From: a bacterium | Lineage (GTDB): Bacteria > UBA8248 > JACPRG01 > G963555815 | DNA length: 64,000 nt | NCBI GenBank assembly: GCA_965218795.1 | Contig: OZ244653.1 | Coordinates: 512,001 to 576,000 of the forward strand | Direction of reading: 5' to 3' | Part shown: positions 1 through 64,000 of the stretch, piece after piece | How positions within the stretch are numbered: the first letter of the stretch is position 1 | Layout: each line of letters begins with the position of its first letter | Translations under genes and position numbers: made by a program | Notes under the pieces: model-generated | What the model was told of the DNA's origin: nothing | What the model saw: the letters and a program-made list of their open reading frames with translations, nothing else | Database searches by the model: none

Positions 1-721
1 GATCAACGCCGGCAGGATGCCGGAGTTAGACGACGCCGAGGACGGAAGCGACTTCTATTTCGTGCCGGCGGAGGACCCCGAGCAGGCGGTCGAGCGCATT
101 CTGACCCTGGTTCGGGAGCGCATTCCCCGCCGGTTCGGCCTGGATCCGGTGCGCGACATCCAGGTGCTGTGCCCGATGAACCGTGGGGGCGCCGGCGCGA
201 GGTCTCTCAATATCGAGTTGCAGGCGGCGCTGAACCCCGCCGGGGAGGAGAAGGTCGAGCGCTTCGGCTGGACCTTCGCGCCAGGGGACAAGGTCATGCA
301 GGTCGAGAACGACTATGGCAAGGATGTCTACAACGGCGACATCGGAAGCGTGGAAGCCGTCGATGCGGTGGAGGGTGAGCTGATCGCGGGGTTCGACGGC
401 CGCAGGGTGTCCTATGGCTTCGGGGAGTTGGACATGCTGGTCCTTGCCTATGCGGCGACGGTGCACAAGAGCCAGGGTTCTGAATATCCTGCCGTGGTCC
501 TCCCCGTGCTGACGCAGCACTACGCCATGCTCCAGCGCAACCTGCTCTACACCGGGATCACGCGCGGCAAGCGCCTTGTTGTGCTCGTCGGCCAGAAGAA
601 GGCCGTGGCCATCGCGGTCAGGAACGTCTCCGGCAGGCGTCGCTGGTCGAAGCTCGATGAGTGGCTGCGGGTTTGCAAGCATCTCATGTTGAAGGAGGCC
701 CTACCCGTCGTTGGCGATTGA
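1..721 (+). CDS. RecD2/TraA-like SF1B DNA helicase, C-terminal part (5' end outside window)
   Basis: Motifs IQVLCPMNRG, GDKVMQVENDY..VYNGDIG, LAYAATVHKSQGSEY, RNLLYTGITRGK. Confidence 0.9.
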   Translation, partial: INAGRMPELDDAEDGSDFYFVPAEDPEQAVERILTLVRERIPRRFGLDPVRDIQVLCPMNRGGAGARSLNIELQAALNPAGEEKVERFGWTFAPGDKVMQVENDYGKDVYNGDIGSVEAVDAVEGELIAGFDGRRVSYGFGELDMLVLAYAATVHKSQGSEYPAVVLPVLTQHYAMLQRNLLYTGITRGKRLVVLVGQKKAVAIAVRNVSGRRRWSKLDEWLRVCKHLMLKEALPVVGD

Positions 722-805
722 AGCACTTGGCCTGAAAGGCTCAAGGCCAAGACCTGCGTCCTTCAAGGAGTCCAGTTTATCAATGAGTATTACTGGATTC
801 TAGAA

Positions 806-1019
806 GGAGGCGGAGGTGGCCCAGGCCCAGGGAAGACGGTCGTCCAGGTGTGCAAGCAGATCGGGGTGCCGAGCAGACCTACCTGGCGATGGAGGAAGGA
901 GTACGGTGGTCTGAGGATGGACCAAGCCCAACGTCTCAAGGCGCTGGAGAAGGAGAATGTCCGGCTGAAGAAGCGGGTGGCGACAGCCCTAAACTGTCCA
1001 CTGAAACGGGGTAAATCCA
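806..1019 (+). mobile_element. IS3-family remnant: degenerate orfA followed by a terminal IR
   Basis: WRKEYGGLRMDQAQRLKALEKENVRLKK is IS3 OrfA-like; 990-1019 reverse complement TGGATTTACCCCGTTTCAGTGGACAGTTTA resembles IS3/IS2-type ends. Confidence 0.75.
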
Positions 1020-1337
1020 AACCGACCCCACTGGTGCTACTACATGTTACGGACTATTTCGAAAGCCGATCACGCTGGCAAGTCGGCGGTTCCAGGCGTT
1101 GATCGAAAGGATCTTTTCGAGATTAACATAGTAGTACTGCCTCTCGAAGAGCAGGATGTAATTGTCGAGGAGGTCGAGAAGACATTAGCTGGGCTTGAAG
1201 CTGTCGTGATTACGACCCGCCGCCAAATCGACCTTCTCCGGGAGTACCGTACCCGCTTGATTGCCGACGTGGTGACAGGCAAACTAGATGTGCGCGAGGC
1301 GGCGGCACAACTGCCGGACGAATCCGACGAGGCGTAG
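1020..1337 (+). pseudogene. hsdS: Type I R-M specificity subunit, C-terminal fragment truncated by the IS end
   Basis: PLEEQDVIV...QIDLLREYRTRLIADVVTGKLDVRE is the conserved HsdS C-terminal helix; no N-terminus. Confidence 0.8.
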
Positions 1338-1429
1338 CCACTTGGTGGCCCTGACAACGTAACGAGCGAGGCCGACGCCCCGGACCGGCGGTTCGCAGCG
1401 CGAGTCGCATCCAGAAAGGCCAAACGGAC

Positions 1430-2317
1430 ATGAGATTCGACAGTCCACTCAGGTATCCGGGAGGGAAAGCATCCCTTGCGGCATTTCTCACTCGGACAAT
1501 TGAACTGAATAACCTATCGGGTTGTTCGTATTTCGAACCCTTTGCCGGTGGCGCGGGCGCCGCGCTACGCCTCCTTCGCGAAGGTGTCGTCTCGGAGATC
1601 CGGCTGAACGATTTGGACCCTCGCATCACCGCCTTCTGGAAGGCTGTGCTGGATGAGCCGGAGCGGTTCGTCGACGCCATCCTGTCTGTTCCGGTGAGCA
1701 TTTCGGAATGGAAGAAACAACGGCACATCTGTCAGCGTGCTGATGCCAGCAAGCCCTTTGAACTTGGCTTCGCTGCTTTCTACTTGAACCGCTGTAATCG
1801 GTCCGGCGTCCTCCTCGGGGCAGGTCCCATTGGGGGTCATGCGCAAACAACGAAGTGGGGGATTAACGCTCGCTTCAACAGAGCAAACCTCGCGGAGCGC
1901 ATCCTCACGGTCTCGCGTAGACGTGAACAAATCCACATCACCAACATGGACGCCCTTGCGTTCCTCGTTACCCATCTCCCGCAGGGACGTGAACGGAAAC
2001 GCGTTTTTGGCTATCTGGACCCACCCTACTACTCAAACGGTAGCCGGCTCTATATGAATTTCTACACAGACCGAGACCACAGAGGCCTGGCCCGCTACAT
2101 ACAGCGGCAGCGGACCCTCAAGTGGGTGATGTCCTACGACGATACACATTTCATCAGAGGTCTGTACGCAGACTGTGTCATGTCCCATCTCTCGCTCCAG
2201 TACAGTCTCCAGCGAAAGCAACAGGCACAGGAACTTCTGATCGCGCCGGCCCATGTACGGCTTCCCGCCTTTGTTGCGCCAATTGACACACACCAGTGCA
2301 AAGCGGCGTCGGCTTAG
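1430..2317 (+). CDS. Dam-type (D12 class) N6-adenine DNA methyltransferase
   Basis: SPLRYPGGK, FEPFAGG (motif I), LNDLD, FYLNRCNRSG, YLDPPYY (motif IV), WVMSYD. Confidence 0.92.
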   Translation: MRFDSPLRYPGGKASLAAFLTRTIELNNLSGCSYFEPFAGGAGAALRLLREGVVSEIRLNDLDPRITAFWKAVLDEPERFVDAILSVPVSISEWKKQRHICQRADASKPFELGFAAFYLNRCNRSGVLLGAGPIGGHAQTTKWGINARFNRANLAERILTVSRRREQIHITNMDALAFLVTHLPQGRERKRVFGYLDPPYYSNGSRLYMNFYTDRDHRGLARYIQRQRTLKWVMSYDDTHFIRGLYADCVMSHLSLQYSLQRKQQAQELLIAPAHVRLPAFVAPIDTHQCKAASA

Positions 2318-2330
2318 GAAGGAGGATTCA

Positions 2331-3437
2331 ATGAATACCGAAGAGATCACACTGATGAACGTCTCTAATCTGGTATTCGATCTCAAGAACCCCCGGCTTC
2401 CTGAGTTTGACCTGACTGCAAACTCAACAGACGCCCAAGTGATACAGGTTCTATGGGAAGCGATGGATGTAAGAGAACTCGTAATGTCCATCGCAGCCAG
2501 TGGATTTTTTCGCCATGAACCCGTGATCGTCGCGCAGGAGAATGGAAAGAACGTCGTTATCGAAGGGAACCGCCGCCTCGCCGCAGTCAGAGTTCTTCTG
2601 GATCCAGAACTTGCCGAATCCCTGAAGGCGGATGATGTTCCTGACATCACCGAAGAAGACAAGGAAGCACTCAAAGAGCTTCCCACTGTGCTTGGTGCCC
2701 GCGAAGATGCTTGGCGCTATCTCGGCTTCAAGCACGTGAACGGGCCGGCCAAATGGAGTAGCTACGCCAAGTCTCGATACATTGCTGATGTGCACAGGAG
2801 TTTCGGAGTCGAACTTGGAGACATCGCGAAGCAGATTGGCGACACCCATAGGACCGTCCAGAGACTTTTTCGCGGCCTGATGGTCGTTGAGCAGGCGGAG
2901 CAGATGAAAGTATTCAGTCGCCACGACCGTTGGCGAAACCATTTTTCGTTTTCTCATCTCTACACCGGCCTCGACTACGACGGGATCAGCACCTTTATCG
3001 GCTTGGGACCGGAGACCGAGGAGGATCAGGAGCCGGTTCCCGTCGAGAAGAAGGAAGAACTCGGTGAGCTTTGCCTCTGGATGTACGGCAGTAAGAAGGA
3101 GAAGATGCCTCCCGTCATCGAGACACAGAACCCGCATCTCCGGCAGCTCGACGCAGTCGTGAGCAACATGGAAGCTCTCACCGCCCTTCGGAGTGGTCAC
3201 GACCTCACCTATGCCTACGAGGCGAGCCGTCCATCATCCACTGTCTTCGAGGAATCGCTGCTTGCCTCGAAACGGGATCTTCAGAAGGCGCACAGTTTGC
3301 TTTCCGTTGGCTACGATGGTTCCGAGGGACTGCTCAGAATTGCCGACACGGTGGCGGAACTCGCGGATGACCTTTACAAGGCGATGGACAGGAAGCGCAA
3401 TCCGCGGAGGAAGAGACGTACCGCGGAGGATGGTTGA
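2331..3437 (+). CDS. ParB/sulfiredoxin-like N-terminal domain protein
   Basis: GGAGG RBS before ATG 2331; DLKNPRL, VIEGNRRLAA ParB/Srx-like motif; later region may contain an HTH. Confidence 0.75.
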   Translation: MNTEEITLMNVSNLVFDLKNPRLPEFDLTANSTDAQVIQVLWEAMDVRELVMSIAASGFFRHEPVIVAQENGKNVVIEGNRRLAAVRVLLDPELAESLKADDVPDITEEDKEALKELPTVLGAREDAWRYLGFKHVNGPAKWSSYAKSRYIADVHRSFGVELGDIAKQIGDTHRTVQRLFRGLMVVEQAEQMKVFSRHDRWRNHFSFSHLYTGLDYDGISTFIGLGPETEEDQEPVPVEKKEELGELCLWMYGSKKEKMPPVIETQNPHLRQLDAVVSNMEALTALRSGHDLTYAYEASRPSSTVFEESLLASKRDLQKAHSLLSVGYDGSEGLLRIADTVAELADDLYKAMDRKRNPRRKRRTAEDG

Positions 3438-4363
3438 TGTTCAAGTGGCCGGGGACACCATCCGATCAAGCATCCAAACACGAACTTGCGGACTACGCCG
3501 AGTTGGTTTGCTGGAAGCAAGGCAGCACGTCGGTGACTGCCCTATCCGCCGACCTCGGCAGGCTTGAAGAAAACGACCACTCTGACGGTGTGCGGGAAGA
3601 GGAAGAAACAGATGAATTCGTCACAGCAGCATGCGAGGAGATCGAACAACGCGGAGAGGCGTGTAGAGGCGGCTATCCGTATGTGATCGGCAAACAGGGA
3701 TACTCACTTCGTGACAACCAAGAAACTGAAAACCACAGACACATCATTTACAAGTACCTGCTCCTGGCGACCCGGATGAACATGAAAGACAACCGGGTTC
3801 ATGCAGATATTGACGGTACGCTTCTGTTGGAGCAGCTCGCCGCCGATGTGGCGCGAGAGTATCTTGGCGCCCGTGCGGAGAGTTTTGTCTTTGGTACTGC
3901 CGCGGGGATGACTGATTTCTCAAAAAAGGTTGACGATCTTTGCGTCCGAATGAAGGAGGGTGATTCCTTCGTGAACCGTGACGAGGCCCCGCCGAACGAG
4001 AAGGATGGCAAGCTCGATGTTGTGGTGTTGAAACACTTCACGGACGGTCTGCCAGGAAAACTTATTGCTTTTGGGCAGTGCAAGACGGGAACCAACTACA
4101 GGGATACACTTACCCAGCTTCAGCCCGGTTCATTCTGCGACAAATGGTTGCACTCACCCCTCGCTCTCACCCCAGTGCGAATGTTCTTCATTTCAGAGGC
4201 TTTGTCTCGGGAAAGGCGGTTCACCATCGCACGCGACGCTGGCTTGCTGTTCGACCGGTGCCGGATTGTCGATTTCTGTGATTACATCAGCGCAGACGTA
4301 TTGAAGACAGTAAAGGTCTGGACAGCGGCGGCCGCAGCCAAGGTGATGAAATTGCCCGGTTGA
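3434..4363 (+). CDS. Hypothetical protein with putative PD-(D/E)xK restriction-endonuclease-like motif
   Basis: Overlaps upstream stop; KDGKLDVV...FGQCKTG resembles the D...QxK motif of Mrr-like nucleases. Confidence 0.55.
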   Translation: MMFKWPGTPSDQASKHELADYAELVCWKQGSTSVTALSADLGRLEENDHSDGVREEEETDEFVTAACEEIEQRGEACRGGYPYVIGKQGYSLRDNQETENHRHIIYKYLLLATRMNMKDNRVHADIDGTLLLEQLAADVAREYLGARAESFVFGTAAGMTDFSKKVDDLCVRMKEGDSFVNRDEAPPNEKDGKLDVVVLKHFTDGLPGKLIAFGQCKTGTNYRDTLTQLQPGSFCDKWLHSPLALTPVRMFFISEALSRERRFTIARDAGLLFDRCRIVDFCDYISADVLKTVKVWTAAAAAKVMKLPG

Positions 4364-4429
4364 TAACGTTTAGAGGAACCATGACAGCAAAAGGACGAGA
4401 CAAGAGAGATGTAGGGGGCCGGCGGACGA

Positions 4430-4998
4430 GCGGGCCAATCGTTCGAGCAATGTCCCGGAAATGACGGCAGCGTGAGCCGCGCTGGTCGGGCTGATGGACC
4501 GTTACCTTCGCGGCCTGCTGGATCCGTTCGTAACGCTGCTGGAAGTGCACAAGCTTCTGTATTTCATACAGGAATCTGGTGAGCGCTTGCAACTCAAATA
4601 TCAAAAGGCACTCTACGGACCTTATACCGAGAATTTGCGGCACGTCCTGCACAAGGTTGAAGGACATTTCATCTCCGGTTACGCCGATGGCGGCGATAAA
4701 CCCGGCAAGCAACTTGAACTTGTCCCCGGCGCAATCGAGGACGCGACTGTCTTTCTTGAGGGTCACCCGAAAACGCGCGCAACGTTTCAATAAGGTCGCC
4801 GATCTGGTCGAAGGGTTCGAGTCGCCCTTCGGGCTGGAATTGCTTTCCACGGTTCACTGGGTCGTCAGCCGGGAACAGGCACGGATCTCTGATGACGTAA
4901 TAGCCCGCACGTACGCCTGGAACGAGAGAAAGAGACAGTTCTCCCGGCGCCAGATCGGGATCGCATTCGGTGTTTTATCGGAGAAGGACTGGATTTAG
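4430..4998 (+). pseudogene. darG: DarG-type antitoxin C-terminal region with internal stop and frameshift
   Basis: RANRSSNVPEMTAA*AALVGLMDRYL..LLEVHKLLYFIQE..YGPY, frameshift near 4780, LVEGFESPFGLELLSTVHWV; macrodomain and darT absent. Confidence 0.7.
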
Positions 4999-5021
4999 CA
5001 TCCCGACATGCCGGATTCCCC

Positions 5022-5078
5022 ATGACCACCGACACCAGCGAAAAGGGGCTTGAGCGCCTCATCTGCATGGCCCTGGGC
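5022..5078 (+). pseudogene. hsdR: Type I restriction subunit R, N-terminal stub
   Basis: MTTDTSEKGLERLIC resembles HsdR N-termini; position after hsdS/darG; fused to an IS remnant. Confidence 0.55.
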
Positions 5079-5207
5079 TACCTCAGCTCCAACGACTTCG
5101 AGCACGCCGCGGCGAAGGAAACGCCACGTGTGGTGCGCAACGCTCATCGTCCACCTCAGGACTGGGGGCGACAGTCATAAACTGTCCACGAAATCGGGGT
5201 AAATCCA
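5070..5207 (+). mobile_element. IS3-family 3' remnant with terminal IR
   Basis: ALGYLSSNDFE resembles an IS3 transposase C-terminus; 5178-5207 TAAACTGTCCACGAAATCGGGGTAAATCCA nearly identical to 990-1019. Confidence 0.7.
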
Positions 5208-5319
5208 CCAACTCGCAGCGCAGAAATTCCTGCATGGATTGGCGTTGCAACGCCGCGCGCGCAGCAAGCTCGTCGCGCACTTCCTCTGGGACGCCTCTGA
5301 TGGTGATTTGTACCGACAT
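5208..5319 (-). pseudogene. FitA-like ribbon-helix-helix antitoxin truncated by the IS end
   Basis: MSVQITIRGVPEEVRDELAARAALQRQSMQEFLR runs directly into the IS IR. Confidence 0.65.
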
Positions 5320-5682
5320 GAACTCATTATGCCATCAGAGACAGCGGTCAGCAAGCAATGGCAGCGTATGATAGCGGCCGCCGCGCCACCACAGGTGCAG
5401 CGTCGAGGTATGAACGTGCCGGATCGACCTTTCCCGCGCCACGGGCTTCGATACTTATGTATTGAGACGGTAATCACCTGACAGTGCCGCCCAAATGGAG
5501 GACCTCGTTGCCGAGTTACGCCGCACCCGGTCTCCAACCCGGTCTGTACGGCAAGGCGAACGTTCACCGCTGGCCCATCCCGATTGCACGTCCCCTTCGA
5601 TTGAGCCGAACCGCCCCGAGGCCGCGTTTGCACTCGGCACGTCCTGACGGTCTGCCCGGCCGCCGCAGGCAGGCGTTCGCCC

Positions 5683-8601
5683 CTATAGATCCAGGTCCAT
5701 TCCGATTCGCTTCCCGCGTACCGGAGGCGCGGGTTCCCGCTCGTTGTCGGTCGAGATGTCCGAGCCACGGTCTGCCTCCCGAGGCGGTTGGATCTGTCGA
5801 TCCCTTGTCCGGTCGGGCTTTGCTTCCCGCGCCTTCCCGTCCATTTGCGGCGCCGGCTGCGTAGCCTCGCCGATCCCTTCCAGCGCCGAGACGCGCTCGC
5901 CGGTGACGGCTTCGAGTTGCTCCCGTAGCCCATTCTTGTCGTCGGTCACGAGTTCCGCCCGATCGCGGGCCCGGCTGATCTCCACATAGAAGCTCTTCTG
6001 CGTGGTGAGATGGGGGTGGTTGGCCTCCATCGCCGCGATGACGTTATCCACCGTTCTGCCCTGGAAGGCATGTACGGTCGAGGCCCAGGCATGGTCGAGA
6101 TGACGCAGTTGCGGGTCGTTGGCGCCCAGTTCCAGTTTGCGCCCGTTTTCGAGCTGAAACGTGACGCGGCCGTTCGCGACCGAAGCGACCTCGGCCGTGC
6201 GGCTGTTGACCAGCCCCAGGCCGGCATCGTTGCGGGTCCAGCGGATGCGGTCGCCCGCACGGAGTTCGATCTCCTCGGCCCGGTAGACCTCGGTTCCGCC
6301 GTTCCGCCCGCCGATCTCGCCCGGTTTCCAGGGCACGGTTTCGCCGTCCCTGCCTTCGAGCAGCACCGTGCGGGCCTCGTGGTCGACCCCTGAGATGATG
6401 CGCTCCTCTCCCTTCTCGACCCCGAGGCGCTTGTAGGGACGGTGGAAGGCCACCACGTCGCCCGGCCCGTAGTTGGCCGCGAGCGCCTTCTCGGCGTTGG
6501 TGTAGCCGTGCGAGACCAGCCGCTCGCTCTGCATCGCGGGTCCGTGAATGCAGCCCTCGCGGGCGAGACGCTCGCGGATATGGGCATTGATCCGTTGCCG
6601 TAGCTCATGGCTCGGGGCCATCACCCCGGTGTTCTCGCGCGCCTCCGGGGAGAGCTTGAGCCAGCGCGCCGCCACCGCGCCGGCGATATTGTCCGCCTTC
6701 ACCTCGGCGACATTGGCCCCGAGCTTGTCGAACGCCTTGCCGATCTCGCCCGCGAGACTCGCCTCGACCGCGGCTTTCAGGTCTGGGTCGCGCTGGCGCA
6801 TGATCTCGTCCATGGTCGCGGTCTTCATGCCAGCCTGCTGCAGCTGCGCGAACGGTTTGCCCGCATCCACCGCATCGAGCTGCTTGCGGTCGCCGACCAG
6901 CACCACACGTGGAAGGCGCAAGGTGTTGGCGACCCTCAGGAGGTCGCGGGCCTGGGCCGTGGAGGCGAGGGAGCCCTCGTCCACCACCAGCACGGTCTTC
7001 TTGAACGCCGCCCGCATCTCCCTCTCGCCCTTCCGGGTGAGCCGCCCCTCGGCGATCCCGGCGTTGCGTGCGAGGAAGCGTTGCAGGGTCTCGCTCTCGA
7101 TCCCGGCCTCTGCCGCCAGGGTCTTCACCGCCGAGGCCGAAGGGGCCAGTCCGATCATGCGGTAGCCGTTCTTGGCTGCGAGCGCTCGGGCGCGGTTCAG
7201 CATGGTGGTCTTGCCGGTCCCGGCATAACCCTGCACGCCGACGACGCGGTCTTTTTCCGAGAGGATCAGCTTGACCGCGTCCTTCTGTCCCGCCGTGAGC
7301 GGCCCCTTGTGCAGATGCGCCTGGACCATCCAGCTCCGCATGGGCGCCCGGCCGCGGTTCTCGCCGCCGTGCATGAGCGCAATGGTCTCGCGTTCGTCGG
7401 CGACCGCCTTGTCCGTGGTCATGCCGTCGCCGCCTTCGAGCGCCGGAGCGGCATGGAGCCGGCCTTCCTTGCGCAGGTCCTCGACGGCCCGTTCGGCGGC
7501 CTCCACGGAGACCGCGCCGGGGTCCCGGGCGAGGGCCGCGGCGAGAAGACCGGTGCGCGGGAACACCGCCTCGCGCTCGGAGAGATGCGCCACCGCCCAT
7601 TCCACGGCTTCCCCGGCCAGCCCCCGGTCCTGAGACGTCTCGCGAGCCGCACCGGCGCCTTCCCGGCCGGCGTCCTTGGCCATCGCTTCGGCCGCCAGGG
7701 CCTTCGCGTCGAACCCGAGGCCGGCGGCCTGCTTCTCCCAGATCCCCCGCAGCGCCGCTTTGTCCACCTCGCGCTTGTGGGCCCGGGTCATGAGCGCCGC
7801 GCGCTGGGCGAGACGTTGGTTCTCGGCGGGATCGCCCAGACCCCGTTCGGCCATGGCCGCCTCGATTTCCGCCCGCCGGGTCGAGAACGCCTCGATCACC
7901 ATGCGGGGAACGCCCGCGATCTCGAACCGCCCGTCCACATGGGTCTTCTCTACGCCATAGCCAAGTTTCGTCAGATCGCGCGCCAGCTCGCTCCGGTACA
8001 TGGCGCCGATCAGCATCTTCGAGGCATAGAGCCTCTCGTTGGACATGGTCCGCCACTTGCAGTCCGCGCCTTGGACCATGTTGGCGATCACCGAATGGGT
8101 GTGAAGCAGGGGATCGAGATTGCGCGAGGTGTCGTGCCGGAAGGTCGCGGCCACCATCTTCTGCTCGCCCGCGCGGACCATCCGTCCGGTCTCCGGGTCC
8201 TTCATGCGGGTCTCTGCGACGTTCCTCTCGACCCAGGCGAGGGTGCGCCTGACGGCCCGGTCATGGGCCTCGACGACGCGGACGTCGCCGCCGATGAGCG
8301 CGGTGAGGGAGACGGACTTGGGGGCGGAGAAGGTGAGATCCCTCCCGGGCCGGTGATGTAAGTCGCCCTGTTTGTCCTTGCGTCCGAGCCGGCGGCCGGA
8401 TCCGTCAGGCACCTTGCCCTCCAGCACCGCCTGGAAGGTGTCCGGATCGACCGGGCCTGAGAGGCCCAGGTCCTCCGCGCCCTTGCCGGCCCAGGCGCTC
8501 GCTTCCCTGTGGGCCGGGTCGTCCTTCGCGTAGTAGCCGTCCCGCTCGTAGTAGCTCGCGCCCTGGGACGGGGCCGCGACGGCGCCGATCGATGCGACCA
8601 T
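5683..8601 (-). CDS. traI: MOBF conjugative relaxase-helicase (TrwC/TraI type)
   Basis: YYERDGYY catalytic tyrosines, DLTFSAPKSVS, HDTSRNLDPLLHTH (HUH), Walker A GYAGTGKT, VDEGS, YVEISRAR. Confidence 0.95.
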   Translation of the reverse strand: MVASIGAVAAPSQGASYYERDGYYAKDDPAHREASAWAGKGAEDLGLSGPVDPDTFQAVLEGKVPDGSGRRLGRKDKQGDLHHRPGRDLTFSAPKSVSLTALIGGDVRVVEAHDRAVRRTLAWVERNVAETRMKDPETGRMVRAGEQKMVAATFRHDTSRNLDPLLHTHSVIANMVQGADCKWRTMSNERLYASKMLIGAMYRSELARDLTKLGYGVEKTHVDGRFEIAGVPRMVIEAFSTRRAEIEAAMAERGLGDPAENQRLAQRAALMTRAHKREVDKAALRGIWEKQAAGLGFDAKALAAEAMAKDAGREGAGAARETSQDRGLAGEAVEWAVAHLSEREAVFPRTGLLAAALARDPGAVSVEAAERAVEDLRKEGRLHAAPALEGGDGMTTDKAVADERETIALMHGGENRGRAPMRSWMVQAHLHKGPLTAGQKDAVKLILSEKDRVVGVQGYAGTGKTTMLNRARALAAKNGYRMIGLAPSASAVKTLAAEAGIESETLQRFLARNAGIAEGRLTRKGEREMRAAFKKTVLVVDEGSLASTAQARDLLRVANTLRLPRVVLVGDRKQLDAVDAGKPFAQLQQAGMKTATMDEIMRQRDPDLKAAVEASLAGEIGKAFDKLGANVAEVKADNIAGAVAARWLKLSPEARENTGVMAPSHELRQRINAHIRERLAREGCIHGPAMQSERLVSHGYTNAEKALAANYGPGDVVAFHRPYKRLGVEKGEERIISGVDHEARTVLLEGRDGETVPWKPGEIGGRNGGTEVYRAEEIELRAGDRIRWTRNDAGLGLVNSRTAEVASVANGRVTFQLENGRKLELGANDPQLRHLDHAWASTVHAFQGRTVDNVIAAMEANHPHLTTQKSFYVEISRARDRAELVTDDKNGLREQLEAVTGERVSALEGIGEATQPAPQMDGKAREAKPDRTRDRQIQPPREADRGSDISTDNEREPAPPVRGKRIGMDLDL

Positions 8602-10562
8602 CAGTACCAGCGATCCGCGCGCGTCTGATCCATGCGGTTGTTCTTATTCCAGCTGCGAGGCGGATTCCCCTCTGCGTTCCGCCCGGAATCGAGCTCTCCC
8701 TCGGGTTCCAGTTCGAGCGCACCCTGGACGCTTGCCGCTGCGGCACGCCCTTCGGGCGGTGCGGGCGTCTCCTCCGCTGCTTGGCCGGGCTCCATCGCAT
8801 CGGCGTCGCCATCCCGGGTCGACCCTTCCTCCCTGGGCACGAAGCGTTCTGCGGCCTTGGGCCTCTTGACGTAGTCGAGCTCGATCCGGGCCACGGGCCA
8901 GGGTCCCGGGAACTTCAGATAGCCCTGCAGGTTCTCGAGCCGCATGATCTCCGACGGCAGGGCCAGGGAACGCATCTCACGGCGCTGGGTCAACGAGACC
9001 CCGTCGCGCATGGCGCTGGCCCCGTAGCTCATGCCGTGGGAATATTCCTCGACCTCGCCCCGTCCGAGGCTGTCGGCCGACCATTGCGCGGTCTCCCGGT
9101 CGGGCGCGGCCAGCACCACGCGGGTGCCGCAGAGCCCGGAGAGGGTCTCCGCCCCGTTCTTTCCGTAGAGGTCCCGCAGGGCCGAGAACACCTGGATGCC
9201 GAGCACGAAGCAGCCGCCGAACTGGCGGGATTCCGCAAGTCCCGGCTGGAGGCTCGGCACCTGGTGGAGGGTGGGCAGCTCGTCCAGGACCACCCAGACC
9301 CTGCGCGCGTCGTCCTGATGGAGCGAGAGGAGGGCGTTGACCGCGATCTCGATCCAGGTGGAGATGAGCCCCCGCAGGCTCGCGTGCTGGTCGCCCCTGG
9401 AGGTCAGGAACAGGAAGCCGCCCCCGTCCTCCCGGCCCACCCAGTCGCGGATCGAGAAGGGCTCGCCCGTATCGGGCAGGAACTCGAGCGCGCCCAGGTG
9501 CGCGGTGAGCATGGCGCGCACCGAGAGCGCGGTCTTGGGGTTGTCCGGGTCCACGATGGACTGGGCCACCGTGCCCTCCATGGCCTTGGCCAGCACCGTC
9601 AGATCGGTCTTGAGCAGGTGCTCGACCAGCACCCGGTTCTCGGTCACGCCCTTCTTCCAGAGCACGCCCGCGCCGTTTGCGAACAGCTGCCTCGCGGCGG
9701 TGACCCAGAAGGGGTCCACCGTGTCCTTCTGCTGGGGGATGAGGGCGGCGGCCATCATGTCGAAGTCCCGGGGGGATCTCGCCTCGAAGAAGGGGGACCA
9801 GCAGGGGGCTCTGGCGTCCAGGGGGTTCATGAGCACGTCACAAGAGGGATCGAAGAAGGAGCGGGTATAACTCCCCATCTTGTCGTAGAGGATGCAGCGT
9901 TCGCCCCGTCTTCGGAGCTGGGCGACCAGGTCCGAGATGAGCACGGTCTTGCCCGAGCCGGTGGTGCCGGAGACGATGGTGTGCTGGGTCTCGGCGCGCC
10001 TGGGCCAGGGGATCCCGGCGATGCGGCAGGAGGCCCGGCGCGCGGCGGGGACCAGGGCCTCGGCCAGGCGCACGGAGAGGGGTTGCACGCGCCTTCTCAA
10101 CTCCCGGGCCGTCGCCATTTCCGCGCCGCGGACCCGTTTGGCGCGGTCCAGGCGCCTTCCCAGGACCCGGAACAGGACCATGCAGAGGATTGCGCCGCCT
10201 AAGCCGATCCAGAGGCCGAGCCACGCCTTGGCATGGACGGTATGAATCAGGCGCCCTCGGATACGCTCGATCCTGGGGTCCGAGGCGATGTCCACGATCC
10301 TCGAAGTCGTCTTCCGGCCCTCCCGCCACTCGTACGCCTGGCGCGAATGGCGGGCATATCCGATGGCGAGCTTGACCTCGGCGAGGGTGCCCATGCCCAC
10401 GACGCGCCATTCATGGGCGGTCGTGGTGCGGAAGAGGGCCACGGCGGGGACCAGGACGATCGTCAGGACGATGCCGAAAAGCCCCCAGCGGACCAGCTGG
10501 CCCCACATGTGGACGTCGTGGACGAGGGTCTGGCCGCCCCTGAGCGTTGCGTTGCCGAACAT
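8601..10562 (-). CDS. traD: Type IV coupling protein, F-type
   Basis: Two N-terminal TM segments, GTTGSGKT, YDKMG, LDELPTL, ESRQFGGCFVLG; adjacent to relaxase. Confidence 0.95.
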   Translation of the reverse strand: MFGNATLRGGQTLVHDVHMWGQLVRWGLFGIVLTIVLVPAVALFRTTTAHEWRVVGMGTLAEVKLAIGYARHSRQAYEWREGRKTTSRIVDIASDPRIERIRGRLIHTVHAKAWLGLWIGLGGAILCMVLFRVLGRRLDRAKRVRGAEMATARELRRRVQPLSVRLAEALVPAARRASCRIAGIPWPRRAETQHTIVSGTTGSGKTVLISDLVAQLRRRGERCILYDKMGSYTRSFFDPSCDVLMNPLDARAPCWSPFFEARSPRDFDMMAAALIPQQKDTVDPFWVTAARQLFANGAGVLWKKGVTENRVLVEHLLKTDLTVLAKAMEGTVAQSIVDPDNPKTALSVRAMLTAHLGALEFLPDTGEPFSIRDWVGREDGGGFLFLTSRGDQHASLRGLISTWIEIAVNALLSLHQDDARRVWVVLDELPTLHQVPSLQPGLAESRQFGGCFVLGIQVFSALRDLYGKNGAETLSGLCGTRVVLAAPDRETAQWSADSLGRGEVEEYSHGMSYGASAMRDGVSLTQRREMRSLALPSEIMRLENLQGYLKFPGPWPVARIELDYVKRPKAAERFVPREEGSTRDGDADAMEPGQAAEETPAPPEGRAAAASVQGALELEPEGELDSGRNAEGNPPRSWNKNNRMDQTRADRWY

Positions 10563-10731
10563 GATGCAAGTCCTCCTTTATTTCAGAAGATAACGGCGGT
10601 CCCGACACCGCTCTGTTGCAATGGGCCGGGGAGAGGTGGAGGCGGGCCGGAGCCCGGGCGCGGGACACCGGGTCCGGAGAGGCCCGGTGGCGCCCGATAC
10701 GCTTTGAACCGCAACCTCGGAGGAACGGTCC

Positions 10732-11091
10732 ATGACCAACCTATCTAGCAGCTGGCGCACCCGGGCCTTCGTCCTCGGCGGGCTTGTGTTCGCTCTCGTT
10801 GCCACCGTCATTGCCGTGGCCGCCGGGACCGGTGTCCGCTTCCTGGGGGGCATCTGGTTCTGGGCGGTGATCTGGACCGTCCTTGCGGCCCTCGCGTGCG
10901 CCCTGTGGCGGGGGCTCCGTCATGGGGACTGGTCGGCCTTCGGCGGGTACGAGCTCCCGGAAGACTCCGGCGACCGGTTCGACTGGTCGACCAGGACCGG
11001 CCGCTACGCCTGGCTCCGCGATCTTGATGACCGGCGCCTGAACGATAACGAACATCTTCGTGGTCATGGCCCGAGCACCCGGTCCCCGTAG
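10732..11091 (+). CDS. Small inner-membrane protein convergent with traG; candidate entry-exclusion protein
   Basis: GGAGG RBS; two hydrophobic segments; overlaps the 3' end of traG on the opposite strand. Confidence 0.55.
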   Translation: MTNLSSSWRTRAFVLGGLVFALVATVIAVAAGTGVRFLGGIWFWAVIWTVLAALACALWRGLRHGDWSAFGGYELPEDSGDRFDWSTRTGRYAWLRDLDDRRLNDNEHLRGHGPSTRSP

Positions 11092-13976
11092 AAGGGACCG
11101 TCGCGTCCGCGGCCTTCCTTCTCCCCCTCCCCCGCGTCCGGCGCCGCGTTCCTGGCGGTGCCGTAGAGCTTGCCGGCGAGCCACTCGCCGATGAACGGCG
11201 CCTCTCTCGCGGCGTGTTCTCCAAAAGGCTTGGCGAGCTCGGCCTGTACGCCCACGCGGCCTTGCGCCATGCCCTCCTTCACGTCCTCGCTCCGCTCCTT
11301 TCGTCCCGCCTCCCGGACCCTCAGATCATGCTCGGTCCTGGCGCGCCCTGCCCGGTTCTCGACCTTGCCCGGCTCGGGGGCCCCGGCGCCGCGTCCCCGG
11401 TCTCTCACCGAGGCCGACCAGCCGCCCCAGGCCGCCTCGGTCTCTCTCGCGTGCGACTCCCGCAGCCCGTCTCGATTCCGCTCGTAATCCGCCAGCCCCG
11501 GGACCGAGGCCGGGTCAGGTCCCTCTGGCGTGGGGAAGCGCTCCGCGATGAAGGCCGCGGCGTGCGCGCGCAGCTCTTCGGCGTCCTCCGGGGTCTGGGG
11601 CGAGGCGAGGCGCATGGCGCCGGCCACGCCGATCTCGCGCCCGTCGGCGCCAGGCCGGGCGGTCAGCCAGGCGAAGAAGGGCTGGCCCAGCTCCCGGTCG
11701 ACGGCCTGGGATTGGCTTCGCACCTCGGCCGCCTGAGAGCTCCAGCTCTCGGCTTCCCGGTGGCTCAGCGTCTCCTGCTCGCCGAAGCGGCGCATCCGCG
11801 TCAGGTTGGCGCCAAGGCTCTCCTCCAGGCTCTTGAGCTCGCTCTCGCCCGAGGAAGCGGAGTAGCGTCTGGAGGCATCGGCGACCCGGGACCAGAGATC
11901 GAGCATCTGGTTCTGCTCGGCATAGTCGGTCATCCGGTTCCAGGCTTTCCGTTCGAAGGTCTGGCCCCGCCAGCTCGCCGAGCCGTCGGCCCCGAACTTC
12001 ACGATGAAGTCGAACCCCCCTCCCACCTTGGCCTCGCCCGTGAGAACGGCCGCCTCCTCCTTCGAGATCCCGCCCGCCTCGGAGAGGCGTTCCATGTGGC
12101 TCTCCAGGGCCTGGACCTGCGTGCTCTCGCTTTCCGTCACGCCCCTCGAATGGGCGAGGCCCGTGTGCACGTCCCGGGAGAACCGCTCGACCATGGCCGC
12201 CGAATCGGTCGCAACGGCCGTACGCGCCAAGCCGGCCTCGGCCGACCAGTGCCGGGCCTGCTCCCGGGCGGCGCCTGCCCGGCTCTCGTGGCTGACTGCA
12301 AGGGATTCGGAGAGTCTGACGCCCGCCGCCGGGATCCGGCTGGTGGCGGAGCCGGCGTCCGTCACCGCGGACCCGTCGCCGGTCACGGTGAAGGCCGCGC
12401 CCTCGGGCGCGAACCCGGTATAGCGGTCCGTATCGACGTGCATGGAGGTGCGGAGCTGGCGGCCCTCGAGCGTTGCGAAGCGGTGGACGTCGGCCTGGGT
12501 GCTGGCCAGGGAGATGTTGCCCGTCGTGCCCTCGTGGGCGGCCGAGGAGGCCGCGTCCTGGCCGACCGCGAGCACCGAGCTCGCGAGCATGGTCGCCTTG
12601 CCCACCCCGTAGGCCAGGGCCGCGGCCAGGAAGGGCACCGACATCGAGAGGTAGCCCGACATCACCGCCACGTCGGAGGCCACGGCCCGGATCCCGGCCT
12701 GGGCCACGAGCGACACGCCGATATCGCCGCCCGGCATCAGCGCGCCCGCGCTCATGCGTTCGGCGGCCTCGCCCATGGAGATGCGGTGGAGGATCGCGTA
12801 GAGCGGCCCCCAGCTCTGGATCCAGACGATCCCGGCGAAGTAGGACCGGAAGATCCCGTGGCCCGCGGGGGTGAGCATGAGCAGCGCGGCCATGGGGAAG
12901 GCGCCCACGTAGAGGCACTCGAAGACGATGCGCAGCATGGGGACCCAGGTCTCGGCCTGCCTTCCGATGGCCCGGTAGGCCGAGACGGTCTGGGCCTCGG
13001 CCCGGGCCTCGGTATAGGCCCTGAGGGCGGCGGCGTTCCCGGCCTCCGCGGCCCATTGCTCGCCCGCGCCGTGGAGGGCGTTGAGGACCATCTGCTGGCG
13101 CAGGATCTCGGCCGCGGTCCTGGAGGCGCCGATCAGGTAGTCGTGGGCCACGGGCAGCGCGGCCATGAGCTCGGCCCGGGCCAGGGCCTCGGTCGCCGCA
13201 CCGGGGAAGATCCTTTGTCCGAAGATGCCGGACGCCCTCGCGATCTCGGCCCCCCAGAGCGCGTCGAGCCGCGAGGCCGCGTCGGCGCAGGTGACGATCT
13301 CGCGATCGATGGGCGTGGCTCCCGTTCCGGACGGCGCCCCCCGGGTCGCGTATTCGACCATGCGCGCGGGCGAAGCCCCGGCCGAGGGCGTGCCCGTGGA
13401 CGTGACGAGCCGCCAGATATCCGTGCTCTCCCGCAGGTCGTCGGCCGAGACGTGGCCCAGGAGCAGGGCGTGGAACACGCATTGCCTCGCATAGGCCCGG
13501 AGGTTCCGCGCGAACACCGTGTCGGTCACCTCCATGCGGGTCGCGGCGGCCGCGAGCCTCGCGCCGAAGATCAGGCCGTGGCGGCGGTAGGTCAGGTCGT
13601 CCGGAAGGGAGAAGGCCTGTTCGGTCAGCCGTGTCAGGCCGTCACCCACCTGGCTCGTCAGGGAGGCGAAGAGGGCCAGGCCGAGCGGGACGTTGTCGAT
13701 GACCGCGGGCGCCAGCGCCGGGTCGAGTCGATCCACCACCCGGACGGTCGCCTTGGGCACGATCATCGCGCCCCAGACGGCGACGAAGAGGAGGATCCAC
13801 TTGGCGTTGTCCTTCCACGAGCCGCCGAAGGCGGTGCGGAACAGGGCCCAGGCGAGCCCGGCCACGCCCGCGATCCGGGCCAGCGTCACAAAAGCCCCGC
13901 CGCCGGTGATCGCGGCGACCGCGTTCAGGAGGTCGACCAGATAGGTCCCGCCGCCGAGCGTGAAGAGTTCGTACAT
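11064..13976 (-). CDS. traG: Mating-pair stabilisation protein TraG (F-type)
   Basis: MYELFTLGGG..LLNAVAA, DNVPLGLA, WIQSWGPLYAILH; position after traH. Confidence 0.92.
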   Translation of the reverse strand: MYELFTLGGGTYLVDLLNAVAAITGGGAFVTLARIAGVAGLAWALFRTAFGGSWKDNAKWILLFVAVWGAMIVPKATVRVVDRLDPALAPAVIDNVPLGLALFASLTSQVGDGLTRLTEQAFSLPDDLTYRRHGLIFGARLAAAATRMEVTDTVFARNLRAYARQCVFHALLLGHVSADDLRESTDIWRLVTSTGTPSAGASPARMVEYATRGAPSGTGATPIDREIVTCADAASRLDALWGAEIARASGIFGQRIFPGAATEALARAELMAALPVAHDYLIGASRTAAEILRQQMVLNALHGAGEQWAAEAGNAAALRAYTEARAEAQTVSAYRAIGRQAETWVPMLRIVFECLYVGAFPMAALLMLTPAGHGIFRSYFAGIVWIQSWGPLYAILHRISMGEAAERMSAGALMPGGDIGVSLVAQAGIRAVASDVAVMSGYLSMSVPFLAAALAYGVGKATMLASSVLAVGQDAASSAAHEGTTGNISLASTQADVHRFATLEGRQLRTSMHVDTDRYTGFAPEGAAFTVTGDGSAVTDAGSATSRIPAAGVRLSESLAVSHESRAGAAREQARHWSAEAGLARTAVATDSAAMVERFSRDVHTGLAHSRGVTESESTQVQALESHMERLSEAGGISKEEAAVLTGEAKVGGGFDFIVKFGADGSASWRGQTFERKAWNRMTDYAEQNQMLDLWSRVADASRRYSASSGESELKSLEESLGANLTRMRRFGEQETLSHREAESWSSQAAEVRSQSQAVDRELGQPFFAWLTARPGADGREIGVAGAMRLASPQTPEDAEELRAHAAAFIAERFPTPEGPDPASVPGLADYERNRDGLRESHARETEAAWGGWSASVRDRGRGAGAPEPGKVENRAGRARTEHDLRVREAGRKERSEDVKEGMAQGRVGVQAELAKPFGEHAAREAPFIGEWLAGKLYGTARNAAPDAGEGEKEGRGRDGPFYGDRVLGP

Positions 13977-13987
13977 GATCCTCGCCT

Positions 13988-15430
13988 CTACCGGGCCCCG
14001 CCGGCGCCCCGGGAGAAGGCGAGCGCCGCCCTGAGATCGGCCGAGAGCGCGCCCGCGAGCTCGGTCTCGATCAGCCTGAGCTTCTCGACCACGGAGAGGG
14101 CGGTGTTGAACCGGTCCAGCCCCTCGTGGCGGTGCCTGGCGAGAGCGGCCCGGTTTTGGCGCAGCCCCTCGCGCCAGCGCTCCAGCCGGTCGTGGTCGGC
14201 GATGTCGAGGGTGCCCGCGCGTTCCTCGATTGTCCGGTGCAGGTCCGAGATCCAGACCTGGAGCACGTCGAGGGCCACGGCCTCGGCCAGGGCGTCCACC
14301 TCCTGCTCCACCACCGCGCCGCGATAGGCGGCGGCGGTGTTGATGACCCGGTAGACCGGCAGGGTGGTGAGATTGACGAGCCCCAGGGCGTCGGCCGGGG
14401 GCGCCGTGTCGGCGCGCACCGCCTCGACCAGTTGCCGGAGCAGATCGGCGACCCGGTTCCGGAAGCCGCGCGCCGCCGGCACGGTGAGCCGTCCGAGGAC
14501 GGGGTTGAGGCAGTCGAGGGACGTGTCGCAGCGGTAGACCGGGAGGTCGCCGCCGCCCTCCATCAGGATCTCGGTCACCCGGCGGTCGAGCGCCAGCGGC
14601 TCCAGGATGCGTATTGCGGGACCGGAATTATCGCCGTCCGAGACCGGCGCGGTGACGATCGCGGTCCCCGAGATCGACATGGCGAACTCGCCGAGATCGC
14701 GGTCGGACGCCAGAAAGCCCGACGCCCTCACCGCCCGCCAGGCGTAGTTGACGTTGACCGGGGCCTGGTCCTTGAGCGGTCCCGAGGCGGCGGCCAGGGT
14801 CGAGTGGCGCTTGCCGTCCGCGCCGCAGCCGTGGCGCGCGGCCGCGTAGTCCGAGAAGATCCCCTGCCTCGTGCCGATGGCGGCGCAGATCGCCGCGCTC
14901 GCCCGGTCGTTCTGGGACCAGGCCGCCCCGACCAGGGCCTGGGCGGTCTCGCAGGAGTCGAGGTTTTGGTTGTTCACCCACTGGGCCAGGGCCCGGAGCT
15001 TGGACAGGGTCTCGGCGATCACGGGCGAGATGGTTTCGAGCGCGAGCTCGAAGGCGAAGCCCGCGGCGTTCTGGGCCACGGCGCGGCCGAAGGCGATCAG
15101 CTGGTCGGAATCGATGAAGGAGAAGGCGCCGGCGAACGCGTCGATGCCGCCGCAGCCGGCCCGGAAGGAGGGCAAGCCCACCGTGGCGATGGGCTCGGAG
15201 CGCACCGGCGCGCGCAGGTAGAGGTTGCCCAGGGTCCAGTGGCCCGAGGCCTGGCCGTCGAAGGCGGTCGGCCCGGTGGTGTTCACCGCCGCGCCCCTCC
15301 AGAAGCTCTCCATCTCCGAGAGCACGTCCGCTTGCGCGGAAGGGGCGAGGCAGACCGAGACGGCGACCCAGATGAGCACGAATGCGCGGGCAGCCATGGT
15401 TATGCCCGCAGTCCTTTGCCTAATAGTCAT
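13988..15430 (-). CDS. traH: F-type pilus assembly protein TraH
   Basis: Signal peptide; PSFRAGCGGIDAFAGAFSFI, SCETAQALV; ATG 15430 overlaps traF end. Confidence 0.92.
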   Translation of the reverse strand: MTIRQRTAGITMAARAFVLIWVAVSVCLAPSAQADVLSEMESFWRGAAVNTTGPTAFDGQASGHWTLGNLYLRAPVRSEPIATVGLPSFRAGCGGIDAFAGAFSFIDSDQLIAFGRAVAQNAAGFAFELALETISPVIAETLSKLRALAQWVNNQNLDSCETAQALVGAAWSQNDRASAAICAAIGTRQGIFSDYAAARHGCGADGKRHSTLAAASGPLKDQAPVNVNYAWRAVRASGFLASDRDLGEFAMSISGTAIVTAPVSDGDNSGPAIRILEPLALDRRVTEILMEGGGDLPVYRCDTSLDCLNPVLGRLTVPAARGFRNRVADLLRQLVEAVRADTAPPADALGLVNLTTLPVYRVINTAAAYRGAVVEQEVDALAEAVALDVLQVWISDLHRTIEERAGTLDIADHDRLERWREGLRQNRAALARHRHEGLDRFNTALSVVEKLRLIETELAGALSADLRAALAFSRGAGGAR

Positions 15431-16256
15431 GTCCGATCTCCCGTGCAATGAGGGCGAAGATGCGCTCGGCGAGCTGGTCCTCGGCCACAACGCCGAAGGA
15501 GACCGGCAGGGCCCGTCTGGTTCGCGTGTCGTAGAGGACGACGGCCGGGAAGGCCGCGGCCTTCAGGCCGAGCCGCGCGGCCCGGCCCTGGTCGGGGACC
15601 GCTTCGGGCCAGCCCTCGAGGGGCCCGCCGGTCATGGAGACCGCGAGCACGTCGAGGCCGTGACGGAGCGCGAAGGCGCGCAGAAGCGGACCGAACACGC
15701 GGCATCCCGGGCATTGCGCATGGCCGAGATAGATGAGGCCGTACCGCTCCCCGAGCCGGGCAAGGACGGCTTCGCGCTCGGCCCGGCGTTCGTCCGACCA
15801 GACCTGCTTGGCGAGCGCGCCCACCGGGCGCTTCAGCGTGTAGTCGAGATCGGGGCTCGCCCAGACCGTGCGGCGGAAGGCGTCCGAGAAGGAGGCGGCT
15901 TTTTGCAGGGTCTCCTGCTGGAGGCGCAGGTAGGCCGTGACGTTCTCCGCGTTCGGATCCAGGATGGCCCGGGCCCGGGCTTCCTCCAGGGCCCGGCGCA
16001 TCTCCAGGAGGCGCTCCATTGCAGTCTCGGGCCGCGACGACCGGGCAGGCGGCGGCGCCGTTGGCGTTGCCGGCGCGTCCTCTTCCGCGTCTTCCTCGTT
16101 CCGGTCGCAATAGAAGTGCCAGCCGAGCGAGGGCCCGGCATCAGGCGCGCCGCACCAAGGCCGCCATTCCCGCGCATCCGCAGGACGGGTCGCGAGGATG
16201 GCGAGGAGGCAGGCGAGCGCGAGGGCGTACGGGATGGTCACGGTCGCCCCCCTCAC
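15420..16256 (-). CDS. traF: Thioredoxin-like conjugal transfer protein TraF
   Basis: GWHFYCD, ARAILDPNAENVTAYL, CPGC motif; between traN and traH. Confidence 0.9.
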   Translation of the reverse strand: MRGATVTIPYALALACLLAILATRPADAREWRPWCGAPDAGPSLGWHFYCDRNEEDAEEDAPATPTAPPPARSSRPETAMERLLEMRRALEEARARAILDPNAENVTAYLRLQQETLQKAASFSDAFRRTVWASPDLDYTLKRPVGALAKQVWSDERRAEREAVLARLGERYGLIYLGHAQCPGCRVFGPLLRAFALRHGLDVLAVSMTGGPLEGWPEAVPDQGRAARLGLKAAAFPAVVLYDTRTRRALPVSFGVVAEDQLAERIFALIAREIGHDY

Positions 16257-17329
16257 TTGCTTTTCGTATAGAAGCCGCGGATGCGTTCGCGCATCACCGC
16301 GCCGGTTCGGCCGGCTTCCGGAAGCTCGATCGAGGGCTCATGCGACCCGTCGAGCAGGTTCTCGGTGAACTCGGAGAGGTCCACGGCCTCGAAGTCGATG
16401 CGCTCCATCTCCGCGACCGTGAAGCCGCGGCAGCTGCCCCAGCCGATCCCGAGCTGGCTGCGCACGCCTTCCTGCAGGATGCGCCCGAGCTTCGAGCCGA
16501 ACACGCACCAGGAGCGTTTCCAGCGGATGCACACGCCGAAGATCCGCTTGGCGCATCGCTTGCCCAGGTAATGCGTGTTCCCGGCATGGCGCTCCTCGGC
16601 CAGAAGGCGCTCTCCCTCGGTGCAGCCGGCCAGGCCGATGAGCGCGCCCGAGTTCCTGCAGCAATCGGCGAGCCCGCCCCACTGGATCCGGCAGGACCGG
16701 CGATCTCCTCGGAAGAACCGGAGATGGTCACAGTCGAATTCCTCTCCGCCCAGCTCGATGGCCATGTTGAGCCGGGCCGCCGAAACGACGAACCCGGTAT
16801 TGGCCCGGGACGCCGCGGTTCCGCACTCGGCGCCCACGCACCAGGAGACCGAGCCGCAATGGCCTCCGGCCTCGGCGCGCTCGAGCCCCGCCTTGCAGTC
16901 ATTCACCGATCCGGACGCGATCCCGTCCGCGCCCCAGAGGGGGGAATCGACGTCGCCTTCGATCCCGTCCCCGCGCTTCACCATCGGATCGTCCGTCCCG
17001 ACCGGCGCGTCCGGGCGCTTGACCGTACCCTCGATCACCGCGCGGCCGGCCTGGCCCCCGGGATCGGCGGGATCGTTTATCACCCGGTTCGCGGCGTCCC
17101 CCAGATCGCCCGGACCCAGGCTCCTCTCGGGCAGGTTCGTTCCAGCGTAGCCCGGCACATGGGCGGCGGAATCCGCATCCTTCGCGATGGCGCCCGCCGC
17201 GGCCTGTCCCGCCTGTCCGATCGCGCGGGCCGCCGCCGCCGGGTCTTCGCCCTGGGCTTTACCGGCAATCAAGTGTGTCAGGACCAGCAGGGCCAAGATG
17301 ATGGCCTTCATTCCGTTTTTTCGGTTCAT
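16253..17329 (-). CDS. traN: Short mating-pair stabilisation protein TraN (~358 aa)
   Basis: ATGA overlap with trbC; signal peptide; Cys-rich C-terminus DCC..GC..YLGKRC..CVFGSKLGRILQE..CRGFT..IDF. Confidence 0.85.
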   Translation of the reverse strand: MNRKNGMKAIILALLVLTHLIAGKAQGEDPAAAARAIGQAGQAAAGAIAKDADSAAHVPGYAGTNLPERSLGPGDLGDAANRVINDPADPGGQAGRAVIEGTVKRPDAPVGTDDPMVKRGDGIEGDVDSPLWGADGIASGSVNDCKAGLERAEAGGHCGSVSWCVGAECGTAASRANTGFVVSAARLNMAIELGGEEFDCDHLRFFRGDRRSCRIQWGGLADCCRNSGALIGLAGCTEGERLLAEERHAGNTHYLGKRCAKRIFGVCIRWKRSWCVFGSKLGRILQEGVRSQLGIGWGSCRGFTVAEMERIDFEAVDLSEFTENLLDGSHEPSIELPEAGRTGAVMRERIRGFYTKSK

Positions 17330-18039
17330 GGCCGGTCTCCTATCAGGCTTGCGAGATGGCGGCGCGCGGCCGCGCGGCCCGGTCCGCCCTCGGAGGCGAT
17401 GGCCTCGAGCGCCGCTTCCAGGCCGATGTTTCCTGATATGCGGTCGTGGGGCGGCGCAGGATCCGTTGCGCAGCCCCGGCTCTTGCAAGGCGGAACTCCG
17501 CCAGGGACCACGGCCACGGCCGGGATCGCCTCGATGTCGAAGATCCGGAACAGCCGGGGATCGATCGTGGCGCCGGACTTTCGGTCCAGGTACGGGCCGA
17601 TGCGCTTCACCGTGGCCTGCAACCCGTCCGGGCCGATCCCGCGCAACACCAGCGGCGCTCCGATCCGCGCGGCCTCGCGGCTCCACTGCCGCCAGCTCGC
17701 CGCGGGCGCCGACAGGCTCATGAACACGATGACCTCGGCGCTGTGTGGACGTGTTGAAAGGCCGCCGGCGACCCGGCCGGCATGGCCCTCGGCCGGGAGC
17801 GGGCCGGAGGCCCCGGGGGCCTGCTTGCCCGCGCGTTCCAGCGCGCGCTCGATCACCGAGCGCGACCAGGCGTCCAGGTCCCCGCCACGGGCTTTTGCCG
17901 GTTTCCGCAGGACCTGATCGACCATATCGCGCGCCAAGTCCCTGGCTTTTCCCTGGGCCCGGGCCGGGCCGCACCAGGCCGCCAGGACGAGGGCGCAGGC
18001 GAGGGCTGAGATGGTCTTGCGAATCGGGTTATCGTTCAT
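17326..18039 (-). CDS. trbC: F-type pilin assembly protein TrbC
   Basis: VFMSLSAP, LVLRGI, IDPRLFRIFDIEAIPA, DRISGNIGL. Confidence 0.88.
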   Translation of the reverse strand: MNDNPIRKTISALACALVLAAWCGPARAQGKARDLARDMVDQVLRKPAKARGGDLDAWSRSVIERALERAGKQAPGASGPLPAEGHAGRVAGGLSTRPHSAEVIVFMSLSAPAASWRQWSREAARIGAPLVLRGIGPDGLQATVKRIGPYLDRKSGATIDPRLFRIFDIEAIPAVAVVPGGVPPCKSRGCATDPAPPHDRISGNIGLEAALEAIASEGGPGRAAARRHLASLIGDRP

Positions 18040-18049
18040 GTCGACCTCC

Positions 18050-19051
18050 TCAGAGCAGACAGCAGTTGCGCTTGCGCCAGAGCAGGTAGCCGAAGCTCTC
18101 GCCCGCCACGGGCAGCTCGCGCAGCGCTTCCCAGATCACCGAGGATCGGCCCGTGGGGTTGCAGCCCGTGAGGGGCGAGGTGGCCGGGACCGGCTGGGTC
18201 ATCTGCCAGCGGTACTGGGACTTCTTCATGATCGGCATGGGGTAGCGCCCGCAGAGCGCCGCCGTCCCCGAGGTCCCCCAGGCGAGCAGTAGCCGGTGAA
18301 GACGGAACACGAGCCGCCCGGCCGCGAGGAGCGAGGCCTGGACCCCGCCCACGTGGGCGGCCACGTTGCCGGTCAAGGGATACATTCCCCCCTGGCAGCC
18401 CGCGCACCAGAACAGCGGATCCAGCGGCAGGCCCGCCGAGGCGGCGGCGCAATCGGCCGCGCAGGCCGCCTGGGCCGGCAGGTCCGCGAACAGCGCGGCT
18501 TCCGGGTTCAACAGGAAGGACAGCTCGTCGTCGAGCCAGGCGGGGTCGAGCTCGGAGACCCAGGCGATGTCGAGCCCCCCGCTTTCGAGGCAGCCGATGT
18601 CGAGCAGGGCCCCGATCCAGGAGAGAAGGGGATAGGCGTAGTCATGGACGTGCCACACGGAGCCCGAGGCGCCGTCGCCACCCGAGGATCCGGTGCGTCC
18701 GCGCCCTGCTGGCAGGCCCGGGTCTATGGTCATGCCCCCGAGGTTGGGGAAGCACCAGGGCGCGCGGCTGACGTCGATCAGCCGCGCCGGCTCCCACAAG
18801 CCCAGGGAGAGCCCGATCCGGGGGATCGGCTTGCCGCAGAGGCAGATCGGCGATCCCGGATTGGGCGTGTCCGGCGCGCCCGCAGCGCCGCCCATGCGGA
18901 TCGGCCCGATCGAGATCGGCAAAAGGCACTCCCAGCACACGTCCGTGACGGGGTTCACGAAACGCCCGGTGCAGGACTGGGCGGATGCGGTCCCCGTGGA
19001 CAGGACTCCGGCGAGGACCAGCGCCGCGCAGACGGTCTCCAGGGATCTCAT
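18050..19051 (-). CDS. traU: TraU
   Basis: CTGRFVNPVTDVCWECLLPISIG, WEPARLIDV, LWRKRNCC. Confidence 0.95.
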   Translation of the reverse strand: MRSLETVCAALVLAGVLSTGTASAQSCTGRFVNPVTDVCWECLLPISIGPIRMGGAAGAPDTPNPGSPICLCGKPIPRIGLSLGLWEPARLIDVSRAPWCFPNLGGMTIDPGLPAGRGRTGSSGGDGASGSVWHVHDYAYPLLSWIGALLDIGCLESGGLDIAWVSELDPAWLDDELSFLLNPEAALFADLPAQAACAADCAAASAGLPLDPLFWCAGCQGGMYPLTGNVAAHVGGVQASLLAAGRLVFRLHRLLLAWGTSGTAALCGRYPMPIMKKSQYRWQMTQPVPATSPLTGCNPTGRSSVIWEALRELPVAGESFGYLLWRKRNCCLL

Positions 19052-19719
19052 GGATGGTCTCCGGCGGTCGCGGGATTGGCTTCGTCCCTGAGCGGCACTT
19101 CCGTGATCCGGAGCATGGATCCCACGACCTCGACCAGGGACGGGGTGGCGCGGAGCCCGAACCGTTTCGAGAGCCGGCCGTTCTGGTCGAAGAAGAAGCG
19201 CCGTTCGTGGGCGCGCATCAGGTCCAGCGGACGGCCGGCCAGGAGCACGATCCTCGCGCGTCGTTCGTGGCCGAGGGCCCAGGCCACCTCGGTCGGCCGC
19301 GAGCCGTCGATGAATAGCAGGTCCCGGGTCAGCGGGTACACCTCGAGGGGGTTGATCCGAGCGCCTTGGGCCGCGATCAGGGTTCCGTCGTCCGCCCGGA
19401 TATCCCGATCGACCGTGATGGAAGGATCGAACAGCCGGGTGCGACGGACGCGCGCGGGCCCGATGCCCTCGACGCGTCCGGGCCCCTCGATGCGTTCCCG
19501 GGCCCGGTCCAGGGCCTCGCGGCGCATGCGGGCCAGCTCGCCCGAGGCCTCAAGCGCTCCAAGCCGGGCCTCGATCCGTTCGAGCAGGTCGGGCTCGGCG
19601 ACCGGCCACACCGCGCCGCGCACGCCGAGGTCCTTTGCGGGAGCGGGCAGCGCCGTAAGCGTCAGCGCGTAGGCAATCGCGACGAGACGGAAACGGGGCA
19701 GGAGAACACGCCGCGTCAT
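19048..19719 (-). CDS. traW: TraW
   Basis: KDLGVRGAVWPVAEPDLL, FDPSITV, FFFDQNGRL. Confidence 0.93.
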   Translation of the reverse strand: MTRRVLLPRFRLVAIAYALTLTALPAPAKDLGVRGAVWPVAEPDLLERIEARLGALEASGELARMRREALDRARERIEGPGRVEGIGPARVRRTRLFDPSITVDRDIRADDGTLIAAQGARINPLEVYPLTRDLLFIDGSRPTEVAWALGHERRARIVLLAGRPLDLMRAHERRFFFDQNGRLSKRFGLRATPSLVEVVGSMLRITEVPLRDEANPATAGDHP

Positions 19720-20291
19720 GGCCGCCCCTCCTCAGGTTTTGCGAGCGGTCCCTTGAGCCCGATCCAGGGAATGTCGGGCAGGGCCCAGGTCCGGCCACGG
19801 ATGCGCTCCCGCGGGATGAGCCCGATCTCCGCGTAGCGGCTGTCATGGCTGTCCATGTGATCGGCGTGGACGTAGTAGCGGCCCGGCGGGATCACGCCCG
19901 GCCGGGCCGTGTCCAGCGCGCGCCCGTCGAGCGCATGCGTCTTGGCAATCCCGAGGACCGCGCCGTTCACCGAGACACGGCGTTCCCTGTCCACCTCCAC
20001 CCGGTCTCCGGGCAGGCCGCGCACGGTCTTGAGGTAGGGGATCGCCGAACCCGTCGCCTCGGGCGGGTCGAACAGGATTGCGTCGCCTTGTTGGGGCTCG
20101 CCCACGAGGGGCAGCACGAAATACCCCCAGGCCCCGTCGGACCAGCTCGCGTTCACGTAGACGCGCGAGGCCGCGACGAGCCACAGCCCGGCCAGCGCGA
20201 CCGCCCAGAGCAGGATCCTGCGGCCCCGTCCGGTTCGTTCGGGCGCTCTCCGTCCGGGCGCACGCGGCAAGGCGTGCAGGTTCTCCCTCAT
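19716..20291 (-). CDS. trhF: S26-family pilin-processing signal peptidase (TrhF type)
   Basis: TM segment then NASWS, YLKTVRGLPGD, DSHDSRYAEIGLI; ATG 20291 overlaps trbI stop. Confidence 0.85.
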   Translation of the reverse strand: MRENLHALPRAPGRRAPERTGRGRRILLWAVALAGLWLVAASRVYVNASWSDGAWGYFVLPLVGEPQQGDAILFDPPEATGSAIPYLKTVRGLPGDRVEVDRERRVSVNGAVLGIAKTHALDGRALDTARPGVIPPGRYYVHADHMDSHDSRYAEIGLIPRERIRGRTWALPDIPWIGLKGPLAKPEEGRP

Positions 20292-20668
20292 TGTGTTTCC
20301 TCCGGGTTCGTCGGGGGATGGGTTTTGGACGAGGCCGCCCGGATCGCCGCCTTGATCTCGGCGGTGAGGTCCGGCGCCCCGGCCGCGACCGCCCTTGCCG
20401 GCAGCAGCACCGCGCGGTGACGCGCCGCCGTCCGGACGAGCGCCTCTTCGAGCCGATGCGCCCAGCCGCGGACAGCTTTTGCGGCCTCCTCTTGGTCTCC
20501 TTGTTCCCGGGCGGCCTTGGCCATGTAGTCCGCCGTGAGCTCGGCAAGCCGGACGCTCGCGATGCGCGGGACCCTCTCCAGGGTGATGCGCGCCGTGACG
20601 GCCGAGACCGCCGCGGCCACCCCGGCACTCAGCAGAAGCGCGGCGGCCAACGCCGTGGGCCCGCTCAT
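20288..20668 (-). CDS. trbI: TrbI-like F-type protein
   Basis: N-terminal TM, VLLPARAVAAGAPDLT motif; ATGA overlaps at both ends. Confidence 0.75.
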   Translation of the reverse strand: MSGPTALAAALLLSAGVAAAVSAVTARITLERVPRIASVRLAELTADYMAKAAREQGDQEEAAKAVRGWAHRLEEALVRTAARHRAVLLPARAVAAGAPDLTAEIKAAIRAASSKTHPPTNPEETQ

Positions 20669-21417
20669 GACCCAGTCCGTTCCGGCGCCGTCTGTATGTG
20701 CGTGGCATGTGGTTCCTCCGGTGGGGTGGGGTCGTGCGTGCCGCGGGACTCCCCCTGGGCGGACGCGATGGGGCCCCGTCCCGCGCCCTCCTGCCCCTTC
20801 AGGGCCCGGAAGCGGTCCAGCCAGAGCCTGGCCGCCCGATCCGGATCCACGGTCCGGATGCGGCGCTTGAGGGGCGGGAAGGCGATCGCGGAAGCCGCGT
20901 CGTCGCGTGCTCCCGGCAGGTCCCGGTCCTCCGCGGCCTCGGCCATGCGTGCCACGAAACGCAGCAGTTCCGCCTGCTCCGGAGAGGGCTCCGCGTCGAG
21001 CCCGGCCGACTCGCGCACGGCCCGGTCCACGATCCCGCCGAGCCGCTTCCACCGCTCCGCCCCGCGCTGTGAGGAAGCGGCCTCGGGTCCCAGCCACGCG
21101 ACGCTAGCGTCGGCGAGAAGCGCATGGAGGGCCGCCTCCCGGCGGTCCCCAGGTCCTTCGAGGGCCTCGATCTCCTCGCTCATCAGCACCCCGTGGGCGG
21201 CCAGCGAGTGGAACCGTCTGAGCCGGCCGCCCCGGCGGCAAGTGTTGGCCAGCACGTGGGCCAGGGCCTCGAAGTCCACGACGTCCGGCGTCAGCCCCTC
21301 GGGGTCCCCCGGCCAGACGAGGGGCCGATCTCCGGGTCCGGGCTCCTCCGCCCGGGCCGCGGTCCGTTTGGGGGATGTGGCGCTCAATGGGGCCCGCCTG
21401 TTCCTGTCCTTGCTCAT
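20665..21417 (-). CDS. YfbR-like HD-domain protein with degenerate HD motif
   Basis: AAGGAG RBS; LAHVLANTCR.GG...HSLAAHG...ALLADAS.AWLG versus family pattern IAH.L...CRF.G..YSVAQHS..LLHDA.EAY.GD. Confidence 0.65.
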   Translation of the reverse strand: MSKDRNRRAPLSATSPKRTAARAEEPGPGDRPLVWPGDPEGLTPDVVDFEALAHVLANTCRRGGRLRRFHSLAAHGVLMSEEIEALEGPGDRREAALHALLADASVAWLGPEAASSQRGAERWKRLGGIVDRAVRESAGLDAEPSPEQAELLRFVARMAEAAEDRDLPGARDDAASAIAFPPLKRRIRTVDPDRAARLWLDRFRALKGQEGAGRGPIASAQGESRGTHDPTPPEEPHATHIQTAPERTGS

Positions 21418-21454
21418 GTGTGTCTCCTTCTCGTTCTTGAGGTATGAAGAACCG

Positions 21455-23989
21455 TCACGGCGCATCGTTCCCGGGGCCCGCTGCCTCCCCGGGCAGGCCG
21501 CTCTCCGCGATGCGGTCGATAGCCTGCTCGGTGGTGAGGCCTTCGTCCTTCAGTTTTTCGACCGCGGCGAAGGCGGGTCCGCGCGAGGAGTAGAGGGCTA
21601 CCGACCATGGGTCCAGGGCGAGGCGCGCCACGCGCCAGCCGTCCGGGCCGTGCAGCACCAGCTCGGCATGGCGCCCGTCCACGGTGGCCAGGCTCTTGAG
21701 GGCCCGCTCCATGCCCGGATCGCAGTGGATGCGCTTTTCCTGCTTGAGGAGCTCGACCGACTCGTCCTTCTGGGCCAGGAAGATCGTCCAGTCCGCGTTG
21801 TCCCAGGCCGCCCGGGCCGCGGGGTTGGCGTAGTAGTCGTTGACGCTCTGGGTGCCGGTGACCAGCGCGCCCCGGTACTTGCGCGCCCGCCTGGCCGCGC
21901 CCTCGAGGAAGGCCCGGCTGTCCTCGCCCGACAGAAGGTCCCAGGCCTCGTCGATGACGATCGCCTTTGGCCGGGTTCTGGGGCCGTGATACATGCGCTG
22001 GGTGGCGAGGAAGACCACCAGCATGAGCACCACGCCCTGGACGTCGCCCCGGCCCTTGAGCTCGGCGAGCTCGAACACGGTGACCGCGGCGTCCAGGGTC
22101 GGCGTCTCGGCTCCCTCGAAGAGCCGCCCGAGCGCGCCGCCCGGCCGCCACGGTCCGAGGGCCAGGGCCATGTCGGACGCCCTTCGGTCGCCCGCTTCCT
22201 CCAGCCGGCGCTGCACGGTCCCGAGATCGGCGTTGTTGCCGGCCTCTTCCCAGGCGCGCGCGATGGCCTCGTCGATCAGCGCCGCCTCGATGTCGTCGAT
22301 GCGCCCGCGCCGCCGGCACATGCGCCCGACCACGGCGGCCAGCATGGAAAAGCATTCCTCGCGGTAATCGCCGTCCCGGGCCGCCACGTCCGCGTCGATC
22401 ATGGCGAAGGGGTTGAGCCTCGCCGGGTCCTTGCCGAAGGCGATGAAGGCGCCGCCCAGGGCCTCGGCCGTGTGCTGGAAGGAACGCCCGTCGTCGATCA
22501 CCACGGCCTCGCCGCCCGCGCCCGCGATGCCCGCGACCAGCTCCTGCATCAGGACCGACTTGCCCGAGCCGGACTTGCCGGTCACGGCCACGTTGTAGTT
22601 CCCGGCCTCGTTGGCGAAGGGGGACCAGCACGCGGGCTGGCCCCGCCTCCCGATCAGGAGCAGCGCCGGCGGCGCATCGGGCGACGCCCCCTGGCCTCGC
22701 CATTCGCCGTGCACCGGCGCGAGATTGACGGCCGAGGAGGTGAGCAGGGTCTTCATCCGGCCCATGCGGGCGAGGTCCGCGTCGAGCCCGCCCGCCGGAA
22801 CCATGGGCAGGCAGGCGAGCCAGGCCGGCAGATGGGCGTAGCGCTCGGCGCCCAGGCGCCAGCCCTGGCCGTGATAGATGGCCCGCACCGCCTGCTCGGC
22901 CTCGTCGATGGCGTCGAGGGGCGCGTAGACCGCGATCGTGTAGCAGGCCTTGACCAGCCGCTCCCCGTCCTTGAGCCGCTCGGTGACGAAGCGCCAGTCC
23001 CGGGCCTTCTCGGGCAGGCCCGGCAGGTAGCGCGCGATCCCCGTTCCCGCCTGCTGCGTGGCCCGGGCGGACTTGAGGAAGGCGCGCTCGCCGTCGGCCG
23101 CGTCGCCCATCGCGACGGTAAGCGTGGTCAGGACCGGGGCGCCCGGCTGCAAAAAGTCCCGGTGGAAGTCTCCGATCAGGGCGTTGCCGCGCCAGCCGGG
23201 CCAAACCTCGGGGAAGGCCCGGGCCGAGAGCACGCGCACCGCCACGTCCGTTCCGTCCGGGTGAAGGAAGACCAGGCCCGCGGGCGCGACGGTCAGGGCC
23301 CGGCCCGGCGCCGCGCACTGAAGATGAATGGGGTCTCTGGGCGACCAGCGCCTTAGGGGCCGGTCCAGCCCGCCGTCATGCTCTCCCGCCAGGTCGGGGG
23401 CCGCGAGCTCCGAGGCGAGGGACAGCAGAACGTCCGGCTCGACCCGCCGCGCCTCCGCCCCGGCCGAGGCGAGGGTGCCTTCCAAGGCCCGTCGGAAGCC
23501 CCCGAGGGCGGTCTCGGCCGCCGGTCCGGCCGGGCCCGCCAGGCAGGCCGCGAGGAACACCCGGCAGTCGTTCAGGGTAAAGGGCGGTCCGCCCGCATGG
23601 AGGGGGCGCCATCCGGCATGGGCGAACAGGGCCCCGCGCCGTTCGGCCATCCCCGCCTGTACCCCGCTCGTCAGGCGCCGGGGTTCGGCCCAGCTCCCGA
23701 TCGCCGCCCCGTAGCGCGGGCTCGTCCAATGGATGATCTGCACCACCGCGCGCTCGGGCGCGGCGTCGGCGAGCGTGCCGGCCAGCGCGCCCAGGGTCTC
23801 CTCGTCGATCCCCACGAAGGGCGGCAGCTCCAACAGGAAGCCGCAGCTCGCGGCGTTGATGTAGAGCTCGCTCCCTTCGTCCCAGGCCCGCCAGGGCAGG
23901 AGGCCGGCGAGGGGCGCCGGCAGGGCCGGAAGGGTCCAGGGCTGAAGCGCGTCCGGTCCCCTGAGCAGGTCCTTGAGGCGCTGGATCAC
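21455..23989 (-). CDS. traC: VirB4-family conjugation ATPase TraC
   Basis: GNYNVAVTGKSGSGKS, IDDGRSF, IDEAWDLL, RRARKYRG; GTGA overlap with traV. Confidence 0.95.
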   Translation of the reverse strand: MIQRLKDLLRGPDALQPWTLPALPAPLAGLLPWRAWDEGSELYINAASCGFLLELPPFVGIDEETLGALAGTLADAAPERAVVQIIHWTSPRYGAAIGSWAEPRRLTSGVQAGMAERRGALFAHAGWRPLHAGGPPFTLNDCRVFLAACLAGPAGPAAETALGGFRRALEGTLASAGAEARRVEPDVLLSLASELAAPDLAGEHDGGLDRPLRRWSPRDPIHLQCAAPGRALTVAPAGLVFLHPDGTDVAVRVLSARAFPEVWPGWRGNALIGDFHRDFLQPGAPVLTTLTVAMGDAADGERAFLKSARATQQAGTGIARYLPGLPEKARDWRFVTERLKDGERLVKACYTIAVYAPLDAIDEAEQAVRAIYHGQGWRLGAERYAHLPAWLACLPMVPAGGLDADLARMGRMKTLLTSSAVNLAPVHGEWRGQGASPDAPPALLLIGRRGQPACWSPFANEAGNYNVAVTGKSGSGKSVLMQELVAGIAGAGGEAVVIDDGRSFQHTAEALGGAFIAFGKDPARLNPFAMIDADVAARDGDYREECFSMLAAVVGRMCRRRGRIDDIEAALIDEAIARAWEEAGNNADLGTVQRRLEEAGDRRASDMALALGPWRPGGALGRLFEGAETPTLDAAVTVFELAELKGRGDVQGVVLMLVVFLATQRMYHGPRTRPKAIVIDEAWDLLSGEDSRAFLEGAARRARKYRGALVTGTQSVNDYYANPAARAAWDNADWTIFLAQKDESVELLKQEKRIHCDPGMERALKSLATVDGRHAELVLHGPDGWRVARLALDPWSVALYSSRGPAFAAVEKLKDEGLTTEQAIDRIAESGLPGEAAGPGNDAP

Positions 23990-24618
23990 GGCAGCCTCCA
24001 GCGCGCCGGCTCCAGGACCGTGCGCACCCAGTGGGCCTCGCGAAAGACCCCGTCGGCGTCCACGAAGGGGGCGATCCATATCCGCGCGATCCTCTCCTTT
24101 GTGCGCAGGGCCTTCACGCCCGGGCCGTCACCGGCCGCATCCGTGGTTCCTTGGGTTGGCGGAACGGGTTTTGGTTCGGCAGGGGCTGCGGCAGTTGGAC
24201 GCTCCGCGTCCGTGGACTCCTCTGTGACGGCGTCTCGGTCCCATAAGGTCCGGAACCATGTCGCGAGCCAGGCCATGGGATCGCAGCCTTTGGCGCAGGG
24301 GGTGTCGTCACTCGGCCTTGTCGCCGGGGCGCCCGACCCTTGGGCACCGTCGGTATTTGCCTGGTAAAGGGGCGTCCGGGTGGCAAGGCCCTGGGTTTTC
24401 CCCGGGGTCCGGACGGCCGGATCGGTGTCCGCCACGCTCGTGCAGGCCGCGCCCTGGGCCACGGGGCACTGCCAGGAGTCGCCCACGTGGGTCGCCGCGC
24501 AGCCGCCCAGGACCAGGGCCGCCGCGAGGATCGCTGGGACCACAGGCAGGAAGGACAAGACCGTCCGGCTTTTTCCAATTCGTTGATGGATCCTCGATTG
24601 GGTGGATTGGGTTCTCAT
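23986..24618 (-). CDS. traV: Lipoprotein TraV
   Basis: Lipobox LGGC, WQCPVAQGAACTSV, RIWIAPFVDADG. Confidence 0.9.
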   Translation of the reverse strand: MRTQSTQSRIHQRIGKSRTVLSFLPVVPAILAAALVLGGCAATHVGDSWQCPVAQGAACTSVADTDPAVRTPGKTQGLATRTPLYQANTDGAQGSGAPATRPSDDTPCAKGCDPMAWLATWFRTLWDRDAVTEESTDAERPTAAAPAEPKPVPPTQGTTDAAGDGPGVKALRTKERIARIWIAPFVDADGVFREAHWVRTVLEPARWRLP

Positions 24619-25868
24619 TGGCCTCCTCTTTTCTTGTCCTTGCGCCCGTCGAGCCAGGCGCCCTCGATGAACACCACGGTCACCCGCGTGCCCGTCTGGA
24701 GCTGAATCACCGGCTGGTACTGCTCGGCCCGGCGGATCAGGTAGTCGGCCACCCGGCGGCCCGCCGATCCGGCGCCCGCGCCGATCCCGGCCTGGCCGAG
24801 CGTGGCCAGGCTCGACAGGTTCACGGTCCCGTCCGAGCCGGTCGCCCTGGCCGGGGCCTGCAGCAGGTTGGCGGCGGTCTCGCCCACGCCCGAGATGAGG
24901 CCCGCGAGGAACGCCTTCTCGACCAGGGCCCCCTCGCGGCTCACCACCGGGCCCCGGACGCCCGCCTTGCCGCTCCCGGCCACGAAGCCCGCGACCTGGG
25001 TCTCGGTCACGGTCCCCCGGGCGGGCCCGGCGCAGGTCAGGGTCCTCAGACGGACGTAGACCTTCTCGGAGGAGAGGTCCCCGTAGCCGGCGCCGGTCAG
25101 CGTGCATCCCGCCACGTCCGCCTCGAGCGCCTGGCCTCCCTCGGCCGCGCTCCGGGCAGGACCGGTCAGCCGCAGCAGCACCGGGCGCGGCTCGCCCTGG
25201 GAGGCGACGCCCGCCGAGGCGTCCACGCCGGCCAGCACCACGGCGTCCGCATAAGAACCCGCCGGCAGCCAGGACCTGACGGCACGGGGTCCCGGAGAGG
25301 CGGCGCCCTTGACCGCCGGAACCGCATCGCCTTCGAACACCTGGATCATGGGCACGGCCGGTGCGCCCCCCGGGGCCTCGGAGGCTCTCTTACCGGGAGG
25401 GGGTTGGCTCGAACCCGCGCGGGTGAAATCATTCGCGCCCGCGGCGGTCCGGTCCTCGGGACCCGACCCAGCCGTCCGGGCTTCGAGGCGACCGCGCAAC
25501 TCCTCGATGGCCGCGGCCTGTTGGTCGATCACCGCCCGGCCGTCCTCGGCGCCGCGCGCGAGGCGCTCTCTGAGCTTTGCGTTCTCCTGATCGGTCCGGC
25601 GGCTTCGCGTCTCCATGTCCCGGATCCGCGTCTCCAGTTCGCCGATCCGCGCCTCCGAGCGGCGCACCCAGCTCACCTCCGCCGTATCCGGACCGGCCAG
25701 CTTTGCCCGGATCCCGCTTGACGGCGGCGAGCCTCCACCGCCGCCCGCCGAGAACCACACCGCGAATACGATCAGCAACGCCGCGGCCACGCCCGAGAAG
25801 AGCAGAACCTGTTGCTGACGAGTACGCCGGGCCTCCGGATCCATGGGAGCCTTGTCCGGGCCGCTCAT
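24615..25868 (-). CDS. traB: TraB (VirB10-like)
   Basis: TM plus coiled coil; LPAGSY..GVDA, GDLSSEKVYVR, RAEQYQPVI. Confidence 0.93.
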   Translation of the reverse strand: MSGPDKAPMDPEARRTRQQQVLLFSGVAAALLIVFAVWFSAGGGGGSPPSSGIRAKLAGPDTAEVSWVRRSEARIGELETRIRDMETRSRRTDQENAKLRERLARGAEDGRAVIDQQAAAIEELRGRLEARTAGSGPEDRTAAGANDFTRAGSSQPPPGKRASEAPGGAPAVPMIQVFEGDAVPAVKGAASPGPRAVRSWLPAGSYADAVVLAGVDASAGVASQGEPRPVLLRLTGPARSAAEGGQALEADVAGCTLTGAGYGDLSSEKVYVRLRTLTCAGPARGTVTETQVAGFVAGSGKAGVRGPVVSREGALVEKAFLAGLISGVGETAANLLQAPARATGSDGTVNLSSLATLGQAGIGAGAGSAGRRVADYLIRRAEQYQPVIQLQTGTRVTVVFIEGAWLDGRKDKKRGGQ

Positions 25869-26644
25869 TGCGCAGCCTCCATGGAACGGGTCCGGAAGGC
25901 GTCATGCACGGTCACCGCGAGCCGTCCGCCCGATGGGCCGGTCCCCGGCCCCGCCAGCCAGATCGCGGCCGCACCCGGCCCGAGACGGCCGGCCAGGGCC
26001 TCGGCTCCCAAATCGGAGCCTGCCTCCAGCACGCGCGCAATGAACCGGGGCCCCCGCCAGATCTCGATGATGGAAAGGTTTTCCTTGTCGTGTGTTCCCG
26101 AAGGCGTCTCGACCGCGTAGCCCGGAAGGGTCTCGCGCCGCGCCACCGCCCGGACCAGCGCCACCAGCGCGCCCACGCGTTCATCTCCCGGCCCTTGGAC
26201 GTCCGTTTTGGTCAGTGCGGCCGCGTTGCGGATCAGGATTTGCGCCGAGCCGCGCGAGGCCACCGTCAACGCCAGCCGGTAGGTGAAGCCCGCGGCCGTC
26301 CCGATGAAGAGCGTCACCGGCTCCCGGGGGGCTCTGGTGACGCTTGCGGGCCGCAGGTAGATGTCGCCGCGCGCCGCGTCGTGCTCGACATGGAAACCGT
26401 CCGGTCCGCGGATCACCCGTGCGATCCGGTCGCCCACCAGTGCGATGCGGCTCACCGCCCGGTCCGAGACCTCCGCTTTCAGCTCCGCGTGGTCCACGGC
26501 ATCCAGGATCTGCATCGCCGACGCCGGCATGCAGTGAAGAAGCGTTCCCAAAAGCAGCGCCGGGATGGACACATGGGTAAAGGTCGCCCCGGCCCCGGCT
26601 CGGCCTCGGCCTTTTGCACCCCTGGTTCTCTTCCCTTGCCTCAT
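25865..26644 (-). CDS. traK: Secretin-like TraK
   Basis: Signal peptide, SRIALVGDRI, GDIYLRP, PVTLFIGT..GFTYRL; between traE and traB. Confidence 0.85.
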   Translation of the reverse strand: MRQGKRTRGAKGRGRAGAGATFTHVSIPALLLGTLLHCMPASAMQILDAVDHAELKAEVSDRAVSRIALVGDRIARVIRGPDGFHVEHDAARGDIYLRPASVTRAPREPVTLFIGTAAGFTYRLALTVASRGSAQILIRNAAALTKTDVQGPGDERVGALVALVRAVARRETLPGYAVETPSGTHDKENLSIIEIWRGPRFIARVLEAGSDLGAEALAGRLGPGAAAIWLAGPGTGPSGGRLAVTVHDAFRTRSMEAAQ

Positions 26645-26646
26645 TC

Positions 26647-27198
26647 TCAGTCCTCCAGTTCTTCGAAACGCACCAGGCCGATCCGGCCGGCATCCACGCG
26701 GAAGGCCAGCCGGTACCGCTTGCGCTCGCGGGAGACCGGCTCGCGCCCGAGCCACGTGGCGAGCTCTCCGGTCACCAGGACCGTCAACCCCTTGGGGTCC
26801 GCCTCGACGCGGTCGGGATAGAAGGCGGTCGCCAGGTCCCGCCGCGCCATGCGCCCGGCCTCGGCCGCGACCCAGGCCCCGATCGCGCCCCGGGCCGAGG
26901 CGTGACTCAGCCGCGTTGCCGCCTCCCGCACGTGCTCCGCGTTCTCCGGCGTCAGCGTCAGCAGCGTCACCGCCACGGTCCGCCCAATGTCCTCCAGGTA
27001 TCGAAGCCCGGCCCGGCTGCTCCCGACCTCCCAGGCGGGCCCCGTGACCGCCGGGATCAGCACGGCCATGCGATCCACCGAGGCCAGACCGACGCTCAGG
27101 CCCAGATTGGCCAGGAGCGAGAGGCCCAGGAGCCCGGCCAGGGCCGCACGCCCGTCGCGCACCCGCCGCCGCTCCGCTTCCATGACGTCCCGTCTCAT
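26647..27198 (-). CDS. traE: TraE
   Basis: TM segment, LTLTPEN, TAFYP, GELATWLG; after traL. Confidence 0.88.
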   Translation of the reverse strand: MRRDVMEAERRRVRDGRAALAGLLGLSLLANLGLSVGLASVDRMAVLIPAVTGPAWEVGSSRAGLRYLEDIGRTVAVTLLTLTPENAEHVREAATRLSHASARGAIGAWVAAEAGRMARRDLATAFYPDRVEADPKGLTVLVTGELATWLGREPVSRERKRYRLAFRVDAGRIGLVRFEELED

Positions 27199-27208
27199 CG
27201 CGGTCTCC

Positions 27209-27502
27209 TCATCCGATGAAGCGGCGCACGTGGCTCGGAGGCGCGCCCTTGAGGCCCAGGGTGAAGGCGGGGAGGAACCAGTAGAGCGCGCAGATCGCCA
27301 CATCCGCCCCGCCGCCCCGCTTGGCCCGGCGCAGCAAGGCCCAGGCCCCGAGCCCGGCCACCAGCCCGGTCACGAAGGCGTTGGCGGCCAGCCCCAGGAC
27401 CGCAGGCCCCAGAAGCGCCGCCGCCTCGTCCAGGGTCCAGAACAGCCAGCGCTCGGGATCGTCCAGACGCGAGGGGATCGCGTGCCGGGCCGGGTCGCTC
27501 AT
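27209..27502 (-). CDS. traL: TraL
   Basis: IPSRLDDPERWLFWTLDE, LYWFLP, PPSHVRRFIG. Confidence 0.92.
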   Translation of the reverse strand: MSDPARHAIPSRLDDPERWLFWTLDEAAALLGPAVLGLAANAFVTGLVAGLGAWALLRRAKRGGGADVAICALYWFLPAFTLGLKGAPPSHVRRFIG

Positions 27503-27514
27503 CGTCCGCCCCCC

Positions 27515-27811
27515 TCATACGATCGCCGTGCCGACAAGGCCGGTGACGATGCCCGTGCCGGCCCCGGCTGCGATGCCCACGCCGACCGCGCCCATCAGCT
27601 GCGTGGCGTTGAAGCGCAGGACCGAGCCGACCAGCGCGGCGCCCACCGCCAGCGCGGCCGCGAGCTGCCCGCCCGTGCCCGAGACGATGTCGGTCACCGT
27701 GCCGAGCGGACTCGAGAAGGTCGTGTCCGTCGAGGCCCAGGCCGCCTCCAGGCTCCCCAGCGTCAACACGAGCGCCGGGACCATCCGTTTTGTCAGAACA
27801 AGCGTTCTCAT
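27515..27811 (-). CDS. traA: Conjugative pilin (TraA-like)
   Basis: 98 aa with signal peptide and two Gly/Ala-rich hydrophobic helices; first tra gene; ATGA overlap upstream. Confidence 0.75.
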   Translation of the reverse strand: MRTLVLTKRMVPALVLTLGSLEAAWASTDTTFSSPLGTVTDIVSGTGGQLAAALAVGAALVGSVLRFNATQLMGAVGVGIAAGAGTGIVTGLVGTAIV

Positions 27812-28578
27812 CGCGCCTCCCTCCTTCGTCCGGCCTCGCCGTCGTCCGAGGTCGAGACCCGCCGCCGCGCCGAGGCCCAGGTCTCCAGGTCGGCGAGCAG
27901 GTAGCGCACCCGGGACCCGAACCGGTGGAACACCGGTCCCTCGCCGCTCACCCGGTAGCGGTCCAGCGTGCGCGGCGACAGGCCCAGCCATGCGGCCGCC
28001 TCCCGCGTGCTCAGGTAATGCCTGCCGTTGTTGTCGTTCATGCGCGTGTCTCCTTTTCGTTCGAGGTCGGCCCCGGACCCGGCAGGCGGGACCGGAGCGG
28101 TGGATGGACCGGGCGGGATCGCCCCGGCGGATGGGTTCGCTGCGTCCGTCACCCCGGCCCGGATGGCCCGGGCCTCTTCCGCGCTCGCATGGGCCGCCAT
28201 CCAGGCGTGCACCCGATCGACCGTGGTCAGCCGCGGCGAGACCCCCCGGCGCAGCCTCCCCATGAAGGACGGATTGCCGACAGCCTCCAGGCCCAATTCC
28301 GAGCTCTTGGTCCCGGTCACGGCCAGGAACGTTTCGACCTCGCGCCGGAACACGGGACCCAGGGGCGGATGCCCCATGAAGGCCAGGACCCGGTCCGCCG
28401 TGGCCAGCCGCACCGAACGCCCCCGCATCTGGGAGCCCACGAAACCCGGATCTCCCAATGCCTCCATTCCGAAGCGCCGGGCGCTCATGTGGTGGCGTAC
28501 GCGCCAGGCCGCGACGGTCCGGCGCAGGCGCTCGTCCAAAGGCATGTCAAAGGGGGTGCCGGGCGTTGTCATGTGCAT
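27808..28578 (-). CDS. Tandem Cro-like HTH domains fused to an excisionase/AlpA-like HTH (copy 1)
   Basis: Internal repeat (ALGDPGFV..RGRSVRLATADRV / AVGNPSFM..RRGVSPRLTTVDRV); C-terminal YLSTREAAAWLGLSPRTLDRYR..GPVF. Confidence 0.75.
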   Translation of the reverse strand: MHMTTPGTPFDMPLDERLRRTVAAWRVRHHMSARRFGMEALGDPGFVGSQMRGRSVRLATADRVLAFMGHPPLGPVFRREVETFLAVTGTKSSELGLEAVGNPSFMGRLRRGVSPRLTTVDRVHAWMAAHASAEEARAIRAGVTDAANPSAGAIPPGPSTAPVPPAGSGADLERKGDTRMNDNNGRHYLSTREAAAWLGLSPRTLDRYRVSGEGPVFHRFGSRVRYLLADLETWASARRRVSTSDDGEAGRRREAR

Positions 28579-28601
28579 GAAAATAAGGGGAACATCCGCG
28601 C

Positions 28602-28629
28602 TTGACAATAGGTATCAGTAGTGTATAAC
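28602..28629 (+). promoter_or_regulatory. Putative sigma70 promoter of the repressor overlapping TAGGT/ACCTA inverted motifs (candidate operator)
   Basis: TTGACA-N16-TATAAC in the divergent intergenic region. Confidence 0.5.
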
Positions 28630-28720
28630 CTACATTTAGAACCTATGCTGCCCATGTCTGCGGTAGGCTGCGCAGCAATGCGGTAAAAAAACCGGGGAGA
28701 CAGCAGGTGGAAGGGAAAGG

Positions 28721-29464
28721 ATGAGTTCAGAGAGAAAGACGGATCCGAGAGAGGCGGTCAGGCGGGACCCGGTCCGGCTCAGGCTGAGAGAACTGCTCCG
28801 GCGGAACGACCTCACTCTCGCCGCCGCGTCGCTGGCCATCGGTCGTAACAAGACCTATCTGCAGCAGTACGTGGACCGCGGGGTGCCCGCGGTCCTCGGC
28901 TATCGCGACAGCGAGGCCCTGGCCGACCTGCTCGGCTGCGGTCCCGGGCAGCTGCGACACGAGACCGTGCCCAAACGCAGGCCCATGAAGCGCAGACGGC
29001 CCCGGCCGCCGGCCGGGCTTCCCGGCGCCCCGGTGGCGGCCATCCCGGAGATCGCGGTGGAGGCCGGGGCCGGGGCGGGAGCGCTTGCCGAGGAGTTCGT
29101 CTCCGAGACGGCGCGCTGGCACTGGCCGGAGAACATGCTCCGCTACGAGGGCGGCACGGCGCCCGAGAACGTGCGCATCCTCAGGGTGCGGGGCAACTCG
29201 ATGCAGCCGGAGATGCGCGAGGGCGACCGGATCGTGGTGGACGTCTCGCGCCGTTTGCCGTCAACGGGGGAGACGTTCGTGCTGTGGGACGGCAACGGGC
29301 TGGTGGTCAAGCAGGTCGAGGCGGTGCAAAGCCATGGGGCGGGCGAGGACAAACCGCCCCGGCTCAGGCTGATCTCCGCCAACCCGGACTACGCCCCCTA
29401 CTCATGCCTCGCCCAGGACGTCCACGTCCTCGGCAAGGTGTTGTGGGTGGTAAGAAGGGTGTGA
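28721..29464 (+). CDS. cI/LexA-like repressor with S24 peptidase domain
   Basis: N-terminal HTH (LAAASLAIGRNKTYLQQY), AG sites, VRGNSMQP serine, VVK lysine, LISANPDY, GKVLW. Confidence 0.9.
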   Translation: MSSERKTDPREAVRRDPVRLRLRELLRRNDLTLAAASLAIGRNKTYLQQYVDRGVPAVLGYRDSEALADLLGCGPGQLRHETVPKRRPMKRRRPRPPAGLPGAPVAAIPEIAVEAGAGAGALAEEFVSETARWHWPENMLRYEGGTAPENVRILRVRGNSMQPEMREGDRIVVDVSRRLPSTGETFVLWDGNGLVVKQVEAVQSHGAGEDKPPRLRLISANPDYAPYSCLAQDVHVLGKVLWVVRRV

Positions 29465-29653
29465 GCGCATGGGTCCGGGAATCAAGGGAGGCGTGGACCG
29501 GGACGGTCGAACCCTTGCACATGCTTCCGGGTGGTCATACGGATCGAACCCGTCACCGCCTTGACCCGCATACAGGGAACCGGTCCATGATGGAAGCGCA
29601 CTGGCGTTCCGATCCACGATCGCCTATATTTCTTCCAGAATGGAGGAAGCATA

Positions 29654-30277
29654 ATGGCGACGAGCATTGTGTCCCAGACCCTGTCGGCGAACGAGGCGGC
29701 CTGTGTGACCGGCGTTCCCCTGAAACAGGTCCACCGCATCATCGACGCTGGCCTGTTGGGCAGCGCCGCCACAAACCACAAGGGCTCCCGTGTCGTCCTT
29801 CGCGACGGCTTGGTGGGCCTGAAGCTCGCCCACGAGACGACGGACACCCTCACCCTCGATGGACGCCGCCGGCTCGTGCGCTATCTCCTCGACAATCCGG
29901 AGGCCCGGGCGGCCCGTGAGAGCCACGTTTCCGTGGACGTACGGCTCATGAAGGGCGAAGTCCGGCGAGGGCTTTCCACGCTGGCAAGGGCGCGGAAGAT
30001 GATCGCGGCCGACAAGGCCGTACTCTCCGGCGCCGCGTGCATTAAGGGAACCCGCATACCCGCTCACGATATCGCCGAAATGCTCGCCAACGGCGACGGC
30101 GTTCACGCAATCCGCGACGCCTACCCGGCGCTCACTGGTGCACAGATCGAAGCCGCGGTCCTCTATGCCCGGGCCTACCCGCGCCGTGGCCGTCCCCGTG
30201 GCGAGCCCTTCTGGCGCAACCGAAAGCCGGTCATCTCGAGCGAGGTCGCCTTCCACGAGCTGCCTCCGACCCGGTGA
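29654..30277 (+). CDS. DUF433-domain antitoxin
   Basis: GGAGG RBS; LSGAACIKGTRIP...YPALTGAQIEAA. Confidence 0.85.
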   Translation: MATSIVSQTLSANEAACVTGVPLKQVHRIIDAGLLGSAATNHKGSRVVLRDGLVGLKLAHETTDTLTLDGRRRLVRYLLDNPEARAARESHVSVDVRLMKGEVRRGLSTLARARKMIAADKAVLSGAACIKGTRIPAHDIAEMLANGDGVHAIRDAYPALTGAQIEAAVLYARAYPRRGRPRGEPFWRNRKPVISSEVAFHELPPTR

Positions 30278-30663
30278 AGTTTCTGATCGACGAATGTCTG
30301 AGCCCCACGCTCGCGACCATCGCCCGAAAACAAGGGTTCCCGCAATCGACGCACGTGAGCTGGCTCGGGTTGAGGTCCAGGAAGGACTGGCTCCTCGTCC
30401 GGCGCGCGATCCGGGACGGGTATGTGCTCGTGACGAACGACACGGCGGATTTTACGTCGCTGATGGAGCGGGAGCACCGCCATCCCGGTCTGGTCTGCAT
30501 GAACGTGGCGCATGGCCTCATGAGCCTCGACGTGCAAACGAGCTTGTTCGAGCATGCCTTGGTTCAATTGGCGGATATCGGCCTTGCCGGCCAGGTTCTT
30601 GAGATCACGCTGACTGCCGACCGGGTTGTCCGGGTGGACAGATATGTGTCGAGAGCCGGATGA
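30274..30663 (+). CDS. DUF5615 PIN-like toxin
   Basis: MKFLIDECLS, VLVTNDTADF, HPGLV; GTGA overlap with DUF433 gene. Confidence 0.85.
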   Translation: MKFLIDECLSPTLATIARKQGFPQSTHVSWLGLRSRKDWLLVRRAIRDGYVLVTNDTADFTSLMEREHRHPGLVCMNVAHGLMSLDVQTSLFEHALVQLADIGLAGQVLEITLTADRVVRVDRYVSRAG

Positions 30664-30734
30664 CCGTCCTGCGCGCGCTTCCCTGACAACGCCGTGCGGG
30701 ACAGGGCGGCGGTTGCTCATGTTGCTCCACGATC

Positions 30735-30795
30735 ACCTGCCGAAGAAGGGCGCCGGGATCGTGCGTCATGGCCGCTACGCCTTCTTCCAGATGGA
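30735..30795 (+). mobile_element. Short IS1380-like transposase C-terminal relic
   Basis: KKGAGIVRHGRYAFFQM resembles IKIGAKVVRHGRYVTFQM. Confidence 0.4.
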
Positions 30796-30854
30796 CGGGG
30801 CGCTACCCGGCATGGAGGAGGCCTGGTTCAAACCGGGCTGTCCGCCCGGGTCCG

Positions 30855-31236
30855 CTCGGACAACGACCGGGTGCTGATCGGCTATTCATCTCTGTTCGAC
30901 GATAGCGGTCTTGTACGTACGGAAGTGATGGTGGAGTTCGCCGCGCTTGCGACCGGCGAGCCCCATGAAGTCCGACCGGTGACATGCGATGCGGCGCGGT
31001 TCCTGCCGGATCTCGCGTTTCCGACGGCCCACCCGACGGTCATGCTCGCCCAGCGCACCTTCTGGGAGAAAGCCACGGCCGCGCATGTTTTCTGCCGCCA
31101 GCAGCGGCCCCGGGGTGAACGCCTTTCTCGGCATTGGCACGACTTGGCGCGCCTGGACGATGCAGGCTTCGCGGTAACGGCGTTGGCCGACCGCGCTCTG
31201 GCGCGCGTTGTTGCTCGCCACAAGGCGGAGTTCTAA
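30855..31236 (+). pseudogene. AbiEii-family nucleotidyltransferase toxin fragment
   Basis: VEF...TGEP, RTFWEKATAAH, SRHWHDLARL; both ends missing. Confidence 0.75.
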
Positions 31237-31362
31237 CAAATCCGCTTTCATTTTGATTGCGAACTACACAACGTGAGTTCCGGGCAAAAGCAAGATAATT
31301 TGCATAATCCAATAATATCAATACGATATTAGGTTTTCACAGTCGATGAAAACAGATCGATA
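31224..31362 (+). repeat. AT-rich ~135 bp dispersed element, copy A
   Basis: Aligns by eye with 45355-45494 and the reverse complement of 39251-39388. Confidence 0.75.
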
Positions 31363-31385
31363 CACCTACCCGAACAAAAGTTTCC

Positions 31386-32156
31386 TCATCGCGTCTCCCT
31401 CCCTCCGGTTCCTCCGTCGTCCGACGTCGAAACCCGCCGACGCGCCGAAGCCCAAGCCTCGAGGGCGGCGAGCAGGTAGTGCACCCGGGAGCCGAACCGG
31501 TGGAACACCGGCCCCTCACCGCTCACGCGGTAGCGGTCCAGCGTCCTCGGCGAGAGGCCCAGCCATGCCGCCGCCTCTGGTGTGCTGAGGTAATTGCTGC
31601 CGTCCTCGTTCATGCGCATATCTCCTTCTCGTCCGAGGTCGGCCCCGGACCCGGCAGGCGGGACCGGAGCGGCGTGTGAGCCGCTCGTCATCGTCCCGGC
31701 GAAAGGGTTCATGAGTTCCTCCACCCCGGCGCGGATGGCCCGGGCCTCTTCCGCGCTGGCCTGGGCCGCCATCCAGGCGCGCACCCGATCGACCGTGGTC
31801 AGCCGCGGCGAGACTCCCCGGCGCAGCCTTCCCACGAAGGACGGATTGCCGGCAGCCTCCAGGCCCAATACCGAGAGCTTGGTCCCGGTCACGGCCAGGA
31901 ACGCCTCGACCTCGCGCCGAAACACAGGGCCCAGGGGCGGATGCCCCATGAAGACCAGGACCCGGTCCGCCGTCGCCAGCCGCACCAAGCGCCCCCTCGT
32001 CTGCGAGGCCACGAAACCCGGGTCCCCGAGCGCCTCCACACCGAAGCGCCTGGCGCTCATGCCATGGCGTACGCGCCAGGCCGCAACACTTCGTCGTAGG
32101 CGCTCGTCCAGAGCCATACCAGTGTGGTAGTCGAGCGTCGTCATGTGCATGAACAT
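31386..32156 (-). CDS. Cro-Cro-Xis-like protein (copy 2, paralogue of 27808-28578)
   Basis: Colinear and highly similar to copy 1 in DNA and protein. Confidence 0.75.
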   Translation of the reverse strand: MFMHMTTLDYHTGMALDERLRRSVAAWRVRHGMSARRFGVEALGDPGFVASQTRGRLVRLATADRVLVFMGHPPLGPVFRREVEAFLAVTGTKLSVLGLEAAGNPSFVGRLRRGVSPRLTTVDRVRAWMAAQASAEEARAIRAGVEELMNPFAGTMTSGSHAAPVPPAGSGADLGREGDMRMNEDGSNYLSTPEAAAWLGLSPRTLDRYRVSGEGPVFHRFGSRVHYLLAALEAWASARRRVSTSDDGGTGGRETR

Positions 32157-32302
32157 AAGGGCAGGGTTCCTGCTTGATAAACGTTATTAATAGTTAAAAA
32201 CCGACTAAACACGATTTTTCTTGCTCGCGTCTGCGGTGGACTGCGTAGCCATCCGGGAAGAAATGAGGTGTTCTCCGCGACGGCGGAATGGAAGGGAATG
32301 AG

Positions 32303-32461
32303 ATGGACTCGGACGGGAAGACGGATGAGAGAGAGGCGATCAGGCGGGACCCGGTTCGGCTCAGGCTGATCTCCGCCAACCGGCACTACGCCCCCCACTC
32401 GTGCCTCGCCGCCGACGTCCACATCCGCGGCAAGGTATTGTGGGTGGTGCGACGGATGTGA
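32303..32461 (+). pseudogene. Internally deleted copy of the S24 repressor (52 aa, in frame)
   Basis: MDSDGKTDEREAIRRDPVRLRL/ISANRHYAPHSCLAADVHIRGKVLWVVRRM joins the N- and C-termini of 28721-29464. Confidence 0.85.
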
Positions 32462-32596
32462 GCGCATGGGTCCGAGAATCAAAGGAGGCGTGGACCGAGA
32501 TAGTCGGACCCTGGCAACTGCACTCGAGTCGTTGTACCTTCTTGACATGTCAATAAATCAGTTGAATTTCTGACGATTCCCTAGATGCTGCTCGCT

Positions 32597-33150
32597 GTGC
32601 CAAGCCTGTCGGAATACATCATGAAACATGCCGCCGTCCTCGAAGAGGGGGAGCAGTTGTGCTCGGCCACCCTGCTGCACTTCGGGAGACGTGGATCAGG
32701 AATTGTCGCGCCTCGCCCGCTCGGGGCAGGTGGTTAGGGAACTGCCAAAGCGTATATATCCCACCCGTTGAGACGCCGTTTGGTTTGCGTCCACCCGCCG
32801 TCGAGAAGGTGATCTCTTCGCTTTCGGTATTCTAGATGAGAAACCATCGTCCCCTGCGGGGGAGCCGCGGCCAACCATCTTTAACAGACAACCTATAGGT
32901 CCCTGTGCGCCCCGTCTAACTGACCTCCAGGTTTAACCGGCAGCTGTGATCGGGCGCATCTTCTGGAAAGGGACACCCGGTTTGTCAGCACCCTGCGCAC
33001 TCTATTTGGCGTGCCGTACCGGGACGATCTGACATTCCAGGGGAAACACCACTGTCCAAGGTCTAGCATGCAATCAAACAGTTTTCGGAAGATATCGATA
33101 TCACCTACGACAACCATGCCGTTGCATCGGATCTGGTGACCAAAACCAGC
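32597..33150 (+). pseudogene. Degraded AbiE type IV TA: AbiEi-like antitoxin and AbiEii N-terminus
   Basis: Frameshifted pieces DQELSRLARSG, PVETPFGLRPPAVEKV, ETIVPCGGAAAN, then LSKV*HAIKQFSEDIDITYD. Confidence 0.65.
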
Positions 33151-33471
33151 GAAAGAGTGCTCTCTTCGACACCCAGCTAGGAGCGCCGCCAACTCGCGCG
33201 CATCGAGCGAAGTGCCCTGTGCATGCGGCAGCGGCCATGCGCTATTGTGGCCGACTGCCAAAAGTGTCCCCTTTCTTATCCGACCACGAGCGCGTGGTTC
33301 TGAATGCATCTTCGAGTACCACCACGTCCTCGTTGAACATGATCCGGAAGAAACTCTTAGGCCTCTCGGTGCAATATGTCATGAAGAGATACCTCAAAAA
33401 CCTGAAATGACGGCCTCGGCCGTTGCGACACGAAACCGTTTTCAGGCAGGCATAGAGCCAGAGCTTGAAGA

Positions 33472-34530
33472 CTAGAAACTGTATCTCAACGAAAGGACGA
33501 CCTTGGTTCCTTTGGATGCGATTAGGCTCACGCCCCGGAGATTCACCCTCGCGTCTTCATAGTTGAGGCCGAAATTCGCGGACAATCCCCGCGCCAGATC
33601 GTATTGGACACCCAGGGCGGCGGAAGTTTTCTCCTCTCCTTCGACCCGGCCGTAGTGGCCTTCGATGGAGAGGCTCACGACGCCGATTTTGATGTGAACG
33701 CCCGATGAGACGTACCATTGCTCGAGGTCCAGGCCGGGCGATGAGAGGGTTTCATAGCACACGCCGAGGTCGAACAAGGCGCTCCCGTAGATGAATTCGC
33801 CCACGCCGCTGACGGCTCTGGTGTCGAACCGCCTCGACCCGTCGGCAGAGGTGAATCCGGCCTCGGTATATCGTCCGGTCAGACGATAGTCCTTATCGCC
33901 GATCGGACGTTGATACATCGCACCAATATCGAAGTTCCCGTCCTCATCCACCACCGCACTCAGGACCCAGGGACCAAAACGGCCCAGATAGCCCCCGCTC
34001 CAGCCATTGAGCGAGCCGAATACGTCGTCGTAGGCCAGGGAGGCTGCTCCCGCCCCGCGCCTACGCCCGGTCTGGCCGCGAACGACCTCCGAAACATTGC
34101 CGCTCACCACCGCGCCCCAGACGCCCCCGATCGAGAGCGCGACGTCGTCCTCGTAATCGTCATCCACCCTGGAGGCGAAACCCGAGTCGGGGTTGTCTTG
34201 CGGGTCGCTGGCGTATCGGCCTGAATAGGTCAGCCTGACACGCCAGCGGTTGGCCAATTGCGTCTGGGCACCGACCTGAAAGCTGCCGTCAAGGCTCTCG
34301 TCCGTGTCGTCGCTTTCCGGACGAAAGGTCCATGCTCCGTCTACCATGCCTCTCAAGACGAGTGTTACGTCGCCGAATTCGGTGGCGAGAGGGGCTTCGA
34401 GCAGCGACATGTCGTCGTAATTGAGAAAGATTTCCTGCGCCCCGGCCGGCGCCGGTGCCCCGATGGCGCAGATGAAAAGCACCGCCGCCCAGAAAAGGCT
34501 AAACCTCGGAGTCGCATTTTGCGTCGCCAT
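33472..34530 (-). CDS. Porin-like outer-membrane beta-barrel protein
   Basis: Signal peptide, alternating amphipathic strands, LGVQYDLARGLS, C-terminal LSLRYSF. Confidence 0.75.
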   Translation of the reverse strand: MATQNATPRFSLFWAAVLFICAIGAPAPAGAQEIFLNYDDMSLLEAPLATEFGDVTLVLRGMVDGAWTFRPESDDTDESLDGSFQVGAQTQLANRWRVRLTYSGRYASDPQDNPDSGFASRVDDDYEDDVALSIGGVWGAVVSGNVSEVVRGQTGRRRGAGAASLAYDDVFGSLNGWSGGYLGRFGPWVLSAVVDEDGNFDIGAMYQRPIGDKDYRLTGRYTEAGFTSADGSRRFDTRAVSGVGEFIYGSALFDLGVCYETLSSPGLDLEQWYVSSGVHIKIGVVSLSIEGHYGRVEGEEKTSAALGVQYDLARGLSANFGLNYEDARVNLRGVSLIASKGTKVVLSLRYSF

Positions 34531-34534
34531 GGTC

Positions 34535-35911
34535 TCAAGCCTTTTTCGGAAAAGTGGAGTGAAAGGCTTGGCGCGCGATGGCGCGACCGGCCGTCAATGC
34601 CTGTGTGTTATCGATTTCCCAATGAACGCCGCCGTAGATGCGGCTGAGCCCGTTTTCTTCCGCCATCTGGCGCAGGCTGCTCCAGCGCCTGATGACACCC
34701 CGAAGTTGCGGCCACAGCACCTCGTCGGGCGATCGACCCGAGAACGAAACGTCGTCGCGGCCATGGATCAGCGCGATCATCTCGGCAGCGGCGGCGGCGA
34801 ACGTGGAATGCCCCGAAGTGTAGGAGGGAAATTCTGGGGTCGGTATGTAGCTGCGCCAGTCGGCTTGCAGTTGCACGTACGGATCGGGGTTGGCGAATTT
34901 GGGCGCGCGGACGCGGATGGCGGTTTCCGGGCGGAGGATGTCGTGATGATACTTGCTATCCCACGCGCTGATGGAAGCGTCGCACTGCGTCATTCCGATC
35001 AGCGCGAAGGCGCGCGCGAGTTCAATGAAGCTCAGGCCGCGATCCTGGAGAATCTGCATGGCTATATAGATCATGTGCCCCGGTGGCGTGATACCCCAGG
35101 GGCCGTCCTCCCAGAAGAGCGCGATCTCCGACTCCGCAGCGGTTCGGATGGAGCTGTCCATCCCCCCGAGACGGCGGATGCGGTCGAATTCTTCGGCGAA
35201 TTCCGGACTTGCGGGATCGTAGAAACCGGAGGCGCGAAACTGCGAACCACTCCTCATCGTCCAGGGCTTGATTTGGCCATGCCCCGGAAACAGGCCGCGA
35301 TCGAAAGAGGCGAACGCCGGCCCCGGCGTCGCGCCGTAAAACGGACCGGTGGGCGCCCATCGCAACGAATCCGCGCGCCGCTTGTAACGGCCCAGATAAT
35401 AGTTCGCCTCGCTCGGTTCGGCGCCATCGTTTGTCCGTATCCCGAGCACCTTACGGGCGGCCGTGCGGCCCCATTGAACGCCGAGGGACTTCGCCTCGTT
35501 CCCGGGAAAGCGGCTCAAGAATCTGGCGCGCTCGAAGAGGGAGGGCTGCTGAAATGCTTCCGCCGCCGCGCTGGCGAAGGCCACGCCGTAGGCGACCTCG
35601 GGATCCGCGCCGCGCGGGCCGATGCCGATGCCGAAAGGTTCGTCATAAGTTTGGAGAATCCCGTTCGCGGCGAGAAATCCGGCGGCCATGGTCAGACTGT
35701 AATTGTATGCGGCCCGCGGAACGAGGATCCTCTGGTTCCGCACCTGTTGTAAGGCCGTATCCACCCAGTGGAAGACGGTGTTCTTGTTCTGGGGTTTTAG
35801 TATCTGGCTCGTATAGGAAGCCTTGTGTCCGTGGGGGCTGACGCACCCCGTCGCGAGGAGTGCGGCGGCGCCCGCCGCGTTCCTCAGAAACTGCCTTCTC
35901 GTGTAGGTCAT
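34535..35911 (-). CDS. Vanadium-dependent haloperoxidase-like / PAP2-superfamily Tat lipoprotein
   Basis: TRRQFL Tat motif, LATGC lipobox, K(X6)RP (KYHHDILRP), PSYTSGHS, SRIYGGVHW. Confidence 0.85.
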   Translation of the reverse strand: MTYTRRQFLRNAAGAAALLATGCVSPHGHKASYTSQILKPQNKNTVFHWVDTALQQVRNQRILVPRAAYNYSLTMAAGFLAANGILQTYDEPFGIGIGPRGADPEVAYGVAFASAAAEAFQQPSLFERARFLSRFPGNEAKSLGVQWGRTAARKVLGIRTNDGAEPSEANYYLGRYKRRADSLRWAPTGPFYGATPGPAFASFDRGLFPGHGQIKPWTMRSGSQFRASGFYDPASPEFAEEFDRIRRLGGMDSSIRTAAESEIALFWEDGPWGITPPGHMIYIAMQILQDRGLSFIELARAFALIGMTQCDASISAWDSKYHHDILRPETAIRVRAPKFANPDPYVQLQADWRSYIPTPEFPSYTSGHSTFAAAAAEMIALIHGRDDVSFSGRSPDEVLWPQLRGVIRRWSSLRQMAEENGLSRIYGGVHWEIDNTQALTAGRAIARQAFHSTFPKKA

Positions 35912-36091
35912 TGCTCGGGTCCTTTATATGAATACAATGAATGAACGGCTTTCCCGGCCTCGCTTATCGGCAAATATATTTTTTCTCCTTGACAGGCTCC
36001 TTATCAGCCCAAGGAAGCGAGCATCCCCAACTCGTGCAGCCCATTCCTGGGTCTGACCGCCAATCTGCCAGCAGAATTGGTGTGTAGCTCG

Positions 36092-36281
36092 CCGATAACT
36101 TCTACTTACGGGATGCGAAGAGTCTCATTGCGCCGCTGAGATACCGCCTTGAGCCGTATGTGTGCCGCAACCGTGCAGGAAAAGGTGCGAAACGAGGCAC
36201 GGAACCCCTCCCAGGTTTTTAGGCTTACGCTTGACATGGCCATGAAATGTGTTATAGAATCCGATAAGTAGAAGTTATCGG
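36092..36281. promoter_or_regulatory. Two inverted lox-like sites (36092-36112, 36260-36282) flanking a sigma70 promoter (36231-36260)
   Basis: CCGATAA-CTTCTAC-TTACGGG and TCCGATAA-GTAGAAG-TTATCGGA; TTGACA then TATAGA/TAGAAT at 16-18 bp spacing. Confidence 0.65.
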
Positions 36282-36467
36282 AATAGAGTAGAGCTATCGC
36301 TTTTTTTTACAATTTCCGTATACCAACGTGACATTTTCTTTGGGCGATTTCTTGTTACGGGCCTATTTACATGACGTTAAGGTAACAACCTCATGTAAAG
36401 AAAAGAGTGCTCAACTTATTCTTGCGCAACGGAATCGTCGGCGAAGTGACAAGGCATCGAGCAGAAA

Positions 36468-36674
36468 ATGAGCCTTGGAGAACTGCATGACAGGCTTGCA
36501 ATACTCAAAACATATTTCACTCGGGAGAAAAAACCCATCGCCCTCAAGCCTACGGATTTTCAACCCTCGAAAGCCGAAACGAAGAAGAAAGTTTGGATTC
36601 CGGCCACGTCAGAGAACATCGCGAAGGCAATGGTTCAGGACGTGAAGCTCAGATTCTCGTCCAGGACCGAATAG
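36468..36674 (+). CDS. Small hypothetical protein
   Basis: 68 aa ATG ORF between promoter and recombinase; no recognised function. Confidence 0.4.
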   Translation: MSLGELHDRLAILKTYFTREKKPIALKPTDFQPSKAETKKKVWIPATSENIAKAMVQDVKLRFSSRTE

Positions 36675-36717
36675 GGCGAATGTTACTTTGGTATGTGATT
36701 TCCCAATTTCTTGAGTC

Positions 36718-37713
36718 TTGGCCTCAACTCAGGCTGCGGAGTTCGCTATGACAATGGAGACAACACCATCCGGCCCGACACAAGATACCGCTGTAACGAC
36801 GACGCCAGCGCCGGTTGACGCTTCCGCCCCAGCTCGCCCAATGCGGGGGGCTGCGGACTTGGTGCGGGCGTCGATTGCCGAAAATACGCGCCGGGCGTAC
36901 GAGCGGGCGTTGCGACAGTTCGAACGTTCGGAGTACTCGGAGACGGACGCCGGGGTAGCGGCGTACCTCGGCAGGCTGTACGAACAGGGGCGCTCCGCGG
37001 CCTGTGCCGCTATGGTAGTTGCAGCGTTGCGTTTCCGGGCCAAGCTGCATGGTTGGCCGTCTCCAGTGGGCGCGGCGGCGCGGCGGGTGTTGGCCGGGTT
37101 CCGGCGTCTGGCCGCGGGGCGGGGCCGCGGCAAGGTGGTCGGGGTCCGCTGGGAGCAGGCGGACCGGGCGGCGGCAATGGCCGAACAGCCGGGGGAGCTG
37201 GCCGGGCTGCGGGACGCCGCGATTATGGCGGTAGCGAGTGACGCGCTGCTCAGGGTGTCGGAGGTCGCGGCTTTGGACGTGCCGGACGTGAATCTAGCGG
37301 AGCAAACGGTGTTGATCCGACGCAGTAAGACAGATCAGGAAGGCAAGGGCGTGGTGCAATACCTGGGGAAGCCGACAGCGGAGCGTATTCGGGTCTGGCT
37401 GCTGCACTCCGGTCTGACGGAAGGGGCATTATTCCGGCCCGTCAACAAATCGGGTCGAGTGCAGGACGGGCGCCTGACGGTCAGGAGCATCCGACGCATT
37501 ATCACCCAGTGGGCCAGGGCCGCCGGGGTGGACGGTCGGGTCAGCGGACACAGCCTGCGCGTAGGCAGTGCGCAGAGCCTGGCAACTGCCGGGGCCTCCC
37601 TGGTCGAGATGCAGATTGCCGGGCGCTGGCGGTCGCCGGCCATGCCAGGGCGTTACGCGCAAGGGCAACTGGCAAAACAAGGAGCCGTGGCAAGACTCCG
37701 GTATGGCTCATGA
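36718..37713 (+). CDS. Cre-like tyrosine recombinase (true start possibly ATG 36748)
   Basis: AENTRRAY, LLRVSEV (R), RRSKTDQEG (K), GHSLRVG (HxxR), GRW..M..RY (W, Y). Confidence 0.92.
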   Translation: MASTQAAEFAMTMETTPSGPTQDTAVTTTPAPVDASAPARPMRGAADLVRASIAENTRRAYERALRQFERSEYSETDAGVAAYLGRLYEQGRSAACAAMVVAALRFRAKLHGWPSPVGAAARRVLAGFRRLAAGRGRGKVVGVRWEQADRAAAMAEQPGELAGLRDAAIMAVASDALLRVSEVAALDVPDVNLAEQTVLIRRSKTDQEGKGVVQYLGKPTAERIRVWLLHSGLTEGALFRPVNKSGRVQDGRLTVRSIRRIITQWARAAGVDGRVSGHSLRVGSAQSLATAGASLVEMQIAGRWRSPAMPGRYAQGQLAKQGAVARLRYGS

Positions 37714-37950
37714 GTTCGACTTTGTACAATCCGCCTCGTCAAATCCGGGATGATCTGTTTTTTCGACGGTTCGTCGAGCACCACGGCCAGCCGTCCGTTC
37801 AATGAACCAAGAATCCATCGATTAAAGCGCGCTTTTCGGGTTTAAACCGAGAAGTGACCCTCCCCCTGGTTTAGGGCCAAGTGGGTTGAGAGTTTTCGGT
37901 TGTGATCATAGAGCGAAGCTGCCCGTGTTGCCGGGTAGGCGGCCGGTGCT

Positions 37951-38264
37951 TTGTACCAACGCCACCTCTGGCGTTCGGAAGGCTTCCACGGCGAGGCGAA
38001 GCTCTGGCACGGCCTCGGGCGCGCGGTCCGGCGCGGTCTCGACAACATGAAGGTCCAGGCCTACATGACGGCCGCGGCGATCAATCTCAAGCGGCTTGGG
38101 GCCGCCCTTGTTGCCATCCTATTGGCCAATTGGACGGCCCGCGTTGCCGGACAAGAGCCGCTGCATGTCCATCACGCCCACACACCCCGAACAGACTTGC
38201 GGGCGGCCGCCGCCACGTGATCCTGCATGCGCCCGGTCTCGAAACCGGCTTTTTCAACAGCCCC
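37951..38264 (+). mobile_element. IS1182/IS5-like transposase 3' remnant with right end
   Basis: EGFHGEAKLWHGLGRAVRRGL..AAAINLKRL; terminal TTTTTCAACAGCCCC. Confidence 0.7.
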
Positions 38265-38289
38265 ACCATCGGCAGGCTCTGCGACCACG

Positions 38290-38607
38290 CTAGGATGCGG
38301 TGGAAATGGCCCCGACCTCGTTGTCGACGATGACGGGCGAGTCGAAGTATTCGATACTCGCTTCGACTCCCAGACGCTCGCGCAGTCCGGCCCGCCAAGC
38401 CTCGTCGTACAGCCGCTCGGCATCGGCGCGCGATTCGAAGAGATACACGCCTCCGCCGGTCCGCACGTCCTCGGACAACAGATAGTATTTGCGCACCAGG
38501 CCGGGAACGTCCCGGTAGAGCGGCGCGGATTTCTCATAAGCCGCGGCCATGTCCTCCTGGGTCTTGCCCTCTGGAAGCGTGAAGCGAACGATTGCAGTGA
38601 CAGCCAT
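38290..38607 (-). CDS. YdhR-like putative monooxygenase
   Basis: VPGLVRKYYL, GGGVYLFES; GAGGA RBS. Confidence 0.8.
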   Translation of the reverse strand: MAVTAIVRFTLPEGKTQEDMAAAYEKSAPLYRDVPGLVRKYYLLSEDVRTGGGVYLFESRADAERLYDEAWRAGLRERLGVEASIEYFDSPVIVDNEVGAISTAS

Positions 38608-38724
38608 GGAAACGTCCTCCTCTGCGCGATGAATTGGCTCCGAACCATAGCACGGAACAAGGGCCGGGTGAGCGCGGATGAGCGGCGGGGTTTGTTGTCC
38701 GTCCCCCCCTTCAGGCTCGCCGGA

Positions 38725-39126
38725 TCAGGTGAGGGGATACATACGCTTGACGCTCAGCCGTGTCACGAGTCGTTTCTCATCTTTCATCGCTTGTAGATAT
38801 TCATCGAGATCATCCGGGTCTTTTCCGGTGATGCGCCGGTACAGGTCGAGGTTTTTCAGACCATCGGGGTCTTCGACGAGCGTCGCATCTCCTTCCACGC
38901 AAAGATAGGGGTGGAACCTGTCCTGCGGCAGCACGCAAAGCGTGGCCCTCGGGTCTCGCTTGAGGTTTCTGGCTTTCACGCGATCCCAGGTCATGGAGGT
39001 TTCCACGACCCCGTCCTGGTAATCGAACATGATCGGCGTGGGGTGCGGCCTGCGGTCTTCCAACAATGTGCTCAGAACGCCATGGCGCTGCTCGTTCAGG
39101 AAGGCCAGGGCCTCATCGTGCGTCAT
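38725..39126 (-). CDS. PPOX-class (pyridoxamine-phosphate-oxidase-like, possibly F420-dependent) oxidoreductase
   Basis: GVLSTL..RPH.TP, KARNLKRDPRATLCV; AGGAG RBS. Confidence 0.85.
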   Translation of the reverse strand: MTHDEALAFLNEQRHGVLSTLLEDRRPHPTPIMFDYQDGVVETSMTWDRVKARNLKRDPRATLCVLPQDRFHPYLCVEGDATLVEDPDGLKNLDLYRRITGKDPDDLDEYLQAMKDEKRLVTRLSVKRMYPLT

Positions 39127-39250
39127 GGGGTTTCTCCTTGTGAATCCGCAACAATCGCGATATCGACAAAGTTCTCGAACGCGGAGGAAAAGGCCTCGGG
39201 CGCCGGCGGCATCGAGCACGGTCGATGCACGGCCCTTTCAACCCAGATAC

Positions 39251-39388
39251 ATCGAGCCGTTTTCATAAGCCGTAAGATCCTCATATCATATTGATATGAT
39301 TATAAATATACATTTTCTCCAATTCCGTTCGGAACCCGCCTGTTACAGCATGTAATCAAAACGAAAGCGGATTCATTAAAACTCCCGC
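39251..39388 (-). repeat. AT-rich ~135 bp dispersed element, copy B (inverted)
   Basis: Reverse complement TAATGAATCCGCTTTCGTTTTGATT...TATCAATATGATA...ATGAAAACGGCTCGAT. Confidence 0.7.
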
Positions 39389-39683
39389 GTATCCCGGCGG
39401 GTCCGTGTCGGACCAGGGACCATCCCGGCTCCCCTTCCACCCGCACAGCGCAACCGTGCCTCCGGCCTATTCCACCATGCGCCTGAGCCCGCGCAGCGGC
39501 TGAATCCTGACCGCCCGCGAGACCGGGCGGAGGACGCGGGCGATGAGGAGCCCGAACACGGCGTAGCCCTTCGCGGCTCGCTCCGCTGGTAGGGAGACGG
39601 CGTCGCGCCGCTTCTCCAGGGCGCGCTTCCTCCTTCGAATGGCGGGAGGTCGGCTTTCCGAGCCGAAGGAGCATGTTGACGCA

Positions 39684-40082
39684 ATGGGAAGATTGGACCC
39701 GTCGCGGGCGATGACGATTCTGAAGCGGGGTCTGCGGCTCGTGTGCCCCCGATGCGGGAAGGGAAGGCTCTACCACACCCTGTTCTCGATGGTTCCGGAG
39801 TGTCCCGAATGCGGGCTCCCTTGTGAGCCGGAAATGGGGTACTGCGTTGGGGCGATATACATCAATTACGGGTTGACCACGCTGATTGCGTTGGCCGGGT
39901 ATTTCATTCTCGATGTCTACACAAGCATCTCGCTCAACTGGCAACTTTTGCTGTGGGCTGGCTTTTGCGTCCTGTTTCCAGTGTTTTTTTTACGGTATTC
40001 CAAGAGCCTTTGGTTGAGCTTCGATTTTATCTTCAACCGTCCTTCATCCGGGAGGCGGGGCACGAGGCCCGGGCCGGGATGA
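39684..40082 (+). CDS. DUF983-like Zn-ribbon membrane protein
   Basis: RGLRLVCPRCGKGRL..CPECGL plus two TM segments. Confidence 0.8.
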   Translation: MGRLDPSRAMTILKRGLRLVCPRCGKGRLYHTLFSMVPECPECGLPCEPEMGYCVGAIYINYGLTTLIALAGYFILDVYTSISLNWQLLLWAGFCVLFPVFFLRYSKSLWLSFDFIFNRPSSGRRGTRPGPG

Positions 40083-40203
40083 AGGACGAGCGCATCGGGC
40101 AGGCCGCGCGAAGGTCGCGGCCGAGACCGACAAGCCCTTGATGGAACACGCCGCGAGCGATGCGCCGTTCATCGGCGAACGGCTGGCCGAGTATATGGTT
40201 CCC

Positions 40204-40731
40204 TTATTTTTTGCACCTCTTTCTGCCGGCCAGTCTTTCGGACGTCGTCATTCCGAAACTGCATTCCCTGAGGAATTCACCGACTCCGGAGCGGCCATAC
40301 ACCACATCGCCGTTTTTGTCATAGACAGTCTGAGTGACCGACACGACTTCGCCCCGATGATGCTGGACGATGAGCACCTGGTCGTTCCCCAATTCTCCGA
40401 TAAAAATATCGGTAAGGTATCTCTCCGTACTCGTGCTCACCAGGGATATGGCGTCATCTCCCAGGAAACTGACGTTTGCGGTGTTGTCCTGGTTCACGGT
40501 GATGGAGCAGCTCTCTCCGGTGATTTCAGAACCCACCATGAGTCTTTGGAAGAAGCCCCTGGCGGGTATGTGGACGCAACCATGGAGCGTCCCCGGTCTC
40601 AGTTTTTCCTGATGTCGAGGCGGGTTCGATAAAAGCCGCCTGACGTAACCTTTGGTCAGAGGCTGTTCCGCAGCACTATGACAAATTGTTGCAAAGACGA
40701 ATATACATGCGGAAATCAAAACGAATTTCAT
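40204..40731 (-). CDS. Hypothetical secreted protein
   Basis: GGAGG RBS, signal peptide MKFVLISACIFVFATICHSA, 175 aa. Confidence 0.6.
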   Translation of the reverse strand: MKFVLISACIFVFATICHSAAEQPLTKGYVRRLLSNPPRHQEKLRPGTLHGCVHIPARGFFQRLMVGSEITGESCSITVNQDNTANVSFLGDDAISLVSTSTERYLTDIFIGELGNDQVLIVQHHRGEVVSVTQTVYDKNGDVVYGRSGVGEFLRECSFGMTTSERLAGRKRCKK

Positions 40732-40769
40732 TCAACGCGCCTCCTTTGACAGGCGAATCCGTGTCCCCA

Positions 40770-40992
40770 TATTGTAGCCGCCCGTCCGTACCAGCAACCG
40801 CTGCACCGACTTCGTGGAGCATCCGATGGCTGATGCGATCTCCGCGTGTGTCTGACCGGTTCTGATCCGTTCTCTGACCTCGAGGCGATCACTCCTGCTT
40901 AGCTTTCCATACTCCTCCCGTGGCCGCATCACCACCCCCTGGCAATGAGTTGATCATTACCAAGACCGTTGCGTCGACCACTTGAGACCGCC
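40770..40992 (-). mobile_element. IS30-family left end and transposase N-terminal remnant
   Basis: End GGCGGTCTCAAGTGGTCGACGCAAC; HTH LSRSDRLEV..AEIASAIGCSTKSVQR..TGG. Confidence 0.6.
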
Positions 40993-41064
40993 CGTGGCGG
41001 TAGGACTCGAACCTACAACCCGTCGGTTAACAGCCGACTGCTCTACCAATTGAACTACGTCGCG
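40992..41064 (-). tRNA. tRNA-Asn(GTT), atypical and possibly a pseudogene
   Basis: D arm TAGTTCAATTGGTAGAGC, anticodon arm GTCGG-CTGTTAA-CCGAC, T arm GTAGG-TTCGAGT-CCTAC; two acceptor-stem mismatches; no CCA. Confidence 0.8.
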
Positions 41065-41178
41065 AGGCGACTCGGGGGGCGGTCTGAATAGAGATCACAT
41101 GGCGCACTCCATCGACTTTCATCTTGCATGGGCCGCTCATACTGTGTTATTTTCGCTTTTTATTCACTTAGGTAAGCC

Positions 41179-42417
41179 ATGCGCCAACCGACCAAACCGA
41201 AGCGGCTCTATATCGATTTCGATGGTTTTTTCGCGTCCTGCGAGGAGCAGGCGGACCCCGGCCTGCACGGCCGCCCCGTTGGAGTCATACCGTTTGCGGG
41301 GGCGCGCAACAGTTGCGTGATCGCTGCAAACGCAGCGGCCAAGAGGTTCGGCGTCACGACCGGGACTTCAATCGCCGAGGCGCGCCGGTTGTGCCCCCGG
41401 ATAGCTCTCCCGCCGCAGCGGCCGGATCTGTACGTCCGGATCCACCACCGGATCGTGGCTGCGGTGCTCTCCGTGTTGCCGCTTGATGTCGTTTGCTCGA
41501 TCGACGAGTGCGCCGCCGTTCTGGGGAATCGGGACTGCCCTGAAGAGATCGCGGGAAGGATCAAGAGCCGCGTGCGGGCAGCAGTCGGGGAACGCATCAC
41601 CTGCTCCATCGGCTGTGCGCCCAACAGGTGGCTCGCCAAGATCGCCGCGGGCCTGGAAAAGCCGGACGGTCTGACGGTGCTGCTTCCCGGCGACCTGCCG
41701 GGTCCTCTGCTCCACCTCGGGCTGGAGGCGTTGCCCGGGGTCGGCAGGCGCATACGCGTACGTTTGAAGCGGAGTGGGATAACGACGATCGAGGACATTT
41801 GGAACAGTGAGCCCGGGCGGCTGAGCTCAGTCTGGGGCAATGTGACCGGCGCGCGCTTTTGGTACGCGCTCCACGGCTACGCCGTGGAACCGCCGGTGAC
41901 GCAACGCGGCTCGATCGGCCACGGCCGGGTCCTGCCTCCAGGGGAGCGCAACGCGCAGTCCGCCCGGCCGATGGCTAGGCAACTGGTGGTGAAGGCGGCC
42001 CGGCGCCTGCGCCGGGAGGGGTTCCTCGCCCGGAGGCTCACCCTGTCGGCCGAGTGTCTCGATGCGCCCTCCTGGACGGCCTCGACGGTCGTCGCAAGAG
42101 CGAACGATGATCTGACCTGCCTCGACGCCATCTCGACGCTCTGGGCCGCACTCACCACGGCGCGGAGCCGGGCCACCCTGTTCCGGATCGCCGTATCGTT
42201 CGACCGCTTCATCCCGTCGGATGAAGCGCAGCTCGAACTGCCTCTTGAAAAGCCGGACGACAGGCGCCGGCTGACAAGGCTGAGCGCCGCCGTCGATTCG
42301 ATCAATGGCCGCTATGCGCGCACCGTCGTCGGCTACGGCGGGTGTGCTCCTCCGGGCGGCTACGCGGGGGCCAAGATTGCGTACGGCCGCGTTCCTCAAC
42401 TGGAGGATTTCCAGTAG
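41179..42417 (+). CDS. Y-family DNA polymerase (DinB/UmuC-like)
   Basis: YIDFDGFFASCE, SIDE, SIG..NRWLAKIA..KPDGL, LPGVG. Confidence 0.92.
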   Translation: MRQPTKPKRLYIDFDGFFASCEEQADPGLHGRPVGVIPFAGARNSCVIAANAAAKRFGVTTGTSIAEARRLCPRIALPPQRPDLYVRIHHRIVAAVLSVLPLDVVCSIDECAAVLGNRDCPEEIAGRIKSRVRAAVGERITCSIGCAPNRWLAKIAAGLEKPDGLTVLLPGDLPGPLLHLGLEALPGVGRRIRVRLKRSGITTIEDIWNSEPGRLSSVWGNVTGARFWYALHGYAVEPPVTQRGSIGHGRVLPPGERNAQSARPMARQLVVKAARRLRREGFLARRLTLSAECLDAPSWTASTVVARANDDLTCLDAISTLWAALTTARSRATLFRIAVSFDRFIPSDEAQLELPLEKPDDRRRLTRLSAAVDSINGRYARTVVGYGGCAPPGGYAGAKIAYGRVPQLEDFQ

Positions 42418-42668
42418 TGGCGCTTTGTTTGGGCGATTATGCCGAGGGCGACTGGTATTTCATCGCGGTATGCAAGACCTGCGGCCGGGAGACGGCCTTG
42501 GAGCCCGCCGAGCTCCTGGCCCGGCCGGGGACGGAAAAAGTGCATCGCGGAATGCGTGTGGAAGACCTGGAGCCCCTCCTGCGCTGCCGGGAATGCCACT
42601 GTAGGAAGGCGCATCTCGAACCGGTCGCCAGAATTCGCAAGCAGGGTTTCGTCGGTGGGATGATCTGA
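42417..42668 (+). CDS. Small Zn-ribbon protein
   Basis: GGAGG plus GTG overlapping the polymerase stop; CKTCG...LRCREC. Confidence 0.6.
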   Translation: MALCLGDYAEGDWYFIAVCKTCGRETALEPAELLARPGTEKVHRGMRVEDLEPLLRCRECHCRKAHLEPVARIRKQGFVGGMI

Positions 42669-42699
42669 AAGGCAAGGCGCTTTTCGATAATGCCGGGTA

Positions 42700-43887
42700 T
42701 GAGGGTCTCCCCGAAAGCTGGTCCACTGAGAAAGTGATTTCTGACAAACTCCCAGGAAAGGAGGGTGTCAGATGAAGCGCAAGCGATTCTCGGTTGAGCA
42801 GATCGTGGCAGCAGTGAAGCAACACGATCTCGGTGTTTCGGCGACCGACATTGCCCGCAAGTTAGGCATTGCGGAGCAGACCTTTTACCGCTGGAAGAGG
42901 CAGTATGGCGGCCTGGAGGCGGCCGAGGTCCGAGAACTGAAGCAGTTGCGGGAGGAAAACGCCCGGCTCAAGAGGCTGGTAGCCGATCTCAGCCTCGACA
43001 AGGTGATGCTGCAGGAGGTCGCCTCAAAAAAATGGTAGGCGCATCGCAACGCCGGTCGGCGGTGCGCCATCTGCAGCGGTGCTATTCGGTCAGCGAGCGA
43101 CGCGGCTGCGAGGTCACCGGCACCCATCGCAGCACGCACCGGTACCAGTCGGTGCGGCCCTGCCAGGCGGCGCTACGGCGGAAGGTCCGAGATCTGGCGC
43201 AAAGCCGGATACGCTACGGCTACAAGCGTGTCCATATCCTGCTGAGGCGTGAGGGCATTCACGTCAACAAAAAGCGCGTCTATCGCCTGTATTGTGAGGA
43301 AGGCCTACAGATTCGGGCCCGGCGTCGTCGACGGCCGCCCCGCACCAGACCGCAGGCGCCGAACGTGGCCTGGAGCATGGACTTTGTCAGCGATCAGACA
43401 GCGAGCGGAAAACGCTTTCGGGCGCTCACCGTGGTCGACCTCTTCACCCGCGAGTGTCTGGCGGTTGAACCCGGCCAGAGCCTGGGGGGTGCCGAAGTGG
43501 TCGACATTCTCAGCCGGATTGCCATGCAACGGAGCACACCGAAGCGGATCCACTGCGACAAAGTGGCAGTGAGTTCGCTGGCCGTCTGGTCGATCTTTGG
43601 GCCTACGCCAACGGCGTAGTGATGGAATATTCCCGGCCAGGAAAGCCGACCGACAACGCCTGGATTGAGTCGTTCAACGGCACGCTGCGGGACGAATGCC
43701 TGAATGTGCACTGGTTCGACGATTTGACGGACGCACGGAGGAAGTTGCAAGCTTGGCAGCGAGAGTACAATGAGACTCGACCTCACAGGTCTCTCAATGA
43801 ACTCTCTCCCCAGCAATTCAAGGCCCTTTGGGCCCAACAACGTCAGAAATTCACTGACTGAGTGGACCAATAAATGGGGGCCCTTCA
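42700..43887 (+). mobile_element. IS3-family element with orfA (42772-43038), A7 frameshift site and disrupted orfB
   Basis: TG...CA ends with shared TGGTCCACT IR core; RYGYKR, WSMDF, PGKPTDNAWIESFNGTLRDECLN; extra frameshift near 43560. Confidence 0.9.
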
Positions 43888-43899
43888 AAAGCTACGACT

Positions 43900-43937
43900 C
43901 TAACTTTACGTGTGGTACTAAACGTGGGGGCAGGTCA
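43900..43937 (+). mobile_element. Orphan IS3-family (IS407-like) right end
   Basis: GGTACTAAACGTGGGGGCAGGTCA, reverse complement TGACCTGCCCCC. Confidence 0.5.
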
Positions 43938-44007
43938 GGGCACAATTGGACTCTTTTGATAGCCCGAAACCACTGGTGACGCTGGCTCGTATTAGCTACT
44001 CAACGCC

Positions 44008-44892
44008 ATGGACAAACATCCGGAGGATCTTCCGCTTTTCGGCGGGCTAGCGGGAGCGACGCTCTGCGTAGACGAGTTTAAGGTCTGCGAAGGGTTGGTC
44101 CTTAGGCGGACTTACGCCCACGTGATGTCACCATACATACTCGCCTTCAAGCGACCCGAGCCCCCCGACAGGTGGCATCCGGCGCCGTGGAAACCGGCGC
44201 GTGGCGGGATGTCCTTGGATGTGGAAATCGAAGTTACGTTGGACGGGGGCGCGCGACCTACGGGTTTCGACCGCATCAACACCCTTTGGTGGACGCTCGC
44301 GCTGTTACGGTTGTCGACCGGCGCGAAGTTGCGGATGCCGGTCGTGTCGGACACTTCGTTCACGAGCGTGAGGACGAGTTCGGTCGAGCCGGTCTTATGG
44401 CCCATCGAGATGCTGCCCCGACAATTCCTTACGGTTACAGATCCGCCGGAGGTGATTGGCGAAGAGCACTTGGTGTGGATGCGCGAAGCCTTCGGCCCGG
44501 GATCGGAGCTGATGAACGACGAGGCGTTCGGGCGCGCCTTTCAAGCCTTCGACGACGTGATGTGGGCGCATTCGGCCGGTAGTGCGATCGTGATGGTCTG
44601 GGCCGCGTTGGAGACCCTGATACAGCCCGGTCGAGATCAGATCACCAAGAGGCTGGCGTCCTCGTTGGCCGCACTTTTGGAGCCGCCGGGCGCGGAGCGA
44701 GAACGGTTGTTCCAGCGTCTTACATTGCTATACGAAGCCCGCGGTGGCTCGGCTCACGCGTCTCGATCGCCGGAGGCCCAGAAGCTCATGTCGAGTTTCG
44801 ACGTTGCTCGACGGTCGTTCATCGCCTGCATTGACAACCGCGAGGTACCCAATGCCGCGAAGCTTCACGAGATGTGGCGACTGAAGAAGTAG
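44008..44892 (+). CDS. HEPN-domain protein (ApeA-like)
   Basis: WAALETL...LYEARGGSAH (RxxxxH) in the C-terminal helical domain. Confidence 0.7.
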   Translation: MDKHPEDLPLFGGLAGATLCVDEFKVCEGLVLRRTYAHVMSPYILAFKRPEPPDRWHPAPWKPARGGMSLDVEIEVTLDGGARPTGFDRINTLWWTLALLRLSTGAKLRMPVVSDTSFTSVRTSSVEPVLWPIEMLPRQFLTVTDPPEVIGEEHLVWMREAFGPGSELMNDEAFGRAFQAFDDVMWAHSAGSAIVMVWAALETLIQPGRDQITKRLASSLAALLEPPGAERERLFQRLTLLYEARGGSAHASRSPEAQKLMSSFDVARRSFIACIDNREVPNAAKLHEMWRLKK

Positions 44893-45119
44893 CGGCGCTA
44901 TCGTAAGGGAATGTTGGAGACGACGACCTTCTTCGCCGCGTCTTCGACGCCAGCTTCCTCATGTAGATGCATCACGGCGCCGCACGTTGTAACCCGGTGT
45001 CCGTCGGCCCGATGCAACCCTTCCAGTCGGCGTTTCAAAGGCGACAATTCGTCATCCCGCCTACAGGTGGCTTGAATGGAGCGGAGCTTGGCGAGTCATA
45101 AATTCCTTGTCGCTCAGAG

Positions 45120-45215
45120 TGGATTTGCCCCGTTTCGTTGGACACCTTCAGACTGTGCAGCAAGAAGTTCCCATGTCAAAAACTCATCCGCCGTACGCGT
45201 CTGTATTCCGGCGCG
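45120..45215 (+). mobile_element. IS3-family left end with orfA start remnant
   Basis: TGGATTTGCCCCGTTTCGTTGGACA matches the IRs at 990-1019 and 5178-5207; followed by MSKTHPPYASVFRR. Confidence 0.7.
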
Positions 45216-45354
45216 TAAAAGACAGGAGCCGGTGGTTCGTGGATAGGCGTTACCGGATTCCGGAGGGTCAACCATAAGCGAGTTGTTGCGGGGTCGGACT
45301 TTTTTATATATTAGGGTAAAGATTCAACGGTTCGCCAGGGACTCGACTGGATGC

Positions 45355-45494
45355 GCGGAACTTGTAACGAATCCGCTTTCATTTTGATTACAGCCTATAC
45401 AAAGCGAGTTCCGGACAAGAGCGAGAATAATGTGTATTTACCAATAATATCAATATGTTAGTAGGGTCTCACGGCTGATGAGAATAGTTCGATA
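45355..45494 (+). repeat. AT-rich ~135 bp dispersed element, copy C, with consensus IHF site
   Basis: TATCAATATGTTA (45448-45460) fits WATCAANNNNTTR; aligns with copies A and B. Confidence 0.75.
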
Positions 45495-45720
45495 TAGTGA
45501 ATTGTCAAGAAAAGAGTATGAGAAAAATCATCTTGGAAACGATTCGCTCGATCTTGCGCCCTTCAGATCCCCGCTGAGATTAACGCGGATGTTGAGGCTG
45601 TGAAGGAGCAGGACCATTTTCGTGGAGTTTGGCAAAGAAGTTCGGGGAAGTTGTCAAAAATGAGTCCTTGCGTCACCAAGCGCCCTCGATCTACCGGGCG
45701 TCGGTTTATGGAGGGGGAAA

Positions 45721-46065
45721 ATGGCAAACGTGGACTGGCTGTATTACCGGACCAGCTGAAACACCTGCGCCAAAACGCAGGGGTTCCTTGCGGAAAACAA
45801 CATCCAGGTGGCCCAACAGGTGAGCGCGAAGGAGAAGCTGCAGGCTTCCGATGCCCTGAAATTGGCGAGGGAGGTGGATGAAATCTATTCCGCCAAGGGA
45901 AAGAACGTCTGTCGTCTTCATCTGGAACAGGACAATCCCGATGAGGAGACATTATTGAGCTTGATGCTGGGGCCGACGGGGAATCTGCGCGCCCCTGCGC
46001 TGCGATCCGGGAGGACCCTCATCGTCGGATTTCACAAGGACACGTATGCCGAAATTCTCCGTTAG
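45721..46065 (+). CDS. ArsC-family thioredoxin-fold probable selenoprotein (UxxC)
   Basis: GGAGGGGG RBS, MANVDWLYYRTS-TGA-NTC in frame with the tracked ORF 45808-46065; LGPTGNLRAP..LIVGF. Confidence 0.8.
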
Positions 46066-46108
46066 AGAAGGGCTGGAGAACCCGGAATCTCATCTTCCGG
46101 TTGAATGT

Positions 46109-47107
46109 TCAAATCTTGAAGTCCAACAACGCTTCCAGAACCTCCCCAACGCCGATTTCGGATAGGCAGATGTGTCCGGAAGCCGATCCCTTTGCACATG
46201 CCTGGCAGCCGGCATTCCGCCGCAGGGTGACGACTTCCCGCCCCCGGGGCCCCCATACGGCCGGGTCGGTTGGGCCGAACAGGGCAACCGTCGAAGCGCC
46301 GCAGGCGGCCGCAAGGTGAGTCACCCCCGAATCGTTCCCCACGTATCCCGCAGACTGCCGGAGTATTCCGGCGAGTATGGGAAGAGGAGGGGAATCCAGC
46401 AAGTTGAGTGAAGTTCCATCCCCGCGGCGCTGAAGTCCGTCATGAATTTTGGAATCCGCCGGGCCGAAGATCCATATGACCTCGCCTTCGTATGACAAGT
46501 GGCGGGCGAGTTCGATGAAGTTGGAGATCGGCCAGCATTTCTGCACTCCTCCGCTTCCCGGATGAAGGAGATAATATTTCTTGCCGGGATAGACGCCGAG
46601 ACCTAGCAGTTCTTGGCGGGCCTGCTGGAGGTGCACTTTCGTCGGTTGCACAGTGGACATGTCGACCGGCGGCCGGTTGGAGGCGTTGACTCCAACCGGC
46701 AGAAGGGTGGCGAGGAGATAATCCGACGTGTGAAGCGGAGGCTCCTGAGCGGGCGGATGCGGCTCCGCCCGGATGATTCGTTTCGCCAGGGTCCCTAAGT
46801 TCCTTTCGAAGGTTTCGTCTCCCGGGGTCCAGGCGACCAGAAGGTCATACGGCGTGTCGCGCGAAAAGCTTCCTCGAATTTCCTCGGGTGTGGATATCCC
46901 GGAGCGTAGAATCGCGAACTCTCTCCCGTCCGCGGATCGGGTTCGGCTCAGGTTGATGGCGAGAGGGAGGATGGGGAGGTAGGCGGGATTGCCCGCCCAT
47001 TCGATGGCGCAAGGTTGGAAGTGACGCCTTACTGTGTGAACGGCCTGCAGGGCGAGCAGGGTGTCCCCCAGCCCGCCACCCCTGAGAATCATGATGTTTG
47101 CAGGCAT
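46109..47107 (-). CDS. Glycosyltransferase family 9 (LPS heptosyltransferase-like)
   Basis: GGLGDTL, HPGSG..KCWP, YVGNDSGVTHLAAA..ALFGPT. Confidence 0.9.
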   Translation of the reverse strand: MPANIMILRGGGLGDTLLALQAVHTVRRHFQPCAIEWAGNPAYLPILPLAINLSRTRSADGREFAILRSGISTPEEIRGSFSRDTPYDLLVAWTPGDETFERNLGTLAKRIIRAEPHPPAQEPPLHTSDYLLATLLPVGVNASNRPPVDMSTVQPTKVHLQQARQELLGLGVYPGKKYYLLHPGSGGVQKCWPISNFIELARHLSYEGEVIWIFGPADSKIHDGLQRRGDGTSLNLLDSPPLPILAGILRQSAGYVGNDSGVTHLAAACGASTVALFGPTDPAVWGPRGREVVTLRRNAGCQACAKGSASGHICLSEIGVGEVLEALLDFKI

Positions 47108-47203
47108 CGTAAGAGCGGTTCGCCTATCGAACGAAATGGAAAATCCCCTGTCCTGCGTCCGGAAGGACTCAGTGAGGAGAGGCGAAAGCAGGATTTCAGC
47201 CGG

Positions 47204-49123
47204 TTATTCTGCGAATTCTTCTTCGAACGAATGATCGCCGTCGCCCAGCTCGCTCAGAGGCTTCATCCAGACGATCTGGTATGGAGCCATGTCGACCCTG
47301 AGAATTCCTCCATCCGCCCTGTATCTCCCGCCACGGATCAGATCGTGCCATTCGAGTTCTTGGACGCCGAGTTCGGAGATGGCGAAGACGGCTTCGGCCT
47401 GCTCTTTGCTGACATTCGTCATGGCAAGAATATGTTGGTCTCCTTCGGGGGAGGTTCTCAGGATCGAAAACACCTGTTTTGAGGTTGTCAGGATCCGTCT
47501 CGGGCCGTGTGGGTGAAAGGCTCGCTGGCGGGTGCGCAGGAGAAGGATTCTGCTCAGGGCATCTGCAATGAGTGAGAGCTTCGACTCGGGGTTGCTTAGG
47601 CCCTTTGTGATTGTTCCCCTGTGAATCGGCTGCCGATTGATATCCCGTTTTGAGCCGGTTTCCCGGACAGCATCCGGAAGATTTTTGGTTCCGAGCACGC
47701 CGTGAACATAGATGCCCGGGACGCCCGGGAGCATGAGCGAAAGGCTTCGGGATGCAATAAAGCGACTGACCTGAAGGGAGAGAGCTTCATCGCCCCCTTC
47801 AGGGTTCAAGGCGCTCCACCAGGTGGAGTTGATCTCATAGGGTTCTTCCATGCCGTTTTTGGCCGTTTTGAAAGAAATGAACGCGCCCAGATCCTTGGCG
47901 CGCTCAGTGATTTTTTCGATTTTCTCCTTTCGAAGGATCCCTTGCACACCCATCAAACCGACTCCGTCGTGCGTGTCCAGCACATTGAAGAACGTCGTTG
48001 TATCTGAAGGACTCAACAGGTTTTCGGCCCAGTTGGAAATGGCAGTGACGTCTTCCTGATAGAAGGTGTGAAGGACAAGGGGAGGTAAGGCGAAGTTATA
48101 GACCATTTGAGCCTCATCGGACCCGTCTCCGAAGTAAGAAACGTTCTCCTCATGGGGAACGTTGGTTTCCGTTATCAGCGCCACATGGGGGGCGACGATT
48201 CCCAGGATGGTTCGGAACAGCTTGACAATTTCGTGCGTCTGCTCCAAGTGCACACTGCTGGTCCCGGGTTCTGCCCAGATGTACGTAACAGCGTCCAATC
48301 GAATGGTGTCAGCACCTTGGCGAACGTAGAACAGGAGCAGATCAACGACGCTCAACAAGACCTCGGGGTTCTTGTAGTTCAGGTCGACCTGGTCGTGGGA
48401 GAACGTCGTCCACACATATCGCGGTCCGTCGAGGGTCTCGAACCGGGTCAGGATGTCCGAGGTTCGAGGTCGGAATATCTTGCCTCGATCCTCAAGGGTC
48501 AATTCCTCAGGCGAACGAAATGAAATGAAGTAATCCTGGAACTTGGGGTTCCCGTTCAGGAATTCTCTGAACCAGGAGTGTTGAGAGGAAACATGGTTGA
48601 TCACCCCATCGAACATGAGTTGGAAACTGGTTTCCAGCCGGCCAATGTCTTGCCAGTTGCCGAGGCTGGAGTCCACGGAATAAAAATCAACAACGGAAAA
48701 TCCGCGGTCCGAGGAAGATGGATAGAAAGGGAGAATGTGAACACTGCTGATGATTTCGTTGTAGGTTTCGAGGGTTTCAGCCATTTGGTGTATCGGCGGG
48801 CCTTCACCACCGTGAAACATATCGCCATAGGTGATCAGAACCGTGTCGCTCTCCGTGAACCGCTCTCTCGGGTCGAAATGGAGATCCTCCTGAATCATCT
48901 CCGGTTGCTTGTGGGCGTAATAAACCTTGAGAATGCGCTCCAGTTCAGGAAGGCTGGTCTCAGCGGGATCCTCCCCATAAAGAATGCGGAGATGGGCCAA
49001 GAGCCTGTCCCGATGGTCCGATGAGATTTTCAGGAGGGGTTTCGAGAAATCGGGGCTCGGCTCGTGGACGGTTTTGGTGAAGGGGTGCGATTGTCCTGAA
49101 CCTTGAGGTAGGTCTTCCGCCAT
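47204..49123 (-). CDS. GH13 sugar phosphorylase (sucrose/glucosylglycerate phosphorylase-like)
   Basis: LITYGD, SSDRGFSV, WTTFSHDQVDLN, RLDAV, ITETNVP, THDGVG. Confidence 0.9.
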   Translation of the reverse strand: MAEDLPQGSGQSHPFTKTVHEPSPDFSKPLLKISSDHRDRLLAHLRILYGEDPAETSLPELERILKVYYAHKQPEMIQEDLHFDPRERFTESDTVLITYGDMFHGGEGPPIHQMAETLETYNEIISSVHILPFYPSSSDRGFSVVDFYSVDSSLGNWQDIGRLETSFQLMFDGVINHVSSQHSWFREFLNGNPKFQDYFISFRSPEELTLEDRGKIFRPRTSDILTRFETLDGPRYVWTTFSHDQVDLNYKNPEVLLSVVDLLLFYVRQGADTIRLDAVTYIWAEPGTSSVHLEQTHEIVKLFRTILGIVAPHVALITETNVPHEENVSYFGDGSDEAQMVYNFALPPLVLHTFYQEDVTAISNWAENLLSPSDTTTFFNVLDTHDGVGLMGVQGILRKEKIEKITERAKDLGAFISFKTAKNGMEEPYEINSTWWSALNPEGGDEALSLQVSRFIASRSLSLMLPGVPGIYVHGVLGTKNLPDAVRETGSKRDINRQPIHRGTITKGLSNPESKLSLIADALSRILLLRTRQRAFHPHGPRRILTTSKQVFSILRTSPEGDQHILAMTNVSKEQAEAVFAISELGVQELEWHDLIRGGRYRADGGILRVDMAPYQIVWMKPLSELGDGDHSFEEEFAE

Positions 49124-49434
49124 TTCGGTTCCGGCCTCTTGGGGGATGCGCTTTTCCCGCTCCGCGTTCGGAATCCGGGTTAGAGGGTTTCCTGCGAGTG
49201 AAGGAAGCCGGATGGGTGCCTCCCTTGTTTCCTGATACTCCTCAGGCGGACATTATATCAAGATGCAATGATATAAATTCAGCCGGAGGCTGGAATCATT
49301 TTCGGCGTGCCCGGCCAGCGGCGAATCGTATTCTGGGCAACCAAGATGACAGAGGGACGATTCCTCGACATGAAGACACAATCGATACTTCGGATCAGGC
49401 TCCTGGTCCTCACTCCGTTCACCAGGGGTCGAAG

Positions 49435-49741
49435 ATGGAAGTCCATCGGCGGCAATGTCGGAGTTGCGGCTCATATGACACAAAAAACATCCTCGTTCAG
49501 AATCGATTCCCCAACGAATGTTTTTGTGCGATGCGGGAAGTGTGGCAAGTTGGTGGCCGGATAAGTGTTGGGAGACGACTATCACGGGAAAGACCTTGAA
49601 TCGATTCTGCGTTCTCACGGCGCCGCGGCCGCCGAGAGCGGGAGGGACATCCTCGGGGACTTCAAGCGCGTTCAGGAGGGATCGGTCAAAGTTTATGAAC
49701 GCGCGCTGAAGGCGCTGGAGGAGCAAGGGAAGGCGGTCTGA
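49435..49741 (+). pseudogene. Small Zn-ribbon hypothetical with frameshift and stop
   Basis: MEVHRRQCRSCGS / VFVRCGKCGKLVAG*VLGDDYHGK... pieces in different frames. Confidence 0.4.
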
Positions 49742-51109
<1,368 letters not shown>

Positions 51110-51256
51110 CTCTCCGCACCAGAATAAGAAACATGGGGAGCGAAAGGCGCAGCCGTGGAAGTTTTCTGTTCCGGGATTTCAGGTGCGATATTTGTCTCGG
51201 TCCATGCACTTTGAATCCTTCCGAGCGTCGAAATGATTGCTTAAGGGACTTGATGA

Positions 51257-52180
51257 ATGACGAAGCGGGTTAAGGAAATTCTGAGTTGGTATGGCAGCGA
51301 TAATCCGGGATCTCTGACGAATCTCGCCCGCCTGTTGAACCACGGAAAATTAGGCGGCACGGGGAAAATGGTCATCTTGCCCGTGGATCAGGGGTTCGAG
51401 CACGGACCAGCGCGCAGTTTTGCGTCAAATCCGCCGGCGTACGATCCCCGGTACCACTTTGAGCTTGCCGTCAAATCGGGCTGTAACGCCTATGCCGCTC
51501 CCTTGGGATTTCTGGAGGCTGGAGTCCGGGAGTTTGCGGGCGAAGTTCCTCTTATCCTCAAGGTCAACGACCACGATGTCCTTCTCCACGAGACCGACCC
51601 CAATCAGGCATTGACCGGCTCGGTGTCGGATGCGCTTCGTTTAGGATGCGTCGGAATTGGATTCACGATCTATCCGGGGTCCGCGCACCGAATCGAAATG
51701 TACGAGCAAATTCGGGCCTATGCGGAAGAAGCCAAGGATTGCGGTTTGGTCGTCGTTATCTGGTCTTATCCGCGAGGATCGGGGCTGAGCAAGGAAGGCG
51801 AAACGGCGATTGATGTCACCGGGTATGCCGCGCACATTGCCGCTCAGCTCGGGGCCCACATCGTCAAGGTCAAGCTGCCTTCCGCCCACATCGAACAGGA
51901 CGCCGCCCGCAAGGTTTACGAGAAAGAGAAAGTCCGGATTGAGACGCTGCCCCAGCGGGTTCAACACATCGTGCAGTGCACGTTCGACGGACGGCGAATC
52001 GTGATCTTTTCAGGAGGTCCAACGCAGTCGGACAAGGCTGTATTCGAGGAGGTTCGCGCAATCAGGGATGGGAACGGATTCGGCTCGATCATCGGCCGGA
52101 ACTCGTTCCAACGGAAAAAGGCCGGCGCCCTCCGCTTTCTGGATACGATCATCCAGATCTATGCTGGGAAGGTGAAGTAA
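51257..52180 (+). CDS. fbaB: Class I fructose-bisphosphate aldolase (DhnA type)
   Basis: ILPVDQGFEHGP, WSYPRG, GAHIVKVK, FSGG, GSIIGRN. Confidence 0.92.
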   Translation: MTKRVKEILSWYGSDNPGSLTNLARLLNHGKLGGTGKMVILPVDQGFEHGPARSFASNPPAYDPRYHFELAVKSGCNAYAAPLGFLEAGVREFAGEVPLILKVNDHDVLLHETDPNQALTGSVSDALRLGCVGIGFTIYPGSAHRIEMYEQIRAYAEEAKDCGLVVVIWSYPRGSGLSKEGETAIDVTGYAAHIAAQLGAHIVKVKLPSAHIEQDAARKVYEKEKVRIETLPQRVQHIVQCTFDGRRIVIFSGGPTQSDKAVFEEVRAIRDGNGFGSIIGRNSFQRKKAGALRFLDTIIQIYAGKVK

Positions 52181-52189
52181 TTCAGCGGA

Positions 52190-52837
52190 AGAGGGAAATG
52201 CCGGTTCGCATCTTGGCGCAGCGGAATGAAATGAGGGCGCTCCGGGCGTCCGGTTCGTTACTGTAGCGGAGGGAGGCTCGAAAGTTATTTGTATTCTTTC
52301 AGATCCACGAATCTCCGCGCATAACTCGCAGGCTACTGATTCCGGGCCTTTAGGGTTACGGTCCGGGACGTCCTTGTAGCTGCTTCCCGAACCTGAAGGC
52401 GCTCGCCGGTTGGCATCTGACTTCTTCATCCATTCCGCACCGGTCCAGACATATCCCCGATCACCCTTTCCCGTCTCCGTTCGGTAACCAGTGGCCTCAG
52501 CAAAACGACCGAACGCTGTATTCCTCACCGGATACTTGTCGATAAAGTAATCATTCAGGTGTACGCGCCGCTGCGGCTTCTCGCTATCATTCCTCCCGTT
52601 ATTGCTCCCCATGATGAAATCGCCTGCGAGAACAAAACCGTCGTATTCAGCCCGATCCTGGTCTGATGCGGCTTGGGGGGGCCCGACGGCATCCTTCAGA
52701 GCGAAACTATGCCGTGGGAATCTGAGGCGCTCGTAGCTGTCGATACCAATGACGACAGCCCAAGAGTCGGCGCAGAGGGAGGGAACGGCTAAAAGGACCG
52801 TCAGCGCGAAGTTCAGCCTGAGACGCCACAACTTCAT
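52190..52837 (-). pseudogene. Eroded caspase-like / formylglycine-generating-enzyme domain gene
   Basis: Signal peptide, WAVVIGIDSY, FIMGS..EKPQRRVHLNDYFIDKYPV.N, out-of-frame FRCAK; large internal gaps. Confidence 0.6.
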
Positions 52838-52944
52838 GGAGAACCTCGATAAGGTATTAGCAGTCATGAAACCATTGAATATGGGGAATGAGAAGGTGGG
52901 CCACATGCCGGCGGAGGAAATCAATTGAAATGGAAGGAAGTGAT

Positions 52945-53020
52945 TGGTGGAGGATACCGGGATCGAACCGGTGACCTCGTGATTGCGAACCACGCGCTCT
53001 CCCAGCTGAGCTAATCCCCC
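52945..53020 (-). tRNA. tRNA-Ala(CGC)
   Basis: GGGGGATTAGCTCAGCTGGGAGAGCGCGTGGTTCGCAATCACGAGGTCACCGGTTCGATCCCGGTATCCTCCACCA; 76 nt, G3:U70, CCA. Confidence 0.97.
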
Positions 53021-53059
53021 ACCGAACATCGAATATTTAGATACAACCCTCGGAAGCTG

Positions 53060-54037
53060 TCAAGCTTGAGCCTCCGGGGCCTCCTTGGTCCTGCCCCGCC
53101 AGTAATCCAATAGGTCTTTCAGCGATTGGTCGAGTGGGATTTCGGGTTTCCAGCCGGTCGCTTGCTTCAGCTTTGCATTGTCGCCATCCAGAAGGGGCGT
53201 ATCCACGGGACGCATCCGCTCCGGGACCTGGACCTTCTGCAAGGGGCAAGGGCTCAGGGCGATCAGCCGGTCCAGAACCGTCTCGACCGAAAGGACCGTA
53301 TCCCCGCAAACATTGTAGGCTTCCCCCGGCCGGCCCCGCTCCATGAGAAGAGCATAGGCCCGAACAATGTCTCGAACGTCATTGAAATTTCGTCGGGCCG
53401 AGAGATTCCCCACGTGGATCTCGCCTCCACCCTGACCCTCGCGCTCGGCGACCTGCCGCGCAAAGTTACCGATGGCGTGTTTGTCCGCTGGGCCCGGACC
53501 GATGTGGTTGAAGGCTCGCGCCCGCAGGATTTCCAAGCCGTACGTCTCTTGATAGAGTGCGGCCACCTGATCCGCAACCGCCTTGCTGATTCCGTAGGGG
53601 TCATTGGGTCTTAGGGGCATATCCTCAACAAGCTTGCCGTCCGCCGGCGGGAGACCGTACACGGTCGCGGAACTGACCAGGAGGATCCTGGTCTCAAGAC
53701 TCAGCGCCCGGCAGCCATCGAGAAGATTGACTGTCCCCAAGCTATTGACTCGAAACGTTTCCCCCGGCTCCTGCCAACTCAACCCCACCGCGGCCTGGGC
53801 CGCCAGATGGAAAATTCGGCTTGGCTTCGCTCCTGAAAGGGTTTTCTGTGTGTCGATCGGATCTTTCAAATCACAAGGAATCAGTGGGATGAGACCATCG
53901 GGAAAATCGGGAGGTATTTCTCCGTACCTCGTACCGGCCACATCCATCCCTTGCGAAAGGAGATGTTCGACGAGAACGCGCCCTGCGAAACCCGTCGCTC
54001 CCGTTACGAGAACTCGATGAGCCATCACTGATCCCAT
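53060..54037 (-). CDS. NAD-dependent nucleotide-sugar epimerase/dehydratase (Rmd/Gmd-like)
   Basis: VLVTGATGFAG, HLAAQA, PYGISK, RAFNHIGPG, GNLSARR. Confidence 0.88.
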   Translation of the reverse strand: MGSVMAHRVLVTGATGFAGRVLVEHLLSQGMDVAGTRYGEIPPDFPDGLIPLIPCDLKDPIDTQKTLSGAKPSRIFHLAAQAAVGLSWQEPGETFRVNSLGTVNLLDGCRALSLETRILLVSSATVYGLPPADGKLVEDMPLRPNDPYGISKAVADQVAALYQETYGLEILRARAFNHIGPGPADKHAIGNFARQVAEREGQGGGEIHVGNLSARRNFNDVRDIVRAYALLMERGRPGEAYNVCGDTVLSVETVLDRLIALSPCPLQKVQVPERMRPVDTPLLDGDNAKLKQATGWKPEIPLDQSLKDLLDYWRGRTKEAPEAQA

Positions 54038-54368
54038 TTTGGCGGAACCGAATGATTCCTGCTTTCGGCTTCCCGCTCCGAGGGTTGTCCAATGCCGTCA
54101 CCCTTTCAGAATGTAACATAAACGGGCGCGTTCCAAGATTTCCGTGCAGGGCAGGGGGCTGGCGGTCTCCTTCGACACGAGGATTTTCTTCACAAGTTCC
54201 ACCTGATGAGGACAGTCAGCGGGTCCTGCGCCCCGCGATTGAGTCTGCTAGACTGATAATTTATTCAGGTTTCAGTTGGCGATAAATTCGAGCTTTAAAG
54301 GAGGAAAGTCCGGCGGGATCCGAGCCGGAATTCCACAGATTCAGACGGGAGCGCGGAAGGGATTGGAA

Positions 54369-55769
54369 ATGGCCGATTTTGACGTGGCCGTCATTGGAGG
54401 TGGTCCTGCGGGCTATGTGGCCGGGATTCGCGGCGCGCAGATGGGCGGGAGGGTCTGCGTCATCGAACGGGAAAGGGCCGGGGGAGTCTGTTTGAATTGG
54501 GGCTGCATCCCCACGAAAAGCCTGATCGCTTCAGTGGAAGTCCTCCGGATGACACGGCGCGCTGCTGAATATGGAGTGACGATTGACGGAGATGTCCGGG
54601 CCGATTTCGCCGGGATGATGGCGCGGAAGGACAGGATCGTCGATGGGATGGTCAAGGGAATTGAAGGGCTGTTCAAGAGTCACGGGGTCACCCATCTGAA
54701 CGGTCATGCTTCATTCAAATCCGCCGGCCTCATAGAGATGAAGGGATCGGATGGCGAAATTTCCGAGGTCTCCGCCGACAATGTCCTGATCGCGACTGGC
54801 TCTCGTCCCGGCCAGATACCGAATTTCCCGACCGATGGAAAAAATATCCTTTCGTCCGATGACGCTGTGGTCATGAAGGAGATACCGAACAGTCTGATCA
54901 TCGTCGGCGCCGGAATCATCGGATGCGAATTTGCCTTCATCTTCAGCGCGCTTGGATGCGAGGTCACGATTCTCGATATGTTGCCGCGCGCAGTCGCCAC
55001 GGAAGACGAGGATATCTCGAAGCTCCTGGAGCGTGAGTTGAAGAAAGAGAAGATACGCCTTGTCGTCAATCAGGAAATCGAGCGCGTAGAGAAAAAATCC
55101 GGATTTGTGGAGGCGGCCCTGGCTGGCGGAGAACGGATGAAAGCGGAAAAGGCGCTCATCTCGATCGGACGCGCCATGAACACTGACGGAATGGGCTTGG
55201 AGACGATCGGCGTCGCCCTGACGGACCGGGGGACGATTCAGGTCAATCCACGGATGGAGACGAGCGTTGCCGGAGTTTTCGCCGCCGGAGACGTGGCGGG
55301 AGGAAAACTCCTGGCCCACAAGGCGAGTGCGGAGGGAATCGCCGCAATGACGAACGCCCTGGGCGGGGACAGGTCCGTGCGGTATGAAACCGTCCCGGCG
55401 GGAATTTTCACACATCCCGAGATCGGCAGTATCGGATTGACGGAGGCCCAGGCCCGTGAATCCGGGAGGCCCATTCGGACCGGCCGTTTTCCCTGCAGGG
55501 CGCTTGGTAGGGCTCAAGTGGCGGGCGAAATCACAGGCGAGGTCAAGATTGTCTCGGATGAGGCGACCGGCGAGATCCTGGGCGTTCATATCATCGGCGC
55601 GCAGGCCGCCGATCTGATCCATGAAGCCGCCTTGGCCATGACATGGGAACTGGGCGTCGAGGAACTGGCGGAAACAATTCACGCGCACCCGACGCTTTCC
55701 GAGGGGGTCATGGAGGCCGCCCACGCCGTCCAGGGGATGAGCGTCCATCAGCCCAGGCCACCGAAGTGA
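54369..55769 (+). CDS. lpdA: Dihydrolipoyl dehydrogenase
   Basis: IGGGPAGY, GGVCLNWGCIPTK, AGDV..LAHKA, HAHPTLSE. Confidence 0.96.
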   Translation: MADFDVAVIGGGPAGYVAGIRGAQMGGRVCVIERERAGGVCLNWGCIPTKSLIASVEVLRMTRRAAEYGVTIDGDVRADFAGMMARKDRIVDGMVKGIEGLFKSHGVTHLNGHASFKSAGLIEMKGSDGEISEVSADNVLIATGSRPGQIPNFPTDGKNILSSDDAVVMKEIPNSLIIVGAGIIGCEFAFIFSALGCEVTILDMLPRAVATEDEDISKLLERELKKEKIRLVVNQEIERVEKKSGFVEAALAGGERMKAEKALISIGRAMNTDGMGLETIGVALTDRGTIQVNPRMETSVAGVFAAGDVAGGKLLAHKASAEGIAAMTNALGGDRSVRYETVPAGIFTHPEIGSIGLTEAQARESGRPIRTGRFPCRALGRAQVAGEITGEVKIVSDEATGEILGVHIIGAQAADLIHEAALAMTWELGVEELAETIHAHPTLSEGVMEAAHAVQGMSVHQPRPPK

Positions 55770-55839
55770 GCGGCCCCGAAATTTCATGGATCGGTGGACA
55801 AAGGGAATCGAGGATTCATCACCTGAAGGCGAAAAATTA

Positions 55840-56703
55840 TTGACCGTCCCTGAAATTCAAAAGGTAGGTGTTGTCGGGACCGGGACCATGGGGCACGGAA
55901 TTGCCTGGGTGTCGGCTCTTTTCGGGTATGAGACCTGCATCTTCGACCAATTACCCGAGGCTCTTCAGCGCGGCCGAGAGAATATCCTGAAAGGCTTGGA
56001 GAGGGGAATCGAGAAGGGCCGTTTGAAGGCCGAAGATCGCGACGCCGCCATCGCGCGGTTGAATGACGTATAGGAAATGGATGAGATGGTGGATTGCGAC
56101 CTGGTCGTGGAGGCGGCCCCTGAGAATCTTGAGCTCAAACAAGACATTTTTCGACGCCTGGACGGCTTGACCCGTCCTGAGGCAGTCCTGGGGACCAATA
56201 CCTCCTCCATTTCAGTTACGAAAATTGCTTCCTCGGTCCAAAATCCCGGCCGGGTGATTGGAGTTCACTTTTGGCTCCCCGTCCCGGTGATGCCGTTGCT
56301 GGAGATGATCCGGGGCCTGGAAACCAGCGATAGAACGGCGGATCTGGCCAGGCGATGGGGAGAGAGCCTCGGAAAGACCGTGGTGGAATCCCAAGATCCC
56401 CCCGGTTTCATCGGCAACCGGTTTCTGATGCCGATGATCAACGAGGCCATCTTTGTCCTGTACGAGGGTGTCGGGACAGCGGAGGGAATTGATAAGGTCG
56501 CGAAGCTGGGAATGTCGCAACCGATAGGTCCCCTGGCCCTGGCGGACTTGGTGGGACTGGATACGCTGCTTTCCATCCTGGAGGTTTTGCATCGGGAGAT
56601 GGGGGATCCTAAATATCGACCGTGTCCGCTCTTGCGCCAGATGGTCGACGCAGGCCGTTTGGGCAGGAAGTCGGGGAGAGGGTTTTTCGAGTATTCGAAA
56701 TAG
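55840..56703 (+). pseudogene. 3-hydroxybutyryl-CoA dehydrogenase interrupted by an in-frame TAG (56071-56073)
   Basis: GVVGTGTMGHGIA upstream of the stop; VEAAPE, TNTSS, GVHF, PGFIGNR, LGRKSGRGF downstream in the same frame. Confidence 0.85.
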
Positions 56704-56770
56704 CTCGAATTGTGTACACGGCATCAACCGTATCCGGGGTTGAGCCGCAACCGGGATCGAAAGAATCGTC

Positions 56771-58285
56771 ATGGACGATCAGTATACAGGCGATCTCAAT
56801 GTCAAACGACTGACCGCTGCCATTGAATCGCTCCGGGAGCGAATTGATTCTTTGCCCTCCGGCCACGCTTCCCCCGGTCTGACGACCGATGATTACCGCG
56901 AATTGATGGAGACCCGGGTGCGGAAAGGGGTTATCTCGTCGGTTTTCCGCTCATCGTTGCTCTTCATGGTATTGATGGCCGCCTTCATTGCGGCCGGAAC
57001 CTGGCTGTGGCTCGGTCGGGAATTCCGCTCTTTGGCGGATGAAATCCGAGATCAGGAAGTCCCCAGGGCGCTGCGGCAACAAATCGGCGAGCGCCTCAAT
57101 ACGGTCGTCGAAGAAAAAGCCAAGGAGGTGTCCGAAGGTTTTCGAGAAGAAATGATGAAAGCCCGGCGGAACCAGGCCGACCAGTACCTTTCGTCCAATT
57201 CGAAGATTCTCCAAATCCAGGGGCTGAAAATTCTACGTGAATCAGGCGCCGCCGCCGCCGTGGATCGGGTCCTGAGATTCATGCGGGAGAAGGGCTCCCT
57301 CAGTCCGCTCTCTCCTGAACTCCGGGAGGCCAATTTCGATTATGGCGTGCAGGCGTTGCTGTCGCTGGGGTCCGAGGAGGCTCAAGGCGCGTTGCGACAA
57401 ATCATTGCGGACCCCGGCTACGCCTCCGACATACGGGCGGATGCCACGAGAGCGGCTACGATTCTGGAGGATCGCAAGGCCTTGCCGGCACTGCGCGCCG
57501 CGTTGGGAGATACGGATCGAGACGTGCGTCGGGCGTCGGTCGAAGCCGTAGAAAGGATGGAAGCGCGGGAATCGTGGCCTTATCTGGTCCGGATTCTTTC
57601 AGAAGGACGATACCCCAAGGATTTCCCCAGAGTCATCGCCGCATTGAAGAAACTCGGAGTCACCCAGGCGTCGGAGGCGGTGGTGGCCATTGTGGAGCGG
57701 ACCGCCAAGGACCCCGCGGACCTGTCCAAGCATCTCAAGACGCATCTGGAGGGGATTACCTATTTCCGCGTGATGAAAACGGAGACCGCGCTTCCCATCC
57801 TGTTTGATTTCCTGATGCACCCGAACCCGGATGTGCGGTTACAGGCCGTTGCGGCGGTCCGTGAGTTGGCGGCGATCAATCTGGGAACGCTGGAGGAGTG
57901 GAAGACTCAGGATGCAGAATGGCGAGCGGCGAAAGTGACCGAATGGCGGGAGCGCGCGATAGCCGCGGGAAAACTGAAGCCCCGGCCCGAAAGCGAGGAC
58001 GTCGCCGCTCCGAAGGGACCACTGCTCCCTTCCGGCGCATCGTCCTCCGTTTCGGAGGAATCGAAATCCAAAGCACCCGCCGCGGCATTGTCCCAAGTTC
58101 CAGGATCCGACGGGACTCATTTTCCAACCGAACGTCCTATTGAGAAGTGGGAAGGATTGACAGAAGGAGCCGAGTCCGACAGTCCTTCTTCCGGCATGCC
58201 GGATCAACCTGTCGTCACTCCCCCCGGCTCGTTCCCGCCGGAGACAGGGGGGGCAAGTCCGCCGGAAAGCCGGTCCAATCCCTGA
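56771..58285 (+). CDS. Membrane-anchored HEAT-repeat protein
   Basis: One TM segment; ALPALRAALGDTDRDVRRAS and ALPIL..HPNPDVRLQAV repeats; Pro/Ser-rich tail. Confidence 0.75.
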   Translation: MDDQYTGDLNVKRLTAAIESLRERIDSLPSGHASPGLTTDDYRELMETRVRKGVISSVFRSSLLFMVLMAAFIAAGTWLWLGREFRSLADEIRDQEVPRALRQQIGERLNTVVEEKAKEVSEGFREEMMKARRNQADQYLSSNSKILQIQGLKILRESGAAAAVDRVLRFMREKGSLSPLSPELREANFDYGVQALLSLGSEEAQGALRQIIADPGYASDIRADATRAATILEDRKALPALRAALGDTDRDVRRASVEAVERMEARESWPYLVRILSEGRYPKDFPRVIAALKKLGVTQASEAVVAIVERTAKDPADLSKHLKTHLEGITYFRVMKTETALPILFDFLMHPNPDVRLQAVAAVRELAAINLGTLEEWKTQDAEWRAAKVTEWRERAIAAGKLKPRPESEDVAAPKGPLLPSGASSSVSEESKSKAPAAALSQVPGSDGTHFPTERPIEKWEGLTEGAESDSPSSGMPDQPVVTPPGSFPPETGGASPPESRSNP

Positions 58286-58346
58286 TTTTGGTCATGACGG
58301 ATTTTTCCGGGATTCGCGTCGGCCTCATTGCCGAAGGCTACCCGGC

Positions 58347-59216
58347 CTAATGTCCCAGGCCGGTGATGGTGGCCGCCCCCGCAACAATCAGAGCAGACCC
58401 GAGAAAGAGCCGGGCCGTGATCTGCTCTTTCTCTTTCAGGAAGATCCAAGCGAGCAACACCACAAGCAGAGGGGCGGTGTGCACCAGGGGCACGACAACG
58501 CTGACGGTGCCCAAGCGAAGACCCTCCAGCAGCATGTAGAGGGCCAGGGCAATCCCCAGCATATGAACAAAGTATAAGAACAGCCCCTTGGGATGAAAGT
58601 TCAGCCGGGAGCCTGCCGGCATGAGCGGAAGCAGCAGGATGAGTGTCAGCACCGCCCCCACATTCCCGATCGCCATCCCCGTTGTCGATGATGGAATGTA
58701 GTCGAGTCCAATCTTACGGAAGGTGTGCGAGAGAGCGAAGAAAAGGGCCGCCAGAACGGCAAACACATAGCCCGATCTGCTTTGCATGCCTCCTTTTCTT
58801 TCATAGGCGAGCGCGCCTACGCCGGAGACGATGCCCAGGGTTCCTATCCAAACCCACGCATTCGGCCGTTCTCCCAGAAAGAGGATGGCTGCAACGGCAC
58901 TGAAAAGAGGAGAGGTTCCCAAAACCGTTGCCGCTCGGGCGACGCCGATACGGGCGAAGGCCGCGAAATAGCAGATCACGCCGAGGCCCGGGTCAAAGGC
59001 CCCTGAAGCGAAAAACCACCAGCCCCCGGCATTGAAGATGTCGGGGCGGGGAGAAATCGAAAGGGCCAGGAGTCCAAAAATGATCAAGTGGACAACGGCC
59101 TGCATCATCGCCCCTGTGTATGGGGATGCATACCGCACAGCGACGCGGGCCGCGAATTCCGAGCAGGCGAAGGCCGAGGCCGAGTACAGGGCGAGCGAGA
59201 CGGGCGTGTAAAACAT
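58347..59216 (-). CDS. DMT/EamA-family transporter
   Basis: About ten TM segments; duplicated PL...A.LFLGE / PL...AWIFLKE motifs. Confidence 0.88.
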   Translation of the reverse strand: MFYTPVSLALYSASAFACSEFAARVAVRYASPYTGAMMQAVVHLIIFGLLALSISPRPDIFNAGGWWFFASGAFDPGLGVICYFAAFARIGVARAATVLGTSPLFSAVAAILFLGERPNAWVWIGTLGIVSGVGALAYERKGGMQSRSGYVFAVLAALFFALSHTFRKIGLDYIPSSTTGMAIGNVGAVLTLILLLPLMPAGSRLNFHPKGLFLYFVHMLGIALALYMLLEGLRLGTVSVVVPLVHTAPLLVVLLAWIFLKEKEQITARLFLGSALIVAGAATITGLGH

Positions 59217-59339
59217 GGGGTGATTGGCGTTCCGGTCTCCCCAAGAGGAGATCCAAATGCGGTGTTGGCGGAGAATACGGGACCCAGTCCTGACCTTCAA
59301 GAGCCCAATCAAGCTTATCAGATTGGCGGCAGGATCGCC

Positions 59340-61260
59340 ACTCGTCCGGGTAGAATCCTTCTCCGAAGGGCGCCCCCATGTCTTCGTTCTCCCCCACGTC
59401 GGCCAGTTCCTTCCGTACCGGATCCGAGGAGATACGCGCGAACCCCACGGTTTCCTTCAATCGGCTGGCGACGAGCGACTTCCCCGCCCCGGGAAGTCCG
59501 CCTACCAGGACGAGACAGGGTCGTTTGGTCGATGAGGCGAGTATCCGCAGCGGCCAGGAGAAAGTGAGCGCGGACGCTCTCGAGGGCACTCTCCTGATCG
59601 GCCGGAGGGACCTCGGATTCCGCGCGACTTCATTCCCTCCACCTTTCCCCGTACGACCGCCCGGTAGGCCTTGTAGAACGGGAGGAGAGTTCTTCCTCCC
59701 TTGTCCGGGTGCGCTTCGAGATAGGCATCGGTGAAGACCTGGGAGAGATCGCCCCGGCCTTGAAAGTCCAGGTCCATCGCCAGAAAGGCCATGTCGGAGA
59801 TGGGGTCGGCGTAGCGATAGCGCTCGTTGTCCGGGATCGATAATAACTGTAGGGGCAATCGTTACAGGAAATACCGGATAATACCGGGAAATACCGGGAC
59901 GGGGGTCGGTTTTTGCCGTTGCGGGTGCTCCGCAAAGATGCGTTTCAAATCCTGATCTTTCGTCAAAAGGCGGACCGTCACTTTTTGGCCTCGGATCGCC
60001 TCAATACAGCGTAACAAGCGGCTTTTTCGGGGCTTTTAAAGACGGGAGGGGTTGACAACAGCCTGTAAGGCCCGAATGGGAGGACAGCGCACCCAGGAGA
60101 AAGCCGGACGACTGCTCGGGACCCCACTAAAACAACAAAAGAAATAATTGTAGATTTCAAGCGTGCAACGGTCGCAAAAGGCCCCTGACGCGCCGTTTCA
60201 TGGGCGATTCAGGGGCCTTTTGCGGGGGGATTTTCCACATGTCATTCCCGCGGAAGCCTGCCTCCGGTCCTTCAATCACTCCCCCCCTTGAGGGGGAGTC
60301 GGCAAGGCGAGGACGAAGTCCGCAGCCGAGCCGGTGGGGGGAAGACGGCTGTTCGTCTTGACGCGGCGGAGGGAGTAGCCTTGTTGCCGGACAAGGACGG
60401 GAACCCATGCGGCATGGCTTCCAACGGGAGCCTTCGGGGACTCGCCCCCAGCCCGTCATTCCCGCGAAGCCTGCCCTCGAATGCTTCAATCGGGAGGCGG
60501 GAATCCATAGACCCCCGTGGCCGGCGCCACGCTCGCATTCATGATCTGCGCCACGACCCGTGCGATCCTTGCCCTGCACGGGCGCTCTGGATTCCTGCTG
60601 TAGCCTGCCCTCGAATGTCTTAATCGGGGGCAGGAATGACCGAGAGCCTGCCCCTGCATGGATTCAGCAGGGGGCACCGCAATCCGAAAGTCATTCATTA
60701 AGGATGGTGTCCCCAGAATCCCGGGATGAGCGTCGCCCTGGTCGGAAAGCTGATCGGCCGCCGGCATCGAGCACGGTCCATGCACGCCCCTTGCAATGGC
60801 TTTTCACGGGCGGCTTCCAGGCCATTTACAAATAATTCTGATCCCATTCTCAATGATTTTCGCTCCGCTGCAACCGTTGAACTCGATGCAGTCCAGGACC
60901 ACGAGGTCGCCGGGGGTGTCCTCTCCGGGGAAAGAATAAACGTAACCCAGGTGCAGGTTCCCGTGGGTGTCGCGCGGGACCTTCCGGCCCGCCCGATCCT
61001 CAATCAGGCCGCGGTGCTCTTCCAATACGGCTTCGGTCATACACTGGAGCCTCTCGAAGACCCGGCGGCTGACGGAGAAATTGATGAATGGTTCGACCTG
61101 TTCGAAGTTCTCGCGGCAGTTGCCCGCTACGGCTTGCCACTGAGCCCAGCGCGAGACATGCTCACCCGACTCGGCCCGGTCATGAAACGCCGCGGTCCGT
61201 CTTCCGTGGTCTCTGACCGTGTCGCCCCCCAGACCCTCTCGCTGGAGCAGGCGAAACATG
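59340..61260 (-). pseudogene. Aminoglycoside-phosphotransferase-like / P-loop kinase fusion gene, frameshifted and split by a ~1 kb insertion
   Basis: DTHGNLHLG..LDCIEFN at about 60875 resumes as NERYRYADPISDMAFLAMDL at about 59829; later GGLPGAGKS, SSDPVRKEL. Confidence 0.8.
60241..60640. repeat. Cluster of REP/RPE-like palindromic repeats
   Basis: GTCATTCCCGCG...GCGGGAATCC and inverse TGGATTCCTGC...GCAGGAATGAC; repeated GCCTGCCCTCGAATG...AATCGGG; ACTCCCCC-CTTGA-GGGGGAGT-type hairpin. Confidence 0.7.
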
Positions 61261-61549
61261 GGGAGCTCTATTGGCATGCTCTTGACAATCTTAAAGGTAA
61301 AAGGTTCAGATTGCCTCACACAGCACCGGTTTGGAATGGGTCCTCGGAGTTTGAAATGGGGAAATCCCGTTCAATTCCTATCAGGGTTGTCCGAAGGCCG
61401 AAGCAGAATGCCCCTCTCCTGGCCCCGTGCAGGAGAGGGGGCGAAGCGTCGCCTATGGGAAGGAGAGAAGGGATGACGCGCGGAGGCGGCCGTCACGCGG
61501 CGTTGAATTTGCGAGTCGGGTAGGAAACCAAATTGGAGGAGAACAAATC

Positions 61550-62563
61550 ATGGACCGGAACAAGAGCAGTGTTTTCACACGGGTCGCAGTGCTGTCGGTG
61601 TTCCTGCTTCTTCTTGCCTGGCCTTCGCCTGGTTGGGGTCAAATGAAGGACAAGGTGCTCCTGCGGGATTCCTGGGTGTTCACCACCAAGACCGCCGCCC
61701 TTTTCCTCGGGAGGGAGAAAGGGTTCTTCGCGGCTGAAGGGATTGATCTCACGATGGAGCCGGGACGAGGCTCAGCCTTGAACTTCAAGCTTCTGGGGGC
61801 CAAGAAGCTCCTGTTTGCCATAGGGAACGCCGCCACCGGAACGAGATTCATCACCGAGGGTCAACCCGTCACAGTCGTTTGGGGCTGGTATCAGACGAGC
61901 CCGCAATGCATCGTCGTCCAACGGAAATTGGGGGTGAAGACTCCGAAGGACCTGGAGGGGAAGAGGCTGGGCGATGCGCCCGGAAGCGCGGGCAGGGCCG
62001 TCTTCTCCGCCGTGGCCAAGGCCAATGGAGTGAGCCTGTCCAAGGTCAACTGGGTGAACCTGACCCCGGCCGCCAAGCTGACGGCGCTCCTGGACGGAAG
62101 CGTGGATGCCATCACCACCTATTTCCCGGACGTCCCCATCATCCGTTCGAAGGGCGGGAGTGTCGACTCTTTGTTGTTCGCGGACTTTGGGGTCAATACG
62201 CTCGGAACCTCTATCAGCGTGCACAATTCCGTTCTTACCGAAAAGGCCGATCTACTTCGCCGGCTGCTGCGCGGTGTAAGCCGGACCGTCCAGTACGCGC
62301 TGACCCACCGCGACGACGTCGTCGCGGCCCTGAAGAGGGCCGCCCCGCTCGTCATGAAAAACACGGAGGTCGGCCGGAAGTCGCTGGATGCATACCTCAC
62401 CTTGCTTCACACAAAGAACACCATGGGCAAGCCCCTCGGATGGATGGCGAAGAAGGACTGGCAAGAGACCGTGGATATCCTCTCGAAGTATGGGGGCATG
62501 CAGAATCCGCTCCCCGCGGAGAAATACTATACGAACGCCTTTGTCTCATCCGCCACCTTCTGA
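61550..62563 (+). CDS. ABC transporter substrate-binding protein, NMT1/THI5 family
   Basis: GGAGGAG RBS, signal peptide, EKGFFAAEGIDL, KTPKDLEGKRLG, ALLDGSVDA. Confidence 0.88.
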   Translation: MDRNKSSVFTRVAVLSVFLLLLAWPSPGWGQMKDKVLLRDSWVFTTKTAALFLGREKGFFAAEGIDLTMEPGRGSALNFKLLGAKKLLFAIGNAATGTRFITEGQPVTVVWGWYQTSPQCIVVQRKLGVKTPKDLEGKRLGDAPGSAGRAVFSAVAKANGVSLSKVNWVNLTPAAKLTALLDGSVDAITTYFPDVPIIRSKGGSVDSLLFADFGVNTLGTSISVHNSVLTEKADLLRRLLRGVSRTVQYALTHRDDVVAALKRAAPLVMKNTEVGRKSLDAYLTLLHTKNTMGKPLGWMAKKDWQETVDILSKYGGMQNPLPAEKYYTNAFVSSATF

Positions 62564-62635
62564 TCCCGGGCTTGGGTCCGAGTCCAGACCGCGGAGGGCA
62601 ATCGAAGAAAAAGAGCGGCACCGGGCCGGAAGGGA

Positions 62636-62716
62636 GACGGCAATAACTTCGTTGGTTTTATAAACCGCGCGGGCGACGGGTTCGTTTCCGTCCAATGTGG
62701 CGAATTTCGGGGTCAT
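62636..62716 (-). pseudogene. N-terminal stub of pyruvate:ferredoxin/flavodoxin oxidoreductase
   Basis: MTPKFATLDGNEPVARAVYKTNEVIA resembles a NifJ/PFOR start, then similarity stops. Confidence 0.55.
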
Positions 62717-62901
62717 TGGCTGATCCCCCCCGTGCATCGGCATGATGGATGGGGGCGCGGCCGCGCGACGGGTCAAGCAATCTGCGCATCACCACGTCCC
62801 ATCGCTGCATCCATATGCGGTCCTGCGGCGGAATGCAGTATGATGTGGATCGTATTGAGGGGGGCTAAAGAGGGCAGTGGGGGGGGTGCGCTGAACGCCG
62901 G

Positions 62902-64000
62902 TCATTCCAGGGCTTCTGCCACCAATTCAACCAAATCCTTGACAACCAGCCGGTCGTCGGCGTTCTTTGTCTTGATTCCATCTTCGAACATCTGCATGCA
63001 GAAGGGGCACGCAACGGCCACGGTATTGACGTCCGCGTCGAGGGCGTCCTGCACACGGATCTGGTTGATGCGGTCGTCTGCTTCGCCGTCTTCCATCCAC
63101 GCAAAGCCCCCGCCCGCCCCGCAGCATAGGCCGTTGGAGCGGGTTCGTTTCATCTCCCGAACATCCGCTCCCGGCAGGGCGGAAACCACCTTGCGGGGGG
63201 CGTCGTAAATTTTGTTGTGCCGGCCGAGATAGCAGGAATCATGGTACGTGATCCGGCCGACGGCCTCCCCCGATATGTTGAGGCGGCCCGCCCGGATCAG
63301 TTCGGCGACGTACTCGGCGTGATGGACGACTTCATAATGACCGCCCAATTGGGGGTACTCGCGCTTGATGGTATTGAAGCAGTGCGGGCAGTGGGTAAGG
63401 ACCTTTTTCACACCGAACCGGTCCAGTGTTTCGATGTTCTTCCGAGCCATCATCTGGAAGGAATACTCGTTGCCGACGCGGCGCGCCGGATCGCCGGTGC
63501 AGACCTCATCGGCCCCCAGGACGGCGAAATCCACGCCCGCGGCCTTGAGCACCGTGACGAGGGCCTGGGCTGTTTTCATATTTCGGTCGACCAGCGAAGC
63601 GGTGCATCCGACCCAATAGAGGATTTCGGCGCTTCCCTTCTCCGAGAGAACGGGGACATCCAGGCCCTCCATCCAGTCGGTCCGGGAGAACCGCGTTCCC
63701 TTCCAAGGGTGCATGCGGTCATCCAGGCTCTTGAGGAACGTCTGGGTTGTCTCGGGCATCTTCGATTCCATGAGGACCTGATGGCGCCGGGTTTCGATGA
63801 TCTTCGGGATGTGCTCGATGTGAACCGGACAAGCCTCTTGGCAGGCCCCGCAGGTGCGGCACGCCCAGATCGCCTCAGACTTCAGGATGTCGACCAGCGG
63901 GGAGGCCTCTTCGGATGAGCCGATTTTGGACATCTGGCGCCGAATATCCAGGATGATGTTCTGGGGCGACAGTGGGGTTCCGCTCAGATACGCCGGACAG
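62902..64000 (-). CDS. Heterodisulfide-reductase-like Fe-S oxidoreductase (FadF/GlpC type); 5' end outside window
   Basis: CRTCGACQEACP, YWVGC, CTGDPARR, CPHC, YHDSCYLGR, CCGAGGG, ACPFC. Confidence 0.9.
   Translation of the reverse strand, partial: CPAYLSGTPLSPQNIILDIRRQMSKIGSSEEASPLVDILKSEAIWACRTCGACQEACPVHIEHIPKIIETRRHQVLMESKMPETTQTFLKSLDDRMHPWKGTRFSRTDWMEGLDVPVLSEKGSAEILYWVGCTASLVDRNMKTAQALVTVLKAAGVDFAVLGADEVCTGDPARRVGNEYSFQMMARKNIETLDRFGVKKVLTHCPHCFNTIKREYPQLGGHYEVVHHAEYVAELIRAGRLNISGEAVGRITYHDSCYLGRHNKIYDAPRKVVSALPGADVREMKRTRSNGLCCGAGGGFAWMEDGEADDRINQIRVQDALDADVNTVAVACPFCMQMFEDGIKTKNADDRLVVKDLVELVAEALE

Follow-up and report, generated by a model that had tools for sequence, protein, structure and literature searches.

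The stretch of bacterial DNA analysed here, 64,000 nucleotides long and called the window below, contains a short promoter-bearing segment bounded by two oppositely oriented sites, a putative switch with a haloperoxidase-porin gene pair on one side and a recombinase gene on the other. The elements of this arrangement are, in order along the window:

33472-34530, minus strand: porin-like protein of 352 aa with an N-terminal signal-like sequence, co-directional with the haloperoxidase gene
34535-35911, minus strand: vanadium-dependent haloperoxidase homologue of 458 aa (PAP2/VCPO; PDB 4cit_A, E 2.6e-20)
36092-36281: putative invertible segment including both sites, 190 bp
36092-36112: left, promoter-distal site, with outer arm CCGATAA (36092-36098), spacer CTTCTAC (36099-36105) and inner arm TTACGGG (36106-36112)
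36231-36260, plus strand: sigma-70-like promoter, TTGACA (36231-36236), 18 nt, TAGAAT (36255-36260); motif match 11/12
36261-36281: right, promoter-proximal site, CCGATAA (36261-36267), spacer GTAGAAG (36268-36274), TTATCGG (36275-36281), with perfectly palindromic arms
36301-36308, plus strand: run of eight T, 20 nt past the right site, with a weak hairpin, where relatives have a strong terminator
36468-36674, plus strand: 68-aa ORF between the switch and the recombinase gene
36748-37713, plus strand: Cre-like tyrosine recombinase of 321 aa, with ATG at 36748 and GGAG upstream; Pfam PF00589

The haloperoxidase homologue has a twin-arginine-type N-terminus, and its gene, which reads away from the switch, stands in the cargo position; it is presumed to be the gene under control of the switch. 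The second protein of the pair, the porin of the first-pass annotation, gave no family or structure-by-sequence match. The recombinase had already been described as Cre-like, and this assignment holds. Indeed, besides the Pfam domain, Cre is its closest solved-structure match (E 2.1e-12, residues 71-317), and R169, K194, H268, R271, W294 and Y303 correspond in the alignment to the catalytic set R-K-H-R-W-Y of Cre. With the NCBIfam model NF007371 (FimB/FimE-type, "tyrosine-type DNA invertase"), the protein reaches 20.1 bits where the cut-off is 222, and it also remains below the cut-off of the curated Xer models (58.4 bits versus 220 for XerA, 50.9 versus 335 for XerC). As judged by these curated models, it is neither a FimB/FimE-type invertase nor an XerC/XerD/XerA resolvase. 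A low-GC stretch of about 466 nt separates the switch from the recombinase gene and holds the 68-aa ORF, which is not found at related switch loci and gave no family or structure-by-sequence match. A homologue of this ORF occurs elsewhere, in genome G021 (locus L006; 61% identity over 46 aa), and in each of the four source runs, contigs of higher depth from other organisms match a 35-nt piece of it (36612-36646).

The surroundings are rich in dispersed repeats. Positions 24001-30714 are 87-89% identical to an element of about 6.7 kb that is present in six copies in G004, a genome of the same family and another genus; this part of the window is probably a mobile element, and its genes include one of the HTH_17 type (27808-28608, minus strand) and one for an S24 peptidase (28721-29464). 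Three tandem recombinases proposed at 24258-27904 were rejected, as no Pfam matches were obtained. A dispersed repeat of about 170 nt occurs at 31227-31400 (plus strand), 39220-39430 (minus strand) and 45329-45496; G004 contains 20 or more copies of it, and in loci of the sister genus g7 it recurs 1-1.6 kb past the recombinase. Two inverted copies of this repeat bracket an 8.2-kb segment comprising an HTH_17 gene, the porin and haloperoxidase genes, the switch, the recombinase gene and a PNPOx-like gene. A circular permutation or a composite transposon bounded by these repeats was considered; in relatives, the repeat is placed differently relative to the HTH_17 gene. The HTH_17 genes of the window (31386-32156, minus strand, and the one cited above) share 63% protein identity with the HTH_17 gene that comes after the recombinase at the g7 switches; in the window they are situated on the opposite side of the cargo. 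A gene for a Y-family DNA polymerase (IMS domains, 41179-42417) completes the neighbourhood; such genes, like those for S24 peptidases, are common in mobile or SOS-linked regions.

The site pair and the promoter between the sites

The spacers of the two sites are exact reverse complements of each other (7/7). Taken as an inverted repeat, the pair spans 23 nt with 21/23 matched and its arms 144 nt apart; it ranks first within 35000-39000. With up to three mismatches allowed, the 21-nt site pattern occurs at only these two places in the window, where none is expected (100 shuffles), and the 17-nt core, with up to two mismatches, is found at only these two sites in the whole genome (5,174,045 bases). 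The first-pass claim of two oppositely oriented sites with matching spacers is thus borne out by the sequence itself, by shuffling and by genome-wide uniqueness. The accompanying reservation, that one arm of the left site is imperfect, loses its force: the inner arm TTACGGG recurs identically in 8 of the 44 related copies collected from g7 (see below) and, as this comparison indicates, is a trait of the family and not a sign of decay.

That the pair arose by chance, or that it represents the terminal repeats of a miniature transposon that happen to flank a promoter, is in our opinion highly improbable. The short arms (7-9 nt) and the abundance of other dispersed repeats in the region could suggest such an origin, whereas the absence of expected matches in shuffled sequence speaks against it, as does the rarity of comparable repeats: only 25 inverted-repeat pairs with at least 21/23 matched and 50-400 nt between the arms exist in 5.17 Mb, and many of those besides the window pair are REP-like palindromes. 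The transposon variant is countered further by the behaviour of the outer arms in relatives, as discussed in the following section.

Further pairs with at least 21/23 matched and 50-400 nt apart lie on contig C1 of the window's genome at 4241598, 324101, 4884327, 3890543, 1748990, 4594430, 5009318 and 5139516. They include a five-member family with common AATGATACGCTTGACGAGCC arms and a perfect 23-nt pair with its members 149 nt apart, and may be other switches or small transposons. An Rfam search (E up to 0.1) of five loci, including that of the window, gave no match.

The TTGACA promoter that the first-pass annotation placed between the sites, aimed at the recombinase, is confirmed at the level of the motif, though it can alternatively be read as an extended -10 promoter (TGT-TATAGA). 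No other strong promoter-like site occurs in 35800-36900, and this one currently points to the recombinase side; no promoter-like site was found on the minus strand of this interval, and so none faces the haloperoxidase gene. A set of 25 related copies that was compared shares the -35 box and the position of the promoter. Inversion of the segment would bring the promoter to about 36113-36142 on the minus strand, approximately 195 nt upstream of the haloperoxidase ATG, and no terminator-like site occurs between this predicted location and the ATG. On the opposite side, the hairpin at the T run has a predicted energy of -5.2 to -9.7 kcal/mol, no better than that of shuffled sequences, as compared with -21.1 kcal/mol (z -3.7) for the terminator of the g7 locus L007. 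Since no convincing terminator follows the right site, transcription from the switch promoter may continue into the recombinase gene in the window.

Related switches in the sister genus g7

A DNA search revealed that positions 36180-36282, covering the promoter and the right site, are 70-74% identical to a repeated element in g7, a genus of the same class, and that the outer edge of the right site marks the exact limit of this homology. One g7 copy, L009, aligns along the entire window segment (68% over 36087-36284). In a class-wide search with a g7 copy as the query, the switch was detected in 12 of 23 g7 genomes and in the window's genome (G000); the 13 remaining genera covered by the search gave no copy. 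Two genomes, G020 and G036, each yielded at least 15 scored copies. The dispersed family has at least 44 members in these and other g7 genomes (L004-L030 and L123-L142), and 44 copies were collected and oriented by their promoter.

In each of the 44 copies, both the distal and the proximal site consist of a 7-nt arm, a 6-nt spacer and a second 7-nt arm. In 43 of the 44, the distal and proximal spacers are exactly reverse-complementary, the exception being off by one base, although the copies carry 19 different spacers. Eight spacer types occur in G020 alone. When distal and proximal spacers of different copies were paired at random, they differed at 2.2 positions on average, and not one of 10000 shuffles came down to the observed 0.02, a result that is not to be read as a probability since the copies are related. 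Even so, such matching calls for a large number of coordinated changes in the two sites. The arms, on the other hand, vary freely between the two sites of a copy, and the distal inner arm is a perfect TTATCGG in only 13/44. In tyrosine recombination, the overlap regions of the two partner sites must be identical, and the combination of identical spacers with free arms is, at the sequence level, the pattern expected of tyrosine-recombinase core sites.

The segment is found in both orientations. When judged against homologous flanks, 39 copies have a common orientation and five (L028, L021, L126, L014 and L142) are precisely inverted; for instance, L007 and L028 differ in orientation within flanks that are 93% identical. 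In all five inverted copies, each flank has retained its typical outer arm, CCGCTAA or CCGTTAA at one end and TTATCGG at the opposite end, and the inner arms have moved with the segment. This distribution places the crossover inside the spacer. It also excludes independent insertions of a small transposon, whose terminal repeats would not be left behind in this way.

The genes around the g7 copies are arranged in a consistent manner. Cargo genes are always situated opposite the recombinase and point outward from the switch. An outward-reading lipoprotein gene, with a conserved signal (…LAGCGGGGG…) and a variable body, begins 220-550 nt outside the switch in 29/44 copies. Of these 29 copies, 27 have the common orientation, with the gene located promoter-distally, and the other two are inverted and have it promoter-proximally, so that most copies are OFF and a few ON in the assemblies. 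These variable lipoproteins also have a conserved C-terminal motif; they gave no family or structure-by-sequence match, and their C-terminus may resemble TbpB-type barrels. A terminator-like hairpin with a T run is present 45-60 nt past the switch on the recombinase side in 31 of the 44 copies, compared with none on the cargo side. As for the recombinase itself, a full-length gene stands beside the switch in 19/44 copies and a fragment in 9/44; the fetched flanks of 1.5-2.5 kb of the other 16 (one on a short contig) contain none.

Two consequences follow for the control of the recombinase. The 16 switches with no recombinase nearby imply that many are flipped in trans, and since the promoter in its common orientation fires into a terminator, expression of the recombinase appears to be independent of it. 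The first-pass proposal that the promoter drives the recombinase and then silences it by inversion, a self-limiting loop, is therefore not supported by the family.

The window recombinase is 74-77% identical in protein sequence to its g7 homologues. Its closest relatives occur in genomes labelled Candidatus Binatia or in unclassified bacterial MAGs, and distant ones (45-63%) carry the labels Latescibacteria, Poribacteria, Gemmatimonadota, Longimicrobiales, Thermodesulfobacteriota and Gammaproteobacteria. A search for inverted repeats (16 nt or longer) gave matches upstream of the recombinase in 22/80 relatives from genomes, versus 6/80 downstream control regions. In Latescibacteria-labelled genomes, where the recombinase is 54% identical, sites of the form TTTCCGATAA-N6-TTATCGGAAA flank a segment of 255-263 nt located between the recombinase gene and that of a SusC-like TonB-dependent receptor; at the three loci concerned, the spacers match within a locus and differ between loci. 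The Poribacteria, Gemmatimonadota and proteobacterial loci have mostly no upstream inverted repeat in this crude search. L043 and L145, which carry two of the recombinases most closely related to that of the window (77%), lack paired sites nearby: L043 keeps a promoter and one site, and L145 has neither site. L145 is also the single close relative obtained in a metagenome scan. The recombinase is thus not always accompanied by a switch.

These comparisons also bear on another explanation, raised as a caveat in the first-pass annotation, in which the sites serve autoregulation of the recombinase or mobility of the module (integration, excision or resolution) and not phase variation of the operon. 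A perfect palindrome that partly coincides with the probable start of transcription, the right site is operator-like. Mobility is suggested by the recombinase, 72-82% identical across families and present in about ten full-length copies per genome in G020 and G036, and HTH_17 (excisionase-type) genes accompany it. However, oppositely oriented sites yield inversion and not excision, and precise inversion is what 5/44 copies display. Furthermore, an operator would not need matching spacers within a pair, and the geometry of cargo and terminator fits an ON/OFF promoter. Taken together, we regard this explanation as improbable, and an invertible promoter as the better account of the family.

Cargo, orientation and state of the window copy

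The association of the switch with a haloperoxidase gene recurs once. At locus L233 of another genome, G033 (C1:1523000-1534000), the 5' part of a haloperoxidase gene, a switch, a terminator-like hairpin and a recombinase gene follow one another in the order and orientation seen in the window, and the two spacers, of 6 nt, match (TTATCA and TGATAA). The pairing of haloperoxidase and switch is thus not unique to the window. The haloperoxidase homology at this locus stops at residue 253, which indicates that the locus may be decaying; a full-length haloperoxidase copy without a switch is also present elsewhere in G033. The haloperoxidase-porin block itself (33469-35965) has approximately 81% DNA identity to six g7 loci, all devoid of the switch, and is absent from six searched genomes of the family to which the window's genome belongs. 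The haloperoxidase-porin operon as the target of the switch is supported by the conserved geometry and by this one recurrence.

Contigs assembled from four runs of one study, at a depth of about 6-10, were inspected over 35400-37200. They contain the reference orientation only, with neither joints nor an inverted form; in three of these runs, contigs extend across both sites. The contig of run X3 breaks at 36144-36187, within the segment and not at the sites. Since contigs drop minority forms, a single orientation argues only against a near-even mixture.

These observations could also mean that the window copy is a fixed relic, a member of a genuine switch family that no longer flips, in which the promoter serves the small ORF and the recombinase while the operon uses its own unrecognised promoter. 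The single orientation in the contigs would agree with this, as would the lack of a terminator between promoter and recombinase, the loss of paired sites near the recombinases of L043 and L145, and the six haloperoxidase-porin blocks without a switch. The 7-nt spacer is another peculiarity of the window, as all 45 other copies (44 from g7 and that of G033) have 6 nt. Yet this same feature can be turned around: the simplest explanation for an extra spacer nucleotide shared by both sites is that exchange between them has continued. Moreover, the spacers are still identical, the arms, promoter and catalytic residues are intact, and no promoter-like site faces the operon. We therefore consider a fixed relic unlikely, though of the alternatives it is the one to be taken most seriously.

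Collectively, these data make it fairly probable, in our estimation, that the 190-bp segment is a promoter inverton flipped by the adjacent Cre-like recombinase, that it is now OFF, and that its ON state would give phase-variable expression of the haloperoxidase-porin operon. In such a mechanism, the recombinase (36748-37713) would bind both oppositely oriented sites, and strand exchange within the identical 7-nt spacers would flip 36092-36281. In the present orientation, the promoter would be aimed away from the haloperoxidase-porin operon, corresponding to OFF, and after inversion transcription would start from about 195 nt upstream of the haloperoxidase ATG, corresponding to ON. The predicted outcome is phase-variable production of a secreted vanadium haloperoxidase together with an outer-membrane protein. 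The window recombinase is probably expressed independently of the switch; the window copy would continue to flip, and its ON state would drive the operon. The invertible promoter proposed in the first-pass annotation thus stands in part: relatives in both orientations, crossover in the spacer, cargo geometry and the recurrence in G033 all favour it, whereas the self-silencing of the recombinase is not supported. Judged from comparative sequence analysis, such a promoter is well supported for the family and plausible for the window copy.

If the switch is active, the halogenating enzyme and the outer-membrane protein would be made by only part of the population, which bears on the variation of surface and chemistry of such bacteria inside their host. 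Beyond the window, the g7 family, with its 44 copies, 19 spacer types and 43/44 matched pairs, represents a natural set of sites for understanding how sites are insulated from each other, and its spacer variants are possibly useful as orthogonal recombination sites. A broader idea, which we advance tentatively and hold to be possible but rather doubtful, is that the Cre-like invertase and the inverton of 190 bp constitute a self-contained phase-variation module. It would move horizontally among uncultured symbiont-type lineages of several phyla and would have been recruited to lipoprotein, SusC-like receptor and haloperoxidase-porin cargos. The differing spacers would then act as natural "heterospecific lox" variants, allowing shared recombinases to flip each switch without recombination between switches.

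Comparison with known inversion systems

Among pathogens and gut bacteria, inverting a promoter is a classic means of phase variation. In the fimS switch of Escherichia coli, a short promoter segment lies between inverted repeats, with the genes of the tyrosine recombinases FimB and FimE beside it and the regulated genes opposite. The window shows the same layout, a promoter segment between inverted repeats with the recombinase on one side and the cargo on the other, but it differs in having a Cre-like recombinase, a segment of 190 bp, arms of 7 nt and a spacer of 7 nt. The logic of the switch, that of a promoter inverton, is known; its presence in uncultured symbiont-type lineages is apparently not yet described, as full-text literature searches gave, among the papers listed, none that connects invertons or phase variation to sponge-symbiont lineages.

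The sites of Cre follow the loxP layout of 13 + 8 + 13. The arms of the window sites measure 7-9 nt around a spacer of 7 nt, and those of the relatives about 14 nt in three of the four half-sites around a spacer of 6 nt; judged by these lengths, the sites are not lox-like in dimensions. The recombinase likewise has low identity to Cre, and its role here would be chromosomal promoter inversion and not plasmid or phage maintenance. What is shared with Cre/loxP and other Cre-type recombinase systems (PMC10250229) is the principle of a pair of inverted arms enclosing an asymmetric spacer, with identity of the spacer required between partner sites.

The closest parallel for the g7 family is found in Mycoplasma penetrans, where, according to PMC2268961, each gene of the mpl (P35) lipoprotein family has one invertible promoter; the same paper describes promoter inversions by globally acting recombinases in Bacteroides. 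The g7 family resembles both systems, with dispersed lipoprotein genes that each possess their own invertible promoter and with an implied action in trans. It differs from them in phylum, in recombinase and in sites, and also in that the g7 spacers vary between copies (19 kinds among 44). The window departs one step further from the mpl family as described there, since its cargo is a haloperoxidase operon and not a member of a lipoprotein family.
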